Both the position numbers and the translations under genes were made by a program. The notes beneath the pieces are model-generated. The model ran no database searches, had not been told where the DNA came from, and worked only from the letters and a program-made list of their open reading frames with translations. Positions 1 to 64,000 of a stretch of 64,000 nucleotides of DNA are shown here, piece after piece. This stretch comes from Neisseriaceae bacterium (GTDB lineage: Bacteria; Pseudomonadota; Gammaproteobacteria; Burkholderiales; UBA11063), in assembly GCA_046336365.1 (NCBI GenBank), contig JBKDHQ010000163.1, positions 2,316 to 66,315 on the forward strand. The letters are read 5' to 3'. Within the stretch, counting starts at the first letter, position 1, and the number at the start of each line of letters is the position of its first letter.

Positions 1-8140: not shown

Positions 8141-8953
8141 ATGAAGCTTTTAAAAATAGGACTATTTATTACTAGCTTATTAACAGTGAGTGCTGTTTTT
8201 AGCGATGAGATTATTACTATAGCAGCATCCCCGGTACCACATGCAGAAATATTAAAACAAATTAAGCCGATATTAAAGAAAGAAGGTATTGATTTACAAA
8301 TTAAAGAGTTTAATGATTATGTGCTACCAAATTTAGCAGTTGCTCAAGGTAAGATGGATGCGAATTTTTTTCAGCACCGTCCATATCTTGCTCAGTTTAA
8401 TAAAGATAAAGGAACTAATTTGGTTGAGCTAGTGGGGGTTGAAATTGAGCCTATGGGGATATATATTGGTTCTGAAGCTAAGCTTAAAGATTTTGCAAAA
8501 AGTAAATCGGTTGCAAAATTGCCTAAAGGTTTGAAAGTAGCAATCCCAAATGATACTACTAATGAGGGTAGATCATTATTGCTGTTACAAAAGCATGGAT
8601 TGATAAAGGTTAAATCAGATGTCAAGTATCCTACAAAGAATGATATTATTTCAAATCCATATCAGTTGAAATTTGTAGAACTTGAAGCTGCAATGCTACC
8701 TAGAGTGTTAAGTGGAAAACAAGTTGATATTGCAGTAATTAACTCAAATTATGCACTAGATGCTAATTTATTACCAACAAAGGATGCTGTTTTTATTGAA
8801 GATTCAACTAGCCCATATGTAAATATAATAGCGGTTCGTCCTACCGAATTAAATGAGCCTAAAATGAAAAAACTCGCACAAGCGCTGCATTCAAAGAGTT
8901 TGAAGTCTTATATTGATAAGCAATATAAAGGTGCTGTAATCCCTACTTTCTAA
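8141..8953 (+). CDS. metQ: Methionine-binding lipoprotein / substrate-binding protein (NlpA family)
   Basis: Signal peptide present. NlpA/MetQ-like 'DANFFQHRPYL', 'IAIPNDTTNEGRSLLLL' and 'AVINSNYA'. Length is 270 aa. Confidence 0.85.
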   Translation: MKLLKIGLFITSLLTVSAVFSDEIITIAASPVPHAEILKQIKPILKKEGIDLQIKEFNDYVLPNLAVAQGKMDANFFQHRPYLAQFNKDKGTNLVELVGVEIEPMGIYIGSEAKLKDFAKSKSVAKLPKGLKVAIPNDTTNEGRSLLLLQKHGLIKVKSDVKYPTKNDIISNPYQLKFVELEAAMLPRVLSGKQVDIAVINSNYALDANLLPTKDAVFIEDSTSPYVNIIAVRPTELNEPKMKKLAQALHSKSLKSYIDKQYKGAVIPTF

Positions 8954-8963
8954 TTGGGTAGAT

Positions 8964-9563
8964 ATGATAAATAGAATAAGTGGAGAACTAATTTCACTAA
9001 AACCACCAGCTGTGGTTGTTGAAGCATTTGGCGTCGGTTATGAAATTGATCTACCAATGTCAGATTGTTGTGATTTGCCTGACGTTGGCAATAAAATCAT
9101 AATACATACTCATTTGGTGGTTCGAGAGGATGCACATTTATTGTTTGGTTTTTTAAAAGAACAGTCTAGAGATTGCTTTAGACAATTGATTAAAGTCTCT
9201 GGAATTGGTCCTAAAATTGCTTTAGCATTGCTTTCGACTCTAAATGCAAATGAAGTTAGCTTTGCTATCAATAGTGCTGACGTAGCAACTTTATGTAGAA
9301 CCCCAGGAATTGGGAAGAAAGTCGCAGAGCGTATTTTGTTAGAATTAAAAGGCAAAACATTAGATGGTGGCATACCATCTGTTTCTCTAAGTATTGGGAC
9401 ATCCTATTCAATTCATTTGGATATTGCTAATGCATTATCTAGTTTAGGGTATGGTGAAAAAGAAACATCTTTAGTAATAAAACAGCTACCCAAGGACATT
9501 GTGGATTTAAGTAGTGGTATAAAAGAAGCCTTAAAATTATTAAGTAAACACAAGTCCTTGTAG
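8964..9563 (+). CDS. ruvA: Holliday junction DNA helicase subunit RuvA
   Basis: 'I.G.L......VVVEAFGVGYEI', HhH motifs 'VSGIGPKIALALLS' and 'PGIGKKVAERILLELK'. Length is 199 aa. Confidence 0.9.
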   Translation: MINRISGELISLKPPAVVVEAFGVGYEIDLPMSDCCDLPDVGNKIIIHTHLVVREDAHLLFGFLKEQSRDCFRQLIKVSGIGPKIALALLSTLNANEVSFAINSADVATLCRTPGIGKKVAERILLELKGKTLDGGIPSVSLSIGTSYSIHLDIANALSSLGYGEKETSLVIKQLPKDIVDLSSGIKEALKLLSKHKSL

Positions 9564-9628
9564 TTAAATGGATATAACGGCCCCCTCCTAAGGGGCAGTT
9601 GCAGGTTCGATTCCTGCCAGGGGCACCA
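9554..9628 (+). tRNA. tRNA-Arg (anticodon CCU)
   Basis: A 75-nt cloverleaf folded by hand. Acceptor stem GUCCUUG/CAGGGGC has 2 G-U pairs. D stem is GUUA/UAAC with a GG loop. Anticodon stem is GCCCC/GGGGC with loop CU-CCU-AA. T arm is GCAGG-UUCGAUU-CCUGC. The 3' ACCA is encoded. Confidence 0.85.
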
Positions 9629-9643
9629 TTTTTGTGAAGTGTC

Positions 9644-10657
9644 ATGAATTTCCAGAAGAATTATAGTTTAACTAAGTTTAATACGATGAGGCTTAGGGCT
9701 ACTGCCACTGATTTTATTGAATTATTCAATTTAAAAGATTTGGTCGCAATTGGAGGATATTTAAAAGATACTAAGTGCCGCTATTTTGTATTAGGTGGGG
9801 GTAGTAATGTGCTTCTACCAGAAATTTATAATGGATTGGTAATACACAATAGTTTAAATGGTGTAGATAAAATTGCAGAAGATGAAGATTATGTCATAGT
9901 AGAGGCAATGGCTGGAGAAATATGGGATGAATTTGTATCTTATACTCTAGCAAATGACTGGTTTGGTTTAGAAAATTTAAGTTTAATACCAGGATCAGTT
10001 GGTGCGGCTCCTATACAAAATATTGGTGCTTATGGAGCTGAGGTTGGTGATTTTATTGAATATGTTAAAATATTTGATATTGTGGATCAATCGTTTAAAC
10101 AACTAAAGCCTCAAGATTGTAATTTTAGTTATCGAAATAGTGTATTTAAAGTTAAGCACAATTATATAGTAATAGCAGTTGGGTTTAAGCTTTTAAAAAA
10201 AGCTAATCTAAATATTAAATATGCAGATATTGCACAATATATTAAAAATACTACTGAAGCTACAGCATTAGATTTAAGAAATTGTATTATTAAGATTAGA
10301 CAAGCAAAGCTACCCGACCCAAAATTTATTGGAAATGTTGGTAGTTTTTTCCATAACCCAATTATAACAAGACAGGATGTGTTATTTCTAAAACAGCGAT
10401 ATGAAGATTTGCCAGTATATGATATAGATGATAAATTTGTTAAAATTTCTGCGGGGTGGTTGATAGATAAACTGGGTTTGAAAGGATATCAGAAAAATAG
10501 CATATCGGTTTATGAAAAGCAAGCTCTTGTGTTTATAAATAATGGGGAATCAACACAAACGGAAGTACTGACATTTGCTAAATTTATTCAGGATATGGTT
10601 AAGTCAACTTATAATATAGATTTAACTATTGAGCCAATTATAGTTTCAAAGGATTAA
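9644..10657 (+). CDS. murB: UDP-N-acetylenolpyruvoylglucosamine reductase
   Basis: FAD-binding 'VLGGGSNVL', 'ENLSLIPGSVGAAPIQNIGAYG' and C-terminal 'SAGWLID..G.KG'. Confidence 0.9.
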   Translation: MNFQKNYSLTKFNTMRLRATATDFIELFNLKDLVAIGGYLKDTKCRYFVLGGGSNVLLPEIYNGLVIHNSLNGVDKIAEDEDYVIVEAMAGEIWDEFVSYTLANDWFGLENLSLIPGSVGAAPIQNIGAYGAEVGDFIEYVKIFDIVDQSFKQLKPQDCNFSYRNSVFKVKHNYIVIAVGFKLLKKANLNIKYADIAQYIKNTTEATALDLRNCIIKIRQAKLPDPKFIGNVGSFFHNPIITRQDVLFLKQRYEDLPVYDIDDKFVKISAGWLIDKLGLKGYQKNSISVYEKQALVFINNGESTQTEVLTFAKFIQDMVKSTYNIDLTIEPIIVSKD

Positions 10658-10658
10658 G

Positions 10659-11426
10659 ATGCGAATTTTGTTAACAAATGATGATGGTTATAGAGCGCTT
10701 GGAATTAATACGCTATATCAAGCACTTATAAAGGCTGGTCATGAAGTTATAATAGTTGCTCCAGAACGTAATTCAAGTGGGGCAGGTCAATCTATAACAG
10801 TATATATGCCAATATCAATTACATGTGTATCAGAAAATATATATTTTGTTTCAAGTACGCCAGCTGATGGTATTAGGCTTGGATTACAATATGTTTATGA
10901 AACTCCAGAAAATTATCCGGATATGATTATATCTGGAATTAATATGGGTGAGAATATTGCGGATGATATATTTTATTCTGGAACGGTTGGTGCGGCGAGA
11001 GAGGGGCTTCTTCATGGTATTAGAAGTCTTGCTATATCAACGCCTGGTCCTGAATTTAATAATTTGGATTCTGCAGCAAAAATCGTTGTTGACTTGTTAG
11101 ATAGGATATCCTATTATGAGAAACAATGTAAGATTGATGGGCCATTTATTTGGAATATTAATATTCCAAATAAGCCTTATGAAGAAATTTCTGGTTTTGA
11201 GGCTACTAAGCTAGGTGCCAAACCATTGCATAAACCTCTTGAAAAACAAATAACTCCTCGTGGAAATGTTGTGTATTGGCAAGGTGAATCTAGTGATCTT
11301 AATAATGCTGAAATTGGAACTGATGTTGATGTTTTTTTGCGACAAGAAAAAGTTTCAATAACACCATTGCTTATGTTACCAACTGATTATTTACAAATGC
11401 CACTTATAAGTGCATTAACAATTTAA
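10659..11426 (+). CDS. surE: 5'/3'-nucleotidase SurE
   Basis: 'MRILLTNDDG', 'PERNSSGAG' and 'SGINMGEN...YSGTVGAAREG'. Confidence 0.9.
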   Translation: MRILLTNDDGYRALGINTLYQALIKAGHEVIIVAPERNSSGAGQSITVYMPISITCVSENIYFVSSTPADGIRLGLQYVYETPENYPDMIISGINMGENIADDIFYSGTVGAAREGLLHGIRSLAISTPGPEFNNLDSAAKIVVDLLDRISYYEKQCKIDGPFIWNINIPNKPYEEISGFEATKLGAKPLHKPLEKQITPRGNVVYWQGESSDLNNAEIGTDVDVFLRQEKVSITPLLMLPTDYLQMPLISALTI

Positions 11427-11439
11427 TAGGATATTTAAA

Positions 11440-12051
11440 ATGAAAAGAAAAATTTGTCTTATATCTTGTGTTTTCTTATTATTTGGTTGTGCAACACGCA
11501 CAACTCCGGCGCCTATAGTTAATGTAACGACAGTACCCGATTATTCAGAAACAAAACCAAGTGCTATACATGAGAATTCTGGCACTAAATTAGGTAGTAT
11601 AAATCAAGATGAAGTAAAAACTGCACCAATAGAAAAGCAGACTAAACCAGTGCAAGAAGATAGCAAAATTGTTTCAGCTCCTGCTCTTAATAACAATAGT
11701 ACATGGATTAGTCCAACGGATGGCTCTATTATAAAAAAATTTACTGTAGCAAGTAAAGGTATAGATTATACTGGTAAGGTTGGTCAGAGTATAGTTGCTA
11801 TAAATGATGGAAAAGTTGTATATAGTGGTAATGGTTTAAAAGGTTATGGTAATTTAATCATAATAAAGCATGATAAGACTTATTTGAGTGCTTATGCAGA
11901 TAACCAAAATAATCTTATTAAAGAAGGTAGTGTAGTAAAACGTGGTCAGAAAATTGCAACGATGGGACGTGATGCTTTTGGAAAGCCATTACTCCATTTT
12001 GAGGTTAGAAAAAATGGGAAACCAATCGACCCAACACTTTTAATTAAATAG
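11440..12051 (+). CDS. nlpD: NlpD-like M23/LytM-domain lipoprotein
   Basis: Lipobox 'LLFGC'. The C-terminal LytM domain 'GIDYTGKVGQSIVAINDGKVVYSG..LKGYGNLIIIKHDKTYLSAYA' closely parallels E. coli NlpD. It follows surE, as in enterics. Confidence 0.8.
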   Translation: MKRKICLISCVFLLFGCATRTTPAPIVNVTTVPDYSETKPSAIHENSGTKLGSINQDEVKTAPIEKQTKPVQEDSKIVSAPALNNNSTWISPTDGSIIKKFTVASKGIDYTGKVGQSIVAINDGKVVYSGNGLKGYGNLIIIKHDKTYLSAYADNQNNLIKEGSVVKRGQKIATMGRDAFGKPLLHFEVRKNGKPIDPTLLIK

Positions 12052-12060
12052 GAAATTGGC

Positions 12061-12513
12061 ATGTTAGAAAAAATTCAAGTAAAAATAATTGACGAAAAGA
12101 TGCATTCTATGTTGCCAGAATATGCTACATCTGGTTCTGCAGGATTAGACTTACGTGCTTGTATTAATGACAAGTTAATATTAAAACCAGGTGATACAGA
12201 GCTTGTACCTACTGGAATTGCTATTCATATAGAGAATAATAGATATTGTGGTATGATATTACCACGATCAGGTTTGGGCCATAAGCATGGCATTGTATTG
12301 GGTAATTTAGTTGGATTAATTGATTCTGATTATCAAGGTCAACTATTTGTTTCAATTTGGAATCGAGGAAATTCAGTATTTGAATTAAACCCTATGGAAA
12401 GAATAGCACAATTAGTTATCGTTCCAGTTACTCAAGTTGGGTTTGAGCTTGTAGATGAATTTGGTGACTCCGAACGTGGAGTTGGTGGATTTGGTAGTAC
12501 TGGTACAAGATAA
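12061..12513 (+). CDS. dut: dUTP diphosphatase
   Basis: '[12 protein letters not shown]', '[15 protein letters not shown]', 'GLIDSDYQG' and C-terminal 'RG.GGFGSTG'. Confidence 0.95.
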
Positions 12514-12518
12514 TAGGA

Positions 12519-13121
12519 ATTGCTGAAATTAATAAAATTTACCTTGCTTCAAAAAGTCCACGTCGTAAAGAGTTGTTGCAGTTAATGGGTTTAGAGTTTG
12601 AGATTTTATATATTGATATTCCTGAAGAGATAAAACAAAATGAGAGTTTTAGGGAATATTCAGTTCGTATTTGTAATGAAAAAGCAAACTTTGCTTGGAA
12701 TTATTTAGTTAATAATAAATTACCGTTATATCCTGTGTTAACTGCAGATACCGAAGTAATATTTGAAGACACAGTGTTAGGTAAACCTCTTGATTATGAT
12801 GATGCCTTTAGAATGTGGAAGATGTATTCTGGCAAAAGTAATCTAGTAATTACTTCAATTTCGTTAAAATATGAGGACTTTCAAAAAACTTTAATTAATG
12901 AAAGTATGGTATATTTTGATGAAGTTAGTGATCGTGATATCCATAAATATTTAAAAATGGGTGATTATAAAGACAAATCTGGTGGATATGGTATTCAAAG
13001 TTATGCAGGGCAATTTATTAAAAGGATTGAAGGTTGTTTTTTTTCAGTTATGGGAATGCCTTTAAATGGAGTAAAACAGCTTTTACAAGAATTATACAGA
13101 CAAAAATCTGTGCAGAAGTAA
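12519..13121 (+). CDS. maf: Maf-like nucleoside triphosphate pyrophosphatase (septum formation protein Maf); start uncertain
   Basis: The conserved Maf N-terminus 'IYLASKSPRRKELLQL' is encoded in frame upstream of the first ATG (12573). No ATG, GTG or TTG is available there, only ATT codons at 12519, 12528 and 12537. The C-terminus has 'GGYGIQ'. Confidence 0.75.
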   Translation: MAEINKIYLASKSPRRKELLQLMGLEFEILYIDIPEEIKQNESFREYSVRICNEKANFAWNYLVNNKLPLYPVLTADTEVIFEDTVLGKPLDYDDAFRMWKMYSGKSNLVITSISLKYEDFQKTLINESMVYFDEVSDRDIHKYLKMGDYKDKSGGYGIQSYAGQFIKRIEGCFFSVMGMPLNGVKQLLQELYRQKSVQK

Positions 13122-13146
13122 AGTTTTCTTAAAAATATATTAGTAT

Positions 13147-13231
13147 ACCTGATCCACACTTTTTAATTGAATGAAATAAATTTATACTTATATATCAATA
13201 TAAACAATAATAAAAAAAGTGAGGGTTAGGT
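13147..13231. repeat. Hairpin/MITE-like element, family C, copy 3 (inverted orientation)
   Basis: Termini 'acctgatccacacttttt' / 'aaaaagtgagggttaggt'. The interior 'gaaataaatttata.ttatatatcaatataaa' is the reverse complement of the core of the 7191 copy. Confidence 0.7.
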
Positions 13232-13260
13232 ATTAGTATAATTGTGCATTTTAAAAAGTG

Positions 13261-14031
13261 CTAATAATTTAGTTGTAACATATGCAAAATGCCTAACAAA
13301 ACTAATTCGGGAATTACATAATCAAATATGTTGTGTTCTGAAAATAAGTGTGCAAATCCTCCAGTGCCAACAGTAATTGGCTTCTCGGCCAGCTTATATT
13401 CTATGACTGTTTGTTTAATAATTTGCTCCATTAGACCAAGCTGTGCATAGTAAATTCCAGATTGAATTGAAAATTTAGTATTTTTGCCAATGACCATTTC
13501 TGGTTTGACGATATCTACACCAAATAGTTTTGCTGTATTACTTTGTAATGAACTAACCATTAAACGTATCCCTGGTGTAATTGAAACTCCCTGATACTCT
13601 CCTTTATTACTTATATAGCTAGCGGTTGTGGCTGTGCCAAGATCAAAGACAATAATATCTTTTCCTTTATGTAAGTTATATGCAGCCATAGCACCAGCAA
13701 TTAGATCACTCCCAACCTCATTAGGATTATGGGTTTTAATATAGATGCCGGTTTTAATTCCAGGGTTTAAAAATAGTGGTTCGCAATTTAAATATTTAAT
13801 ACATGCTGCGCGTATAGTATAGTCGACAGCTGGTACCACTGATGCTATGCCAATGCGTTTAATTTTTTCAAAATCTATATTATTTTCACGAAATACACTT
13901 CTTAGGAAAATTCCAAATTGATCAGAGCTATTAATTTGCTTTGAATCATATCTAAATTGAAGCATTAATTCATCATTATTAAAAATTCCGCCACATAATT
14001 GTGAGTTTCCAACATCTAGACATAAAAACAT
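13261..14031 (-). CDS. coaX: Type III pantothenate kinase
   Basis: 'LCLDVGNSQ' (DxGNT/S phosphate-1 motif), 'VFDLGTATT' and 'TGGFA'. Length is 256 aa. Confidence 0.9.
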   Translation of the reverse strand: MFLCLDVGNSQLCGGIFNNDELMLQFRYDSKQINSSDQFGIFLRSVFRENNIDFEKIKRIGIASVVPAVDYTIRAACIKYLNCEPLFLNPGIKTGIYIKTHNPNEVGSDLIAGAMAAYNLHKGKDIIVFDLGTATTASYISNKGEYQGVSITPGIRLMVSSLQSNTAKLFGVDIVKPEMVIGKNTKFSIQSGIYYAQLGLMEQIIKQTVIEYKLAEKPITVGTGGFAHLFSEHNIFDYVIPELVLLGILHMLQLNY

Positions 14032-14340
14032 TTTTAGTATCCGTGAAAATTATAATCTAAGTAATGGAATTATATAACTAATTACCAATTTAAATATATG
14101 TTAAAAGTACTTTGAGTTCTTAATAAATAAAACGTTGTTTATTGGTTTTGTACATGATTATAACATAAATATTATTATAAATAATGAAGCTTTTGTCGTA
14201 TCAACGGTACATTTCCTAATCTGAATTAGTCTCATTATTTGCATTGTTTATATAAAATTTATTTGTAGATTTTGTGTTAGAATATATATCTAATTATAAA
14301 ATATCTAATTATAAATAAATGTTAATTGTTAGGAGAGTTT

Positions 14341-15243
14341 ATGAATTCATCAAATATTCCTGATAAAATTGAAATTGATGTAAAAAGCGGAAGTTTCCAT
14401 ACAGGCAATGTAACATGTCCAATGGTTGGTTTTGGTTCTGATAAACTTTTGGGAAAGGTGTGTGTTGATGCTATTGTTCAGGCAGCAGAAGCTGGTTATC
14501 GTATTATTGATAGTGCTACTGCTTATAAAAATCTAGATGCTATAGGAGATGCGCTTCAACAACTAGATCGAAAGCAATTTTATATTATTTCTAAAGTATG
14601 GCACAATATGTTATACCCGGAAGATGTAAATAGAGACTTGGAAGAAACATTAAAAAAACTTAAAACAGATTATTTAGATGCATATCTAATCCATTGGCCA
14701 AATAGAAGCATTCCCATTGAAAAAACTTTGTTAGCTATGGAAAAATCAAGACAGCAGAATAAAATACATCATGTTGGGATGTCCAATGTAACGGTTAATC
14801 ACTTAAAAAAAGCACTTGAAATTGGCGTTCCTATTTCATGGGTACAAGTGGAAATGAATCCAAATTTTTTTGACCAACCACTATATGAACTATGTCAGGA
14901 AAACTCAATCTCATATCAAGTATGGAGGCCTTTAGACTTTGGCAGATTAAATAATGATGAATTATTAGTGGATATTGGTAAAAAATATAATAAATCAGCT
15001 TGTCAAATTGCTCTTAAATGGATAGTGCAACATGGATGTGTTCCATTACCTGGTAGTAAAAATAAAGATCATATTCGTGATAATATTAATATTATGGATT
15101 TTTCTATTAGTGCAGATGATATGAAATTGATTGATCAAAGAGCAATACCAGGAAAACGTTTTCGCTTAAGAGAAGATTATGGCCTTGGTTTTACTGATGA
15201 GTTTGATTTAACATATGATGAATGTTGGGCTAATGGTGCTTAA
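14341..15243 (+). CDS. Aldo/keto reductase family oxidoreductase
   Basis: AKR motifs 'IDSATAYKN', 'ISKVW', 'YLDAYLIHWP' and 'LPGSKNKDHIRDN'. The ATG at 14341 follows an AGGAG SD, and the track start at 14326 is a TTG. Confidence 0.85.
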   Translation: MNSSNIPDKIEIDVKSGSFHTGNVTCPMVGFGSDKLLGKVCVDAIVQAAEAGYRIIDSATAYKNLDAIGDALQQLDRKQFYIISKVWHNMLYPEDVNRDLEETLKKLKTDYLDAYLIHWPNRSIPIEKTLLAMEKSRQQNKIHHVGMSNVTVNHLKKALEIGVPISWVQVEMNPNFFDQPLYELCQENSISYQVWRPLDFGRLNNDELLVDIGKKYNKSACQIALKWIVQHGCVPLPGSKNKDHIRDNINIMDFSISADDMKLIDQRAIPGKRFRLREDYGLGFTDEFDLTYDECWANGA

Positions 15244-15286
15244 TTTGTTTTTGATATTTAAGTAAGCTTATTTATTATAAATGTTT

Positions 15287-15335
15287 GAGCTAATGTGTAG
15301 AAAAGATTTATTTTTCTCACATTAGCTCGTTTTTG
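15287..15335. terminator. Bidirectional rho-independent terminator between convergent genes
   Basis: Long hairpin 'gagctaatgtgtagaaaa' / 'ttttctcacattagctc' with one bulge, followed by 'gtttttg' on the plus strand and an A/T run on the other side. Confidence 0.6.
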
Positions 15336-15346
15336 TGTATTTTTAA

Positions 15347-15640
15347 TTAGTTTATAGAGCACTTAATGGATAATGCCCATGAATTTGTATATTTTTTTAT
15401 TAACTTTTGAGCTTTAGATAATAGATCTGGAATAGACTTACGATACGTGCTTAAATCTGAATTTAAAGATCTAGATAACGTATTGTAAATATCATGAACT
15501 TCATAATACCTATCAATACGGTAAATTACATCATCTTTGCTTTCATCGATTTGCTTTTCAAGAAAGTTTTGGATTTCATTTAAGTTATATAATACAGTTT
15601 GGCCGATAGTATCAACATTTAACTTCATTTTTGCCCTCAC
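15347..15640 (-). CDS. Hypothetical helical protein
   Basis: Open frame only. No motif recognised. It is followed by about 470 bp of very AT-rich non-coding DNA. Confidence 0.35.
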   Translation of the reverse strand: MRAKMKLNVDTIGQTVLYNLNEIQNFLEKQIDESKDDVIYRIDRYYEVHDIYNTLSRSLNSDLSTYRKSIPDLLSKAQKLIKKYTNSWALSIKCSIN

Positions 15641-16108
15641 TATTCCAAAAATTTTTATTAAATCATTTAGAAGAATTCATGAACTGTAACCTACTAACAT
15701 ATATCATGATAAAACGCTTGATAGATAAAGATATTTAAAATTTTTTATTTTGATATTTTGCTTGTGTTAATAAGAGGGTAATTATAGCATATAATATCTT
15801 TGTATGTAAAAAATATTATATATTGTTGTGTGAATTTCATTAGTTATACTAAGGTTATTTCAGCAAAATTACTGATTTTAAAGGGGGTATGGTGGTCTGA
15901 ATTTATTTAAAATAATTTTTAAAAATTATAAAATTATTTTGATAATAAAATTGTAAATAAAGTATTATTATCGTTGTAACCGCATGTAATTTTAAACAAA
16001 ATTACCGTTTACTTAAGTCTATTTTAAAAAAATAATAAAGTAAAGATAAGTTATAACAAGCTTAATAAATTTAAAATATTATTTAAATATTTTAATGGCT
16101 TCTAAGTG

Positions 16109-16729
16109 CTATATATAATAAGTAGTTTTTGTCATTATTTTAGAGAAAGCTGTCATTAACAGTTTAATTGGCCGCGGTAATTGTGCTGCTCCATAATTAT
16201 GAGCCATTTCAGCATGTTTAATTTCATCTTCTTTCATTTGTTGTAGTATAGCCATGCTTTTGCTATCTTCTGGATTTATTTTATCTAAATGGCTTTCAAG
16301 ATGTGCTTCAACTTGTCTTTCTGTTTCTTCTAAAAATCCCAAATTCCACTTATCACCCATAATGCCAGCAGTTATTCCAATTGTTAGGCTTCCAAAGTAA
16401 AATAATGGGTTTAATATGCTCGTTCTTCCACCTAATTCAGTTATACGGTGTTTAGTCCAAGCTAGATGCTCAGTTTCTTCATCTGCAGCTTTTTTAAATG
16501 CTATTTTTGTAGATTTATCTGAAGTAGTAATTGCTTGTCCTTGATATAAAGCTTGAGCACAAACTTCACCGCAATGATTAACTCGCATAAGAGAAATAGC
16601 GTGTTTTTTATCACTTTCAGATAAATCAGATTCTTCTATCAAGCTATCTGGATGAGTTCTTACTGAAACTGGCTCTGAAAATAAAGTTTTGAGGGCCTTG
16701 TCAAATTCAATAATTAAATTGTCTAGCAT
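16109..16729 (-). CDS. coq7: Demethoxyubiquinone hydroxylase (Coq7 family di-iron enzyme)
   Basis: 'RVNHCGEVCAQALYQGQ' and the paired 'EExEH'-type ligand motifs 'DEETEHLAW' and 'EDEIKHAEMA'. Confidence 0.85.
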   Translation of the reverse strand: MLDNLIIEFDKALKTLFSEPVSVRTHPDSLIEESDLSESDKKHAISLMRVNHCGEVCAQALYQGQAITTSDKSTKIAFKKAADEETEHLAWTKHRITELGGRTSILNPLFYFGSLTIGITAGIMGDKWNLGFLEETERQVEAHLESHLDKINPEDSKSMAILQQMKEDEIKHAEMAHNYGAAQLPRPIKLLMTAFSKIMTKTTYYI

Positions 16730-16910
16730 ATGTATAACTGCTTATTAAGATAAAAATAAAAGTTGCAAAATAAATGTGTTACAGGTTAAAATCCAGTAAT
16801 TGAAAGCAATTCCAAGAAAAATCTACATATACTTGAAATTGTTCAACTATACATAATTATATACTATTGGAAAGTTTTTATAACAATATTTTTAAAGAAG
16901 GTTTATTTTT

Positions 16911-17441
16911 ATGGACATAGATAAAATTAATGCAGGGCAAAACATTCCTGATGAATTTAATGTTATTATTGAAATTCCAGCATATTCTTCTCCAATTAAA
17001 TATGAAATGGATAAAGATTCTGGAGCATTATTTGTAGATCGTTTTGTGGGTACCGGAATGTCATATCCATTTAATTACGGTTTTATTCCACATACTTTAT
17101 CTGAAGATGGAGATCCTGCTGATGTTTTAGTAATTACCCCATTTCCTCTTGTGCATTCTTCAGTAATTAAATGTCGTACAATAGGTGTTTTATTAATGGA
17201 AGATGAATCTGGGGTTGATGCAAAAATTTTGGCATTGCCCGTAAAAAAGGTCTGCCCGGTTTATAAAGACATAGATACTATTGATGGATTGCCTTCATTA
17301 TATATTGATCAGATTAAATATTTCTTTGAACATTATAAAGGATTAGAACCTGGTAAATGGGTGAAAATTACTGGTTGGAAAGATGCATCATATGCAAAAG
17401 AAGAAATTGTAGAATCGATAAAAAGATATAAAAAAGAATAA
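16911..17441 (+). CDS. ppa: Inorganic pyrophosphatase (family I)
   Basis: 'IIEIPA.S..KYE.DKDSG...VDR', 'YGFIPHTLSEDGDPADVLV'. Length is 176 aa. Confidence 0.95.
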   Translation: MDIDKINAGQNIPDEFNVIIEIPAYSSPIKYEMDKDSGALFVDRFVGTGMSYPFNYGFIPHTLSEDGDPADVLVITPFPLVHSSVIKCRTIGVLLMEDESGVDAKILALPVKKVCPVYKDIDTIDGLPSLYIDQIKYFFEHYKGLEPGKWVKITGWKDASYAKEEIVESIKRYKKE

Positions 17442-17451
17442 TGAATTATAT

Positions 17452-17480
17452 AAAATCCCGTTCATTCGGGATTTTATACT
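17452..17480 (+). terminator. Rho-independent terminator of ppa
   Basis: Stem 'aaaatcccg' / 'cgggatttt' with a 6-nt loop 'ttcatt', beginning 11 nt after the ppa stop and running into a U-rich tail. Confidence 0.6.
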
Positions 17481-17630
17481 AAATACTATAAGTAGTTATA
17501 TTGAGTATATCAGTTGTGTAAATTAGGTTGCCTATTGTGTTTTAAGTGCTATGTGAATTATAGTACATTAAGTTGAAATAGAATTTGTTAAGTTTAATTT
17601 ATGGTTTGGTATAAATGATTAGGAGACCAT

Positions 17631-18152
17631 ATGTCTAATAACCGTAATAATAAAACAAATAAAACCAAAATGAAATCTGTAGCATCTTTGCAGAATCTTC
17701 CACAAGAAATAATTAGTATTCATCAATTCAGTAAAATAGCTATGACTTTTTGGATTGGTGGTAGTTTAATGATTGCAACAGTTATCTTGCCATTGCTATT
17801 TAAAACTCTTGATGTGGTTACAGCTTCTCAATTAGCCGGTAGTATTTTAAGTATTTTAGCCTATATAGGGGTAGTATGTTTACTAATTGCTTTAGTTGAG
17901 GTTGTCGTTAATCACAAGCTGAAATTAATAAAAACCAAACGATTTTGGTACATATTAGCTATGGGTTCTATTCTAATTGTTAATTATTTTGCAATTTTTC
18001 CAATGGTTGCAAGATTTAGAAGGCAGATATCAACTGTTGCACACCAAATTTTATCAGTACAATCTAATGTTTTTGATTTTTGGCATTCCTTGTCTGCTGT
18101 GACATTTGTATCTGGTTGTATTCTAGGTGTGCTTTATCTAATTGAAATGTAA
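17631..18152 (+). CDS. Integral membrane protein (DUF4149/TMEM205-like, tentative)
   Basis: Four hydrophobic segments after a basic N-terminus. The family assignment is from memory of its topology only. Confidence 0.45.
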   Translation: MSNNRNNKTNKTKMKSVASLQNLPQEIISIHQFSKIAMTFWIGGSLMIATVILPLLFKTLDVVTASQLAGSILSILAYIGVVCLLIALVEVVVNHKLKLIKTKRFWYILAMGSILIVNYFAIFPMVARFRRQISTVAHQILSVQSNVFDFWHSLSAVTFVSGCILGVLYLIEM

Positions 18153-18284
18153 TAGAGAGTTTGTTCTATAAGATAATCTATATTATTTCAAGTTTTTAGT
18201 ATATAACCGGTTAGAGTATTTCAAGGATCTTGCAATCAGTATATTGTATAAACTAACTTATTTAGTTATTAATATTTATACAAA

Positions 18285-19145
18285 TTACCCAATTTGAGAA
18301 ATCGGTATAACGGTTGATACATCTTCTTTATCAAAAGCAATATCGCCATCTAAAAATGGGGCTCCATTTGTACGCAAGCTTTTAAAATCATATTTTAGAT
18401 TATCCATTAAATGAGATGGTACAATATTTTGTATAGAGCGAAACATGCTTTCAATCCTACCTGGGTAGCGTTTTCCCCAATCTCTTAACATCTCTTTTAT
18501 AACTTTACGTTGTAAATTTGGTTGTGAGCCACATAAGTTACATGGAATAATTGGAAATTGTTTGCCAATTGCAAATTTTGTGATATCAGCTTCATTACAA
18601 TAAGCAAGTGGACGTATAACGATATTATTCCCATCATCAGAGATTAATTTTGGTGGCATTCCCTTTAATTTACCACCGTAAAACATATTTAAAAATAAAG
18701 TTTCTAAGATATCATCACGATGGTGGCCTAGAGCTATTTTAGTTGCCCCAATTTCTTTTGCTACACGATATAGTATACCGCGGCGTAATCTTGAACAAAG
18801 GCTACATGTTGTTTTACCTTCTGGAATAATGCGCTTAACTGTAGAATATGTATCTTCAGTTATTATCTTATAATCTACATTTAGAGAGCTTAGATATTCA
18901 GGTAAAACCTCTTTGGGAAAACCAGGTTGTCCTTGATCTAAATTAACTGCTATTAATTTGTATGTAATTGGCGCAACTTTTTGTAATGCAAGTAATATAT
19001 CCAATAATGTATAACTATCTTTTCCGCCAGATAAACAAACCATTACTGTATCGTTATTCTCAATCATGTTATAATCATGTATTGCTTTACCCGTATGACT
19101 ACGTAAACGTTTGGTAAGCTTATTAAATTCGTATTCTTTATTCAT
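18285..19145 (-). CDS. ttcA: tRNA 2-thiocytidine(32) synthetase
   Basis: PP-loop 'CLSGGKDS', '[10 protein letters not shown]' and 'PCNLCGSQ'. Confidence 0.9.
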
Positions 19146-19463
19146 GAAAAATATAAACTTATTGTGAAATAATAAAGATGATGATTATAACATTTTTTAG
19201 TATCTAAATCTAGAGATCTTGAATTTGTCCAGATACATAGTAAAATAAATAGTTATAATCAGTAATTATAGATATAGGTTTTGATTAGATTAATATTTAT
19301 AATTCTACCAAGAAATTTTATAATCTATATCTTTTAATTGATGAAAAATTTTAATAATGGTTATCCTTAAATTTTGAGGATAAACTAATATCATATATAC
19401 TATGATATGCAGATAATTGTTCTACTAGAATAATTAAATTGAATATAAGAAAATTTTAAAGTT

Positions 19464-20312
19464 ATGAAAATAAAAAAAATAAGTATAATCAAATTAATTT
19501 GTCTGTTTGGCTTATTGCAAGCTCCATTTACTAATGCTGATGAATTATTTGATGCTGCAAATAATAGAAATCTTGCACAAGAGTCTCAACTGGTTTATAA
19601 ATCTGATCAATCGCCATCTGATAATGTTACAACGGAAGTTATTGATGGAAATAACGAGTATAAGTCAAAGTCATCAAAAAATAGTAAAATTAGAGATGTT
19701 GCTCAAAATAATGATGCTATAGGTGAGATTCTAATACAAGCTATGAGCTTAATGGGCATATCTTATAAATGGGGAGGTAATACGCCCGAAACAGGCATGG
19801 ATTGTAGTGGTTTTATTCGTTATGTCTTCAAAAAATCTATGGGAATTACATTACCTAGAACCGCAGATGGTATGTCAAAGGTGGGTAAACGCGTAAGTAT
19901 CGATGAGATGCAGCCAGGAGATTTAATACTTTTTAATACTCTACATGGCAGACGAAATTCACATATAGGCATGTATATTGGTAATAATCAATTTATTCAA
20001 TCTCCTCGAACTGGTCAAAAAATCCAAATAACAGAATATAATAATTATTGGCGTGCTCATACTAATGGCATTAAGCGGATTGTTCAAGAAACTATTAATG
20101 AAGATAATCAGGTTGATGATGTTCAAACATTTGAAAATGTACGAAATGAAGCATTACCAAGTGGATATATAAAAGGGAAATACGTTGGTAAAAGTAGACG
20201 ACATCATTTAAGACATACAAGCTTACCTAGAAGAACTAGGCATGCTAAAGTGCATAAGGCATCTAGAGTTGTTAAAAAATCTGTGAAGAGCCTCAAAAAG
20301 AAAAAAGGCTGA
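19464..20312 (+). CDS. NlpC/P60 (C40) cell-wall peptidase with basic C-terminal tail
   Basis: Signal peptide present. Catalytic 'GMDCSGFIRYVF' and 'HIGMYIGNNQFIQSP'. The C-terminal ~50 aa are Lys/Arg/His-rich. Confidence 0.8.
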   Translation: MKIKKISIIKLICLFGLLQAPFTNADELFDAANNRNLAQESQLVYKSDQSPSDNVTTEVIDGNNEYKSKSSKNSKIRDVAQNNDAIGEILIQAMSLMGISYKWGGNTPETGMDCSGFIRYVFKKSMGITLPRTADGMSKVGKRVSIDEMQPGDLILFNTLHGRRNSHIGMYIGNNQFIQSPRTGQKIQITEYNNYWRAHTNGIKRIVQETINEDNQVDDVQTFENVRNEALPSGYIKGKYVGKSRRHHLRHTSLPRRTRHAKVHKASRVVKKSVKSLKKKKG

Positions 20313-20316
20313 TACT

Positions 20317-20541
20317 ATGAAACGTAGTAGTAAAACAGCAATGCCAATATGGTTAACTGAATCTGGAGAAAGAGTTTCTTGTATTGAAAAAATAAAAGTT
20401 ATGCAACAAAATTTGGAAGAATTGCAACAAATGGCACAAGATACTTATGAGGATGGTATTTTGATGGGGATTGCGCAACGTCAATTAAAAGATTTTCTTG
20501 TACAATTAATGGATGAATTATATAATCCTTATGAAAAATAG
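20317..20541 (+). CDS. Hypothetical small protein
   Basis: 74-aa frame tightly packed between the P60 peptidase gene (4-nt gap) and lolC (11-nt gap). No motif recognised. Confidence 0.4.
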   Translation: MKRSSKTAMPIWLTESGERVSCIEKIKVMQQNLEELQQMAQDTYEDGILMGIAQRQLKDFLVQLMDELYNPYEK

Positions 20542-20552
20542 GTAAAGATTTT

Positions 20553-21800
20553 ATGTTTAATAAATTTGAGTGGATGGTTGGGCGTCGATATTTACGTGCT
20601 AAGCAAAAAAATAGTTTTGTTTCATTTATTTCTTTAGTTTCTATTATTGGTATTGCGCTTGGTGTAGCAGCATTAATTACAGTTTTATCTGTAATGAATG
20701 GTTTTCAAAACGAAATTAGGAAGAAAATTGTTGGAGTTACTGCTCATATGCAAATAATGGATGCATCTGGAAAATTGCCTAATTGGCAAACAATTTCAAA
20801 TCAAGTTCAATCTAATAAGCAAGTTTTAGCTACAGCTCCTTATGTTGATGGACAGGCCCTTGTATCTTTTGATAATAATGTAAGTGGTGTTGTAGTTCGT
20901 GGTATTAGCTCAAAACTTGAAAAGAGTGTTGAAAATATAGATGCTAATATGGTTGAAGGAAGCTATAATTCATTAATTTCTGGAAAATACAATATTTTAA
21001 TCGGAGAGGATTTAGCACGTAACCTTGGTGCAACAATCGGCGATAAGATTATGCTGATTACTCCAGATGGTCAGGTAACTCCAGCAGGTATGATACCAAG
21101 AATTAAAAGATTTACCATTAGCGGAATATTTAATACGCATATGTATGAATATGATAGCGGTTTGGTTTTAATTGATTTACATGATGCACAAGTATTATTC
21201 AAGATGGGTGATAATGTTAGTGGTGTTAGATTAAAAGTTAATGATATTATGAATACGCAGGAAGTAAAACGCCAACTAGGCAAAATTTTACCTGATAATT
21301 TATTAGTAAGCGATTGGATTGATCAGCATAAAAATTATTTTTCTGCAGTAGATTTAGAGAAGAAGATGATGTTTGTTATATTAACCTTAATTGTTGCAGT
21401 TGCCGCATTTAACTTAGTCTCAACATTAGTGATGACTGTGAATGATAAAAAGTCAGATATTGCTATTCTTAGGACTATGGGTGCTAGTAAAAGAAACATT
21501 ATGAAAATATTTATATTGCAAGGTGGGATGTCTGGAATTATTGGTACAGTGTCGGGAACTATATTGGGGCTTCTTTTGGCTACATATATAGGAAACATTG
21601 TTCATTTTATTGAGCTAATAACTGGAGCTAAATTGATTAACGGTGATGTATATTTAATTGATTATCTACCTTCTAAAATATTTTTAAGTGATGTCATGAC
21701 TATATTTATTGTATCAATATTATTGAGTATTTTGGCAACTATCTATCCAAGTAAAAAAGCTGCAGATACAAACCCAGCCGAGGCACTTCGCTATGAGTAA
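20553..21800 (+). CDS. lolC: Lipoprotein-releasing system permease (LolC/E family; single copy, LolF-like)
   Basis: 'MVGRRYLRAK...FISFIS', MacB-like periplasmic domain, and C-terminal FtsX domain ending 'YPS.KAA...PAEALRYE'. It overlaps lolD by 8 nt. Confidence 0.85.
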   Translation: MFNKFEWMVGRRYLRAKQKNSFVSFISLVSIIGIALGVAALITVLSVMNGFQNEIRKKIVGVTAHMQIMDASGKLPNWQTISNQVQSNKQVLATAPYVDGQALVSFDNNVSGVVVRGISSKLEKSVENIDANMVEGSYNSLISGKYNILIGEDLARNLGATIGDKIMLITPDGQVTPAGMIPRIKRFTISGIFNTHMYEYDSGLVLIDLHDAQVLFKMGDNVSGVRLKVNDIMNTQEVKRQLGKILPDNLLVSDWIDQHKNYFSAVDLEKKMMFVILTLIVAVAAFNLVSTLVMTVNDKKSDIAILRTMGASKRNIMKIFILQGGMSGIIGTVSGTILGLLLATYIGNIVHFIELITGAKLINGDVYLIDYLPSKIFLSDVMTIFIVSILLSILATIYPSKKAADTNPAEALRYE

Positions 21801-22485
21801 TAATTATATATTAGACTGCCAAAATATCTGCAAAACTTATAAACAAGCAGATAATGATTTAAATGTTTTAAATGATGTCAATTTATCGGTATCCATGGGG
21901 GAGACTGTAAGTATTATTGGTAGTTCAGGTAGTGGTAAAAGTACCTTACTCCATATATTAGCTGGATTAGACATAGCAACCTCAGGGGAGGTTAGATTAG
22001 ATAGTACTTTAGTTCATAGCTTATCTGATATCGAATTATGTAAATTACGCAATAAGAATTTAGGGTTTATTTATCAATTTCATCATTTATTACCAGAATT
22101 TACAGCATTGGAGAATATCTTAATGCCGCTTATCATTGGTGGTTCTAATATTAATAAAGAAAAGAGAGAAAAAGCATTAGATATATTAGGGCGACTTAAC
22201 TTATCTAATAGGCATACCCATTATCCCTCACAATTATCTGGTGGCGAAAGGCAACGTGTGGCAATCGCACGAGCTGTTATAAATGAGCCACGTTTAGTAT
22301 TTGCCGATGAACCTACCGGTAATTTAGATAATCAAACTAGTAATCAGGTTCTAGAAATATTCTTTAAACTTCAAGAAGACCTCAAAACAAGTTTAGTAAT
22401 AGTAACTCATGATTTAGATATTGCAGCTAAAGCACAGACACAGTATCGTCTCCATAATAGCCAATTAAGTAGAGTTTCTAGCTAA
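21793..22485 (+). CDS. lolD: Lipoprotein-releasing system ATP-binding protein
   Basis: Walker A 'GSSGSGKST', '[18 protein letters not shown]', signature '[14 protein letters not shown]' and Walker B '[11 protein letters not shown]'. Confidence 0.9.
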
Positions 22486-22811
22486 AATAATTAAAAGTAT
22501 TGGTTATTTGTTTTAAGTAAATTTTAATATAAATAATTGGTGTGCTTATGAAGATTAAGAGCTTCAAAATTACTAATCTGTTATGTATAAATAATAATGA
22601 GTTTGTCCTAAAATTTTGATTGTCTAAATTTTTAATAAAAAACTCCCCAAAATTATATTCTACTTTAAATCATTTGTATGTAAAATATTACATTAATTAA
22701 TAATTCAGTTTTTGCTAATCAAGATTTCTATCATATATTAAAATCTCAGTTAAAGTAAGAGTTAATATATTTATATTTAATAAAAACGTATAATATTTAA
22801 GGACATTTACT

Positions 22812-24296
22812 ATGAATAATCCTACTAGAATAAATTCAAAATTCCATCAACCAACAGGTACTGATACAAATAACCCAAAAAGAACCATTGTCATTGATAA
22901 TGGTTTAAAGTGGTTTAGTGCTAGTGGGCAAAGGTTAACTCAAAGCAATGGAAATGGTATACATAAATTTCGAGATGGGGCTATATATGAGGGCGAGTAT
23001 CATGGATATAAAATGCATGGGAAGGGTAAACAAACATTAGCAAATGGAGATATATTCGAAGGTGAATTTAACAGAGGTAACCTTGCTAACGGAAAATATA
23101 CATTTAAAAATAATGAAATAGGTATTCTCAGTTATGAAGGTGGTTTTTTAGACCTTCGAATGCATGGGAAGGGGAAAGTAACATTTGCAAATGGGGTTAT
23201 ACTCGAAGGAGAGTTTAACAGAGGTGTTTTGTCTAATGGAAAACATATATTTAATAAGCAAGAAAATGTTATTACCTATTGGGACTTTGTAAACTATAGC
23301 CCAGATACTATAATTACAATTGTTTATGCTAATGGCAGTAAATATATAGGTCCGGTTAAACAAATGCTTCCAGATAGTCAAAAAGGAATGTTGATTTGTA
23401 ATAATGATAATGAAGAAGAGGCACAGGAAAATGTGAAAAATACCATTATTTATCAAGGTGTTTTTAAAGATGGAAAGTTTGTTGAAGGCATAGCATTATA
23501 TCGTCCTATAAATTATAGATTTGAAGGTAACTTTATTAATGGAATGCGTAGTAAAGGAAAGCTTATTAATAATAAGGATGGTACAGTGATTTTTACTGGC
23601 ACTTGGCAAAATGATTGCAAGCACTTTGGGAAGATGATGTTACCTGATATAGGTAAATATAAAGGAAAATTTGAAAATGGCCAACCGAATGGACATGGTA
23701 GAATAGGCTATATCAATGGTGATGTGTATGAGGGCGAGTTTAAAGATGGCAAACCGAATGGACATGGAAAAATGTTGTATTTCAATGATGATAAATTATT
23801 TATAGGAGAGTTTAAAGATGCTAAACTTAATGGTATTGCAACTAAAATAGATTTTCAAAATGAAACATGCCTTAAGGGGGAATTTAATAATGGTGAGTTA
23901 CAAATAAATTATGAAAAAATAGCTGTTGATGTTATTATTAGCCAGGAACTTAAAAAAATGGAGAGCATGATATATAATTATGATAATCATATAATTGAAA
24001 TACCAGAAGAATTGTCTGATCCCATATCTTATGAAACTCTTGAAGAAAATAATTCATGGTGTGCTTTACCTAGTGGGATAACAAGTGATGAAAGTAATAT
24101 GGTTTATGATATATATACAATAGATAGTTTAAATGCTCTGATAGAGGATAGTACCTCAAAGGTTATCCCGCTAAAAAACCCAACAACTAGGTTGGAGTTT
24201 GAAGAAGTTCAAGTTTTAAAAGGATTTAGTTTTCTAGAATGGTTAATGCTTGCGCAATTGAAACGGGAAGCTAAGAAAATAGCTAACTTTTTGTAG
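22812..24296 (+). CDS. MORN-repeat protein with C-terminal U-box-like domain (candidate E3 ubiquitin ligase effector)
   Basis: Many 'Y.GEF..G...G.G' MORN units, for example 'NGDVYEGEFKDGKPNGHGK'. Residues ~396-478 'IPEELSDPISYETLEE..ALPSGIT..YD..IDSLNALIED..KNPTTRLEF' match the U-box consensus by eye. Confidence 0.65.
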   Translation: MNNPTRINSKFHQPTGTDTNNPKRTIVIDNGLKWFSASGQRLTQSNGNGIHKFRDGAIYEGEYHGYKMHGKGKQTLANGDIFEGEFNRGNLANGKYTFKNNEIGILSYEGGFLDLRMHGKGKVTFANGVILEGEFNRGVLSNGKHIFNKQENVITYWDFVNYSPDTIITIVYANGSKYIGPVKQMLPDSQKGMLICNNDNEEEAQENVKNTIIYQGVFKDGKFVEGIALYRPINYRFEGNFINGMRSKGKLINNKDGTVIFTGTWQNDCKHFGKMMLPDIGKYKGKFENGQPNGHGRIGYINGDVYEGEFKDGKPNGHGKMLYFNDDKLFIGEFKDAKLNGIATKIDFQNETCLKGEFNNGELQINYEKIAVDVIISQELKKMESMIYNYDNHIIEIPEELSDPISYETLEENNSWCALPSGITSDESNMVYDIYTIDSLNALIEDSTSKVIPLKNPTTRLEFEEVQVLKGFSFLEWLMLAQLKREAKKIANFL

Positions 24297-24319
24297 TTAG
24301 GAATTTGCTAACTATTTTT
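24294..24319 (+). terminator. Putative rho-independent terminator
   Basis: 'tagttag' / 'ctaacta' stem with a 7-nt loop, followed by 'ttttt'. The stem starts at the stop codon. Confidence 0.4.
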
Positions 24320-24345
24320 AGTTTTAGTAAAATTTATTCTGAGAA

Positions 24346-24684
24346 TTAATATTTTTTAATCCCATCAACATAGAACCAGGCACCAGGAGTTCTGAATGAC
24401 CATACTGCAGTGGCCCCAATTATGAATATACCTATTGTTAAAATAATCCAGAACATTTTTGAAGATAATTGTTTTTTTTGTTTTCTGCCAAATGTATATT
24501 TATAGGTGCTAACATATAAAATAAAGCCAAAGCCTATAATAAATCCGAAAATTTGTGCTTCTCTTGTAAATAAACTAACATGGCTCATAGCGCCTGGTAT
24601 ATCCTTAACTGTAGCCCAACATAAAGTTATATATAAAATTAAATAAACTGCTATACATAGCTTTTTAAAATAAGTATTTTTCAA
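24346..24684 (-). CDS. Hypothetical small membrane protein
   Basis: 112 aa with three hydrophobic segments. No motif recognised. Confidence 0.45.
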   Translation of the reverse strand: MKNTYFKKLCIAVYLILYITLCWATVKDIPGAMSHVSLFTREAQIFGFIIGFGFILYVSTYKYTFGRKQKKQLSSKMFWIILTIGIFIIGATAVWSFRTPGAWFYVDGIKKY

Positions 24685-24913
24685 AACCTGATTCCTTCAA
24701 AAATAATTTTTGCATTGTCAAACCTAACTATTTGGTTGAATACGTCGAAGATATGAATAAATAGTTAATTTTGAATAAGGGAATAATATAAGTTCTATAT
24801 CGAATTAAATTTATTAATTTGTTATAAATTAAAGAAATATCTTACCAATAACTTATTCTATTTCATACTAGAATAAATTTCAAAGGCAAAATTAAGGTAA
24901 AATTTTATTTTTA

Positions 24914-25504
24914 TTATAGTATATTATTGATTTTTTGAAGTAGGTTTTGGATTGCAAGATAGCGGTGGCTAAGTTTATTTTTTTCTGCTGGGTCTAATTC
25001 TGCAACTGTTTTGTTAAATTGTGGAAGTAGTAGATGGGGGTCGTAGCCAAATCCATTGTTTCCTCTGGGATGATCAATAATTTGGCCTTTTAATATTCCA
25101 TCTGATATTATTGGCTGTGGGTCATGATAATGGCGAATTAATACTAATGTACAGCAAAAATATGCGCTTTTGTCGGTAAAAGGCTCTAATTCTTCGACTA
25201 ATTTTCTACAGTTATTTTTACTATTGGTAGGAATTCCTGCAAATCTTGCAGAATAAACTCCAGGTCTACCTCCTAATGCGTTAGCACATATTCCAGAGTC
25301 ATCAGCTAATACTGGTAGATTCGTAAATTTGCTACAGTGTCGCGCTTTATGTAGTGCATTTTCGATAAATGTAAAATATGGTTCATCAATTTCAGTGACG
25401 TTAAATTTAGATTGGGGGATTATCTCAAAAGCAGAATTTTTAAATATTGCATTAAATTCATCAAGTTTCCCTTGATTATTAGAAGCAAGTACAATCTGTT
25501 TCAT
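24914..25504 (-). CDS. rdgB: Non-canonical purine NTP pyrophosphatase (RdgB/HAM1)
   Basis: 'IVLASNNQGKL.EF', 'ADDSGI...LGG.PGVYSAR' and 'RG.NGFGYDP'. Confidence 0.9.
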   Translation of the reverse strand: MKQIVLASNNQGKLDEFNAIFKNSAFEIIPQSKFNVTEIDEPYFTFIENALHKARHCSKFTNLPVLADDSGICANALGGRPGVYSARFAGIPTNSKNNCRKLVEELEPFTDKSAYFCCTLVLIRHYHDPQPIISDGILKGQIIDHPRGNNGFGYDPHLLLPQFNKTVAELDPAEKNKLSHRYLAIQNLLQKINNIL

Positions 25505-25525
25505 AAATATTCCACACTTACTTTA

Positions 25526-27601
25526 CTACCTAACACGCATACCAGGTTTTGCACCAGTATGTGGCTCTAATATATAAATTCCGCTGTTTTTATCTTCAAA
25601 GCTTGCTGCTAAGACCATTCCTTCACTAATGCCAAATTTCATCTTTCTTGGAGCAAGGTTTGCTACCATCACAGTATGTTTGCCAATTAAGGTCTCAGGT
25701 GAATAAACTGCCTTGATCCCGGCAAATACATTACGTGTTTCGCTACCAATATCAAGAGTTAATTGAATTAGCTTATCGGCTCCATCAACATGTTTTGCAT
25801 CAATGATTTTAGCAATACGTAAATCTAGTTTACTAAAGTCATCAATATTGATTGTATTTGCGATAGGTTCATATATTGACTCAGATTGTTTATCTTGTAT
25901 AGGTATATCTTGACCTTGTTGGGTGTTACTTCCATCGTTATTTGCTTCGAATAGTTTTTCTATCATGGTGTTATCAATCCTTTTAATTAAGTGAGTGTAC
26001 TGGTTAATTTTATGATCAAATAGAAGTGTTTCCAAATCATTCCAGATTAATGGCTTAATATTTAAATATGTCTCAATATCAGTAGCTAATTTTGGTGTTA
26101 TCGGTTTTAAATAGATGGTTAATATCCTAAATGCATTAATCAGTATGGTACATATTTCATGTAAGTGGTTAAGTTTATCCTTATCTTTAGCTAATATCCA
26201 TGGTTTTGTTTCATCAACATAAATATTGACTTGATCTACCAATAGCATAATTGAGCGGATAGCTTTTGCAAATTCACGATTCTGGTAGTATGATGAGATT
26301 TCAAATTGCGCTGCTTTGATTTGCACTAGTAAAGTGTTATCGTTTATATTGCTTGTTAGTTGATTATCAAAAAATTTTGTCAGAAAGCTTGATGTTCTTG
26401 CTGCAATATTTACAAACTTGCCAACTAATTCAGAATTTACTCGTAAGACAAAATCATCTACCGAAAAATCAACATCCTCAATTTTATTAGTCAATTTACT
26501 AGCTAAATAATAACGAAATAAATTAGTTGGTATTCCAGATTTTACCAATTGGCTTGCATTAATAAATGTTGCACGTGATTTAGACATTTTTTGTCCATTA
26601 ATAGTCAAAAATCCGTGAGCAAAAATATTGCTAGGTATATTATAGCCTGAAAAATTAAGTACAGCAGGCCAAAATAAAGCATGAAAGTATTGAATGTCTT
26701 TACCAATAAAATGGCAAATTTCAGTGTCAGGGTTATTCCATAATTGTTGAAAATTCAAATTATTTATTTTGCAGTAATTGAGTAAGCTACCCATGTATCC
26801 AATTGGAGCATCAAGCCATACATAAAAATATTTATCATGAGTCCCAGGTATCAGAAAGCCTAAGTAAGGCCCATCTCGTGAAATATCCCAGTCTTGCAAT
26901 CCAGATGTTAACCATTCCCGCATCTTATTAATTGATTCTTGTTGCATACGATCATTACTATTTAGCCATTCCTCTAAAAATTCTTTACATTCACTTAAGC
27001 GGAAAAAGTAATGTTCAGATTCTTTTATAATTGGCTTACTGCCAGATATTACTGAATATGGATCAACTAAATCAATAGGCAGATAGGTTGCCCCACAAAC
27101 TTCACAATTATCACCATATTGATCAACTGCACTGCATTTAGGACAAATTCCTTTAACATATCTGTCCGGTAAAAACATTCCCTTTTCTTTATCAAATAGC
27201 TGTTTAATTGTTTTAGTGCAGATCTTATTGTTTTGTTTTAACTTATTAAATATATCATAAACAAAATGTTTATTTTCTTCAGAGTCTGTTGTATAATAGT
27301 TATCAAAATTAATATCAAAAGCTTTTGAATCTTCAAGATGTCTTTTAAAAATATTATTAGTTAGTTCTTTTGGTGTGATTTTTAATTGTTCAGCTTTTAA
27401 CATTATAGGTGTACCGTGTGCATCATCAGCACAGATAAAGTGGCAACTATGACCTTGCATTTTTTGAAAGCGTACCCAAATGTCAGCTTGGGTTTGTTCT
27501 AGCATATGACCGAGATGTAAGTCTGCATTAGCATACGGTAGTGCAGTTGTTACAATAATAGTTCTTTTATTGTTCTTATTACTCACTATTAAGACTCTCA
27601 A
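25526..27601 (-). CDS. metG: Methionine--tRNA ligase (with C-terminal tRNA-binding domain)
   Basis: '[13 protein letters not shown]' (HIGH), zinc knuckle 'CPKCS...CEVCG', 'KMSKS' and a C-terminal EMAP/Trbp111-like domain. The track start is TTG, and a GTG at 27586 is an alternative. Confidence 0.95.
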
Positions 27602-27844
27602 ATTAGTAAAATAACGGGTATTATAACATAAAATGCGAGTATAATAACGGGTATAGTCTTTATATTAAGCTAAATACTTTAATATTTTCCTGATCTAAAG
27701 AGGCTTGGTGTATAAGTTTTTATAGTGAGAATTATGTGGGGTAATCCCCATAAATCCTATATCAATATATTTTTCCAAAAATCATTATTTTAAAATGAGT
27801 TTATTTATACTCAAATTTTATGTCAGTTGTAGGTTCATAAAACT

Positions 27845-28705
27845 ATGTTAGACAAAATATCTGATGTGGTACCGCATAAGGTACGAACTGGAATTATGAG
27901 AATTCCTAATATTAAAAATATTATTGCAATTACTTCTGGAAAGGGAGGGGTGGGTAAGTCAACCACTGCATTTAACTTGGCTATTGCGCTTAGTAAAATG
28001 GGGCTAAATATTGGGTTATTGGATGCTGATATTTATGGGCCTTCTATACCAACTTTGGTTGGAGAAAAATTATTTAAACCAGAAGTGCAAGATAATTGTT
28101 TTGTTCCATTAAATAAATTTGATATTAAAATTTTATCTTTCGGTTTTTTAATTGATGAAAAGCAGCCGGCAATTTGGCGTGGTGCAATAGTTAATAAAGC
28201 TTTACACCAACTACTTTTTGATACTAAATGGGGTGAATTAGATATTTTGGTTGTTGATATGCCGCCAGGAACTGGTGATATACATTTAACTATGTGCCAA
28301 AAAATGCCGATTACTGGAGTAGTAACTGTTACTACCCCTCAAGATATTGCACTAGTTGATGTGACAAAATCTATTGGAATGTATACAAAAATGGATATAC
28401 CATGCCTTGGCATCATTGAGAATATGAGCATGCATATTTGTAGCCAATGTGGCCATCAGGAACCAATTTTTGGATCGTATGGTGCAAAGAAATTAGCTTC
28501 TGAATTTAACTTGGATGTTTTGGCTGAATTACCCTTGAATATAAAGATTCGTGAGTCTGGAGATATGGGTAACTCTATAATTGATGAGGATTCTTCATTA
28601 GCTGAAATATACTTGTTATTATCAAAACGCTTATTAGATAATTTATCTAAATTACCAAAAGACTTTTCAGCTAAATTTGGAAAAATTGCAGTTGTCAAAA
28701 AATGA
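27845..28705 (+). CDS. apbC: Fe-S cluster carrier ATPase Mrp/ApbC
   Basis: Deviant Walker A 'SGKGGVGKST', 'DMPPGTGD' and 'CSQCGH'. It is divergent from metG, as in E. coli. Confidence 0.9.
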   Translation: MLDKISDVVPHKVRTGIMRIPNIKNIIAITSGKGGVGKSTTAFNLAIALSKMGLNIGLLDADIYGPSIPTLVGEKLFKPEVQDNCFVPLNKFDIKILSFGFLIDEKQPAIWRGAIVNKALHQLLFDTKWGELDILVVDMPPGTGDIHLTMCQKMPITGVVTVTTPQDIALVDVTKSIGMYTKMDIPCLGIIENMSMHICSQCGHQEPIFGSYGAKKLASEFNLDVLAELPLNIKIRESGDMGNSIIDEDSSLAEIYLLLSKRLLDNLSKLPKDFSAKFGKIAVVKK

Positions 28706-28822
28706 TATAATCATTGGTTAAAACATATATACATATATCTAATAATTGATATAAGTATCTTATTTAATTTACAACTTAATTTAAATAATATATCACATAT
28801 ATTTTCTTGACTAGATGGGGCT

Positions 28823-31261
28823 ATGCATAAGTTTAATAAGATATTGATTTTATTGGTTGTTATATACATAAATGATGCTTATGCAAATAATATTAGTACA
28901 TCTAATAATGGACTAAATGATTTAATTAAAACTTCTCCAAATTTCCCAGGTTGTGGTATCAAAGATACAAGTTGGCAGGAACAAGCTGGAGATGATTTTG
29001 TACCAAATCCAGTTTTGCCTGAATCAGCATTATATTTGCAAGCAGATAGTGTTACAGGTCAAGAAAGTGGTGTCCATTATGTAAGTGGTAATGTGGTTGC
29101 ATATAAAGATGACAAAACCTTAACCGCAGATTGGCTAATTTATAATCAAAATAATTCACGGGCAATTGGTAGTAATATTGTTCTAACACGTCAATATAAT
29201 GTTATGACAGGACAATGGGCAGACTATTTTTTTGACTTAAATTCTGGAGTGATAGAAGAAGCAAGTGCAAAAGATAATACTACTGAAATGTATGTAGAAG
29301 GTAAAAAAATAAAAATATATAATAAATATAGATATAAAGCAGAGAGTGGTTTTTTTACAAGTTGTGATCCAAAAAACCCAGCCTGGCATTTCACATCACA
29401 ATCAACAAGTGTAGATTATCAGGATAGTCAAGGTGTGGCCCGACATGCTACTTTTTATGTAGAGTCTTTACCTATTCTCTATACTCCATACTTTCACTTT
29501 CCATTAGGAAAAAGAAAATCTGGGTTTTTGCTTCCAGAAATTGGTGGGCTTGGCTATTCTGCTGGAGGTACAAACTACTTTGTGGGGACTCCGTTTTATT
29601 GGAATATGGCACCAAACTATGATATGACAATTGAGCCAAAGATATATTCAATATCTGGATTCATGTTGACTGATCAATTTCGTTATCTAACAGAAAATGG
29701 TAATGGAGAAATTTATACTGAACAATTACCAAATAGCTGGGCAACAGGCAAATACCGTTATTATTGGCACTTATTAGATAATCATACCCTAGCAAAAGAT
29801 TGGACTGTAGGCTATACTTTCAATTCTGTATCAGATAATAATTATTTCGTTGATTTCGGTAATGCGAATTCTTTTGTAGACAATATCAATTTAGAACGTT
29901 CAGCATTTATTCGCTATCAACCATATTGGGGAATGTTTGATATAAAAACCCAAGGTTTCCAAACTTTAAACCCATCTGGTCAGCCACCATCTCCGCCGAT
30001 TTATTCTATGTTACCGCAGATTAATTTTAATGTTAATCCAACATCGGTTAACAATACATTTGTTAAATTGGGGCTTAATTCACAGCTAACTGTATTTAAG
30101 TCTGATATATTGGGAGGAGGAGTGTTAGATAGTACTGGCAACCCAGCAACATCATTACAAGATGGGACAAGGTTGGTATTTTATCCAAGCATCACTACTC
30201 CAATACAATCAGCGTGGGGTTATATAACTCCTAAATTTGGCTATCATTATACGCATTATTCTTTAGATCCATATTCAGGCTTTTACCCAGGAGGAGGTAC
30301 TGTTGTTCGGCAGTTACCAATTACATCCGTTGATTCTGGTTTGTACTTTGATAGGGAAGTTACATGGTTTAATTCTAGTTTTGTTCAAACTTTGGAACCT
30401 AGATTATACTATCTTTATATTCCGCAAACTAATCAGGCAAATTTACCAGTTTTTGATACTGCGGTTGCAACTCCGAGTTTAAATCAATTATTTAGTGAAA
30501 ATAGATTTTCTGGTTATGATAGAATTAATTCTGCAAATGATATTACAGTTGGGTTAACTTCTAGAGTACTAAATGATAATACTGGTACTGAGTTAGCCAA
30601 TTGGGGTGCAGGTTACCGTTATTATCTCACACCGTATAATAATTTGATTTATGGTAGTTACAACCAATTTGGTCAGCTTTACCAGCCTACACCAAATTTT
30701 GTGACTGAGTTAAGTAATAATTGGGCACATAACATATCAACAGCAGCTACCTTTCAATATGATAGCCTGTTTAATAATGTGGATGGATACTCATTACAAT
30801 TTAAGTATAACCCAGAACAGCATAAAGTGTTAAACGTAAAATATAGTTATCAATATCAAATGCCAATATTCTTTTATGCATGGGTTCCAGGGCAACAATT
30901 TCAGCCTATCGCTACTGAAAACCAACACGCTATAGATATATCTGGCCAGTGGCCATTATTTTCTAATAAATGGTTATTAGACGGCAGGATGAATTATGAT
31001 TTAACGAGCGGACAAATTTTAAATGCTTTAGGTGGTTTGGAATATAATGGTGGATGTTGGTCTTTAGCACTTGTATATGAACAGTTTACAACTGGTGCAG
31101 CTGTTCCAGCTGGTGCATATAATACATATAATGCTTATACTTCAGCATATTATGTACAGTTTACTTTGCGTGGTCTAACTAATATTGGTACCGGTGATCC
31201 AACCAGCGATCTGAAAATGAATATTCCTGGTTATGCACCAGTTACTACGTTAGTACATTAA
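28823..31261 (+). CDS. lptD: LPS-assembly outer-membrane protein LptD
   Basis: 812 aa with a signal peptide and an aromatic-rich beta-barrel sequence. N-terminal 'A........Y.GNV' OstA-like region. It lies directly upstream of surA-pdxA. Confidence 0.9.
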   Translation: MHKFNKILILLVVIYINDAYANNISTSNNGLNDLIKTSPNFPGCGIKDTSWQEQAGDDFVPNPVLPESALYLQADSVTGQESGVHYVSGNVVAYKDDKTLTADWLIYNQNNSRAIGSNIVLTRQYNVMTGQWADYFFDLNSGVIEEASAKDNTTEMYVEGKKIKIYNKYRYKAESGFFTSCDPKNPAWHFTSQSTSVDYQDSQGVARHATFYVESLPILYTPYFHFPLGKRKSGFLLPEIGGLGYSAGGTNYFVGTPFYWNMAPNYDMTIEPKIYSISGFMLTDQFRYLTENGNGEIYTEQLPNSWATGKYRYYWHLLDNHTLAKDWTVGYTFNSVSDNNYFVDFGNANSFVDNINLERSAFIRYQPYWGMFDIKTQGFQTLNPSGQPPSPPIYSMLPQINFNVNPTSVNNTFVKLGLNSQLTVFKSDILGGGVLDSTGNPATSLQDGTRLVFYPSITTPIQSAWGYITPKFGYHYTHYSLDPYSGFYPGGGTVVRQLPITSVDSGLYFDREVTWFNSSFVQTLEPRLYYLYIPQTNQANLPVFDTAVATPSLNQLFSENRFSGYDRINSANDITVGLTSRVLNDNTGTELANWGAGYRYYLTPYNNLIYGSYNQFGQLYQPTPNFVTELSNNWAHNISTAATFQYDSLFNNVDGYSLQFKYNPEQHKVLNVKYSYQYQMPIFFYAWVPGQQFQPIATENQHAIDISGQWPLFSNKWLLDGRMNYDLTSGQILNALGGLEYNGGCWSLALVYEQFTTGAAVPAGAYNTYNAYTSAYYVQFTLRGLTNIGTGDPTSDLKMNIPGYAPVTTLVH

Positions 31262-31278
31262 TTTTTTTGTGTAGAAAT

Positions 31279-32664
31279 ATGATGCAATTATTCTTAAAAT
31301 TTTTTATGTTATCTTTATTAAGTTATCTTGCGTTTGCAGATAATTCGAGTATACTTGAGTCAAGAAATATTAGTAGAACAAAAGTTACCAATTTAAAGTC
31401 TGAACCAAAAGCAAGAAATGATGTAAGTATAAAACCACTAGACCTAATTGTAGCATTTGTGAATAAAGGGGTTATTACCTCAAGCCAGCTAAATAATGAA
31501 ATTAATTTTATGCGTAATAGCTATAAGCAAAAAGGTATAGCAGTTAAAGATAATGCAGCTTTTAGAAATAATGTATTAAACCAAATGATAACTTTAAAAG
31601 TACAATTAGATTTAGCAAAGAGGTTGGGTATACAAACAAGTGATATGGAAATAAGTACTGCAATAAACAATATTGCCAAATCACAAGGTTTAACACTTGA
31701 TCAATTTAAAGCTAAGCTTGCAAGAGGTGGAGTTAGTTATGAAGACTTTCAAAGGCAAGCTCGTGATCAAATTATTGCTGAGAAATTAAAGCAACGTGAG
31801 GTTGATGCTAGAATTATGGTTACAGATGATGAGATTAAGCGTATTTTAAGTAGTGAAGCATATAAAAAACGGATAGACTACAATTTATCCTATATTATTG
31901 TGAGTGTGCCGGAGCATTCCTCACAAGATATAATACAAAGTAAGCAAAAACTTGCAAATGAAGCATACCAAGCGTTAAAAAATAGCCAATCTTTTCGTGA
32001 TGTATCTGCAAAATATTCCAATGCACCGAATGCTCTTGAAGGTGGATCATTGGGCTGGAAAAGTAATGTTGCACTACCTGGAATAATCTCTAATGCATTA
32101 GCTAGTTTGAGTAAAGGCGATATAACCCAAGTAATTCAATTACCAATGGGTTTTCTAATATTTAAGATAAATGATATTAAAAAATTGGGTACACCACAAA
32201 TTATTAGGCAATATCATGTAAGGCATATATTAATAAAAGTTGGTGAGAATAATAGTGATAGTGAAGCACATCAAAAAATCGTAATGATAAAAGATATGCT
32301 TGATAAATATAAAAATGATCCAAAACAAGAAAGTAAGGAATTTACGAAATTAGCCAAACGATATTCAGAAGATGCTAGTAGTATTAATGGAGGAGATATT
32401 GGTTGGGTAAGTAATGGCGATACAGTTCCGGAATTTGAAAATACTATCATAAAAACTCCAATTGGTCAAATTAGTAAACCAATTAAAACTCCTTTTGGAT
32501 GGCATATTCTGCAAGTTGAAGGAGTACGTGATGCTGATAAAACTAATGATGTAGTGAAAGCATCTATAAGGCAGGAAATTAGAGAAGTTAAAGCAGCTCT
32601 TTTATATACAGAATGGATTAGGAATATTAGGGACGCTGCATATGTAAAAATAAACGAAAATTAA
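31279..32664 (+). CDS. surA: Periplasmic chaperone / PPIase SurA
   Basis: Signal peptide present. Two parvulin domains with 'GGSLGW' and 'GGDIGW...GWHIL'. The ATG at 31279 is preferred over the track TTG at 31267. Confidence 0.9.
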   Translation: MMQLFLKFFMLSLLSYLAFADNSSILESRNISRTKVTNLKSEPKARNDVSIKPLDLIVAFVNKGVITSSQLNNEINFMRNSYKQKGIAVKDNAAFRNNVLNQMITLKVQLDLAKRLGIQTSDMEISTAINNIAKSQGLTLDQFKAKLARGGVSYEDFQRQARDQIIAEKLKQREVDARIMVTDDEIKRILSSEAYKKRIDYNLSYIIVSVPEHSSQDIIQSKQKLANEAYQALKNSQSFRDVSAKYSNAPNALEGGSLGWKSNVALPGIISNALASLSKGDITQVIQLPMGFLIFKINDIKKLGTPQIIRQYHVRHILIKVGENNSDSEAHQKIVMIKDMLDKYKNDPKQESKEFTKLAKRYSEDASSINGGDIGWVSNGDTVPEFENTIIKTPIGQISKPIKTPFGWHILQVEGVRDADKTNDVVKASIRQEIREVKAALLYTEWIRNIRDAAYVKINEN

Positions 32665-32672
32665 AGATATAA

Positions 32673-33686
32673 ATGAGTAGAAAAATAATTTTGGTGACAT
32701 CAGGAGAACCAGGCGGTATTGGCCCTGATATATGTTTAGACTTAACTAATATTAATGTTTCTAGTGATTATATAATAGTAGTAATTGGTGATGTACAATT
32801 ACTTGAGGATCGTGCTAAGATATTAAATAAAAATATAAACATTGTTGGTTTTGATAATGTTGAAGATATTTGTAATTACTCGAGTTTAGAATATAATAAA
32901 AGTCAGCTATTAGTGCTTAACTGTAATTGCCCATGTAAAGATACACTCGGAAAATTGAAAGTTGAAAATGTAAATTACGTTTTAAATACGTTAGATGTAG
33001 CAATTAAGTTATGCAAGTCTGGAATAAGTAATACTATAGTTACCGCTCCTTTAAGTAAAGAAATCATTAATATGAGTGGTGCTAAGTTCATGGGGCATAC
33101 CGAGTATTTTGCGATAGCCTTTAATTGTAATAAAGTAGTTATGATGCTAGCAAACAATGTTATGAAAGTAGCATTATTAACTACACACTTACCTTTAAAG
33201 AATATTCCTAACTACATTACTACTGATAACCTCTCTCGAACTATAAAAATTATCATACATAGTTTTTCTAATTTATATGGTATAAAGAATCCTAAAATTG
33301 CAGTTTGTGGATTAAATCCGCATGCAGGAGAAGGTGGATATTTAGGAAGCGAAGAGATAGAAGTAATTAATCCAGTAATAAAAATCTTTCAAGATGATGG
33401 TTATAATGTTAGTGGCAGCTATCCCGCAGATACCATTTTTAATAGAGCATCTGAGTTTGATGTTATATTAGCTATGTATCATGATCAAGGGTTACCCGTT
33501 TTAAAATATTCAGGTTTTGCAGATGGAGTTAATGTAACGCTAGGGTTACCAATAATTCGAACTTCTGTTGATCACGGTACTGCTTTGGAATTAGCTGGTA
33601 GTGGGAAAGCAGATAGTGCTAGCCTTATCAATGCAGTAAATTTTGCTATAACTTTTTCACAATTAAAGCTATCAGCTATACTCTAA
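32673..33686 (+). CDS. pdxA: 4-hydroxythreonine-4-phosphate dehydrogenase
   Basis: 'TSGEPGGIGPD', 'GHTEY', 'CGLNPHAGEGG' and 'YHDQGLP'. The last 9 nt, including the stop, lie inside a MITE terminus. Confidence 0.9.
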   Translation: MSRKIILVTSGEPGGIGPDICLDLTNINVSSDYIIVVIGDVQLLEDRAKILNKNINIVGFDNVEDICNYSSLEYNKSQLLVLNCNCPCKDTLGKLKVENVNYVLNTLDVAIKLCKSGISNTIVTAPLSKEIINMSGAKFMGHTEYFAIAFNCNKVVMMLANNVMKVALLTTHLPLKNIPNYITTDNLSRTIKIIIHSFSNLYGIKNPKIAVCGLNPHAGEGGYLGSEEIEVINPVIKIFQDDGYNVSGSYPADTIFNRASEFDVILAMYHDQGLPVLKYSGFADGVNVTLGLPIIRTSVDHGTALELAGSGKADSASLINAVNFAITFSQLKLSAIL

Positions 33687-33782
33687 CAGATTCAAATTTC
33701 ATGGAATCGACAAACGATGTCGCTCACTACTATTAGGCTAGAAGCTTGGCAACAAACAGGGAACTTGAATCTGTTAGAGTAT
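33678..33782. repeat. MITE-like palindromic element, family A, copy 2 (perfect 18-bp TIRs)
   Basis: 'atactctaacagattcaa' (33678-33695) is the exact reverse complement of 'ttgaatctgttagagtat' (33765-33782). The core matches 22-47 in inverted orientation. Confidence 0.85.
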
Positions 33783-33818
33783 ACAACATAATCAAATATT
33801 ATAGGGAAATGTAAGCTA

Positions 33819-35084
33819 ATGTATACTAATACTAAAAAAAATGCGATTTATGCACAATCAGGAGGAGTAACTTCAGTAATTAATGCTTCAGCATCTGGTG
33901 TGATTAAAGCATGTAGAGAAGATTTTGATAAGATTGGTAAATTATATGCAGCAAATAATGGGATTTTAGGTGTTTTAAATGAAGATTTGATTGATACAAG
34001 TTTTGAATCTGATACAGATATTGAACTATTACGTTATACACCAGGTGGAGCATTTGGTTCATGTCGTTATAAACTAAAGAACTTAAACACAAACCGTAAG
34101 GAATATGAGAGATTAATTGAAGTATTTTCAGCGCATGATATTGAATATTTTTTCTATAATGGTGGTAATGATTCTGCTGATACATGTTTAAAAGTTTCAC
34201 AGATTGCTAATGAGCTTGGCTATCCAATCAAAGCGATCCATATCCCAAAAACAATCGATAATGATTTAGTTATAACTGATAATTGTCCTGGATTTGGTAG
34301 TGTGGCTAAATATATTGCTATTTCAATTAAAGAGGCTGGTCTGGATTTGGCATCTATGTATGCAACCTCAACAAAAGTTTTTATTTTAGAGTGTATGGGA
34401 AGAAATGCTGGTTGGATTACAGCTTCTGCAGGTCTTGCATCTCAACATGAATCGGAACCACCACATATTATACTGTTTCCTGAAATTATATTTGATGAGG
34501 CTAAATTTTTGGCTAAAGTCGAAGATTCAGTAAGTAAATTTGGATATTGTGTTATTGCTGCATCTGAAGGGATAAAGAATGCTAATGGTAAATTGATAAG
34601 TAGTTCAGATCATACTGATATGTTTGGGCATGCTCAATTAGGTGGAGTTGCTGCTATTTTAGCAGATACTGTTACTAAAAATTTGCAATATAAATGTCAT
34701 TACGCAATATCAGATTACTTACAACGTTCAGCACGGCATATTGCATCAAAAACTGATGTGGAACAAGCATATGCGTTGGGTCAGGAAGGAGTAAGGCTTG
34801 CTCTTTTAGGGCATAATGCAGTAATGTCTTATATTAAGCGTGTATCACAAAACCCATACAAGTGGGAGATTGACTATGTAAATCTTACCGAGGTAGCTAA
34901 TTTTGAGAAATTCATGCCAAGAAATTTTATCAGTGAAGATGGGTATCATATAACCGATATATGTAGAGAATATATACAACCATTAATTAACGGAGAAGAT
35001 TATCCACAGTATATTAGTGGATTACCTAATTATGTCAAACTGAAAAATATTAAGGTAGCAAAAAAGCTTGATCAATTAAACTAA
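33819..35084 (+). CDS. pfp: Phosphofructokinase, probably pyrophosphate-dependent
   Basis: PFK fold motifs are present. 'GGNDS' has Asp where ATP-PFKs have Gly in GGDGS. 'PKTIDND' has Lys where ATP-PFKs have Gly. Length is 421 aa. Confidence 0.8.
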   Translation: MYTNTKKNAIYAQSGGVTSVINASASGVIKACREDFDKIGKLYAANNGILGVLNEDLIDTSFESDTDIELLRYTPGGAFGSCRYKLKNLNTNRKEYERLIEVFSAHDIEYFFYNGGNDSADTCLKVSQIANELGYPIKAIHIPKTIDNDLVITDNCPGFGSVAKYIAISIKEAGLDLASMYATSTKVFILECMGRNAGWITASAGLASQHESEPPHIILFPEIIFDEAKFLAKVEDSVSKFGYCVIAASEGIKNANGKLISSSDHTDMFGHAQLGGVAAILADTVTKNLQYKCHYAISDYLQRSARHIASKTDVEQAYALGQEGVRLALLGHNAVMSYIKRVSQNPYKWEIDYVNLTEVANFEKFMPRNFISEDGYHITDICREYIQPLINGEDYPQYISGLPNYVKLKNIKVAKKLDQLN

Positions 35085-35284
35085 ATCAAATTAGTACTAA
35101 CTATTAATCTTACTTTTAATCTATTAAAACTAAATCTAGAGATTAGGCAAGGAAAAGCTTAAATAAAATCTGCAGTTCAAACTTTCTTATTTGAGTTATA
35201 TTTATATCGAATGCATTTAAGCGGAAACATTTTGAAGAAATAATTATTTTGCAATGTGTTTGCTGGTATCGGAAGCTTATTTTT

Positions 35285-35324
35285 GCAAATAAAGTTGACA
35301 TTTGCTCTCAATTTGTATTATTAT
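35285..35324 (+). promoter_or_regulatory. Putative sigma70 promoter with overlapping palindromic operator for the TA operon
   Basis: TTGACA at 35295-35300 and TATTAT at 35319-35324, with an 18-nt spacer. The palindrome GCAAAT-N9-ATTTGC (35285-35305) spans the -35 element. Confidence 0.3.
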
Positions 35325-35359
35325 TAAACATTATAAAGCACATTTAAAAGGATGGTAAA

Positions 35360-35626
35360 ATGAGCTTACATGCAATATACGCGCAAAAAACTATTGGAAT
35401 TACAGATTTAAAGCGTGGGGATACAAAGTTTCTTGATGATTTTCAAGAACCAGTAGCGGTACTGAATCGTGATAGTGTAAAAGCCTATTTAATTCCTGAA
35501 AAATTGATGGAATATTTTATGGATATATTAGATGATATTGAATTAAGAAAGGTCGCTAATGAGAGGCTTAAAGAATTAGAAGATGGGAAAACAAATACAA
35601 TTAGGGTAAATTTGGATGACTTATAA
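35360..35626 (+). CDS. Type II antitoxin (Phd/YefM-RelB/StbD type)
   Basis: 88 aa with an acidic C-terminus. It overlaps the downstream RelE-like toxin gene by 11 nt, the classic TA layout. Confidence 0.75.
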   Translation: MSLHAIYAQKTIGITDLKRGDTKFLDDFQEPVAVLNRDSVKAYLIPEKLMEYFMDILDDIELRKVANERLKELEDGKTNTIRVNLDDL

Positions 35627-35909
35627 TCTAGAGTTTGAAGATAAGGCTAAAAAGGAATGGGATAAGTTAGATAATTCAGTTAAAACTATATTTAAAGATA
35701 TGTTAAAGCGTAGGTTACATAATCCTAAAATCCCAAAGGATAGATTATTGGGAACGGGTAACCATGAATGCTATAAGATTAAATTGAGAAATCATGGTTA
35801 TAGGATGGTTTACGAAGTAATTAATAATAGATTTATTTTATTGGTTATCAGCGTTGGGAAACGTGAGAATGATGAAGTATATGTACGTATGCGCAAAAGG
35901 CTAAAATAG
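35616..35909 (+). CDS. Type II toxin, RelE/ParE (StbE-like) family
   Basis: 'F...A.KEW.KLD..VK..F...L..RL.NP...' , 'YKIKLR..GYRMVYEV......LLVISVGKRE...VY'. Confidence 0.85.
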   Translation: MTYNLEFEDKAKKEWDKLDNSVKTIFKDMLKRRLHNPKIPKDRLLGTGNHECYKIKLRNHGYRMVYEVINNRFILLVISVGKRENDEVYVRMRKRLK

Positions 35910-36059
35910 AATATATTTAGTTTCTATGTTGGTAAATTTTTTTGTGTTAAAATCTGTATTGGAAAGCAAAAAGCGATAAATTTATTGGAATGTGGTATTT
36001 ATTTTAGAATGTGCCTATAACCAATCCTCGAAAGCAAATATAATAAATTGATTTTCTTT

Positions 36060-36767
36060 CTATGCTAAATCAAACAAAATAAACTCACCGCTACCACTTA
36101 TCTTGATGGATGCCTCATCAGTAATTGCAACTCCATCACCATTAGTTAGCAAATAGTCTTTATTGATGGTAATGTTGCCTTTAACTAGTTGTATCCACAC
36201 TTTGCGCTTTGGATTAATTAAATAGTCAATTTTTGTATCTGCTATTTTTGAAGCATAAACTTTGACATCTTGTGCAATTATGAAACTATCATTTTGGCCA
36301 TCAGGACTTGCAACTAAAACTAACTTATTTAGATTATTGTCAATTTCAAAATTTTTTTGCTGATATAAAGGACTAAGACCTTTATCTGCTGGTATTATCC
36401 AGATTTGTAATAAATGCACATCCTCATCTTTAGAGGAGTTATATTCACTATGGGTAATACCAGTGCCCGCACGCATTAGCTGCAATTCACCACGACTAAT
36501 TATAGAAGTATTATTGATGCTATCTTTATGTTCTAATTGTCCGGAAATGATATAAGTAAGAATTTCCATATCTTGATGGCTATGAAATGGAAACCCAGAA
36601 TCAGCCTTTATATAATCTTCATTAATTACTCTTAGTGACTGAAAATGCATATGATGTGGATCATAATATTCTCCAAATGAGAAGCTATGATACGTATTTA
36701 GCCAATCATACTGTATGTGGCCACGATCTTCACTTTTACGAATTTTAATCATATGCTTATCCTCCAC
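36060..36767 (-). CDS. Pirin family protein (YhhW-like quercetinase fold)
   Basis: 'R.SEDRGH....WL.TYHSFSF..YYDP', cupin His ligands 'FPFHSHQDMEILTYI' and 'ITHSEYN'. Confidence 0.85.
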   Translation of the reverse strand: MEDKHMIKIRKSEDRGHIQYDWLNTYHSFSFGEYYDPHHMHFQSLRVINEDYIKADSGFPFHSHQDMEILTYIISGQLEHKDSINNTSIISRGELQLMRAGTGITHSEYNSSKDEDVHLLQIWIIPADKGLSPLYQQKNFEIDNNLNKLVLVASPDGQNDSFIIAQDVKVYASKIADTKIDYLINPKRKVWIQLVKGNITINKDYLLTNGDGVAITDEASIKISGSGEFILFDLA

Positions 36768-36865
36768 AATAAAAATTATTTTCCTACAAAAATTATTTGA
36801 CTTAACTGAAGTATAAATCAGCTTTTATATATAAATTAAATCCCTTTAGCTCTTAAAATAAAAAC

Positions 36866-38539
36866 TTATTGCTGTTTAATAAGTACAATTGCTTTTTTGG
36901 TAGCACTAATTGACTGTTGTGGGCTAATATTATTTTTATTTATTGGTTTTATTGCTAAATCAAAGCTGGTTTTTCCAATCAAAGGATAGAGCATATTGAG
37001 TTTATTAATACTCCAATTATTAGATTGTCTGTCTTGTGATAAGTGAGGTGGCTTAAATGTGTAATAATGTTCTTGATAAGCAAATGCATAATTTAGTAAT
37101 GCACTTTCACTATATTTAGGGCCTATAATTTCTAAACCAACTGGTAAACCCTTATATTGTGCAGCAGGCAAGGTAATTTCAGGTAACCCACTATTGGACG
37201 CGATTATAGATTGATCTCCAATTAGACTCCAGTCATAACTTGCTATTCCACTTTTGCCACTAGGTAGAATTAGCCCATCAATATGCTGTTGTTTCATTAT
37301 ATTTAATATATAAACTTGGTTTTTATTAATTGTTTTGATTACCTGTTTATATTCTGGGCTATTTTTAGGTCTTACACTATTAAGAAACCTGGAGCATTGT
37401 GCTTTACTACCAAAAACTCTAGTATTCCCATTACAAAACTGATTAAAGTCACTCATACTACTTATATTATTTGCCAGATATAAATTTATATCATCAATGG
37501 TGCCCGACATATTGTATTTCCTGTCTAAGTTATAATTTGGCAAATCGATTGTTGTAATAATTGCGCCGCTAGCTTGTAAATTTGTTTTAACTGTATTATA
37601 AATAGTGACAATAGGTTTAGGCATATTATTCCATAATGGTTTCCCAGATACACTTCTAATTATTGCAAAATGTTTACCATCTAAAATATTTTTATGTAAA
37701 TTTTTTGAATAATCAAATTTTGAATTAACCATGACAGTGAGTAGGTTAGCTAAATCAATAACATTATTAGCCATTGGCCCAGCTGTCCCATCCAGATTAC
37801 CTGTTGGAAAAATACCTTCATGGCTAACTAAGCCATATGTTGGTCTTAAACCATAAATGCCATTAAATGCCGCAGGGATTCGAACTGATCCACTATTATC
37901 TGTACCTATTGCAAGAGGTGCAAATCCAGCGGCGATGCTTACTGCAGAACCACCGCTTGAACCACTTGAGCTATAAGAGGTGTTATATGCATTTCCAATT
38001 CGTCCGCTTAAACTACTTATTCCTGATAGCCCTGCAGCTACTTCATCCATTGAGCTTTTTGCTAAAATAATTCCATCTTGGCTTTTAATGTTCTTTATAA
38101 TTTTAGAGTCAGCTATTGGATAAGTACCAAGTAAGGCAAGGCTCCCACTAGAACTACGTAAACCAGCCACATCAAAGTTATCTTTTACAACTACCGGAAT
38201 ACAAAATAAATTTCCTAAAGATGCTTGTTTTTTAGCTAATTTAATATCTAATTGTTTAGCTTCAAGTATGGCTTGAGAATTAACTTGGGTAATAGCATTT
38301 AAAGGTGCTTGATTGTTAAATATTGTTAAATTATATAAGCGAATACGGTTTAGGTATCCATTAATTAATTCCTGGCAAGTAAATTTGTGCTGAAATAATC
38401 CAATTTTAATTTGTTCAATACTTGGATAGCTATTTAAAAAACTTTCTATTGATGTAGTTGGGTTTGCGTATGAAGTAATGAAAACATTTAAGAATATGAA
38501 TGAAGTAATTAACTTTTTCATAGGATTATTTCCTGTCAT
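36866..38539 (-). CDS. Secreted amidase-signature (AS) family amidase
   Basis: N-terminal signal peptide. AS motif 'SSGSSGGSAVSIAAGFAPLAIGTDNSGSVRIPAAFNG'. Confidence 0.85.
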   Translation of the reverse strand: MTGNNPMKKLITSFIFLNVFITSYANPTTSIESFLNSYPSIEQIKIGLFQHKFTCQELINGYLNRIRLYNLTIFNNQAPLNAITQVNSQAILEAKQLDIKLAKKQASLGNLFCIPVVVKDNFDVAGLRSSSGSLALLGTYPIADSKIIKNIKSQDGIILAKSSMDEVAAGLSGISSLSGRIGNAYNTSYSSSGSSGGSAVSIAAGFAPLAIGTDNSGSVRIPAAFNGIYGLRPTYGLVSHEGIFPTGNLDGTAGPMANNVIDLANLLTVMVNSKFDYSKNLHKNILDGKHFAIIRSVSGKPLWNNMPKPIVTIYNTVKTNLQASGAIITTIDLPNYNLDRKYNMSGTIDDINLYLANNISSMSDFNQFCNGNTRVFGSKAQCSRFLNSVRPKNSPEYKQVIKTINKNQVYILNIMKQQHIDGLILPSGKSGIASYDWSLIGDQSIIASNSGLPEITLPAAQYKGLPVGLEIIGPKYSESALLNYAFAYQEHYYTFKPPHLSQDRQSNNWSINKLNMLYPLIGKTSFDLAIKPINKNNISPQQSISATKKAIVLIKQQ

Positions 38540-38625
38540 TCATTATGATTTTTATAATATATCATTAAGAAGTAGTGCAGTTTATTTGCAATACAGAACT
38601 ATTTAGCTGAAAATTCTCAAGTCTA

Positions 38626-40218
38626 TTAACATTTATAATTTAATTCAACATAAGCATTATTTACTGCATTTATAAATGCTTTAATTGCAGATATTTCAAT
38701 ATCATCATCTGTGGAATGCCCTTCAAATTTACCTTTATTATTTACTGAAATTACAATTGTTGAATTACATAAAGCATTTATTGAATGACCTTCAGAGTGG
38801 GAATTATAATCTTCTACAACAATATTAGGTAAATATTTAGCTATCGCATCATTCATGGCGCTTAAGGCAGAACCTTTACCATGATATACTACAGATAAAG
38901 AATCTTCATCAAAAAATTTACCAGATAAAGTAAGTGTCGTAGTATTTTTTTGTGCATCTTTTGAATAAGTTATATTCTCTGTTTTAATTGGGGAGCGATA
39001 AATTTTATAAGCGACTAATAATTCCTCATCAGTTATTCCTTTACGTCTATCACTATAATAATCTTTAATTGCTTGGGTTATAGCAACTTTATCGCTATCA
39101 TCGCAGAGATATCCATTTTGGTTAATTATTTGCTGTGCATGATTACTGCCGCTTAGTGGACCAAATACGAATTTTATTCCACTACCGATAGAAGTTGGGT
39201 CAAAGGGTTGATAGGCAAGTGGATTATTTATGATTGCATTAATGTGACCGCCGGAAGTATGTGAAGCTGCATTTTTACCTGTTATTGGAAAGTGAGGTTG
39301 CCGTGGCAGCATTTTTTCTGCTATAAAATCAGAGATCTCTTTTAAATGTGCGATATCAGCATTGGTATGGTATTTTTGTGGTAAATGTGGTAAGTTTCCA
39401 AAGTGGCGGATATTCATAATACATTGTTCTAATGACACATTACCTGCACGCTCTCCAACACCATTAATACATCCTTCGATTTGTCTAGTTACACCATCAA
39501 AAACTGCAGTTAAAGTGTTGTCTAATGCATTACCAAAATCATTATGACAATGTGCAGACCATACTACATCTTGATTAGGAAATTCTTTTTTGATAATTTC
39601 TGCATGTTGTTTGATTTTATTGACAAAATAGTTGTCACCTTCATAACGAAATGCACCGCCAATAGTATCAGGGCAGTTTATTACACTAGCACCTGCTGAT
39701 ACTGCTGCACGAATTAGCTCTGTGGTAAAATCAAAATTATCACGTACTCTAGAATAACCTTCTGGGCTAAACTGGACGTCATACCCACCATCTTTCATAA
39801 TTTTAATTAATTTGTATACAGTCTCTACTATTAATTGCTTATTTTCAGCAAATGTTCCTAAAGATGCAGGCATTAATTCTGGATCAACCGGTACGTAAAT
39901 ATGAATACGTGCACGACCAATACTTAAACTAGGGGATAATGCTTCCATAGTTTTGTGAACTTGCTCTTCTCTCAATTGACAAAGCCCAGAAATTATCATA
40001 TTAGAATTAGAGCTTGTCATATTTTTAGATATTTGGTTTACTATTTTAAAATCAGTATTACTAGCAGATGGGAATCCTGCTTCTAACACATCAATACGTA
40101 ATAGATTGGCAAGTTCTGCATAATGTAAATTGTCTGCATACGACATACCAGCGCCAGGTGATTGTTGTCCATCACGAAGAGTTGTATCAGTAATATATAT
40201 TTGGGTACTGGCGGTCAT
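38626..40218 (-). CDS. leuA: 2-isopropylmalate synthase
   Basis: 'DTTLRDGQQSPG', 'HCHNDFGNA' and a C-terminal LeuA dimerisation/regulatory domain. The ATG at 40218 lies 1 nt after the leuB stop and is preferred to the overlapping track start at 40263. Confidence 0.9.
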   Translation of the reverse strand: MTASTQIYITDTTLRDGQQSPGAGMSYADNLHYAELANLLRIDVLEAGFPSASNTDFKIVNQISKNMTSSNSNMIISGLCQLREEQVHKTMEALSPSLSIGRARIHIYVPVDPELMPASLGTFAENKQLIVETVYKLIKIMKDGGYDVQFSPEGYSRVRDNFDFTTELIRAAVSAGASVINCPDTIGGAFRYEGDNYFVNKIKQHAEIIKKEFPNQDVVWSAHCHNDFGNALDNTLTAVFDGVTRQIEGCINGVGERAGNVSLEQCIMNIRHFGNLPHLPQKYHTNADIAHLKEISDFIAEKMLPRQPHFPITGKNAASHTSGGHINAIINNPLAYQPFDPTSIGSGIKFVFGPLSGSNHAQQIINQNGYLCDDSDKVAITQAIKDYYSDRRKGITDEELLVAYKIYRSPIKTENITYSKDAQKNTTTLTLSGKFFDEDSLSVVYHGKGSALSAMNDAIAKYLPNIVVEDYNSHSEGHSINALCNSTIVISVNNKGKFEGHSTDDDIEISAIKAFINAVNNAYVELNYKC

Positions 40219-40219
40219 A

Positions 40220-41323
40220 TTATAATCTTTCAATAATTTGTTGTGTAAATTCTTTAGTTCCAACTATTTTTTCATGAGTTGAATTTGTTTTTAAATCTTG
40301 AGTTCTATAACCATCAATAATAGTTGATTTTATTGCATTTTCAATAGCAGCTGCTGCTTCATGCATAGAAAATGAGTATGATAATAACATCGCAAGCGAT
40401 AAAATTTGTGCAATTGGATTGGCAATATTTTTATCCGCAATATCAGGTGCAGATCCACCAGCTGGCTCATATAAGGCAAATCCATTCTCACTAAAACTTG
40501 CTGATGGCATCATACCTAAAGAACCTGATAGCACCGATAATTCATCAGATAGAATATCGCCAAATAAGTTTGAAGTTAAGATAATATCAAACTGGCTTGG
40601 ATTATTAATTATTTGCATGGCGCAATTATCAACCAGCATATTTTGATATTTGACTTCAGGATATTCATTAGCAACATTTGCAACCACCTCGCGCCATAGT
40701 TTTGATGTAGACAATACATTAGCTTTATCAACAGAAACAATATTTTTTGCATGGGCTTTTGCAAGTTTAAATGCATGATGCGCAATGCTTTTTATTTGAT
40801 CTTCGTCATAAGTAGCTAGATCAGAAGCATATTTTTTACCATCTTTTTCACCAAGGTAATGCTCTCCAAAATAAATATCTCCAAGTAACTCTCTAAATAC
40901 AACCACATCTAAGCCATCTTTTATTAATTCTGGTTTTAATGGAGATAAACTTACTAATTCTGGATAAATTTTCATTTTACGTAGGTTTATATTAAACTTA
41001 AATGCACTACGTAATGCAAGAATTGACTTTGCTTCACAATTCATCCATTTTGCATCATTTTGTTTATCTACAGGTCCACCAACTGAACCAAATAATATTG
41101 CATCTGAAGCATTACATATATCGATTGTATTTTGTGGTAAATGCTCGCTATACTTACCGTAAGCAGCTCCTCCTACTAATGCTTCTACACATGTAAACTT
41201 ATAATTAAATTTTGTTTCAATTGTTTTTAGGACTTTAAGTGATTCCGTAACTACTTCAGGACCAATACCGTCACCAGCAAGAACAGCAATTTTATATTCG
41301 GTTTTTGTTTTCATATTTTTCAA
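40220..41323 (-). CDS. leuB: 3-isopropylmalate dehydrogenase
   Basis: 'IAVLAGDGIGPEV', 'NLFGDILSD' and 'GS.GM.PSAS'. Confidence 0.95.
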   Translation of the reverse strand: MKNMKTKTEYKIAVLAGDGIGPEVVTESLKVLKTIETKFNYKFTCVEALVGGAAYGKYSEHLPQNTIDICNASDAILFGSVGGPVDKQNDAKWMNCEAKSILALRSAFKFNINLRKMKIYPELVSLSPLKPELIKDGLDVVVFRELLGDIYFGEHYLGEKDGKKYASDLATYDEDQIKSIAHHAFKLAKAHAKNIVSVDKANVLSTSKLWREVVANVANEYPEVKYQNMLVDNCAMQIINNPSQFDIILTSNLFGDILSDELSVLSGSLGMMPSASFSENGFALYEPAGGSAPDIADKNIANPIAQILSLAMLLSYSFSMHEAAAAIENAIKSTIIDGYRTQDLKTNSTHEKIVGTKEFTQQIIERL

Positions 41324-41864
41324 TCTCGTGTTTACATGATAATAAATAATCTAAGTCGTCATGCCCATTAATTAAGCAATATTTATTATATGGGTCATAT
41401 TCAAAGCTATGTTTTTCATCCAAGAATGTAATAGTCTGATTTGGTAAATCAATAGTTAATTCTAGATTTGCATTAGAAAGTGATGCTTTAATCCATTGGT
41501 TAACTATATTTTCAGGCATTTTGATTAGTAATAGACCATTTTTTATTGCGTTATTAAAGAATATATCGGAAAAAGAACTACAAATAATGGCTTTGATTCC
41601 ATATTGGGTAAATGCCCAAACAGCATGTTCTCGTGATGACCCGCAACCAAAATTGGTTTTAGAAAGTAGAACTTTACCAGATTTATAAGCATCTTGGTTT
41701 AAGATAAAGTCAGAATACATTTCACGAAGGGCAGCAAATAAATGTTGGCCATAACCACTTTTACTTACACTTTTTAGATATTGTGCTGGAATTATCATAT
41801 CGGTATCAATATTATCTAAATCAAGCGGAATTATTTTACTAGCTAAAATGTTAAATTTTTCCAT
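41292..41864 (-). CDS. leuD: 3-isopropylmalate dehydratase small subunit
   Basis: 'NIDTDMIIPAQYLK' and 'NFGCGSSREHAVWA'. Confidence 0.95.
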   Translation of the reverse strand: MEKFNILASKIIPLDLDNIDTDMIIPAQYLKSVSKSGYGQHLFAALREMYSDFILNQDAYKSGKVLLSKTNFGCGSSREHAVWAFTQYGIKAIICSSFSDIFFNNAIKNGLLLIKMPENIVNQWIKASLSNANLELTIDLPNQTITFLDEKHSFEYDPYNKYCLINGHDDLDYLLSCKHEIEKYENKNRI

Positions 41865-41865
41865 C

Positions 41866-43260
41866 TTATTTATCTAACCTTTCTAGTGTTGTGATGTAAC
41901 CAAATATGCTACTTGCTGCAACAGTCTGGGGGGAGGCCAAATGAGTAATACTATTTGGACCCTGACGGCCAATAAAATTACGATTAGTGGTACTAATACA
42001 ACGCTTACCCGGTGGAACTTTATCTGGGTTCATTCCCAAACACATCGAACAACCAGGCATTCTAAGTTCCGCTCCACTTTGTGCAAATATCTGGTCTAAA
42101 CCTTCATCTTTGGCTTGTTGTAAAACAGCTTCTGATCCAGGTACTATATACATTGTTACATTACTTGCTACCTTTTTTCCATTTAGAACTTTAGCAACGG
42201 CCCGTAAATCTTCGATTCTACCATTCGTGCAACTTCCTACAAAAGCAAAATCTATTGGCACACCCTCTAAAGATTGTTCAGGTTTTAATTTGGTATATGC
42301 ATATGCTTTTTCAAGAGTAACCTTATCTTCCATATGTTCTGGGTTTGGCGTTTTTTCATTTATCGCAATTGCATGTTCCGGGTTAATACCCCAAGTTATC
42401 ATTGGCTTTGCATTTTCTAAATTGATAGTAAGAGTTTTATCATAACTTGCATCAGTATCACTAGCTAATTGTTTCCATTGTTCTACTGCTTTATCCCATT
42501 TCTCTCCAGCGGGTGAATATTGGCGTCCTTTTAAATATTCAAAGGTAGTATTATCTGGTGCAATTAGTCCAGCTCTAGCACCACACTCAATCGACATATT
42601 ACATATAGTCATACGAGCTTCCATGCTTAAACTCTTAATGTATTCACCAGTATATTCGATTATGGTACCTTGAGCACCACCGATACCAATTGTAGCTATT
42701 AATTTTAAAATAGCATCTTTGGCTGTAAAATATTTGCTTGGAGTGCCGATAAATTCAACTTTGAAGGTTTTGGGTTTTTCTTGTAAAATACAGCTAGTTG
42801 CTAATGCATAAGATATCTCTGTACAGCCAACTCCAAATGCTATAGCACCAAAGGCACCATGAGTAGAAGTATGTGAATCGCCACAAATAATTGTGGTACC
42901 CGGTTGGGTAAATCCAAGTTCTGGTCCGATTACATGAACTATGCCTTGATGGCTACTATCAATATCATAAAAATTAATACCATGTTTTTTACAATTTCTA
43001 CGAATTGTCTCTACTTGAGTGCGTGCAGTTTCGTCTGCTATATAATGTCTATTTTTGTCAGTTGGGATGCTATGATCTACTGTTGCAAGAATATTGTGTT
43101 TATTACGTATGGTTAAACCACGGTTTTCTATATCTTCTATGGGTTGTGCTGATGTAACTTCATGTAAAAGTATTCTGTCAATGTATAAAACATACGGAAA
43201 ATCTGGTTTTTTTTGCACAATATGGTTATCCCATATTTTATCTATGATATTTTTTTTCAT
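41866..43260 (-). CDS. leuC: 3-isopropylmalate dehydratase large subunit
   Basis: Aconitase-family motifs 'DHSIPT', 'CGDSHTSTHGAFG', 'GSCTNGRIEDL' and 'PGCSMCLGMN'. Confidence 0.95.
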   Translation of the reverse strand: MKKNIIDKIWDNHIVQKKPDFPYVLYIDRILLHEVTSAQPIEDIENRGLTIRNKHNILATVDHSIPTDKNRHYIADETARTQVETIRRNCKKHGINFYDIDSSHQGIVHVIGPELGFTQPGTTIICGDSHTSTHGAFGAIAFGVGCTEISYALATSCILQEKPKTFKVEFIGTPSKYFTAKDAILKLIATIGIGGAQGTIIEYTGEYIKSLSMEARMTICNMSIECGARAGLIAPDNTTFEYLKGRQYSPAGEKWDKAVEQWKQLASDTDASYDKTLTINLENAKPMITWGINPEHAIAINEKTPNPEHMEDKVTLEKAYAYTKLKPEQSLEGVPIDFAFVGSCTNGRIEDLRAVAKVLNGKKVASNVTMYIVPGSEAVLQQAKDEGLDQIFAQSGAELRMPGCSMCLGMNPDKVPPGKRCISTTNRNFIGRQGPNSITHLASPQTVAASSIFGYITTLERLDK

Positions 43261-43411
43261 ACTCCACCAAGTTAAATGTTTTAAAAAGTAGCAGCTTTTT
43301 ATAAGTCAGTAATATATGGCAATGATATATAATAAAATATCATTGCCGCTATGTCATACTTGTATTAAAACTTAAACAAACGAACTATAATTAGTGTTTG
43401 TGAGTTATAGC

Positions 43412-44449
43412 TTATGGACGTAATTCACGAACAGCTTTACCTGTTTGCCACATTTCACTATTTCTAATTTCACTCAATTCTTGATCTAATCTATTTCTAT
43501 AATCAGGTTGTGAATTAGTATCTATAGAACGTTGGGCTTCTTCACCACTTGCAACTTTAGCATATAATTTTTCAAAAACAGGTAAAACTGCATCACGAAA
43601 TGGTCCTTTCCAATCTAGAGCACCACGTTGTGCAGTAGTTGAACAATTTGCATACATCCAATCCATACCTCGTTCAGAGACTAATTTAATTAATGACTCA
43701 GTTAATTCTTCAACTGTTTCATTAAATGCTTCAGATGGAGAGTGGCCATTTCTACGCAATATGCTATATTGTGCTTCCATTACCCCTGCTAATGCACCCA
43801 TTAAAACACCTCGTTCTCCAGTTAAATCAGAATATACTTCCTTTTGAAAGGTAGTTTCAAATAAATAACCAGAACCAATTCCGATACCTATTGCGATTGC
43901 ACGATCAAATGCTCTTCCTGTAGCATCTTGGAATATGGCATAAGAAGAATTTAGACCTTTGCCTTCAACAAATAAACGGCGTAATGAAGTACCTGAGCCT
44001 TTTGGAGCAACTAAAATGACATCAACGTCTTGTGGTGGAACTATTCCAGTTCTATCTTTATATGTAATACCAAAACCATGAGAAAAATATAATGCTTTAT
44101 CTTTTGTAAGATATTTTTTAACAGTAGGCCACATAGCAATCTGTGCTGCATCGCTTAAAAGGTACATAATGGTTGTTGCTTTTTCTAGTGCTTGTTCTGG
44201 TTCAAATAAAGTAGTTCCAGGAACAAAACCATCATTAACTGCTTTATCCCATGATTTAGATGGTTTACGCTGTCCAACAATAACGTTAAACCCATTATCA
44301 CGCAAATTCAATGCTTGCCCAGGACCTTGTACTCCATAACCAATCACTGCAATAGTTTCATTTGCTAAGATTTCACGTGCACGTGTTAGCGGAAATTCTT
44401 CGCGAGTTACAACTGATTCCAATACTCCACCAAAATTAATTTGTGCCAT
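43412..44449 (-). CDS. ilvC: Ketol-acid reductoisomerase (class I)
   Basis: 'IGYGVQGPGQALNLRDNG', 'SHGF' and 'CSTTAQ'. Length is 345 aa. Confidence 0.95.
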   Translation of the reverse strand: MAQINFGGVLESVVTREEFPLTRAREILANETIAVIGYGVQGPGQALNLRDNGFNVIVGQRKPSKSWDKAVNDGFVPGTTLFEPEQALEKATTIMYLLSDAAQIAMWPTVKKYLTKDKALYFSHGFGITYKDRTGIVPPQDVDVILVAPKGSGTSLRRLFVEGKGLNSSYAIFQDATGRAFDRAIAIGIGIGSGYLFETTFQKEVYSDLTGERGVLMGALAGVMEAQYSILRRNGHSPSEAFNETVEELTESLIKLVSERGMDWMYANCSTTAQRGALDWKGPFRDAVLPVFEKLYAKVASGEEAQRSIDTNSQPDYRNRLDQELSEIRNSEMWQTGKAVRELRP

Positions 44450-44479
44450 AATATTTATTACTCCTAAAGATAAAAATGT

Positions 44480-46192
44480 TTAATTTGTAACTGCACCATT
44501 TGATGCGCTAGATACGAGTTTGGCATATTTAGCTAATACACCATTTGTATATTTCGATTGAGGTTGAATCCAAGTGTTTTTTCGTGATTTTAATTCAGCA
44601 TCACTTATATTTATTTCTAAAGTGCGCTTGTTAATATCAATCGTAATTAAGTCCCCTTCTTTAACTAGGGCTATTGCCCCTCCTGTATAGCTTTCTGGTG
44701 ATACATGTCCAATCATTATGCCGTGAGTACCTCCTGAGAATCTTCCGTCAGTAATTAGTGCTACATCTTTACCTAAACCTGCACCCATCAAAGCACTAGA
44801 CGGAGACAACATTTCTCGCATACCAGGTCCACCTTTAGGGCCTTCGTTACGAATAACAATCACATCATTTTTTACTATTTTACCACATAGAATTGCATTT
44901 AATGCATCCTCTTCACAGTCAAATACTCGGGCAGGGCCTTGATGTTGTAACATCTCTTTACCTGACAATTTTAATACAGCTCCATCTGGAGCTAAGTTAC
45001 CGCGTAGTATTAATATGTGCTTTGAAGGCGGAGCAAGAGGTTTATCTATTGGATAAATTATTGATTGATCAGTAGGTAAATCAGGTACATCTTTTAGATT
45101 TTCTGCAACCGTTTTTCCTGTAACAGTAATACAGTCATCATGAATTAATCCATGATTATAAAGATGCTTCATAACAATTGGTATTCCACCAATTTTAAAT
45201 AAGTCATTCATCACATATTTACCAAATGGCTTAAAATCACCAATTAGAGGTACTTTTGCTCCAATTTTTTCAAAATCATCAATAGATAAATTAACTTCTG
45301 CTTCATGTGCAAGCGATAATAGATGTAATACAGCATTAGTTGAACCCCCAAGAGCCATAACAACAGTAATTGCATTTTCAAATGCTTTTCTAGTCATTAT
45401 GTCTCGAGCACGAATTTTTTTATCCATTAAATTAAATAAAGCTTCAACTGAATTACTGCAATCTTGAGCTTTTTGTATGGATATATTATTTTTTTCATCA
45501 ACAGCTGGGTGTGCAGCACTTCCTGGAATAGACATTCCCATTGCTTCAATTGCGGATGCCATTGTATTAGCTGTATACATGCCGCCACATGAGCCATGTC
45601 CTGGGCATGAATGACACTCAACTTGATGAAGTTCCTGCTTATCCAGATTACCAGCACTATATTTACCAACTGCTTCAAAAGTGCTAACTATAGTTAAATC
45701 TTGACCATTTAATTTTCCAGGTAAGATAGATCCACCATATAAAGTTAAACCTATGGCATTTGTTCTAGCTAATGGAATTAATGCTGCAGGTATAGTCTTA
45801 TCACATCCAGATAACGTAATAATGCCATCCGAGCTATATCCTTCATGCATCATCTCGATACAGTCAGCTATTAATTCGCGTGATACAAGAGAATACTTCA
45901 TACCTTCCGTACCCATGGTTTCACCATCAGAAATAACTGGTGTACCAAAGATTACTGGTTTACCGTTAGTTTTTTCAATTGAGTCACTCACAATATCACC
46001 TAATTCTCTTATATGTGCATTACATGGGGTTATATTGGTATAAGGGCAAGCCACTGTGATTAGTGGTTTACTAAAATCTTCATCTTTAAATCCTACAGCT
46101 CTAAGCATAGCGCGGGTTGGTGAACGCTTAAACCCGTCTTTGCTTTCAAGAGTTCCTGTTAGTTTTTCACTTCTATCTTTTAGATTAGTCAT
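44480..46192 (-). CDS. ilvD: Dihydroxy-acid dehydratase
   Basis: '[15 protein letters not shown]', 'CDKTIPA', '[16 protein letters not shown]' and '[14 protein letters not shown]'. Confidence 0.95.
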
Positions 46193-46205
46193 TATTCAGT
46201 TTCCC

Positions 46206-47477
46206 CTAAATTAAATAACTATATAATAGTTCTTTACTTGATAATACTCTATAATTAATGCCAATATTTTCAAGTCTTTGTAATAGTGGCTTAAAATCAT
46301 CTTTACTATAAAGCTCAACTCCGACTAACGCAGCTCCACTTTCACGATTAGTTTTTTTTATATATTCAAAACGAACAATATCATCATGTGGACCTAATGC
46401 ATCATTTACGAATTTCCTTAGTTGCCCAGGTTTTTGACTAAATTCAACAATTAAATAGTGCTTTCTACCATTATAAACCAGGCTTCTTTCCATTATTTCT
46501 GGATAACGTAGAATATCATTATTCCCACCGCTTAAAATACATACAACGGTTTTACCTTTAATTTCATTTTTAATAAAATCAAGTGCTGAAATGGAAAGGC
46601 TTCCAGCTGGCTCAGCTATTATACCATCATTTTGATATAGCTCAATCATTGTTGTACAAATTTTACCTTCTGGAACTAGAACGGTTTTAGATAAAGTGTT
46701 GTTACAAATATTGAAAGTAAGATCACCAACATGCTTAACTGCAGCTCCATCAACAAAGGTATCAATTGTATCCAAAGGAGTAGGGAATCCTTTGTTTATT
46801 GAATGACTCATTCCAGGAGCACCGTCTGGTTCTACTCCAATTATTTCTATTGATGGATTTTTTTGTTTAAGATATGACGATACGCCGGAGGCAAGCCCAC
46901 CACCACCGATTGGAACTAAGATTATATCTAATGCATCACCAAGTGTTTGATAAATTTCTAGACCAATTGTACCTTGTCCACAAGCAACCATATAGTCGTT
47001 AAATGGGTGTACAAATGTTGCGTTATTCTTTTTACAATATTCTTGAGCGACTTGATAGGCATCATCATAAGTATTGCCAATGGTTACAATCTCAACATAA
47101 ACACCACCAAACTGTTTCACGCGGTCAATCTTTTGTAATGGTGTTGTTAATGGCATAAAGATAACGCCTTTAATTTTCTGTGAATTACAACTATATGCAA
47201 CACCTTGGGCATGATTTCCAGCACTAGCACAAACAATACCGTTTTCTTTTTCTTTTTTACTAAGTGATATAATTTTATTATATGCTCCACGTAACTTGAA
47301 AGAACGGCAGCGTTGTAAATCTTCACGTTTTATATAAATGTTGGCTTTATAGAGTGTGGATAATCGTTCAGAATATTCTAATGATGTGTTAATGGCAATT
47401 TTCTTCAAATTATTTGCAGCATTTTCGATATCTTTTAACTGTAATTGATTATTTTCCATATTAGTCCTACAATGCAT
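46206..47477 (-). CDS. ilvA: Threonine ammonia-lyase (biosynthetic, short form with one regulatory domain)
   Basis: PLP-lysine motif 'SFKLRGAYN' and 'GGGGL'. The alternative ATG at 47459 has an AGGA-like SD and avoids the 11-nt overlap with the upstream gene. Confidence 0.9.
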   Translation of the reverse strand: MHCRTNMENNQLQLKDIENAANNLKKIAINTSLEYSERLSTLYKANIYIKREDLQRCRSFKLRGAYNKIISLSKKEKENGIVCASAGNHAQGVAYSCNSQKIKGVIFMPLTTPLQKIDRVKQFGGVYVEIVTIGNTYDDAYQVAQEYCKKNNATFVHPFNDYMVACGQGTIGLEIYQTLGDALDIILVPIGGGGLASGVSSYLKQKNPSIEIIGVEPDGAPGMSHSINKGFPTPLDTIDTFVDGAAVKHVGDLTFNICNNTLSKTVLVPEGKICTTMIELYQNDGIIAEPAGSLSISALDFIKNEIKGKTVVCILSGGNNDILRYPEIMERSLVYNGRKHYLIVEFSQKPGQLRKFVNDALGPHDDIVRFEYIKKTNRESGAALVGVELYSKDDFKPLLQRLENIGINYRVLSSKELLYSYLI

Positions 47478-47727
47478 CTACTTTATCGATCACTTTAATA
47501 CTAACTAAATCAATTACTTTTTGCAGCTGATTTATTAATAATTCTACACGTGTATCATTGCTATATATAACAACATTCCAGTATGATAAATTTTCAGAAT
47601 GTCTTGAAACATTAAGATGTTCAATATTAATGCGGTAACGAGAAAATACTCCGGCAATCCTTTGCAAAACACATAGTTTATTTTGCGAAATAATTGAAAT
47701 TACATACATATATTGTGGTGTATTCAT
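47467..47727 (-). CDS. ilvN: Acetolactate synthase small (regulatory) subunit, short ACT-only form
   Basis: 86 aa. ACT pattern 'ISIISQNKLCVLQRIAGVFSRYRINIEHLNV'. It lies immediately downstream of the large subunit gene. Confidence 0.75.
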   Translation of the reverse strand: MNTPQYMYVISIISQNKLCVLQRIAGVFSRYRINIEHLNVSRHSENLSYWNVVIYSNDTRVELLINQLQKVIDLVSIKVIDKVDAL

Positions 47728-47746
47728 TGTACTAATACCTTATCCT

Positions 47747-49432
47747 TTATTCAATACGGATTTCATGTACTCCATGCCCGGATGGAACCATTGGAAAAAC
47801 TTTACCTTGCTTTTCAACCATAACTTCCAACACAAATGAAGTATCTGCATCTAAAAATAAATCTAGTGCTTTATCTAGTTCGTTAGCATTATTAACTCGC
47901 ATACCTCTAATAGAATAAGCTTCTGCTAATTTTATAAAGTCTGGATTTATCATTTTTGTGAAAGAGTATCGTTCATTAAAGAACATTTCCTGCCACTGGC
48001 GAACCATTCCTAGATATTCGTTATTCAAAATTAATATTTTAACTTTTATGTTTTCTTGTAGAATTATTCCCAACTCCTGCAAATTCATTTGAAACCCACC
48101 ATCGCCAATTACTGCAATCACTTCTTGTTCAGGGGATGCAAATTTTGCACCAATAGCCGCTGGTAAGCCAAAACCCATAGTGCCTAAGCCCCCAGATGTA
48201 ATATGACTTTTAGGGTTTTTATATTTGAAGTAACGTGCTGCAATCATCTGATGTTGTCCAACATCACTAACTATAATTGCATTACGATTAGTTTTTGTTG
48301 ATAGTTTGTCTAAAACTTCAGCCATTTTGATCTTATGGTCTGGTTGATGTGTTATTTCATAGTTAATTACTTTCTGTTGCTCAGTGTCATAGTGTTTTTT
48401 AAATTCTGTTATCCAAGCTTCATGATTATTTGAATTTGCCCGGTTTGCTAATTGAATTAATACTTCTTTTGCATTTGCATGGATAGCAACATCAGCTTTA
48501 ACAATCTTGTTTAGCTCTGCTTTATCAATATCAACATGTATTATCTTTGCATTTTTCGCATAATGCGTAAGATTGCCAGTAACTCTATCATCAAAGCGCA
48601 TTCCCATTGCAATAATAAGATCAGCTTCATTTGTTAATATATTAGGAGCATAATTGCCATGCATGCCGAGATACCCAACATAAAGTGGGTGTTGTGTATC
48701 GACTGTAGATAAGCCATGTAAGGTACAAGCAATGGGAATTCCGGTTTTAGTTGCAAAATTAATTAATTCATTCTCAGCATTTGCAAGAGCAATGCCGTGG
48801 CCTGCAAAAATGACTGGCTTTCTTGCTGTGTTAATTAAATGTATTGCATGTGATAGATCAATCTCAGATGGGGCTGGCATATTGAAACTAAAGCTTGGGA
48901 ACATGTTGCTATCGAAATCCATTTCTCCAAATTGAGCATCTTTTGTTACATCAATGAGTACTGGACCTGGCCTTCCACTTGTTGCTATATGAAATGCTTT
49001 TGCTATTATATAAGGAATTTCTTGTGCATTAGTTATTTGGTAATTCCATTTAGTAATTGGAACTGTCATACCTATTATGTCAGCCTCTTGGAATGCATCA
49101 GTGCCAATTAGATGGTATGCTACCTGTCCAGTAATGCAAACAATTGGAACCGAATCTAGCATTGCATCTGCTATTCCTGTTATAAGATTGGTCGCTCCAG
49201 GGCCAGAAGTTGCTATACAAACCCCAGCCTTACCACTGACACGAGCATATCCTTCTGCTGCAATTACTGCTCCTTGTTCATGACGAACTAAAATATGTCG
49301 CATGTCCTTATCATCTACATGATAAAGGGCATCATAGGTTGGCATTATAGCACCACCAGGATAACCAAAGATATGTGAAACTTTTAATTGAATTAGCGAT
49401 TTTACAATTGCTTCTGCTCCACTCATTTTCAT
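47747..49432 (-). CDS. ilvB: Acetolactate synthase (AHAS) large subunit
   Basis: ThDP enzyme with 'GAEAIVKSL...HIFGYPGGA' and 'GDGGFQMN.QEL'. The start is set at ATG 49432 ('MKMSGAEA'). The track extension to 49486 would read through the attenuator hairpin. Confidence 0.95.
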   Translation of the reverse strand: MKMSGAEAIVKSLIQLKVSHIFGYPGGAIMPTYDALYHVDDKDMRHILVRHEQGAVIAAEGYARVSGKAGVCIATSGPGATNLITGIADAMLDSVPIVCITGQVAYHLIGTDAFQEADIIGMTVPITKWNYQITNAQEIPYIIAKAFHIATSGRPGPVLIDVTKDAQFGEMDFDSNMFPSFSFNMPAPSEIDLSHAIHLINTARKPVIFAGHGIALANAENELINFATKTGIPIACTLHGLSTVDTQHPLYVGYLGMHGNYAPNILTNEADLIIAMGMRFDDRVTGNLTHYAKNAKIIHVDIDKAELNKIVKADVAIHANAKEVLIQLANRANSNNHEAWITEFKKHYDTEQQKVINYEITHQPDHKIKMAEVLDKLSTKTNRNAIIVSDVGQHQMIAARYFKYKNPKSHITSGGLGTMGFGLPAAIGAKFASPEQEVIAVIGDGGFQMNLQELGIILQENIKVKILILNNEYLGMVRQWQEMFFNERYSFTKMINPDFIKLAEAYSIRGMRVNNANELDKALDLFLDADTSFVLEVMVEKQGKVFPMVPSGHGVHEIRIE

Positions 49433-49445
49433 TATGAATATTTCC

Positions 49446-49477
49446 AATAAAAAACCCGCACTTGGTTGATGCGGGTA
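49446..49477 (-). terminator. Leader terminator (attenuator) of the ilv-leu operon
   Basis: Minus strand reads 'ACCCGCA-tcaaccaag-TGCGGGT-TTTTTAT'. It lies 28 nt after the leader-peptide stop and about 14 nt before the ilvB start. Confidence 0.6.
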
Positions 49478-49504
49478 AAAGTTCAAAATAATATAACAAC
49501 TTCT

Positions 49505-49573
49505 TCACATCATATTGAAATCGCGTTTAATAATTAATAATAAGCTAATGAATAATATGTGTAAAGATTTCAT
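49505..49573 (-). CDS. ilv-leu leader peptide (22 aa, MKSLHILFISLLLIIKRDFNMM)
   Basis: Hand-translated minus-strand ORF. 9 of 22 codons are Leu or Ile, including the run LLLII. It lies just upstream of the terminator hairpin. The SD is weak. Confidence 0.5.
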   Translation of the reverse strand: MKSLHILFISLLLIIKRDFNMM

Positions 49574-50064
49574 GATTTTGTTTTAGGTAACCTTACTCAA
49601 TTTAAAATAAAACTAAGAATAATTAAGTTAGTAATTCTACTATAATTTTTGTCAAATGTCAATAGGTAGTCGTTTTTCAATTTTAGGTTATAAATAATTT
49701 TCTTATGGTTAAGTATAATTTTTGGATTAAATCAATTATAATGTTAAAGTGACCGGTATACTCTACAAGCTTATTTTGAGATAAATTAATACTATGAATT
49801 AGTCTTAAGATATCTCGCCCACTCAATCATGAAAAGCAGGGCAAACCAGGGAATTTCAGAACTGCTAATTGGAATTCCCATTTCATTTTAAAGTGTGCCC
49901 TTAATAATCAACTCAGGAAATCTTTACATGTTGCAGAATAATGTAATTTATTAGATTGTTATCTTTGATTACCAAAATTTGGTATGCTAAAGTGTGGTTT
50001 CGGATTAATAAATACTCTATAATTGTAAGTATCAAATATCATTTAAGTGTTTGAGGGAAATAAA

Positions 50065-52755
50065 ATGAAATTATTTATAAGATACTCACTCTCACAGATA
50101 TATTGCTTAATTGTTGTTATGCTGTTTGCTTGTAATACTGGTAATCTTGGCACAAATAATAGTAATTTGATTAGTAGTACAGTACCATTATCGGCTTCGA
50201 AAATAACTATAGATAATGTCGGAACTGTGCCGGTATTTGCCGATACTGCTACATCAAGTATAATATATATACATAATAATAGTAATGAGGTAATCAATAA
50301 TATAGACTATTCAATAAGCAATAACCTAGGAATAAATAGTTTTAGTATCGATGTAAATGGTTGTGATTCTATAGCTGCAAATTCAAGATGCGCATTAAAA
50401 TTTACTACTCCAGTATTGTCTGCAACTAATGTACAAGGCTCATCTGTTTTGAAAGCGAGCTATAATGGTAATAGTTTTAGCCAAATAATTAATTATAATC
50501 AAATATTGGACAATTCTGCATCAGGTATTATAGTAAGTTCTGGTGTAAACATTAATAATTATGGAAATCAGTCAGGGTATGCTATGGTATATGCTTATGC
50601 AGGTTCAGGAAAAAGTTATTTATTAAAAAAGATTGAAATAAGTAGTTCTCAAGTAAATATAATGGATAATTATATAGATAAAAATGTGCAAATTAACCAA
50701 ATTCTACCAATAGAAATTAGTAGCAATAGCTCAAATAATGTAGCAGCCAAATTAATAATTAATTCTACAATTCAAACTAATGTATATTCAACTAATGTAA
50801 GTATTGCTGTAATTCCATCTAATAATGGAGCAATTTTAATTAGTGGAACATCACCAATAATAGATACCAAAGTATCACTATTAGGAAGTTTTCCTATAAT
50901 GAATGCTGGAAACATGATGGCAACATTAGATCCCATAACTTATCCAGAAGGCATAGAATCAGCAAGTGGTCCTAATTCATGTGGTACAACATTAGAACCT
51001 TATACGAGTTGTAATATTTATTTTAAAGTACCATATTATGGAGGTAATGGGAATATTATCATTCCATATAATGGGATATCATTGACTCAAGCTATTGTTT
51101 GGTATAATAGCGGAGGTACTGGTGCATTGCTTGCAATGAGTTCAAGCGCAAGTCAAATTAATATTCCGTATGGGACTACAATTTTAACAATAACTGTTAG
51201 AGTCAAAAATATTGGAGCATATCCACTAAATAATGTTACACCTAGTTCAGTCACAATAAGCGGTAATGCAAATACCACGATAACAAATAATTTATGTAAT
51301 GGCACATTGAAGATTGAATCAAGTTGCTCTTATCAGGTTGATGTCACTGATACAGTTATTGAATCTAATAAACAAATTAATTTAGGTATTAGCGGTACCT
51401 ACAATAATGGTAGTAGTCAATTATATAGCAGGATTTTACCTATACAGTATAATAGCTTATCATTATGGATATGGATGAGTGGGGAGAGTGATATAAATCA
51501 ATATGGTGTTTATGGTATTAAAGGAATAGCATCTCCATCAAATATTCCTGGGGGTAGGGAAGGGGCTATTTCATGGACAGATAGTTTAGGAAATTTATGG
51601 TTGTTTGGTGGGCGTGGTTACGTTGGAACTCAAGTTGCGTTTTTTAATGACTTATGGAAATATGAAATATCTACAAATACTTGGACCTGGATGAGCGGTG
51701 AGAGTAAAATAAATCCGTTTGGTGATTATGGTACTAAGGGAGTTGCTTCCAGTACAAATATGCCTGGAAGTAGGGATGGTTCTGTTTCGTGGACAGATGA
51801 GTCTGGTAACTTATGGTTATTTGGGGGTTATGGATATAGTGCAACTCAAATTTCTTTTTTGAATGATTTATGGAAATATGATATATCTACAAACACTTGG
51901 ACCTGGATGAGCGGTGAAAGTCAAGTAAACCAATTCGGTAATTATGGTACTAAGGGTGTAGCTTCTAGTACAAATATGCCTGGAAGTAGGAATAGATCTG
52001 CTTCATGGACAGATGAGTCTGGTAATTTTTGGTTATTTGGTGGCTATGGATATAGTGCAAATCAAATTTCTTTTTTGAATGATTTATGGAAATATGATAT
52101 ATATACAAATACTTGGACATGGGTAAGTGGTGGAAATCAAATAAACCAATTTGGTAATTATGGTATTAAGGGCGTAGCTTCTAGTACAAATATGCCTGGA
52201 AGTAGAGATTCATTAGTTTCATGGAAAGATGGGTCAGGAAATTTATGGATATTCGGTGGCTATGGATATGGTGCAACCCAAATTGGTTTTTTGAATGATG
52301 GATGGAAATATGATATATCTACAAATACTTGGACATGGATGAGCGGTGAAAGTCAAGTAAACCAATTTGGTGATTATGGTACTAAGGGTATAGTTTCTGT
52401 TACAAATATGCCTGGCTCTAGGTCAAATACTATTTCGTGGAAGGATAGTTCAGGAAATTTATGGATATTTGGTGGCTATGGATATGGTGCAACTGAAAGT
52501 GGGTCTTTAAATGACTTATGGAAATATGAGATATCTACAAATACTTGGACCTGGATGAATGATGAAAATGATATAAACCAGTTTGGTACTTATAATGCTA
52601 AGGGTATAGCTTCTGATATAAATATGCCTGGAGGTAGGGATAGATCTGTTTCGTGGACAGATAAGTTTGGTAATTTATGGTTATTTGGTGGTAATGGATA
52701 TGATGCTTCTCAAAATGGTTCTTTAAATGACTTATGGAAATATTGCTATTATTAA
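50065..52755 (+). CDS. Large lipoprotein: N-terminal Cys-pair Ig-like modules + C-terminal six-bladed Kelch beta-propeller
   Basis: Lipobox 'MLFAC' after the ATG at 50065 (GAGGG SD). Three 'C-x10-13-C-x-[YF]' modules. Six 72-aa units 'W.DxxGNLWLFGGYGY....LNDLWKYDISTNTWTW'. Confidence 0.75.
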   Translation: MKLFIRYSLSQIYCLIVVMLFACNTGNLGTNNSNLISSTVPLSASKITIDNVGTVPVFADTATSSIIYIHNNSNEVINNIDYSISNNLGINSFSIDVNGCDSIAANSRCALKFTTPVLSATNVQGSSVLKASYNGNSFSQIINYNQILDNSASGIIVSSGVNINNYGNQSGYAMVYAYAGSGKSYLLKKIEISSSQVNIMDNYIDKNVQINQILPIEISSNSSNNVAAKLIINSTIQTNVYSTNVSIAVIPSNNGAILISGTSPIIDTKVSLLGSFPIMNAGNMMATLDPITYPEGIESASGPNSCGTTLEPYTSCNIYFKVPYYGGNGNIIIPYNGISLTQAIVWYNSGGTGALLAMSSSASQINIPYGTTILTITVRVKNIGAYPLNNVTPSSVTISGNANTTITNNLCNGTLKIESSCSYQVDVTDTVIESNKQINLGISGTYNNGSSQLYSRILPIQYNSLSLWIWMSGESDINQYGVYGIKGIASPSNIPGGREGAISWTDSLGNLWLFGGRGYVGTQVAFFNDLWKYEISTNTWTWMSGESKINPFGDYGTKGVASSTNMPGSRDGSVSWTDESGNLWLFGGYGYSATQISFLNDLWKYDISTNTWTWMSGESQVNQFGNYGTKGVASSTNMPGSRNRSASWTDESGNFWLFGGYGYSANQISFLNDLWKYDIYTNTWTWVSGGNQINQFGNYGIKGVASSTNMPGSRDSLVSWKDGSGNLWIFGGYGYGATQIGFLNDGWKYDISTNTWTWMSGESQVNQFGDYGTKGIVSVTNMPGSRSNTISWKDSSGNLWIFGGYGYGATESGSLNDLWKYEISTNTWTWMNDENDINQFGTYNAKGIASDINMPGGRDRSVSWTDKFGNLWLFGGNGYDASQNGSLNDLWKYCYY
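51466..52755 (+). repeat. Six tandem in-frame 216-bp repeats (Kelch blades)
   Basis: The landmark 'tgg-ac[ca]-tgg' recurs at 51466, 51682, 51898, 52114, 52330 and 52546, exactly 216 bp apart. Units 2-5 are highly similar at the DNA level. Confidence 0.9.
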
Positions 52756-52870
52756 ATAAGAAGTTATTGTAGCAATAATGAAGATGACTTTGACTAAAAG
52801 ATTTGATTTAGAAAAACCAATGCTCTTTAATAGTGTTACAATATTGCTAAGGTGGTTGACTTGCCTTTTT

Positions 52871-52975
52871 ATACCAAATCCACAAAATAACCTATTAAAT
52901 TCGTTATCGTCCTTATGTACTACTTGTACATGGCGTCCTCAACTCATTTGATAACTTAATTTGTGAAATTGGTAT
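52871..52975. repeat. MITE-like element, family B, copy 2
   Basis: TIRs 'ataccaaatccacaaa' / 'tttgtgaaattggtat', with 14 of 16 positions complementary. Collinear with 257-360. Confidence 0.75.
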
Positions 52976-53201
52976 TAAATCCTTTTGACAGGTTATTGTG
53001 CCTCTTAGCACATTAGCGTAGTATAGCCAACTTTTTGTTTTAATGTCAAATTTTTAAAGATCTAATTAAATTTTGTCCGGTATTAAGTAATTTTTTTGTA
53101 TATATAAATAATGCAAACAAAGAAATATAAAGAATCATTTTTAGATATTTTAAAGAATTAAGAAAATCAACAAGCCAAGTTCGTAATATTTTATAATACA
53201 A

Positions 53202-53292
53202 TACCCCAGTCCACACTTTTTTTATTGTTTTTAATATTTATACCTATATATCAAATATATTTCACTTAATAAAAAAAGTGTGGACTGGGGTA
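53202..53292. repeat. Hairpin/MITE-like element, family C, copy 4
   Basis: Perfect 22-bp inverted repeat 'taccccagtccacacttttttt' / 'aaaaaaagtgtggactggggta' around a 47-nt AT-rich core. It ends 32 nt upstream of the ubiX start. Confidence 0.8.
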
Positions 53293-53324
53293 ATAAAATA
53301 TAATTGTTTGAGGTATATAAAATT

Positions 53325-53939
53325 ATGAATATTACTTTGGGGATTACTGGTGCTAGTGGTATTCCAATTGCACTTACTTTATTAAAAGAACTATTAAGTT
53401 CAAAATTTATTGATGATATTAATCGGATTAATCTGGTTATTTCTCAAGCCGGGATTATTACAATTAAACAAGAAGTAGGGATTTCTTTATCTGCCAATCC
53501 GAATCAAATTAAAGAAATATTAGTTCAAGAACTTACTTTAATTAGAAATGACATATTGTACGTTTATACTAATTCCGATTGGTATTCACCTATTGCATCA
53601 GGAAGTAGTGTAAGTGATACAATGGTTGTTTGCCCATGTTCTATGGCAACTTTAGGTAAAATTGCAGCAGGTATTGGTGATGATTTGATTGGAAGAGCTG
53701 CAGATGTAATAATTAAAGAACGAAGAAATTTAATTCTAGTGCCTAGGGAAACTCCTTTAAATGCAATACATCTATCTAACATGCAAAGATTAGCTGAATT
53801 GGGTGTTTCTATTCTACCACCGGTTCCAGCTTTTTATAACCATCCTAAAACAATTGAAGATATAATTAATTTTATTGTAAGTAGGATTCTAGACCAAATG
53901 GGATTAGACAATAAGATATCTATTAGATGGTCAAATTAA
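53325..53939 (+). CDS. ubiX: Flavin prenyltransferase UbiX
   Basis: 'ITLGITGASG', 'VCPCSMATLGKIAAGI.DDLI.RAADV.IKERR.LILVPRETP'. The ATG at 53325 follows a GAGG SD. Confidence 0.9.
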   Translation: MNITLGITGASGIPIALTLLKELLSSKFIDDINRINLVISQAGIITIKQEVGISLSANPNQIKEILVQELTLIRNDILYVYTNSDWYSPIASGSSVSDTMVVCPCSMATLGKIAAGIGDDLIGRAADVIIKERRNLILVPRETPLNAIHLSNMQRLAELGVSILPPVPAFYNHPKTIEDIINFIVSRILDQMGLDNKISIRWSN

Positions 53940-53972
53940 AAATATCTTAATAAAATTAACTAAATAATTTAT

Positions 53973-54671
53973 ATGAAACCTGTTTTTGAACATGATTGGG
54001 ATTTAACTCCATCAGAAGCAATTAGTTTACAAAAAAAACTTGCTTCTAAAGTAGAAATAGCTAGCTTAACTACTAATGTACGTTATGTTGCTGGAATTGA
54101 TTGTGCACCTTCGGCGGATATGTCTAAGTACTTTGCAGCTGTTGTAATCTGGGATTTAAAAATACGTGAAATGCTAGAATATCACATAGCAGAAAAACCA
54201 CTTACCTTTCCATATATTCCTGGTCTATTGTCTTTTCGTGAAATACCTGCTATTTTAGAAGTGATAAAAGAAATTCATCAAGAGCCAGATGTGATTATTG
54301 TTGATGGCCACGGTATTGCTCATCCACGACGGCTTCGAATTGCAGCACATCTAGGTGTGCTTTTAGATAGGCCAACTTTTGGTTGTGGTAAAAGTGTTCT
54401 TTATGGAGATTATAAAGAACCAGATGTAGAAAGAGGTTCAACGCGCCCACTAATGAAAAATAATGAAATTATAGGTAATATAGTTCGAACCAGAAGTAAT
54501 GTTAAGCCGGTTATTGTAAGTGTAGGACATAAGATTGATTTAGAAACAGCAACTATGCTTACTATTAAATGTAGTGGAAGATTTCGTTTACCTGAACCAA
54601 CCCATCTAGCTGATAAATTGGTAGCACAAAAAGAGGTAAAGAATGTTATTATGACTAAAAAGCCCAATTAG
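53973..54671 (+). CDS. nfi: Endonuclease V
   Basis: 'VAGIDCA', 'YIPGLLSFREIP', 'DGHGIAHPRR.GIA.HLGV' and 'VSVGH'. Confidence 0.9.
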   Translation: MKPVFEHDWDLTPSEAISLQKKLASKVEIASLTTNVRYVAGIDCAPSADMSKYFAAVVIWDLKIREMLEYHIAEKPLTFPYIPGLLSFREIPAILEVIKEIHQEPDVIIVDGHGIAHPRRLRIAAHLGVLLDRPTFGCGKSVLYGDYKEPDVERGSTRPLMKNNEIIGNIVRTRSNVKPVIVSVGHKIDLETATMLTIKCSGRFRLPEPTHLADKLVAQKEVKNVIMTKKPN

Positions 54672-55857
54672 TTTCTTTAAGGTTAGAGTCATTTTGAGAT
54701 AGAGAGTTAGCATGTGCTGATAATATAGCCATGTTATTAAATCTTTCTTGCTGCATAGATAATAAGTTTGCGAGTGGTTTATAGATATTCCTCTTTGCAT
54801 TTTGTGTATTAATATTTCCAAGTAAACCAGTCTCACAATTTCTACCATCTAACCAACCTTGATAATTAGTTATTGGATAGATACAAATGCCTTGAATTGG
54901 AACTCCTTGTGTCATGGCTATACTGACTTCATCGCAAATATAGCTTAACCAATCACACCGCTGATTAGATTCTGCACCAGTTTCTGTTATAAGAATCGGA
55001 CGCTTATAGCGCAGATATAATTGTGATAACAATTTTGAAAATGGCTGATAAAGTTCATGGTCAACTGTTATTAATGAACCATTATGTATAGTTTGGTTAT
55101 GTGAATAGTAGTTAACCCCTATAATATCTAATAAGCCAGAATGACCACCTGCTCCAGGCCATAAATCACCTATTAGCATATCAAAAGCTTGATATTGTGC
55201 TTCACACGCTCTCTTAGCCATTTCGCAATTTGGATCATTGGGGTTAATAATATTGATTAATGGCTCAGCTTGGACAAACCTTGCGCGAGGTTCAATATCA
55301 AGTATAGCTTCAATAGCCGCTATAGATGCTCTAATTAGTTGATGTTTTAATTCGAAACCACGATTATTAGCTAAAGGGTTAAAGTATCCTACATCACCTC
55401 CAGCCCATGACCAAAATGAAATCTCATTGATAGTCGTATAAAAGGGGATAGTATCTGTTTCAGATTTAACCAGTTTGGCTAAAGCTTTGGCAAAACTTGC
55501 AAACCTATTTACAAATTCAGGTTTCCAAATATCAAGTTCATCAGGATATCCGTAATGACATAAATCCCATATTACTTGCATACCACAGACTTGCGCAGCT
55601 TTAAGCATTGGAAGAAAGCTTGACCAATCATAATATCGAGGAGTTTGTTCAATTAGGTGCCACCTAATACCATCCCGTATTGTATGTATTCCATGTCTAG
55701 CTAATGTAATATAATCATGTAGTGCATATGTATCATGCTTAGTGCTCGCTATTAAATCCAGACGTATCCCGTCATGGCGACGATGAGTAGAACATTCAAA
55801 GCCACCTTGAAAAAAGCTATTAAATATTGGTGCGTTATACACAGAGCACTTCACCAT
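54655..55857 (-). CDS. TIM-barrel glycoside-hydrolase-like protein (GH1-like family often linked to sugar-nucleotide genes)
   Basis: 'FFQGGFECSTHRR.DG.RLDLI..T.HD', 'WDLCHYGYP', 'INEISFW'. The family assignment is from memory only. Confidence 0.45.
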   Translation of the reverse strand: MVKCSVYNAPIFNSFFQGGFECSTHRRHDGIRLDLIASTKHDTYALHDYITLARHGIHTIRDGIRWHLIEQTPRYYDWSSFLPMLKAAQVCGMQVIWDLCHYGYPDELDIWKPEFVNRFASFAKALAKLVKSETDTIPFYTTINEISFWSWAGGDVGYFNPLANNRGFELKHQLIRASIAAIEAILDIEPRARFVQAEPLINIINPNDPNCEMAKRACEAQYQAFDMLIGDLWPGAGGHSGLLDIIGVNYYSHNQTIHNGSLITVDHELYQPFSKLLSQLYLRYKRPILITETGAESNQRCDWLSYICDEVSIAMTQGVPIQGICIYPITNYQGWLDGRNCETGLLGNINTQNAKRNIYKPLANLLSMQQERFNNMAILSAHANSLSQNDSNLKETNWAF

Positions 55858-56995
55858 AAATATTTATCTCGTTGTTGGCTTCTGCTTCAGCTATTTTCTT
55901 GTAAGTAGCTAAAGCTTGTCCCACTACCTGATCCATATTATAATACCGATAACTACCTAAACGTCCAATAAAAATCACATTAGGTGTTTTTGTTGCTAAT
56001 AATTCATATTTTTTATATAATTTTTGGTTGTCTGGACATGGGATCGGATAAAATGGGTCCCCTGTATCTGAAGAATATTCCCAACTTAAACTTGTTTTTG
56101 GATGTATTTGTCCAGTTAAATGTTTATATTCGGTGACCCTTGTGTAAGGAACATTTTCTGACGGGTAATTTACTACTGCAACTTGCTGGTAGTTCTCGAT
56201 ATCAAGTGTTTTATGTACAAAATTTAAAGAACGATATGGTAATTTCCCATAATAGTAATCAAAATATTCATCTATTGGACCAGTATATATTACTTTACTA
56301 CACTTAACTTTATTTCGTATCTCTTTATAGCTTGTTTCTAAATAAATAGTAATATTGGGATGATCAAGCATATTTTCGAAGAGTTTAGTATAACCATGTA
56401 ATGGCATACATTGAAAAGAGTCATTGAAATAGCGGTCGTCTTTATTTGTGCGAGTGGGAATACGTGCAGTCACTGACTTATCTAATTGTGAAGGATCAAG
56501 CCCCCATTGTTTTTTAGTATATCCTCGAAAGAATTTTTCATATAGTTCTTTCCCGATAGTACTAATAACTACATCTTCAGAAGTTTCAATTTTAGTAATT
56601 GGCTCTTTTTTCAAAGTTAGGAACCTTTCTGCCTCAGCACTATCCATATTTAATCCATAAAGTTTATTAAGTGTAGTTAAATTAATTGGTATCGGAAGTA
56701 GCTTATCATCTACATTTGCTAAAACTCGATGTTCATATGGTCTCCATTGTGTAAATATTGATAGATAATCAATGATCCGTTCTGAGTTAGTATGAAAAAT
56801 GTGTGGGCCATAACGATGAATCAAAATACCTGATTTATCATAATGGTCGTAAGCATTACCACCAATGTGGGGCCTTTTATCGATTAATAAAATTTTTTTA
56901 TTAAGGCCGCTTGCCAATCTTTCAGCGAGTACAGAACCGGCAAATCCTGCCCCGACAATAACATAATCATAGTAGCTTTTTTTATGTTTTATCAT
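55835..56995 (-). CDS. glf: UDP-galactopyranose mutase
   Basis: 'YDYVIVGAGFAGSVLAERLA', 'IDKRPHIGGNAYD', 'HRYGPHIFHTN' and 'GRLGSYRYYNMDQ'. Confidence 0.9.
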   Translation of the reverse strand: MIKHKKSYYDYVIVGAGFAGSVLAERLASGLNKKILLIDKRPHIGGNAYDHYDKSGILIHRYGPHIFHTNSERIIDYLSIFTQWRPYEHRVLANVDDKLLPIPINLTTLNKLYGLNMDSAEAERFLTLKKEPITKIETSEDVVISTIGKELYEKFFRGYTKKQWGLDPSQLDKSVTARIPTRTNKDDRYFNDSFQCMPLHGYTKLFENMLDHPNITIYLETSYKEIRNKVKCSKVIYTGPIDEYFDYYYGKLPYRSLNFVHKTLDIENYQQVAVVNYPSENVPYTRVTEYKHLTGQIHPKTSLSWEYSSDTGDPFYPIPCPDNQKLYKKYELLATKTPNVIFIGRLGSYRYYNMDQVVGQALATYKKIAEAEANNEINIYGEVLCV

Positions 56996-58164
56996 GCTAC
57001 TTCCTTTCTAGTTTGTGCTTTTAATATTATTTCACGCATAGCTAAATAAGTATTATTCCAACTCAAACCTTTTAACAAAAGATCTGCCTCTTTATATATA
57101 TTGCTTGGTGTTTTAGCATCTGCCAATGCAGATAAAATTGCTGTTTCAAATTCAGTTAAGTTCTGAGGATTTGCAATGCGAACCAGTTGAGTGTTTTTAT
57201 ATGTATTAACAATGTCTTGAATTGGGGTAGAAACTACTGGCTTACCTCCTGCTAAATATTCAGGAGTTTTTGTTGGACTAATATATTTTGTTGATTCATT
57301 AATTGCAAAAAGTATTAGGGCAATATCCCAACTTGATAAATAATAAGGTAATTCTTCATAATTCTTTGGTCCTAGATAATAAATATTTTTTGATTGCGGT
57401 AATGTTGCTGGATCTATCTTAACAATTGGCCCTAATATTATAAAATTCCAGTCTGGTCTTTTATCTGCTAGACCTGCTAATAAGTCAATATCAAAACGTT
57501 CATCAACAACTCCATAAAAGCCTAATCTTGGATATGGTATTGGTTTTTGATCGTGAGGTACTGATAAATTATTTCTGGCTTTAATAAAATGGATGGTATC
57601 AACACTACTTGGGAATAAATAAACATAATCATGTTGAGAACATTTTGCCTTATATAAACTAATTCCTCCAGTAAATACAATGTTAGCTCTAGATAACAGT
57701 TCCTGTTCGCATTTTTTTATTTCAGGGGGGGCAAACTTAAATGCAGATAATTCATCCATACAATCATAAATTGTTAATTTTGCTGGAATATTTTTACTCC
57801 ATTGTATACTCATAGGGGTGTAGTACCATAAAATACATACTTTTATATTGTTATTAATAAGAAAATCTCTGATTAAGTGAAATTGTGCTTTTTTATCCAT
57901 ATCCGCACTAAACCAGGTTGGAATTTGGGGTGCCAAAACTTTAACATTTTGTGTTTTAACTACATTTATTGCTAATGATGCTTTATTTCCTTCAATGTAT
58001 ATAGGTTCTTCAACATATAATATATTATAATCATTAGCAAACCTAGATAAAAGGTGTTGTGGGCGCTGAAAGACAAAATTCCACCTCAGATGAGAAAAAC
58101 ATAACAAGGTTGGTTTTATATTCTTATAAGATACTTTCTTATTTGATACGTCTTTTGGATGCAT
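56992..58164 (-). CDS. Glycosyltransferase (GT-B fold, family 1/4-like)
   Basis: About 390 aa with the C-terminal 'PTKTPEYLAGGKPVVST' nucleotide-sugar-binding pattern. It overlaps glf by 4 nt. The ATG at 58164 has an AAAGGAG SD, unlike the track start at 58218. Confidence 0.7.
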   Translation of the reverse strand: MHPKDVSNKKVSYKNIKPTLLCFSHLRWNFVFQRPQHLLSRFANDYNILYVEEPIYIEGNKASLAINVVKTQNVKVLAPQIPTWFSADMDKKAQFHLIRDFLINNNIKVCILWYYTPMSIQWSKNIPAKLTIYDCMDELSAFKFAPPEIKKCEQELLSRANIVFTGGISLYKAKCSQHDYVYLFPSSVDTIHFIKARNNLSVPHDQKPIPYPRLGFYGVVDERFDIDLLAGLADKRPDWNFIILGPIVKIDPATLPQSKNIYYLGPKNYEELPYYLSSWDIALILFAINESTKYISPTKTPEYLAGGKPVVSTPIQDIVNTYKNTQLVRIANPQNLTEFETAILSALADAKTPSNIYKEADLLLKGLSWNNTYLAMREIILKAQTRKEVA

Positions 58165-58312
58165 ACTGATACTCCTTTTAGTATATATTTTGTGAATTAT
58201 AAAATCACAAAATAGCAAATTTATTTATATAATAAAATAACTCCTTCTAAATTATATTAGAATAAATGAAAGATGCTTACAGATGTAAACATAAATTTAC
58301 ATATGTAAGCAT

Positions 58313-58438
58313 ATACTCATCGTTTTTCAACCCGGGACTTTGTTATTCCTTATAAAACGCTCACGATAAAGCATATAGTCCATGTCGTCGCGTTTTATAT
58401 TGTCATTTCAGCTCCCAAAATTGAAATACTTTGAGTAT
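58313..58438. repeat. MITE-like palindromic element related to family A (126 bp)
   Basis: Termini 'atactcatcgtttttcaacccggga' / 'tcccaaaattgaaatactttgagtat' are imperfect inverted repeats. They share the 'atactc...ttcaa' signature of family A, and the centre has a 'cgtcg' motif as in copy 1. Confidence 0.5.
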
Positions 58439-58453
58439 ATAAATTGTAAAATT

Positions 58454-64000: not shown

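Follow-up and report, generated by a model that had tools for sequence, protein, structure and literature searches.

A bacterial MORN-repeat protein with a probable, very divergent U-box at its C-terminus

The locus described here raises the question of whether a MORN-repeat protein encoded by an uncultured bacterium ends in a U-box, the domain of eukaryotic E3 ubiquitin ligases, and what such a protein might do. The first-pass annotation of the window, by which we mean the whole 64,000-nucleotide stretch of DNA that was analysed, had read the gene as MORN repeats fused to a eukaryotic-type U-box, and had proposed a translocated ubiquitin ligase. Our data indicate that the C-terminal ~85 residues are probably a U-box, although a very divergent one, and that a protein hijacking the ubiquitin system of a eukaryotic host is plausible from its sequence.

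The gene and its surroundings

The open reading frame lies exactly where it had been placed (Table 1), and all four peptides quoted from it earlier were found in its product, which is deposited at NCBI as MFO0319403.1, a 'hypothetical protein' of the MAG Neisseriaceae bacterium. The gene is located between lolCD and rdgB-metG-mrp-lptD on a single contig. Three independent Logan assemblies and one NCBI MAG contig all give the gene the same sequence, and therefore it is not an assembly artefact. Moreover, GC content (0.319) and GC3 (0.224) of the coding sequence are the same as those of adjacent housekeeping genes, and hence recent horizontal transfer was ruled out. The same data bear on the idea that the gene is eukaryotic or viral DNA that ended up in a bacterial contig through faulty assembly or binning. 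Domains of these types are most familiar from eukaryotes, and the homolog list includes a MORN+RING protein (P0056) that is probably from a protist; however, the flanking genes on the same contig, the identity across four independent assemblies, the Shine-Dalgarno-like motif and the indistinguishable GC and GC3 effectively refute this idea, and we give it practically no probability.

That the gene is monocistronic, as had been suggested, is reasonable, with a 326-bp 5′ spacer of 18% GC and a convergent 3′ neighbour. The long AT-rich spacers described on both sides were found upstream, whereas the downstream spacer is short, just 49 bp. A terminator belonging to the gene is plausible but unsupported, because the hairpin at its 3′ end (-10 kcal/mol) reached only z = -1.1 against shuffled sequence and was not called in a terminator scan. 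In addition, Rfam models found one tRNA and nothing else in the 64-kb window, and megablast of nt 20500-26500 against a plasmid collection gave zero matches. In relatives, mrp-metG-rdgB are kept and the genes past rdgB are unrelated; synteny beyond rdgB is uninformative on the origin of the gene.

All neighbours of the gene and of its paralog (see below) are housekeeping genes across 64 kb and 9 kb of the MAG, and neither the window nor the 9-kb contig of the paralog carries a secretion system, a eukaryote-like neighbour or a ubiquitin-related gene. The organism keeps ilv/leu biosynthesis and hence is not obviously a reduced endosymbiont. Its nearest relatives according to MetRS (63-70% identity) are uncultured MAGs from freshwater lakes with GC contents of 33-38%.

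Table 1. Features of the gene and its product, in window coordinates
Feature	Position	Strand	Basis
Shine-Dalgarno-like AAGGA, 8 nt 5′ of ATG	22799..22803	+	sequence inspection
CDS of MORN/U-box-like protein, 494 aa + stop	22812..24296	+	ATG start and TAG stop checked
N-terminal polar region, aa 1-58, N/T/P/S-rich, without signal peptide or TM	22812..22985	+	hydropathy
MORN block 1, aa 59-153, 4 units at aa 59, 82, 108, 131	22986..23270	+	Pfam, PDB
Degenerate stretch, aa 154-213, one decayed MORN-like unit at aa 178	23271..23450	+	
MORN block 2, aa 214-376, 7 units at aa 214, 237, 261, 283, 306, 330, 354	23451..23939	+	Pfam, PDB
Linker, aa 377-395, predicted helical, motif K-x-E-S-x-I common to paralog	23940..23996	+	
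U-box-like domain, aa 396-480	23997..24251	+	hhalign, shuffle control; Pfam U-box sub-threshold
Loop 1 equivalent 'IPEELSDPISYET', aa 397-409	24000..24038	+	hhalign alignment; D-P-I invariant with paralog; pLDDT <50 in model
Beta-hairpin, aa 416-436 ('WCALPSGIT...MVYDIYT'), 10-residue insertion relative to CHIP	24057..24119	+	AF2 strands 32-40 and 46-52 of 110-aa model; alignment
Central helix, aa 437-445 'IDSLNALIE'; L443 aligned to CHIP H260	24120..24146	+	alignment, AF2
Loop 2 equivalent 'KNPTTRLEF', aa 455-463; P, R, F invariant with paralog; resembles NleG 'HPLSREPF'	24174..24200	+	
Long C-terminal helix, aa 465-493, 'VL.G..FLEWL' kept in paralog	24204..24290	+	alignment, AF2
AU-rich 8-bp hairpin overlapping stop codon, then T5; possible terminator common to convergent gene	24293..24319	+	folding, shuffles

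The MORN array

The assignment of the N-terminal part to MORN repeats was right. PF02493 matched the protein with 69.1 bits (cut-off 22.5, E = 1.5e-19), and MORN1 chains from the PDB matched with E = 3e-20. We counted eleven clear tandem units of the ~23-aa form Y.G.[FW]..G...G.G and one degenerate unit. Membership was defined as a score above the Pfam gathering threshold together with tandem units of ~23 aa, and on both grounds the protein belongs to the MORN repeat proteins. The array had been described as near-continuous; it is real, but it consists of two blocks split by the degenerate aa 154-213, and its best Pfam and PDB matches come from block 2.

Neither a signal peptide nor a TM segment was found in the protein, with a peak of 0.88 in a 19-residue Kyte-Doolittle window. 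The lack of a Sec signal and of a TM segment would fit a substrate of T3SS, T4SS, T6SS or eCIS and is not diagnostic.

A full-length homolog search returned MORN matches only, with a U-box in none of the top 120 (0/120). It also showed that MORN repeats are abundant in bacteria, free-living ones included, and that the arrays are fused to many different domains. Thus, the MORN repeats are not evidence of eukaryotic mimicry. Many of these bacterial homologs bear caspase, TIR, C13 peptidase, trypsin or GIY-YIG domains, which are typical of conflict systems.

The C-terminal domain and its paralog

The Pfam U-box model PF04564 was the sole family that matched the 115-aa C-terminus at E<=10 (12.9 bits, E = 0.13), and was the top match of the 87-aa domain (13.7 bits, E = 0.07). 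Both scores are below the gathering cut-off of 21.4 bits, and an increase to 18.1 bits, still below it, was obtained only after artificial deletion of two insertions. Hence, of the two Pfam families proposed at the outset, PF02493 was significant and PF04564 was not. The same model gave zero match to the proven U-box of NleG.

Relatives of the domain were sought by exhaustive phmmer, for word-indexed search missed even the parent protein; owing to this limitation of the index, its queries with the C-terminal fragment and with a two-sequence alignment returned no match. Among 1.8 billion representative proteins, the sole relative was P0121 from the same MAG, which resembles the MORN protein over the C-terminal ~100 aa and nowhere else (32-34% identity; library-wide E = 3e-5). 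Alignment scans of genome, metagenome and viral contig collections revealed no relatives of the domain. The N-terminus of P0121 is unrelated to that of the MORN protein, and its likeness to TAB1/PP2C was at chance level (E = 0.47). Invariant positions between the paralogs are D-P-I in loop 1, WCA.P.G in the hairpin, S-L in the helix, P..R..F in loop 2 and residues of the C-terminal helix. With the same module standing behind an unrelated N-terminus, the two proteins appear to form a small family with swapped targeting modules.

A profile built from the domain and its paralog was compared with a profile of seven PDB-validated eukaryotic U-boxes, and hhalign gave a probability of 82.4% (E = 1e-5, score ~33). 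The match covers 56 of 77 template columns and is collinear over loop 1, hairpin, helix and loop 2. The score is ~11 sd over column shuffles, none of which reached it (300 shuffles, mean 10.5, sd 2.0, maximum 17.6). Each paralog alone also scored above the shuffles (27.9 and 24.0). For calibration, the structurally proven U-box of NleG was compared with the same profile and gave 72.6% (E = 3.2e-5); the domain thus scores as good as a proven bacterial U-box in the same test. A PDB search with the two-sequence HMM gave no U-box, and only a chance match to Lem3 (E = 2.3).

The residues that matter for E2 binding can be read from the hhalign alignment. Ile, Leu and Pro of loop 1, helix A and loop 2 form the E2-docking surface of U-boxes (PMC5819833). 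An equivalent set is present here, namely I405 in loop 1, L443 in the helix, and P457 and R460 in loop 2, and the paralog has the same Ile, Pro and Arg. I405 and Y407 are aligned to I235 and F237 of CHIP, and P457 and R460 to P269 and R272, and the position of CHIP H260 is occupied by Leu or Met. On the basis of established CHIP mutant data, we take I235, H260, P269 and R272 to mark E2 contacts. The string quoted for the domain in the first-pass annotation is aa 397-463 (nt 24000-24200), and the Ile and Pro of 'IPEEL' in it (I397/P398) were wrongly chosen as E2 contacts; I405 of 'DPIS' and P457 of 'NPTTR' take these places instead. The absence of a Cys/His zinc-ligand pattern, which had been taken to indicate a U-box and not a RING, was borne out, as the last 110 aa contain one Cys and one His.

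An AF2 model made from a single sequence was unusable (pLDDT 41.7), and Foldseek on it was meaningless. With the two-sequence alignment, pLDDT was 67 and pTM 0.58, with loop 1 below 50, and the elements followed in the order of hairpin, helix, strand and long helix, which is the order of a U-box. Foldseek with the AF2 models, which are of medium to low confidence, retrieved neither U-box nor RING folds from PDB (best E = 2.3) or BFVD (best E = 0.23), and so the structural match expected from the earlier reading did not appear.

If the C-terminal domain were an unrelated small alpha/beta module, serving for example in oligomerisation or partner binding, the protein would be an ordinary cytoplasmic MORN protein, and its U-box likeness a coincidence of motifs. 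The sub-threshold Pfam score, the Foldseek and PDB HMM searches, the variety of domains commonly fused to bacterial MORN arrays, and 64 kb and 9 kb of sequence free of host or secretion context would all fit such a protein. However, a coincidence of motifs is hard to reconcile with a shuffle-controlled score on par with a proven bacterial U-box and with independent alignment of both paralogs to the U-box profile. Moreover, the positions conserved between paralogs are those of the U-box loops and helix, the E2-contact Ile, Pro and Arg included, and the predicted order of secondary structures fits. We consider an unrelated module unlikely, yet worth keeping in mind. The original U-box call holds with respect to profile comparison, shuffles, E2-contact residues and missing zinc ligands, and fails with respect to the Pfam threshold and Foldseek.

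A possible role and comparison with known systems

According to the reading that we favour by a little, the protein consists of two modules, a MORN array for targeting and a divergent U-box that would dock a host E2 to ubiquitinate targets held by the array. The N-terminal array of about eleven repeats may act as a targeting or substrate-binding module, one that would bind to a partner protein or to the surface of a membrane and might dimerise. The zinc-free U-box would dock a ubiquitin-charged host E2 through Ile405, Leu443, Pro457 and Arg460, and ubiquitin would be directed onto whatever the array holds. Much as in NleG, the organism may carry a small family of such ligases in which the targeting module is exchanged. 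We infer a function as an effector, which would imply export into a eukaryotic host cell.

A U-box-like fold does not by itself make a host-directed ligase. The protein could instead be a pseudo-ligase that blocks E2, or could act in the bacterial cell itself, together with a prokaryotic ubiquitin-like conjugation system or a conflict system in which the MORN array is a sensor or adaptor. Such roles would agree with the conflict-type domains of many bacterial MORN homologs, with the lack of a secretion signal in the protein and of secretion machinery in the 64 kb and 9 kb, and with the 10-residue hairpin insertion and the Leu or Met at the CHIP H260 position. However, PADLOC defence models match neither protein, paralog nor neighbour, and genes for E1, E2, Ubl or JAB are absent nearby; to our knowledge, known bacterial Ubl systems of the Bil/Bub type have no U-box E3. 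Furthermore, neither paralog has lost the E2-docking residues, which argues for productive E2 binding, and we judge these roles to be quite improbable. A defence system was likewise rejected: PADLOC and NCBIfam searches were empty, and the gene is monocistronic, with lol, rdgB and metG around it.

Our results probably describe a new divergent family of bacterial U-boxes and a new MORN+U-box architecture, a family that scores under the thresholds of the NleG and Pfam U-box models alike. More tentatively, and with somewhat less than even confidence, the paralog pair may be an unrecognised, lineage-restricted family of U-box E3 ligases with exchangeable targeting modules, the MORN array serving to place the ligase on a membrane or cytoskeletal partner of the host, in a low-GC freshwater betaproteobacterial clade that would live in or on protists and manipulate their ubiquitin system. 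For intracellular pathogens, bacterial mimics of U-box and RING domains are key tools, and nearly all known ones belong to amoeba symbionts or to a few cultured genera such as Legionella, EHEC and Pseudomonas syringae. If confirmed, the present family would be a new one that is invisible to standard domain models, with a new architecture and NleG-like swapping of modules, and would give the first molecular hint of interaction with eukaryotic cells in this uncultured lineage. It also suggests that cryptic ubiquitin-ligase domains are recoverable from one paralog pair through profile-profile comparison.

The closest parallel in layout is found in eukaryotic U-box E3 ligases (CHIP/STUB1, plant PUB14, UFD2/UBE4, PRP19; PF04564), which have the same collinear order of loop 1 '[IV]P..[LF]..PI[ST]', a hairpin ending in 'PSG', a helix, loop 2 'P.TR..[LF]' and a C-terminal helix. 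They are likewise zinc-free and keep the E2-contact Ile, Pro and Arg (hhalign 82%, E = 1e-5). In contrast, the protein here is bacterial and below the Pfam gathering threshold, has insertions of 10 residues in the hairpin and of 6 residues ahead of loop 2, reads 'NNSW' in place of the 'DPV' motif, and is fused to MORN repeats and not to TPR, ARM, WD40 or a Ufd2-core. The metagenomic and probably protist protein P0056 follows the same logic of an N-terminal MORN array and a C-terminal E2-recruiting cross-brace domain; however, its cross-brace domain is a genuine zinc-binding RING-H2 (C3H2C3) accepted by the Pfam RING models, and outside the MORN repeats no similarity to the present C-terminal domain was detected.

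Among bacteria, amoeba symbionts such as 'Candidatus Amoebophilus asiaticus' provide U-box and F-box proteins as ubiquitin-system domains of environmental, protist-associated organisms, and both U-box proteins and MORN, as one of the eukaryotic-type repeats, are listed among their eukaryotic-like proteins (PMC11323580). They belong to a different phylum, their domains are found by standard Pfam models and their association with hosts is established; a MORN+U-box fusion has not been reported among them. LubX, GobX, RavN and other cryptic U-boxes of Legionella are also bacterial mimics of host E3 ligases encoded by dispersed singleton genes, and several of them cannot be recognised from primary sequence although the Ile/Leu/Pro docking surface is kept (PMC5819833). 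They are, however, exported by a proven intracellular pathogen through its Dot/Icm T4SS, and searches found no MORN array in them and no sequence relationship to the domain here.

The T3SS effectors NleG of EHEC, Citrobacter and Salmonella (PF06416; PDB 2KKX, 5VGC) resemble the present pair in more respects. P0121 has its best Pfam match to T3SS_NleG (12.1-12.3 bits, E = 0.16-0.19), under the gathering threshold of 25.3 bits, and the MORN/U-box protein has no match to PF06416. With the joint profile, hhalign gave the NleG C-terminal domain a probability of only 19% (E = 1.2e-3) and a score of 24.4, with shuffles reaching at most 17.8; the signal is driven by P0121 (26.1) and not by the MORN/U-box protein (11.7 alone). 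Moreover, NleG keeps the Cys residues of 'CPITL', and its genes lie in prophages of enterobacteria whose T3SS is known, whereas the genes here are chromosomal singletons among housekeeping genes, in a betaproteobacterium for which no secretion system is known. Nevertheless, NleG is also a bacterial, zinc-free and divergent C-terminal U-box with a lengthened hairpin, and is equally far from the eukaryotic U-box profile. It forms a paralog family with variable N-terminal substrate-binding domains, and the pair here shows the same conserved C-terminal module behind variable N-termini, with loop 2 reading 'HPLSREPF' in NleG, 'HPISRNSF' in the paralog and 'NPTTRLEF' in the MORN/U-box protein.

Gene, locus and MORN array

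The first-pass annotation of a MORN-repeat gene was confirmed for the ORF and its ATG start (coordinates in the table). Upstream of it lie lolC/lolD, across a spacer of 326 bp with 18% GC, and a convergent ORF for a 112-aa membrane protein is located 49 bp 3′ of the gene, followed by rdgB, metG, mrp and lptD. NCBI annotates the identical 494-aa protein in the MAG 'Neisseriaceae bacterium' (GCA_046344915.1) as a hypothetical protein, and three more independent assemblies carry the same protein. Because it is identical in independent assemblies, and because its GC (0.319) and GC3 (0.224) are at the level of adjacent housekeeping genes, this is a genuine resident bacterial gene. These two observations rule out a contaminant, and the base composition also rules out recent import. 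The putative terminator is plausible but unsupported: a hairpin and a T5 stretch are present after the stop codon, but the hairpin has no more stability than shuffled sequence (z = -1.1) and was not among the calls of the terminator scan.

The proposed MORN repeats are well supported by Pfam (E=1.5e-19; 69 bits, cut-off 22.5), and apicomplexan and trypanosome MORN1 proteins in the PDB match at E ~1e-20. The clear units form two blocks separated by a degenerate stretch. All 715 homologs of the protein at E<=1e-3 match through the MORN region only, and many of them are bacterial fusion proteins that also carry a caspase, TIR, C13 peptidase, trypsin or GIY-YIG domain. Since so many bacterial homologs exist, MORN repeats by themselves are no sign of eukaryotic mimicry. 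Lipid binding by MORN repeats has been assumed but is disputed; dimerisation and protein contacts are among the frequent roles of these repeats (PMC7725318).

Features of the MORN/U-box-like gene, its protein and the compared proteins
Feature	Location	Strand	Details
MORN/U-box-like ORF	22812..24296	+	ATG start, 494 aa, TAG stop
AAGGA motif	22799-22803		sequence
Post-stop hairpin	24293-24314, then T5		present in sequence
MORN units, first block	start aa 59, 82, 108, 131
MORN units, second block	start aa 214, 237, 261, 283, 306, 330, 354
CHIP I235 equivalent	I405, in 'DPIS'		hhalign alignment
CHIP F237 equivalent	Y407		hhalign alignment
CHIP H260 equivalent	L443		hhalign alignment
CHIP P269 equivalent	P457, in 'NPTTR'		hhalign alignment
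CHIP R272 equivalent	R460, in 'NPTTR'		hhalign alignment
Beta-hairpin	aa 416-424 + 430-436		two-sequence AF2 model
Helix	aa 437-445		two-sequence AF2 model
Short strand at loop 2	aa 455-459		two-sequence AF2 model
Long C-terminal helix	aa 465-493		two-sequence AF2 model
P0121, paralog	L005:4828-6204		458 aa; contig JBKDKP010000046.1, same MAG
P0056, MORN + terminal canonical RING-H2 finger	L087:112-1365		417 aa; ENA metagenome scaffold, 1.6 kb

The C-terminal domain and its relation to U-boxes

Exhaustive phmmer searches of 1.84 billion representative proteins gave exactly one relative of aa 366-494, the paralog P0121 (E=3e-5), whose gene lies on a different contig of the same MAG, flanked by queE and a gene for a nucleoside transporter. 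The two proteins have only the last ~100 residues in common (32–34% identity). The N-terminal ~350 aa of P0121 form an orphan region that includes a Q/N/S-rich linker and lacks any match in Pfam, NCBIfam or PADLOC and any significant one in the PDB; aa 24-155 resemble the PP2C-like pseudophosphatase TAB1 at chance level only (E=0.47). No further relatives of the C-terminal domain turned up when GTDB genomes, JGI metagenomes and IMG/VR were scanned. Therefore, the C-terminal module is a lineage-restricted orphan, found behind two different N-terminal modules.

With the 115-aa C-terminus as query, U-box was the sole Pfam family returned (E=0.13, 12.9 bits), and it was the best match of the 87-aa domain (E=0.07, 13.7 bits); both scores lie below the 21.4-bit cut-off and cover model positions 1-31 only. 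Deletion of two lineage-specific insertions, giving an artificial sequence solely to check collinearity with the U-box, yielded 18.1 bits (E=0.003, model positions 1-55). The sole Pfam match of P0121 was T3SS_NleG (E=0.16-0.19), a bacterial U-box family.

The alignment of the two paralogs was compared by hhalign with an alignment of seven eukaryotic U-boxes (CHIP, PUB14, yeast UFD2, UBE4B, UBE4A, and yeast and human PRP19), whose sequences were validated against the PDB by near-identity bit scores. The match had a probability of 82.4% (E=1e-5, score 33.2) over 56 columns, at template positions 1-56 of 77. Column shuffles of the paralog alignment (n = 300) scored 10.5 ± 2.0 (maximum 17.6), and the reversed alignment 10.7; single paralogs scored 27.9 and 24.0, both above the shuffles. 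As calibration, five NleG members taken from the E. coli Sakai prophage Sp9 and from PDB entries 5VGC/2KKX were aligned, and this alignment gave a probability of 72.6% (E=3.2e-5) against the same U-boxes. Hence, judged by profile similarity, the new domain is at least as U-box-like as the structurally proven bacterial U-box NleG. Direct comparison of the paralogs with NleG produced a weaker match (score 24.4 against a shuffle maximum of 17.8, with probability 19% and E=1.2e-3), and this similarity stems mainly from P0121.

Of the residues aligned with CHIP, P0121 shares the Ile, Pro and Arg; D-P-I, WCA.P.G, S-L, P..R..F and the C-terminal 'VL.G..FLEWL' are likewise invariant between the paralogs. 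They fall on the positions in loop 1, the helix and loop 2 that make up the E2-docking surface of all active RING/U-box domains (PMC5819833). Zinc binding is excluded because the domain has just one Cys and one His. Insertions relative to CHIP comprise 10 residues in the beta-hairpin and 6 residues before loop 2, and the hairpin is likewise lengthened in NleG. Single-sequence AF2 gave a useless model (pLDDT 41.7), and the two-sequence alignment raised pLDDT to 67.3 (pTM 0.58); element order in the latter model is that of a U-box and its register agrees with the hhalign alignment, with loop 1 unmodelled (pLDDT <50).

The U-box assignment made at first reading thus has the profile match, the kept docking residues and the missing zinc pattern in its favour, and the sub-threshold Pfam score and the lack of a U-box or RING match in Foldseek searches against it. 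We consider a U-box fold quite likely. Because scores are below the thresholds of both models, the domain was not assigned to Pfam U-box or NleG, and the most fitting description is a new U-box-like family, divergent in sequence, with a mode of action that is probably like that of U-box/NleG.

Genomic context and other window proteins

The window is ordinary chromosome (lol, lptD/surA/pdxA, metG, ilv/leu, murB, ruvA, pantothenate kinase, cell-envelope glycosyltransferases). Within these 64 kb there are no secretion system, ubiquitin-like, E1, E2 or JAB genes, and PADLOC gave no match. By MetRS (63–70% identity), the closest relatives are MAGs of uncultured freshwater-lake bacteria that carry the label Neisseriaceae or Burkholderiales, and GC is low in all of them (33–38%); in the next tier (~55% identity) the sole MAG measured has 59% GC. 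The gene is absent beside rdgB-metG in the nearest relatives. Synteny of mrp-metG-rdgB is kept in these MAGs, and the region past rdgB is different in each genome, with a VapC/AbrB-type toxin-antitoxin pair in one (L006).

The window protein has no signal peptide and no TM segment. The N-terminal ~30 residues are rich in N/T/P/S and include a single acidic one, a composition that would be compatible with, and not diagnostic of, a T3SS-type signal.

Several other window proteins were also noted. A 902-aa protein (50047-52755, +) has a lipoprotein-type signal (…LFAC), ~six tandem Kelch repeats in its C-terminal half (Pfam E=1e-36) and no family match in its N-terminal ~450 aa; it is possibly a beta-propeller lipoprotein of the cell surface. 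A 163-aa protein (6136-6627, +) has matches to Host_attach in Pfam (PF10116, described as 'required for attachment to host cells') as well as to baeRF family 12, and an unremarkable full-length SelO protein adenylyltransferase is encoded at 3096-4532 (+; Pfam E=2e-125). Additional lineage-specific proteins could be encoded by four ORFs of 160-428 aa: 4595-5881 (-, 428 aa) has no Pfam match at E<=1e-3 and no NCBIfam or PADLOC match, and 58454-58939, 60411-60893 and 60958-61674 (all -) have no Pfam match at E<=1e-5.

Proposed mechanism and comparison with known systems

In the proposed mechanism, the MORN array would bind a target or surface, and the U-box would recruit host E2~Ub via I405, L443, P457 and R460, placing ubiquitin on the bound target or on the window protein itself. 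P0121 would steer the shared ligase module towards another target. This mechanism requires export into a eukaryotic cell, a putative step. We lean slightly towards the complete host-directed ligase scenario; the first-pass annotation of a translocated E3 ubiquitin ligase was sound in its observation and only partly supported in its interpretation.

AvrPtoB and GobX are among the bacterial U-box E3 mimics. Well-known members of this class are also NleG, LubX, RavN and Amoebophilus U-box proteins (PMC5819833; PMC11323580). No MORN + U-box fusion was found reported in the literature or among the top 120 MORN homologs. The fusion of MORN repeats with a probable U-box is a new architecture within this known class. 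The metagenomic protein P0056, probably of protist origin, combines MORN repeats with a true RING-H2 finger, whereas the window protein carries a U-box-like domain; hence, the architecture of MORN repeats with an E2-recruiting domain exists elsewhere.
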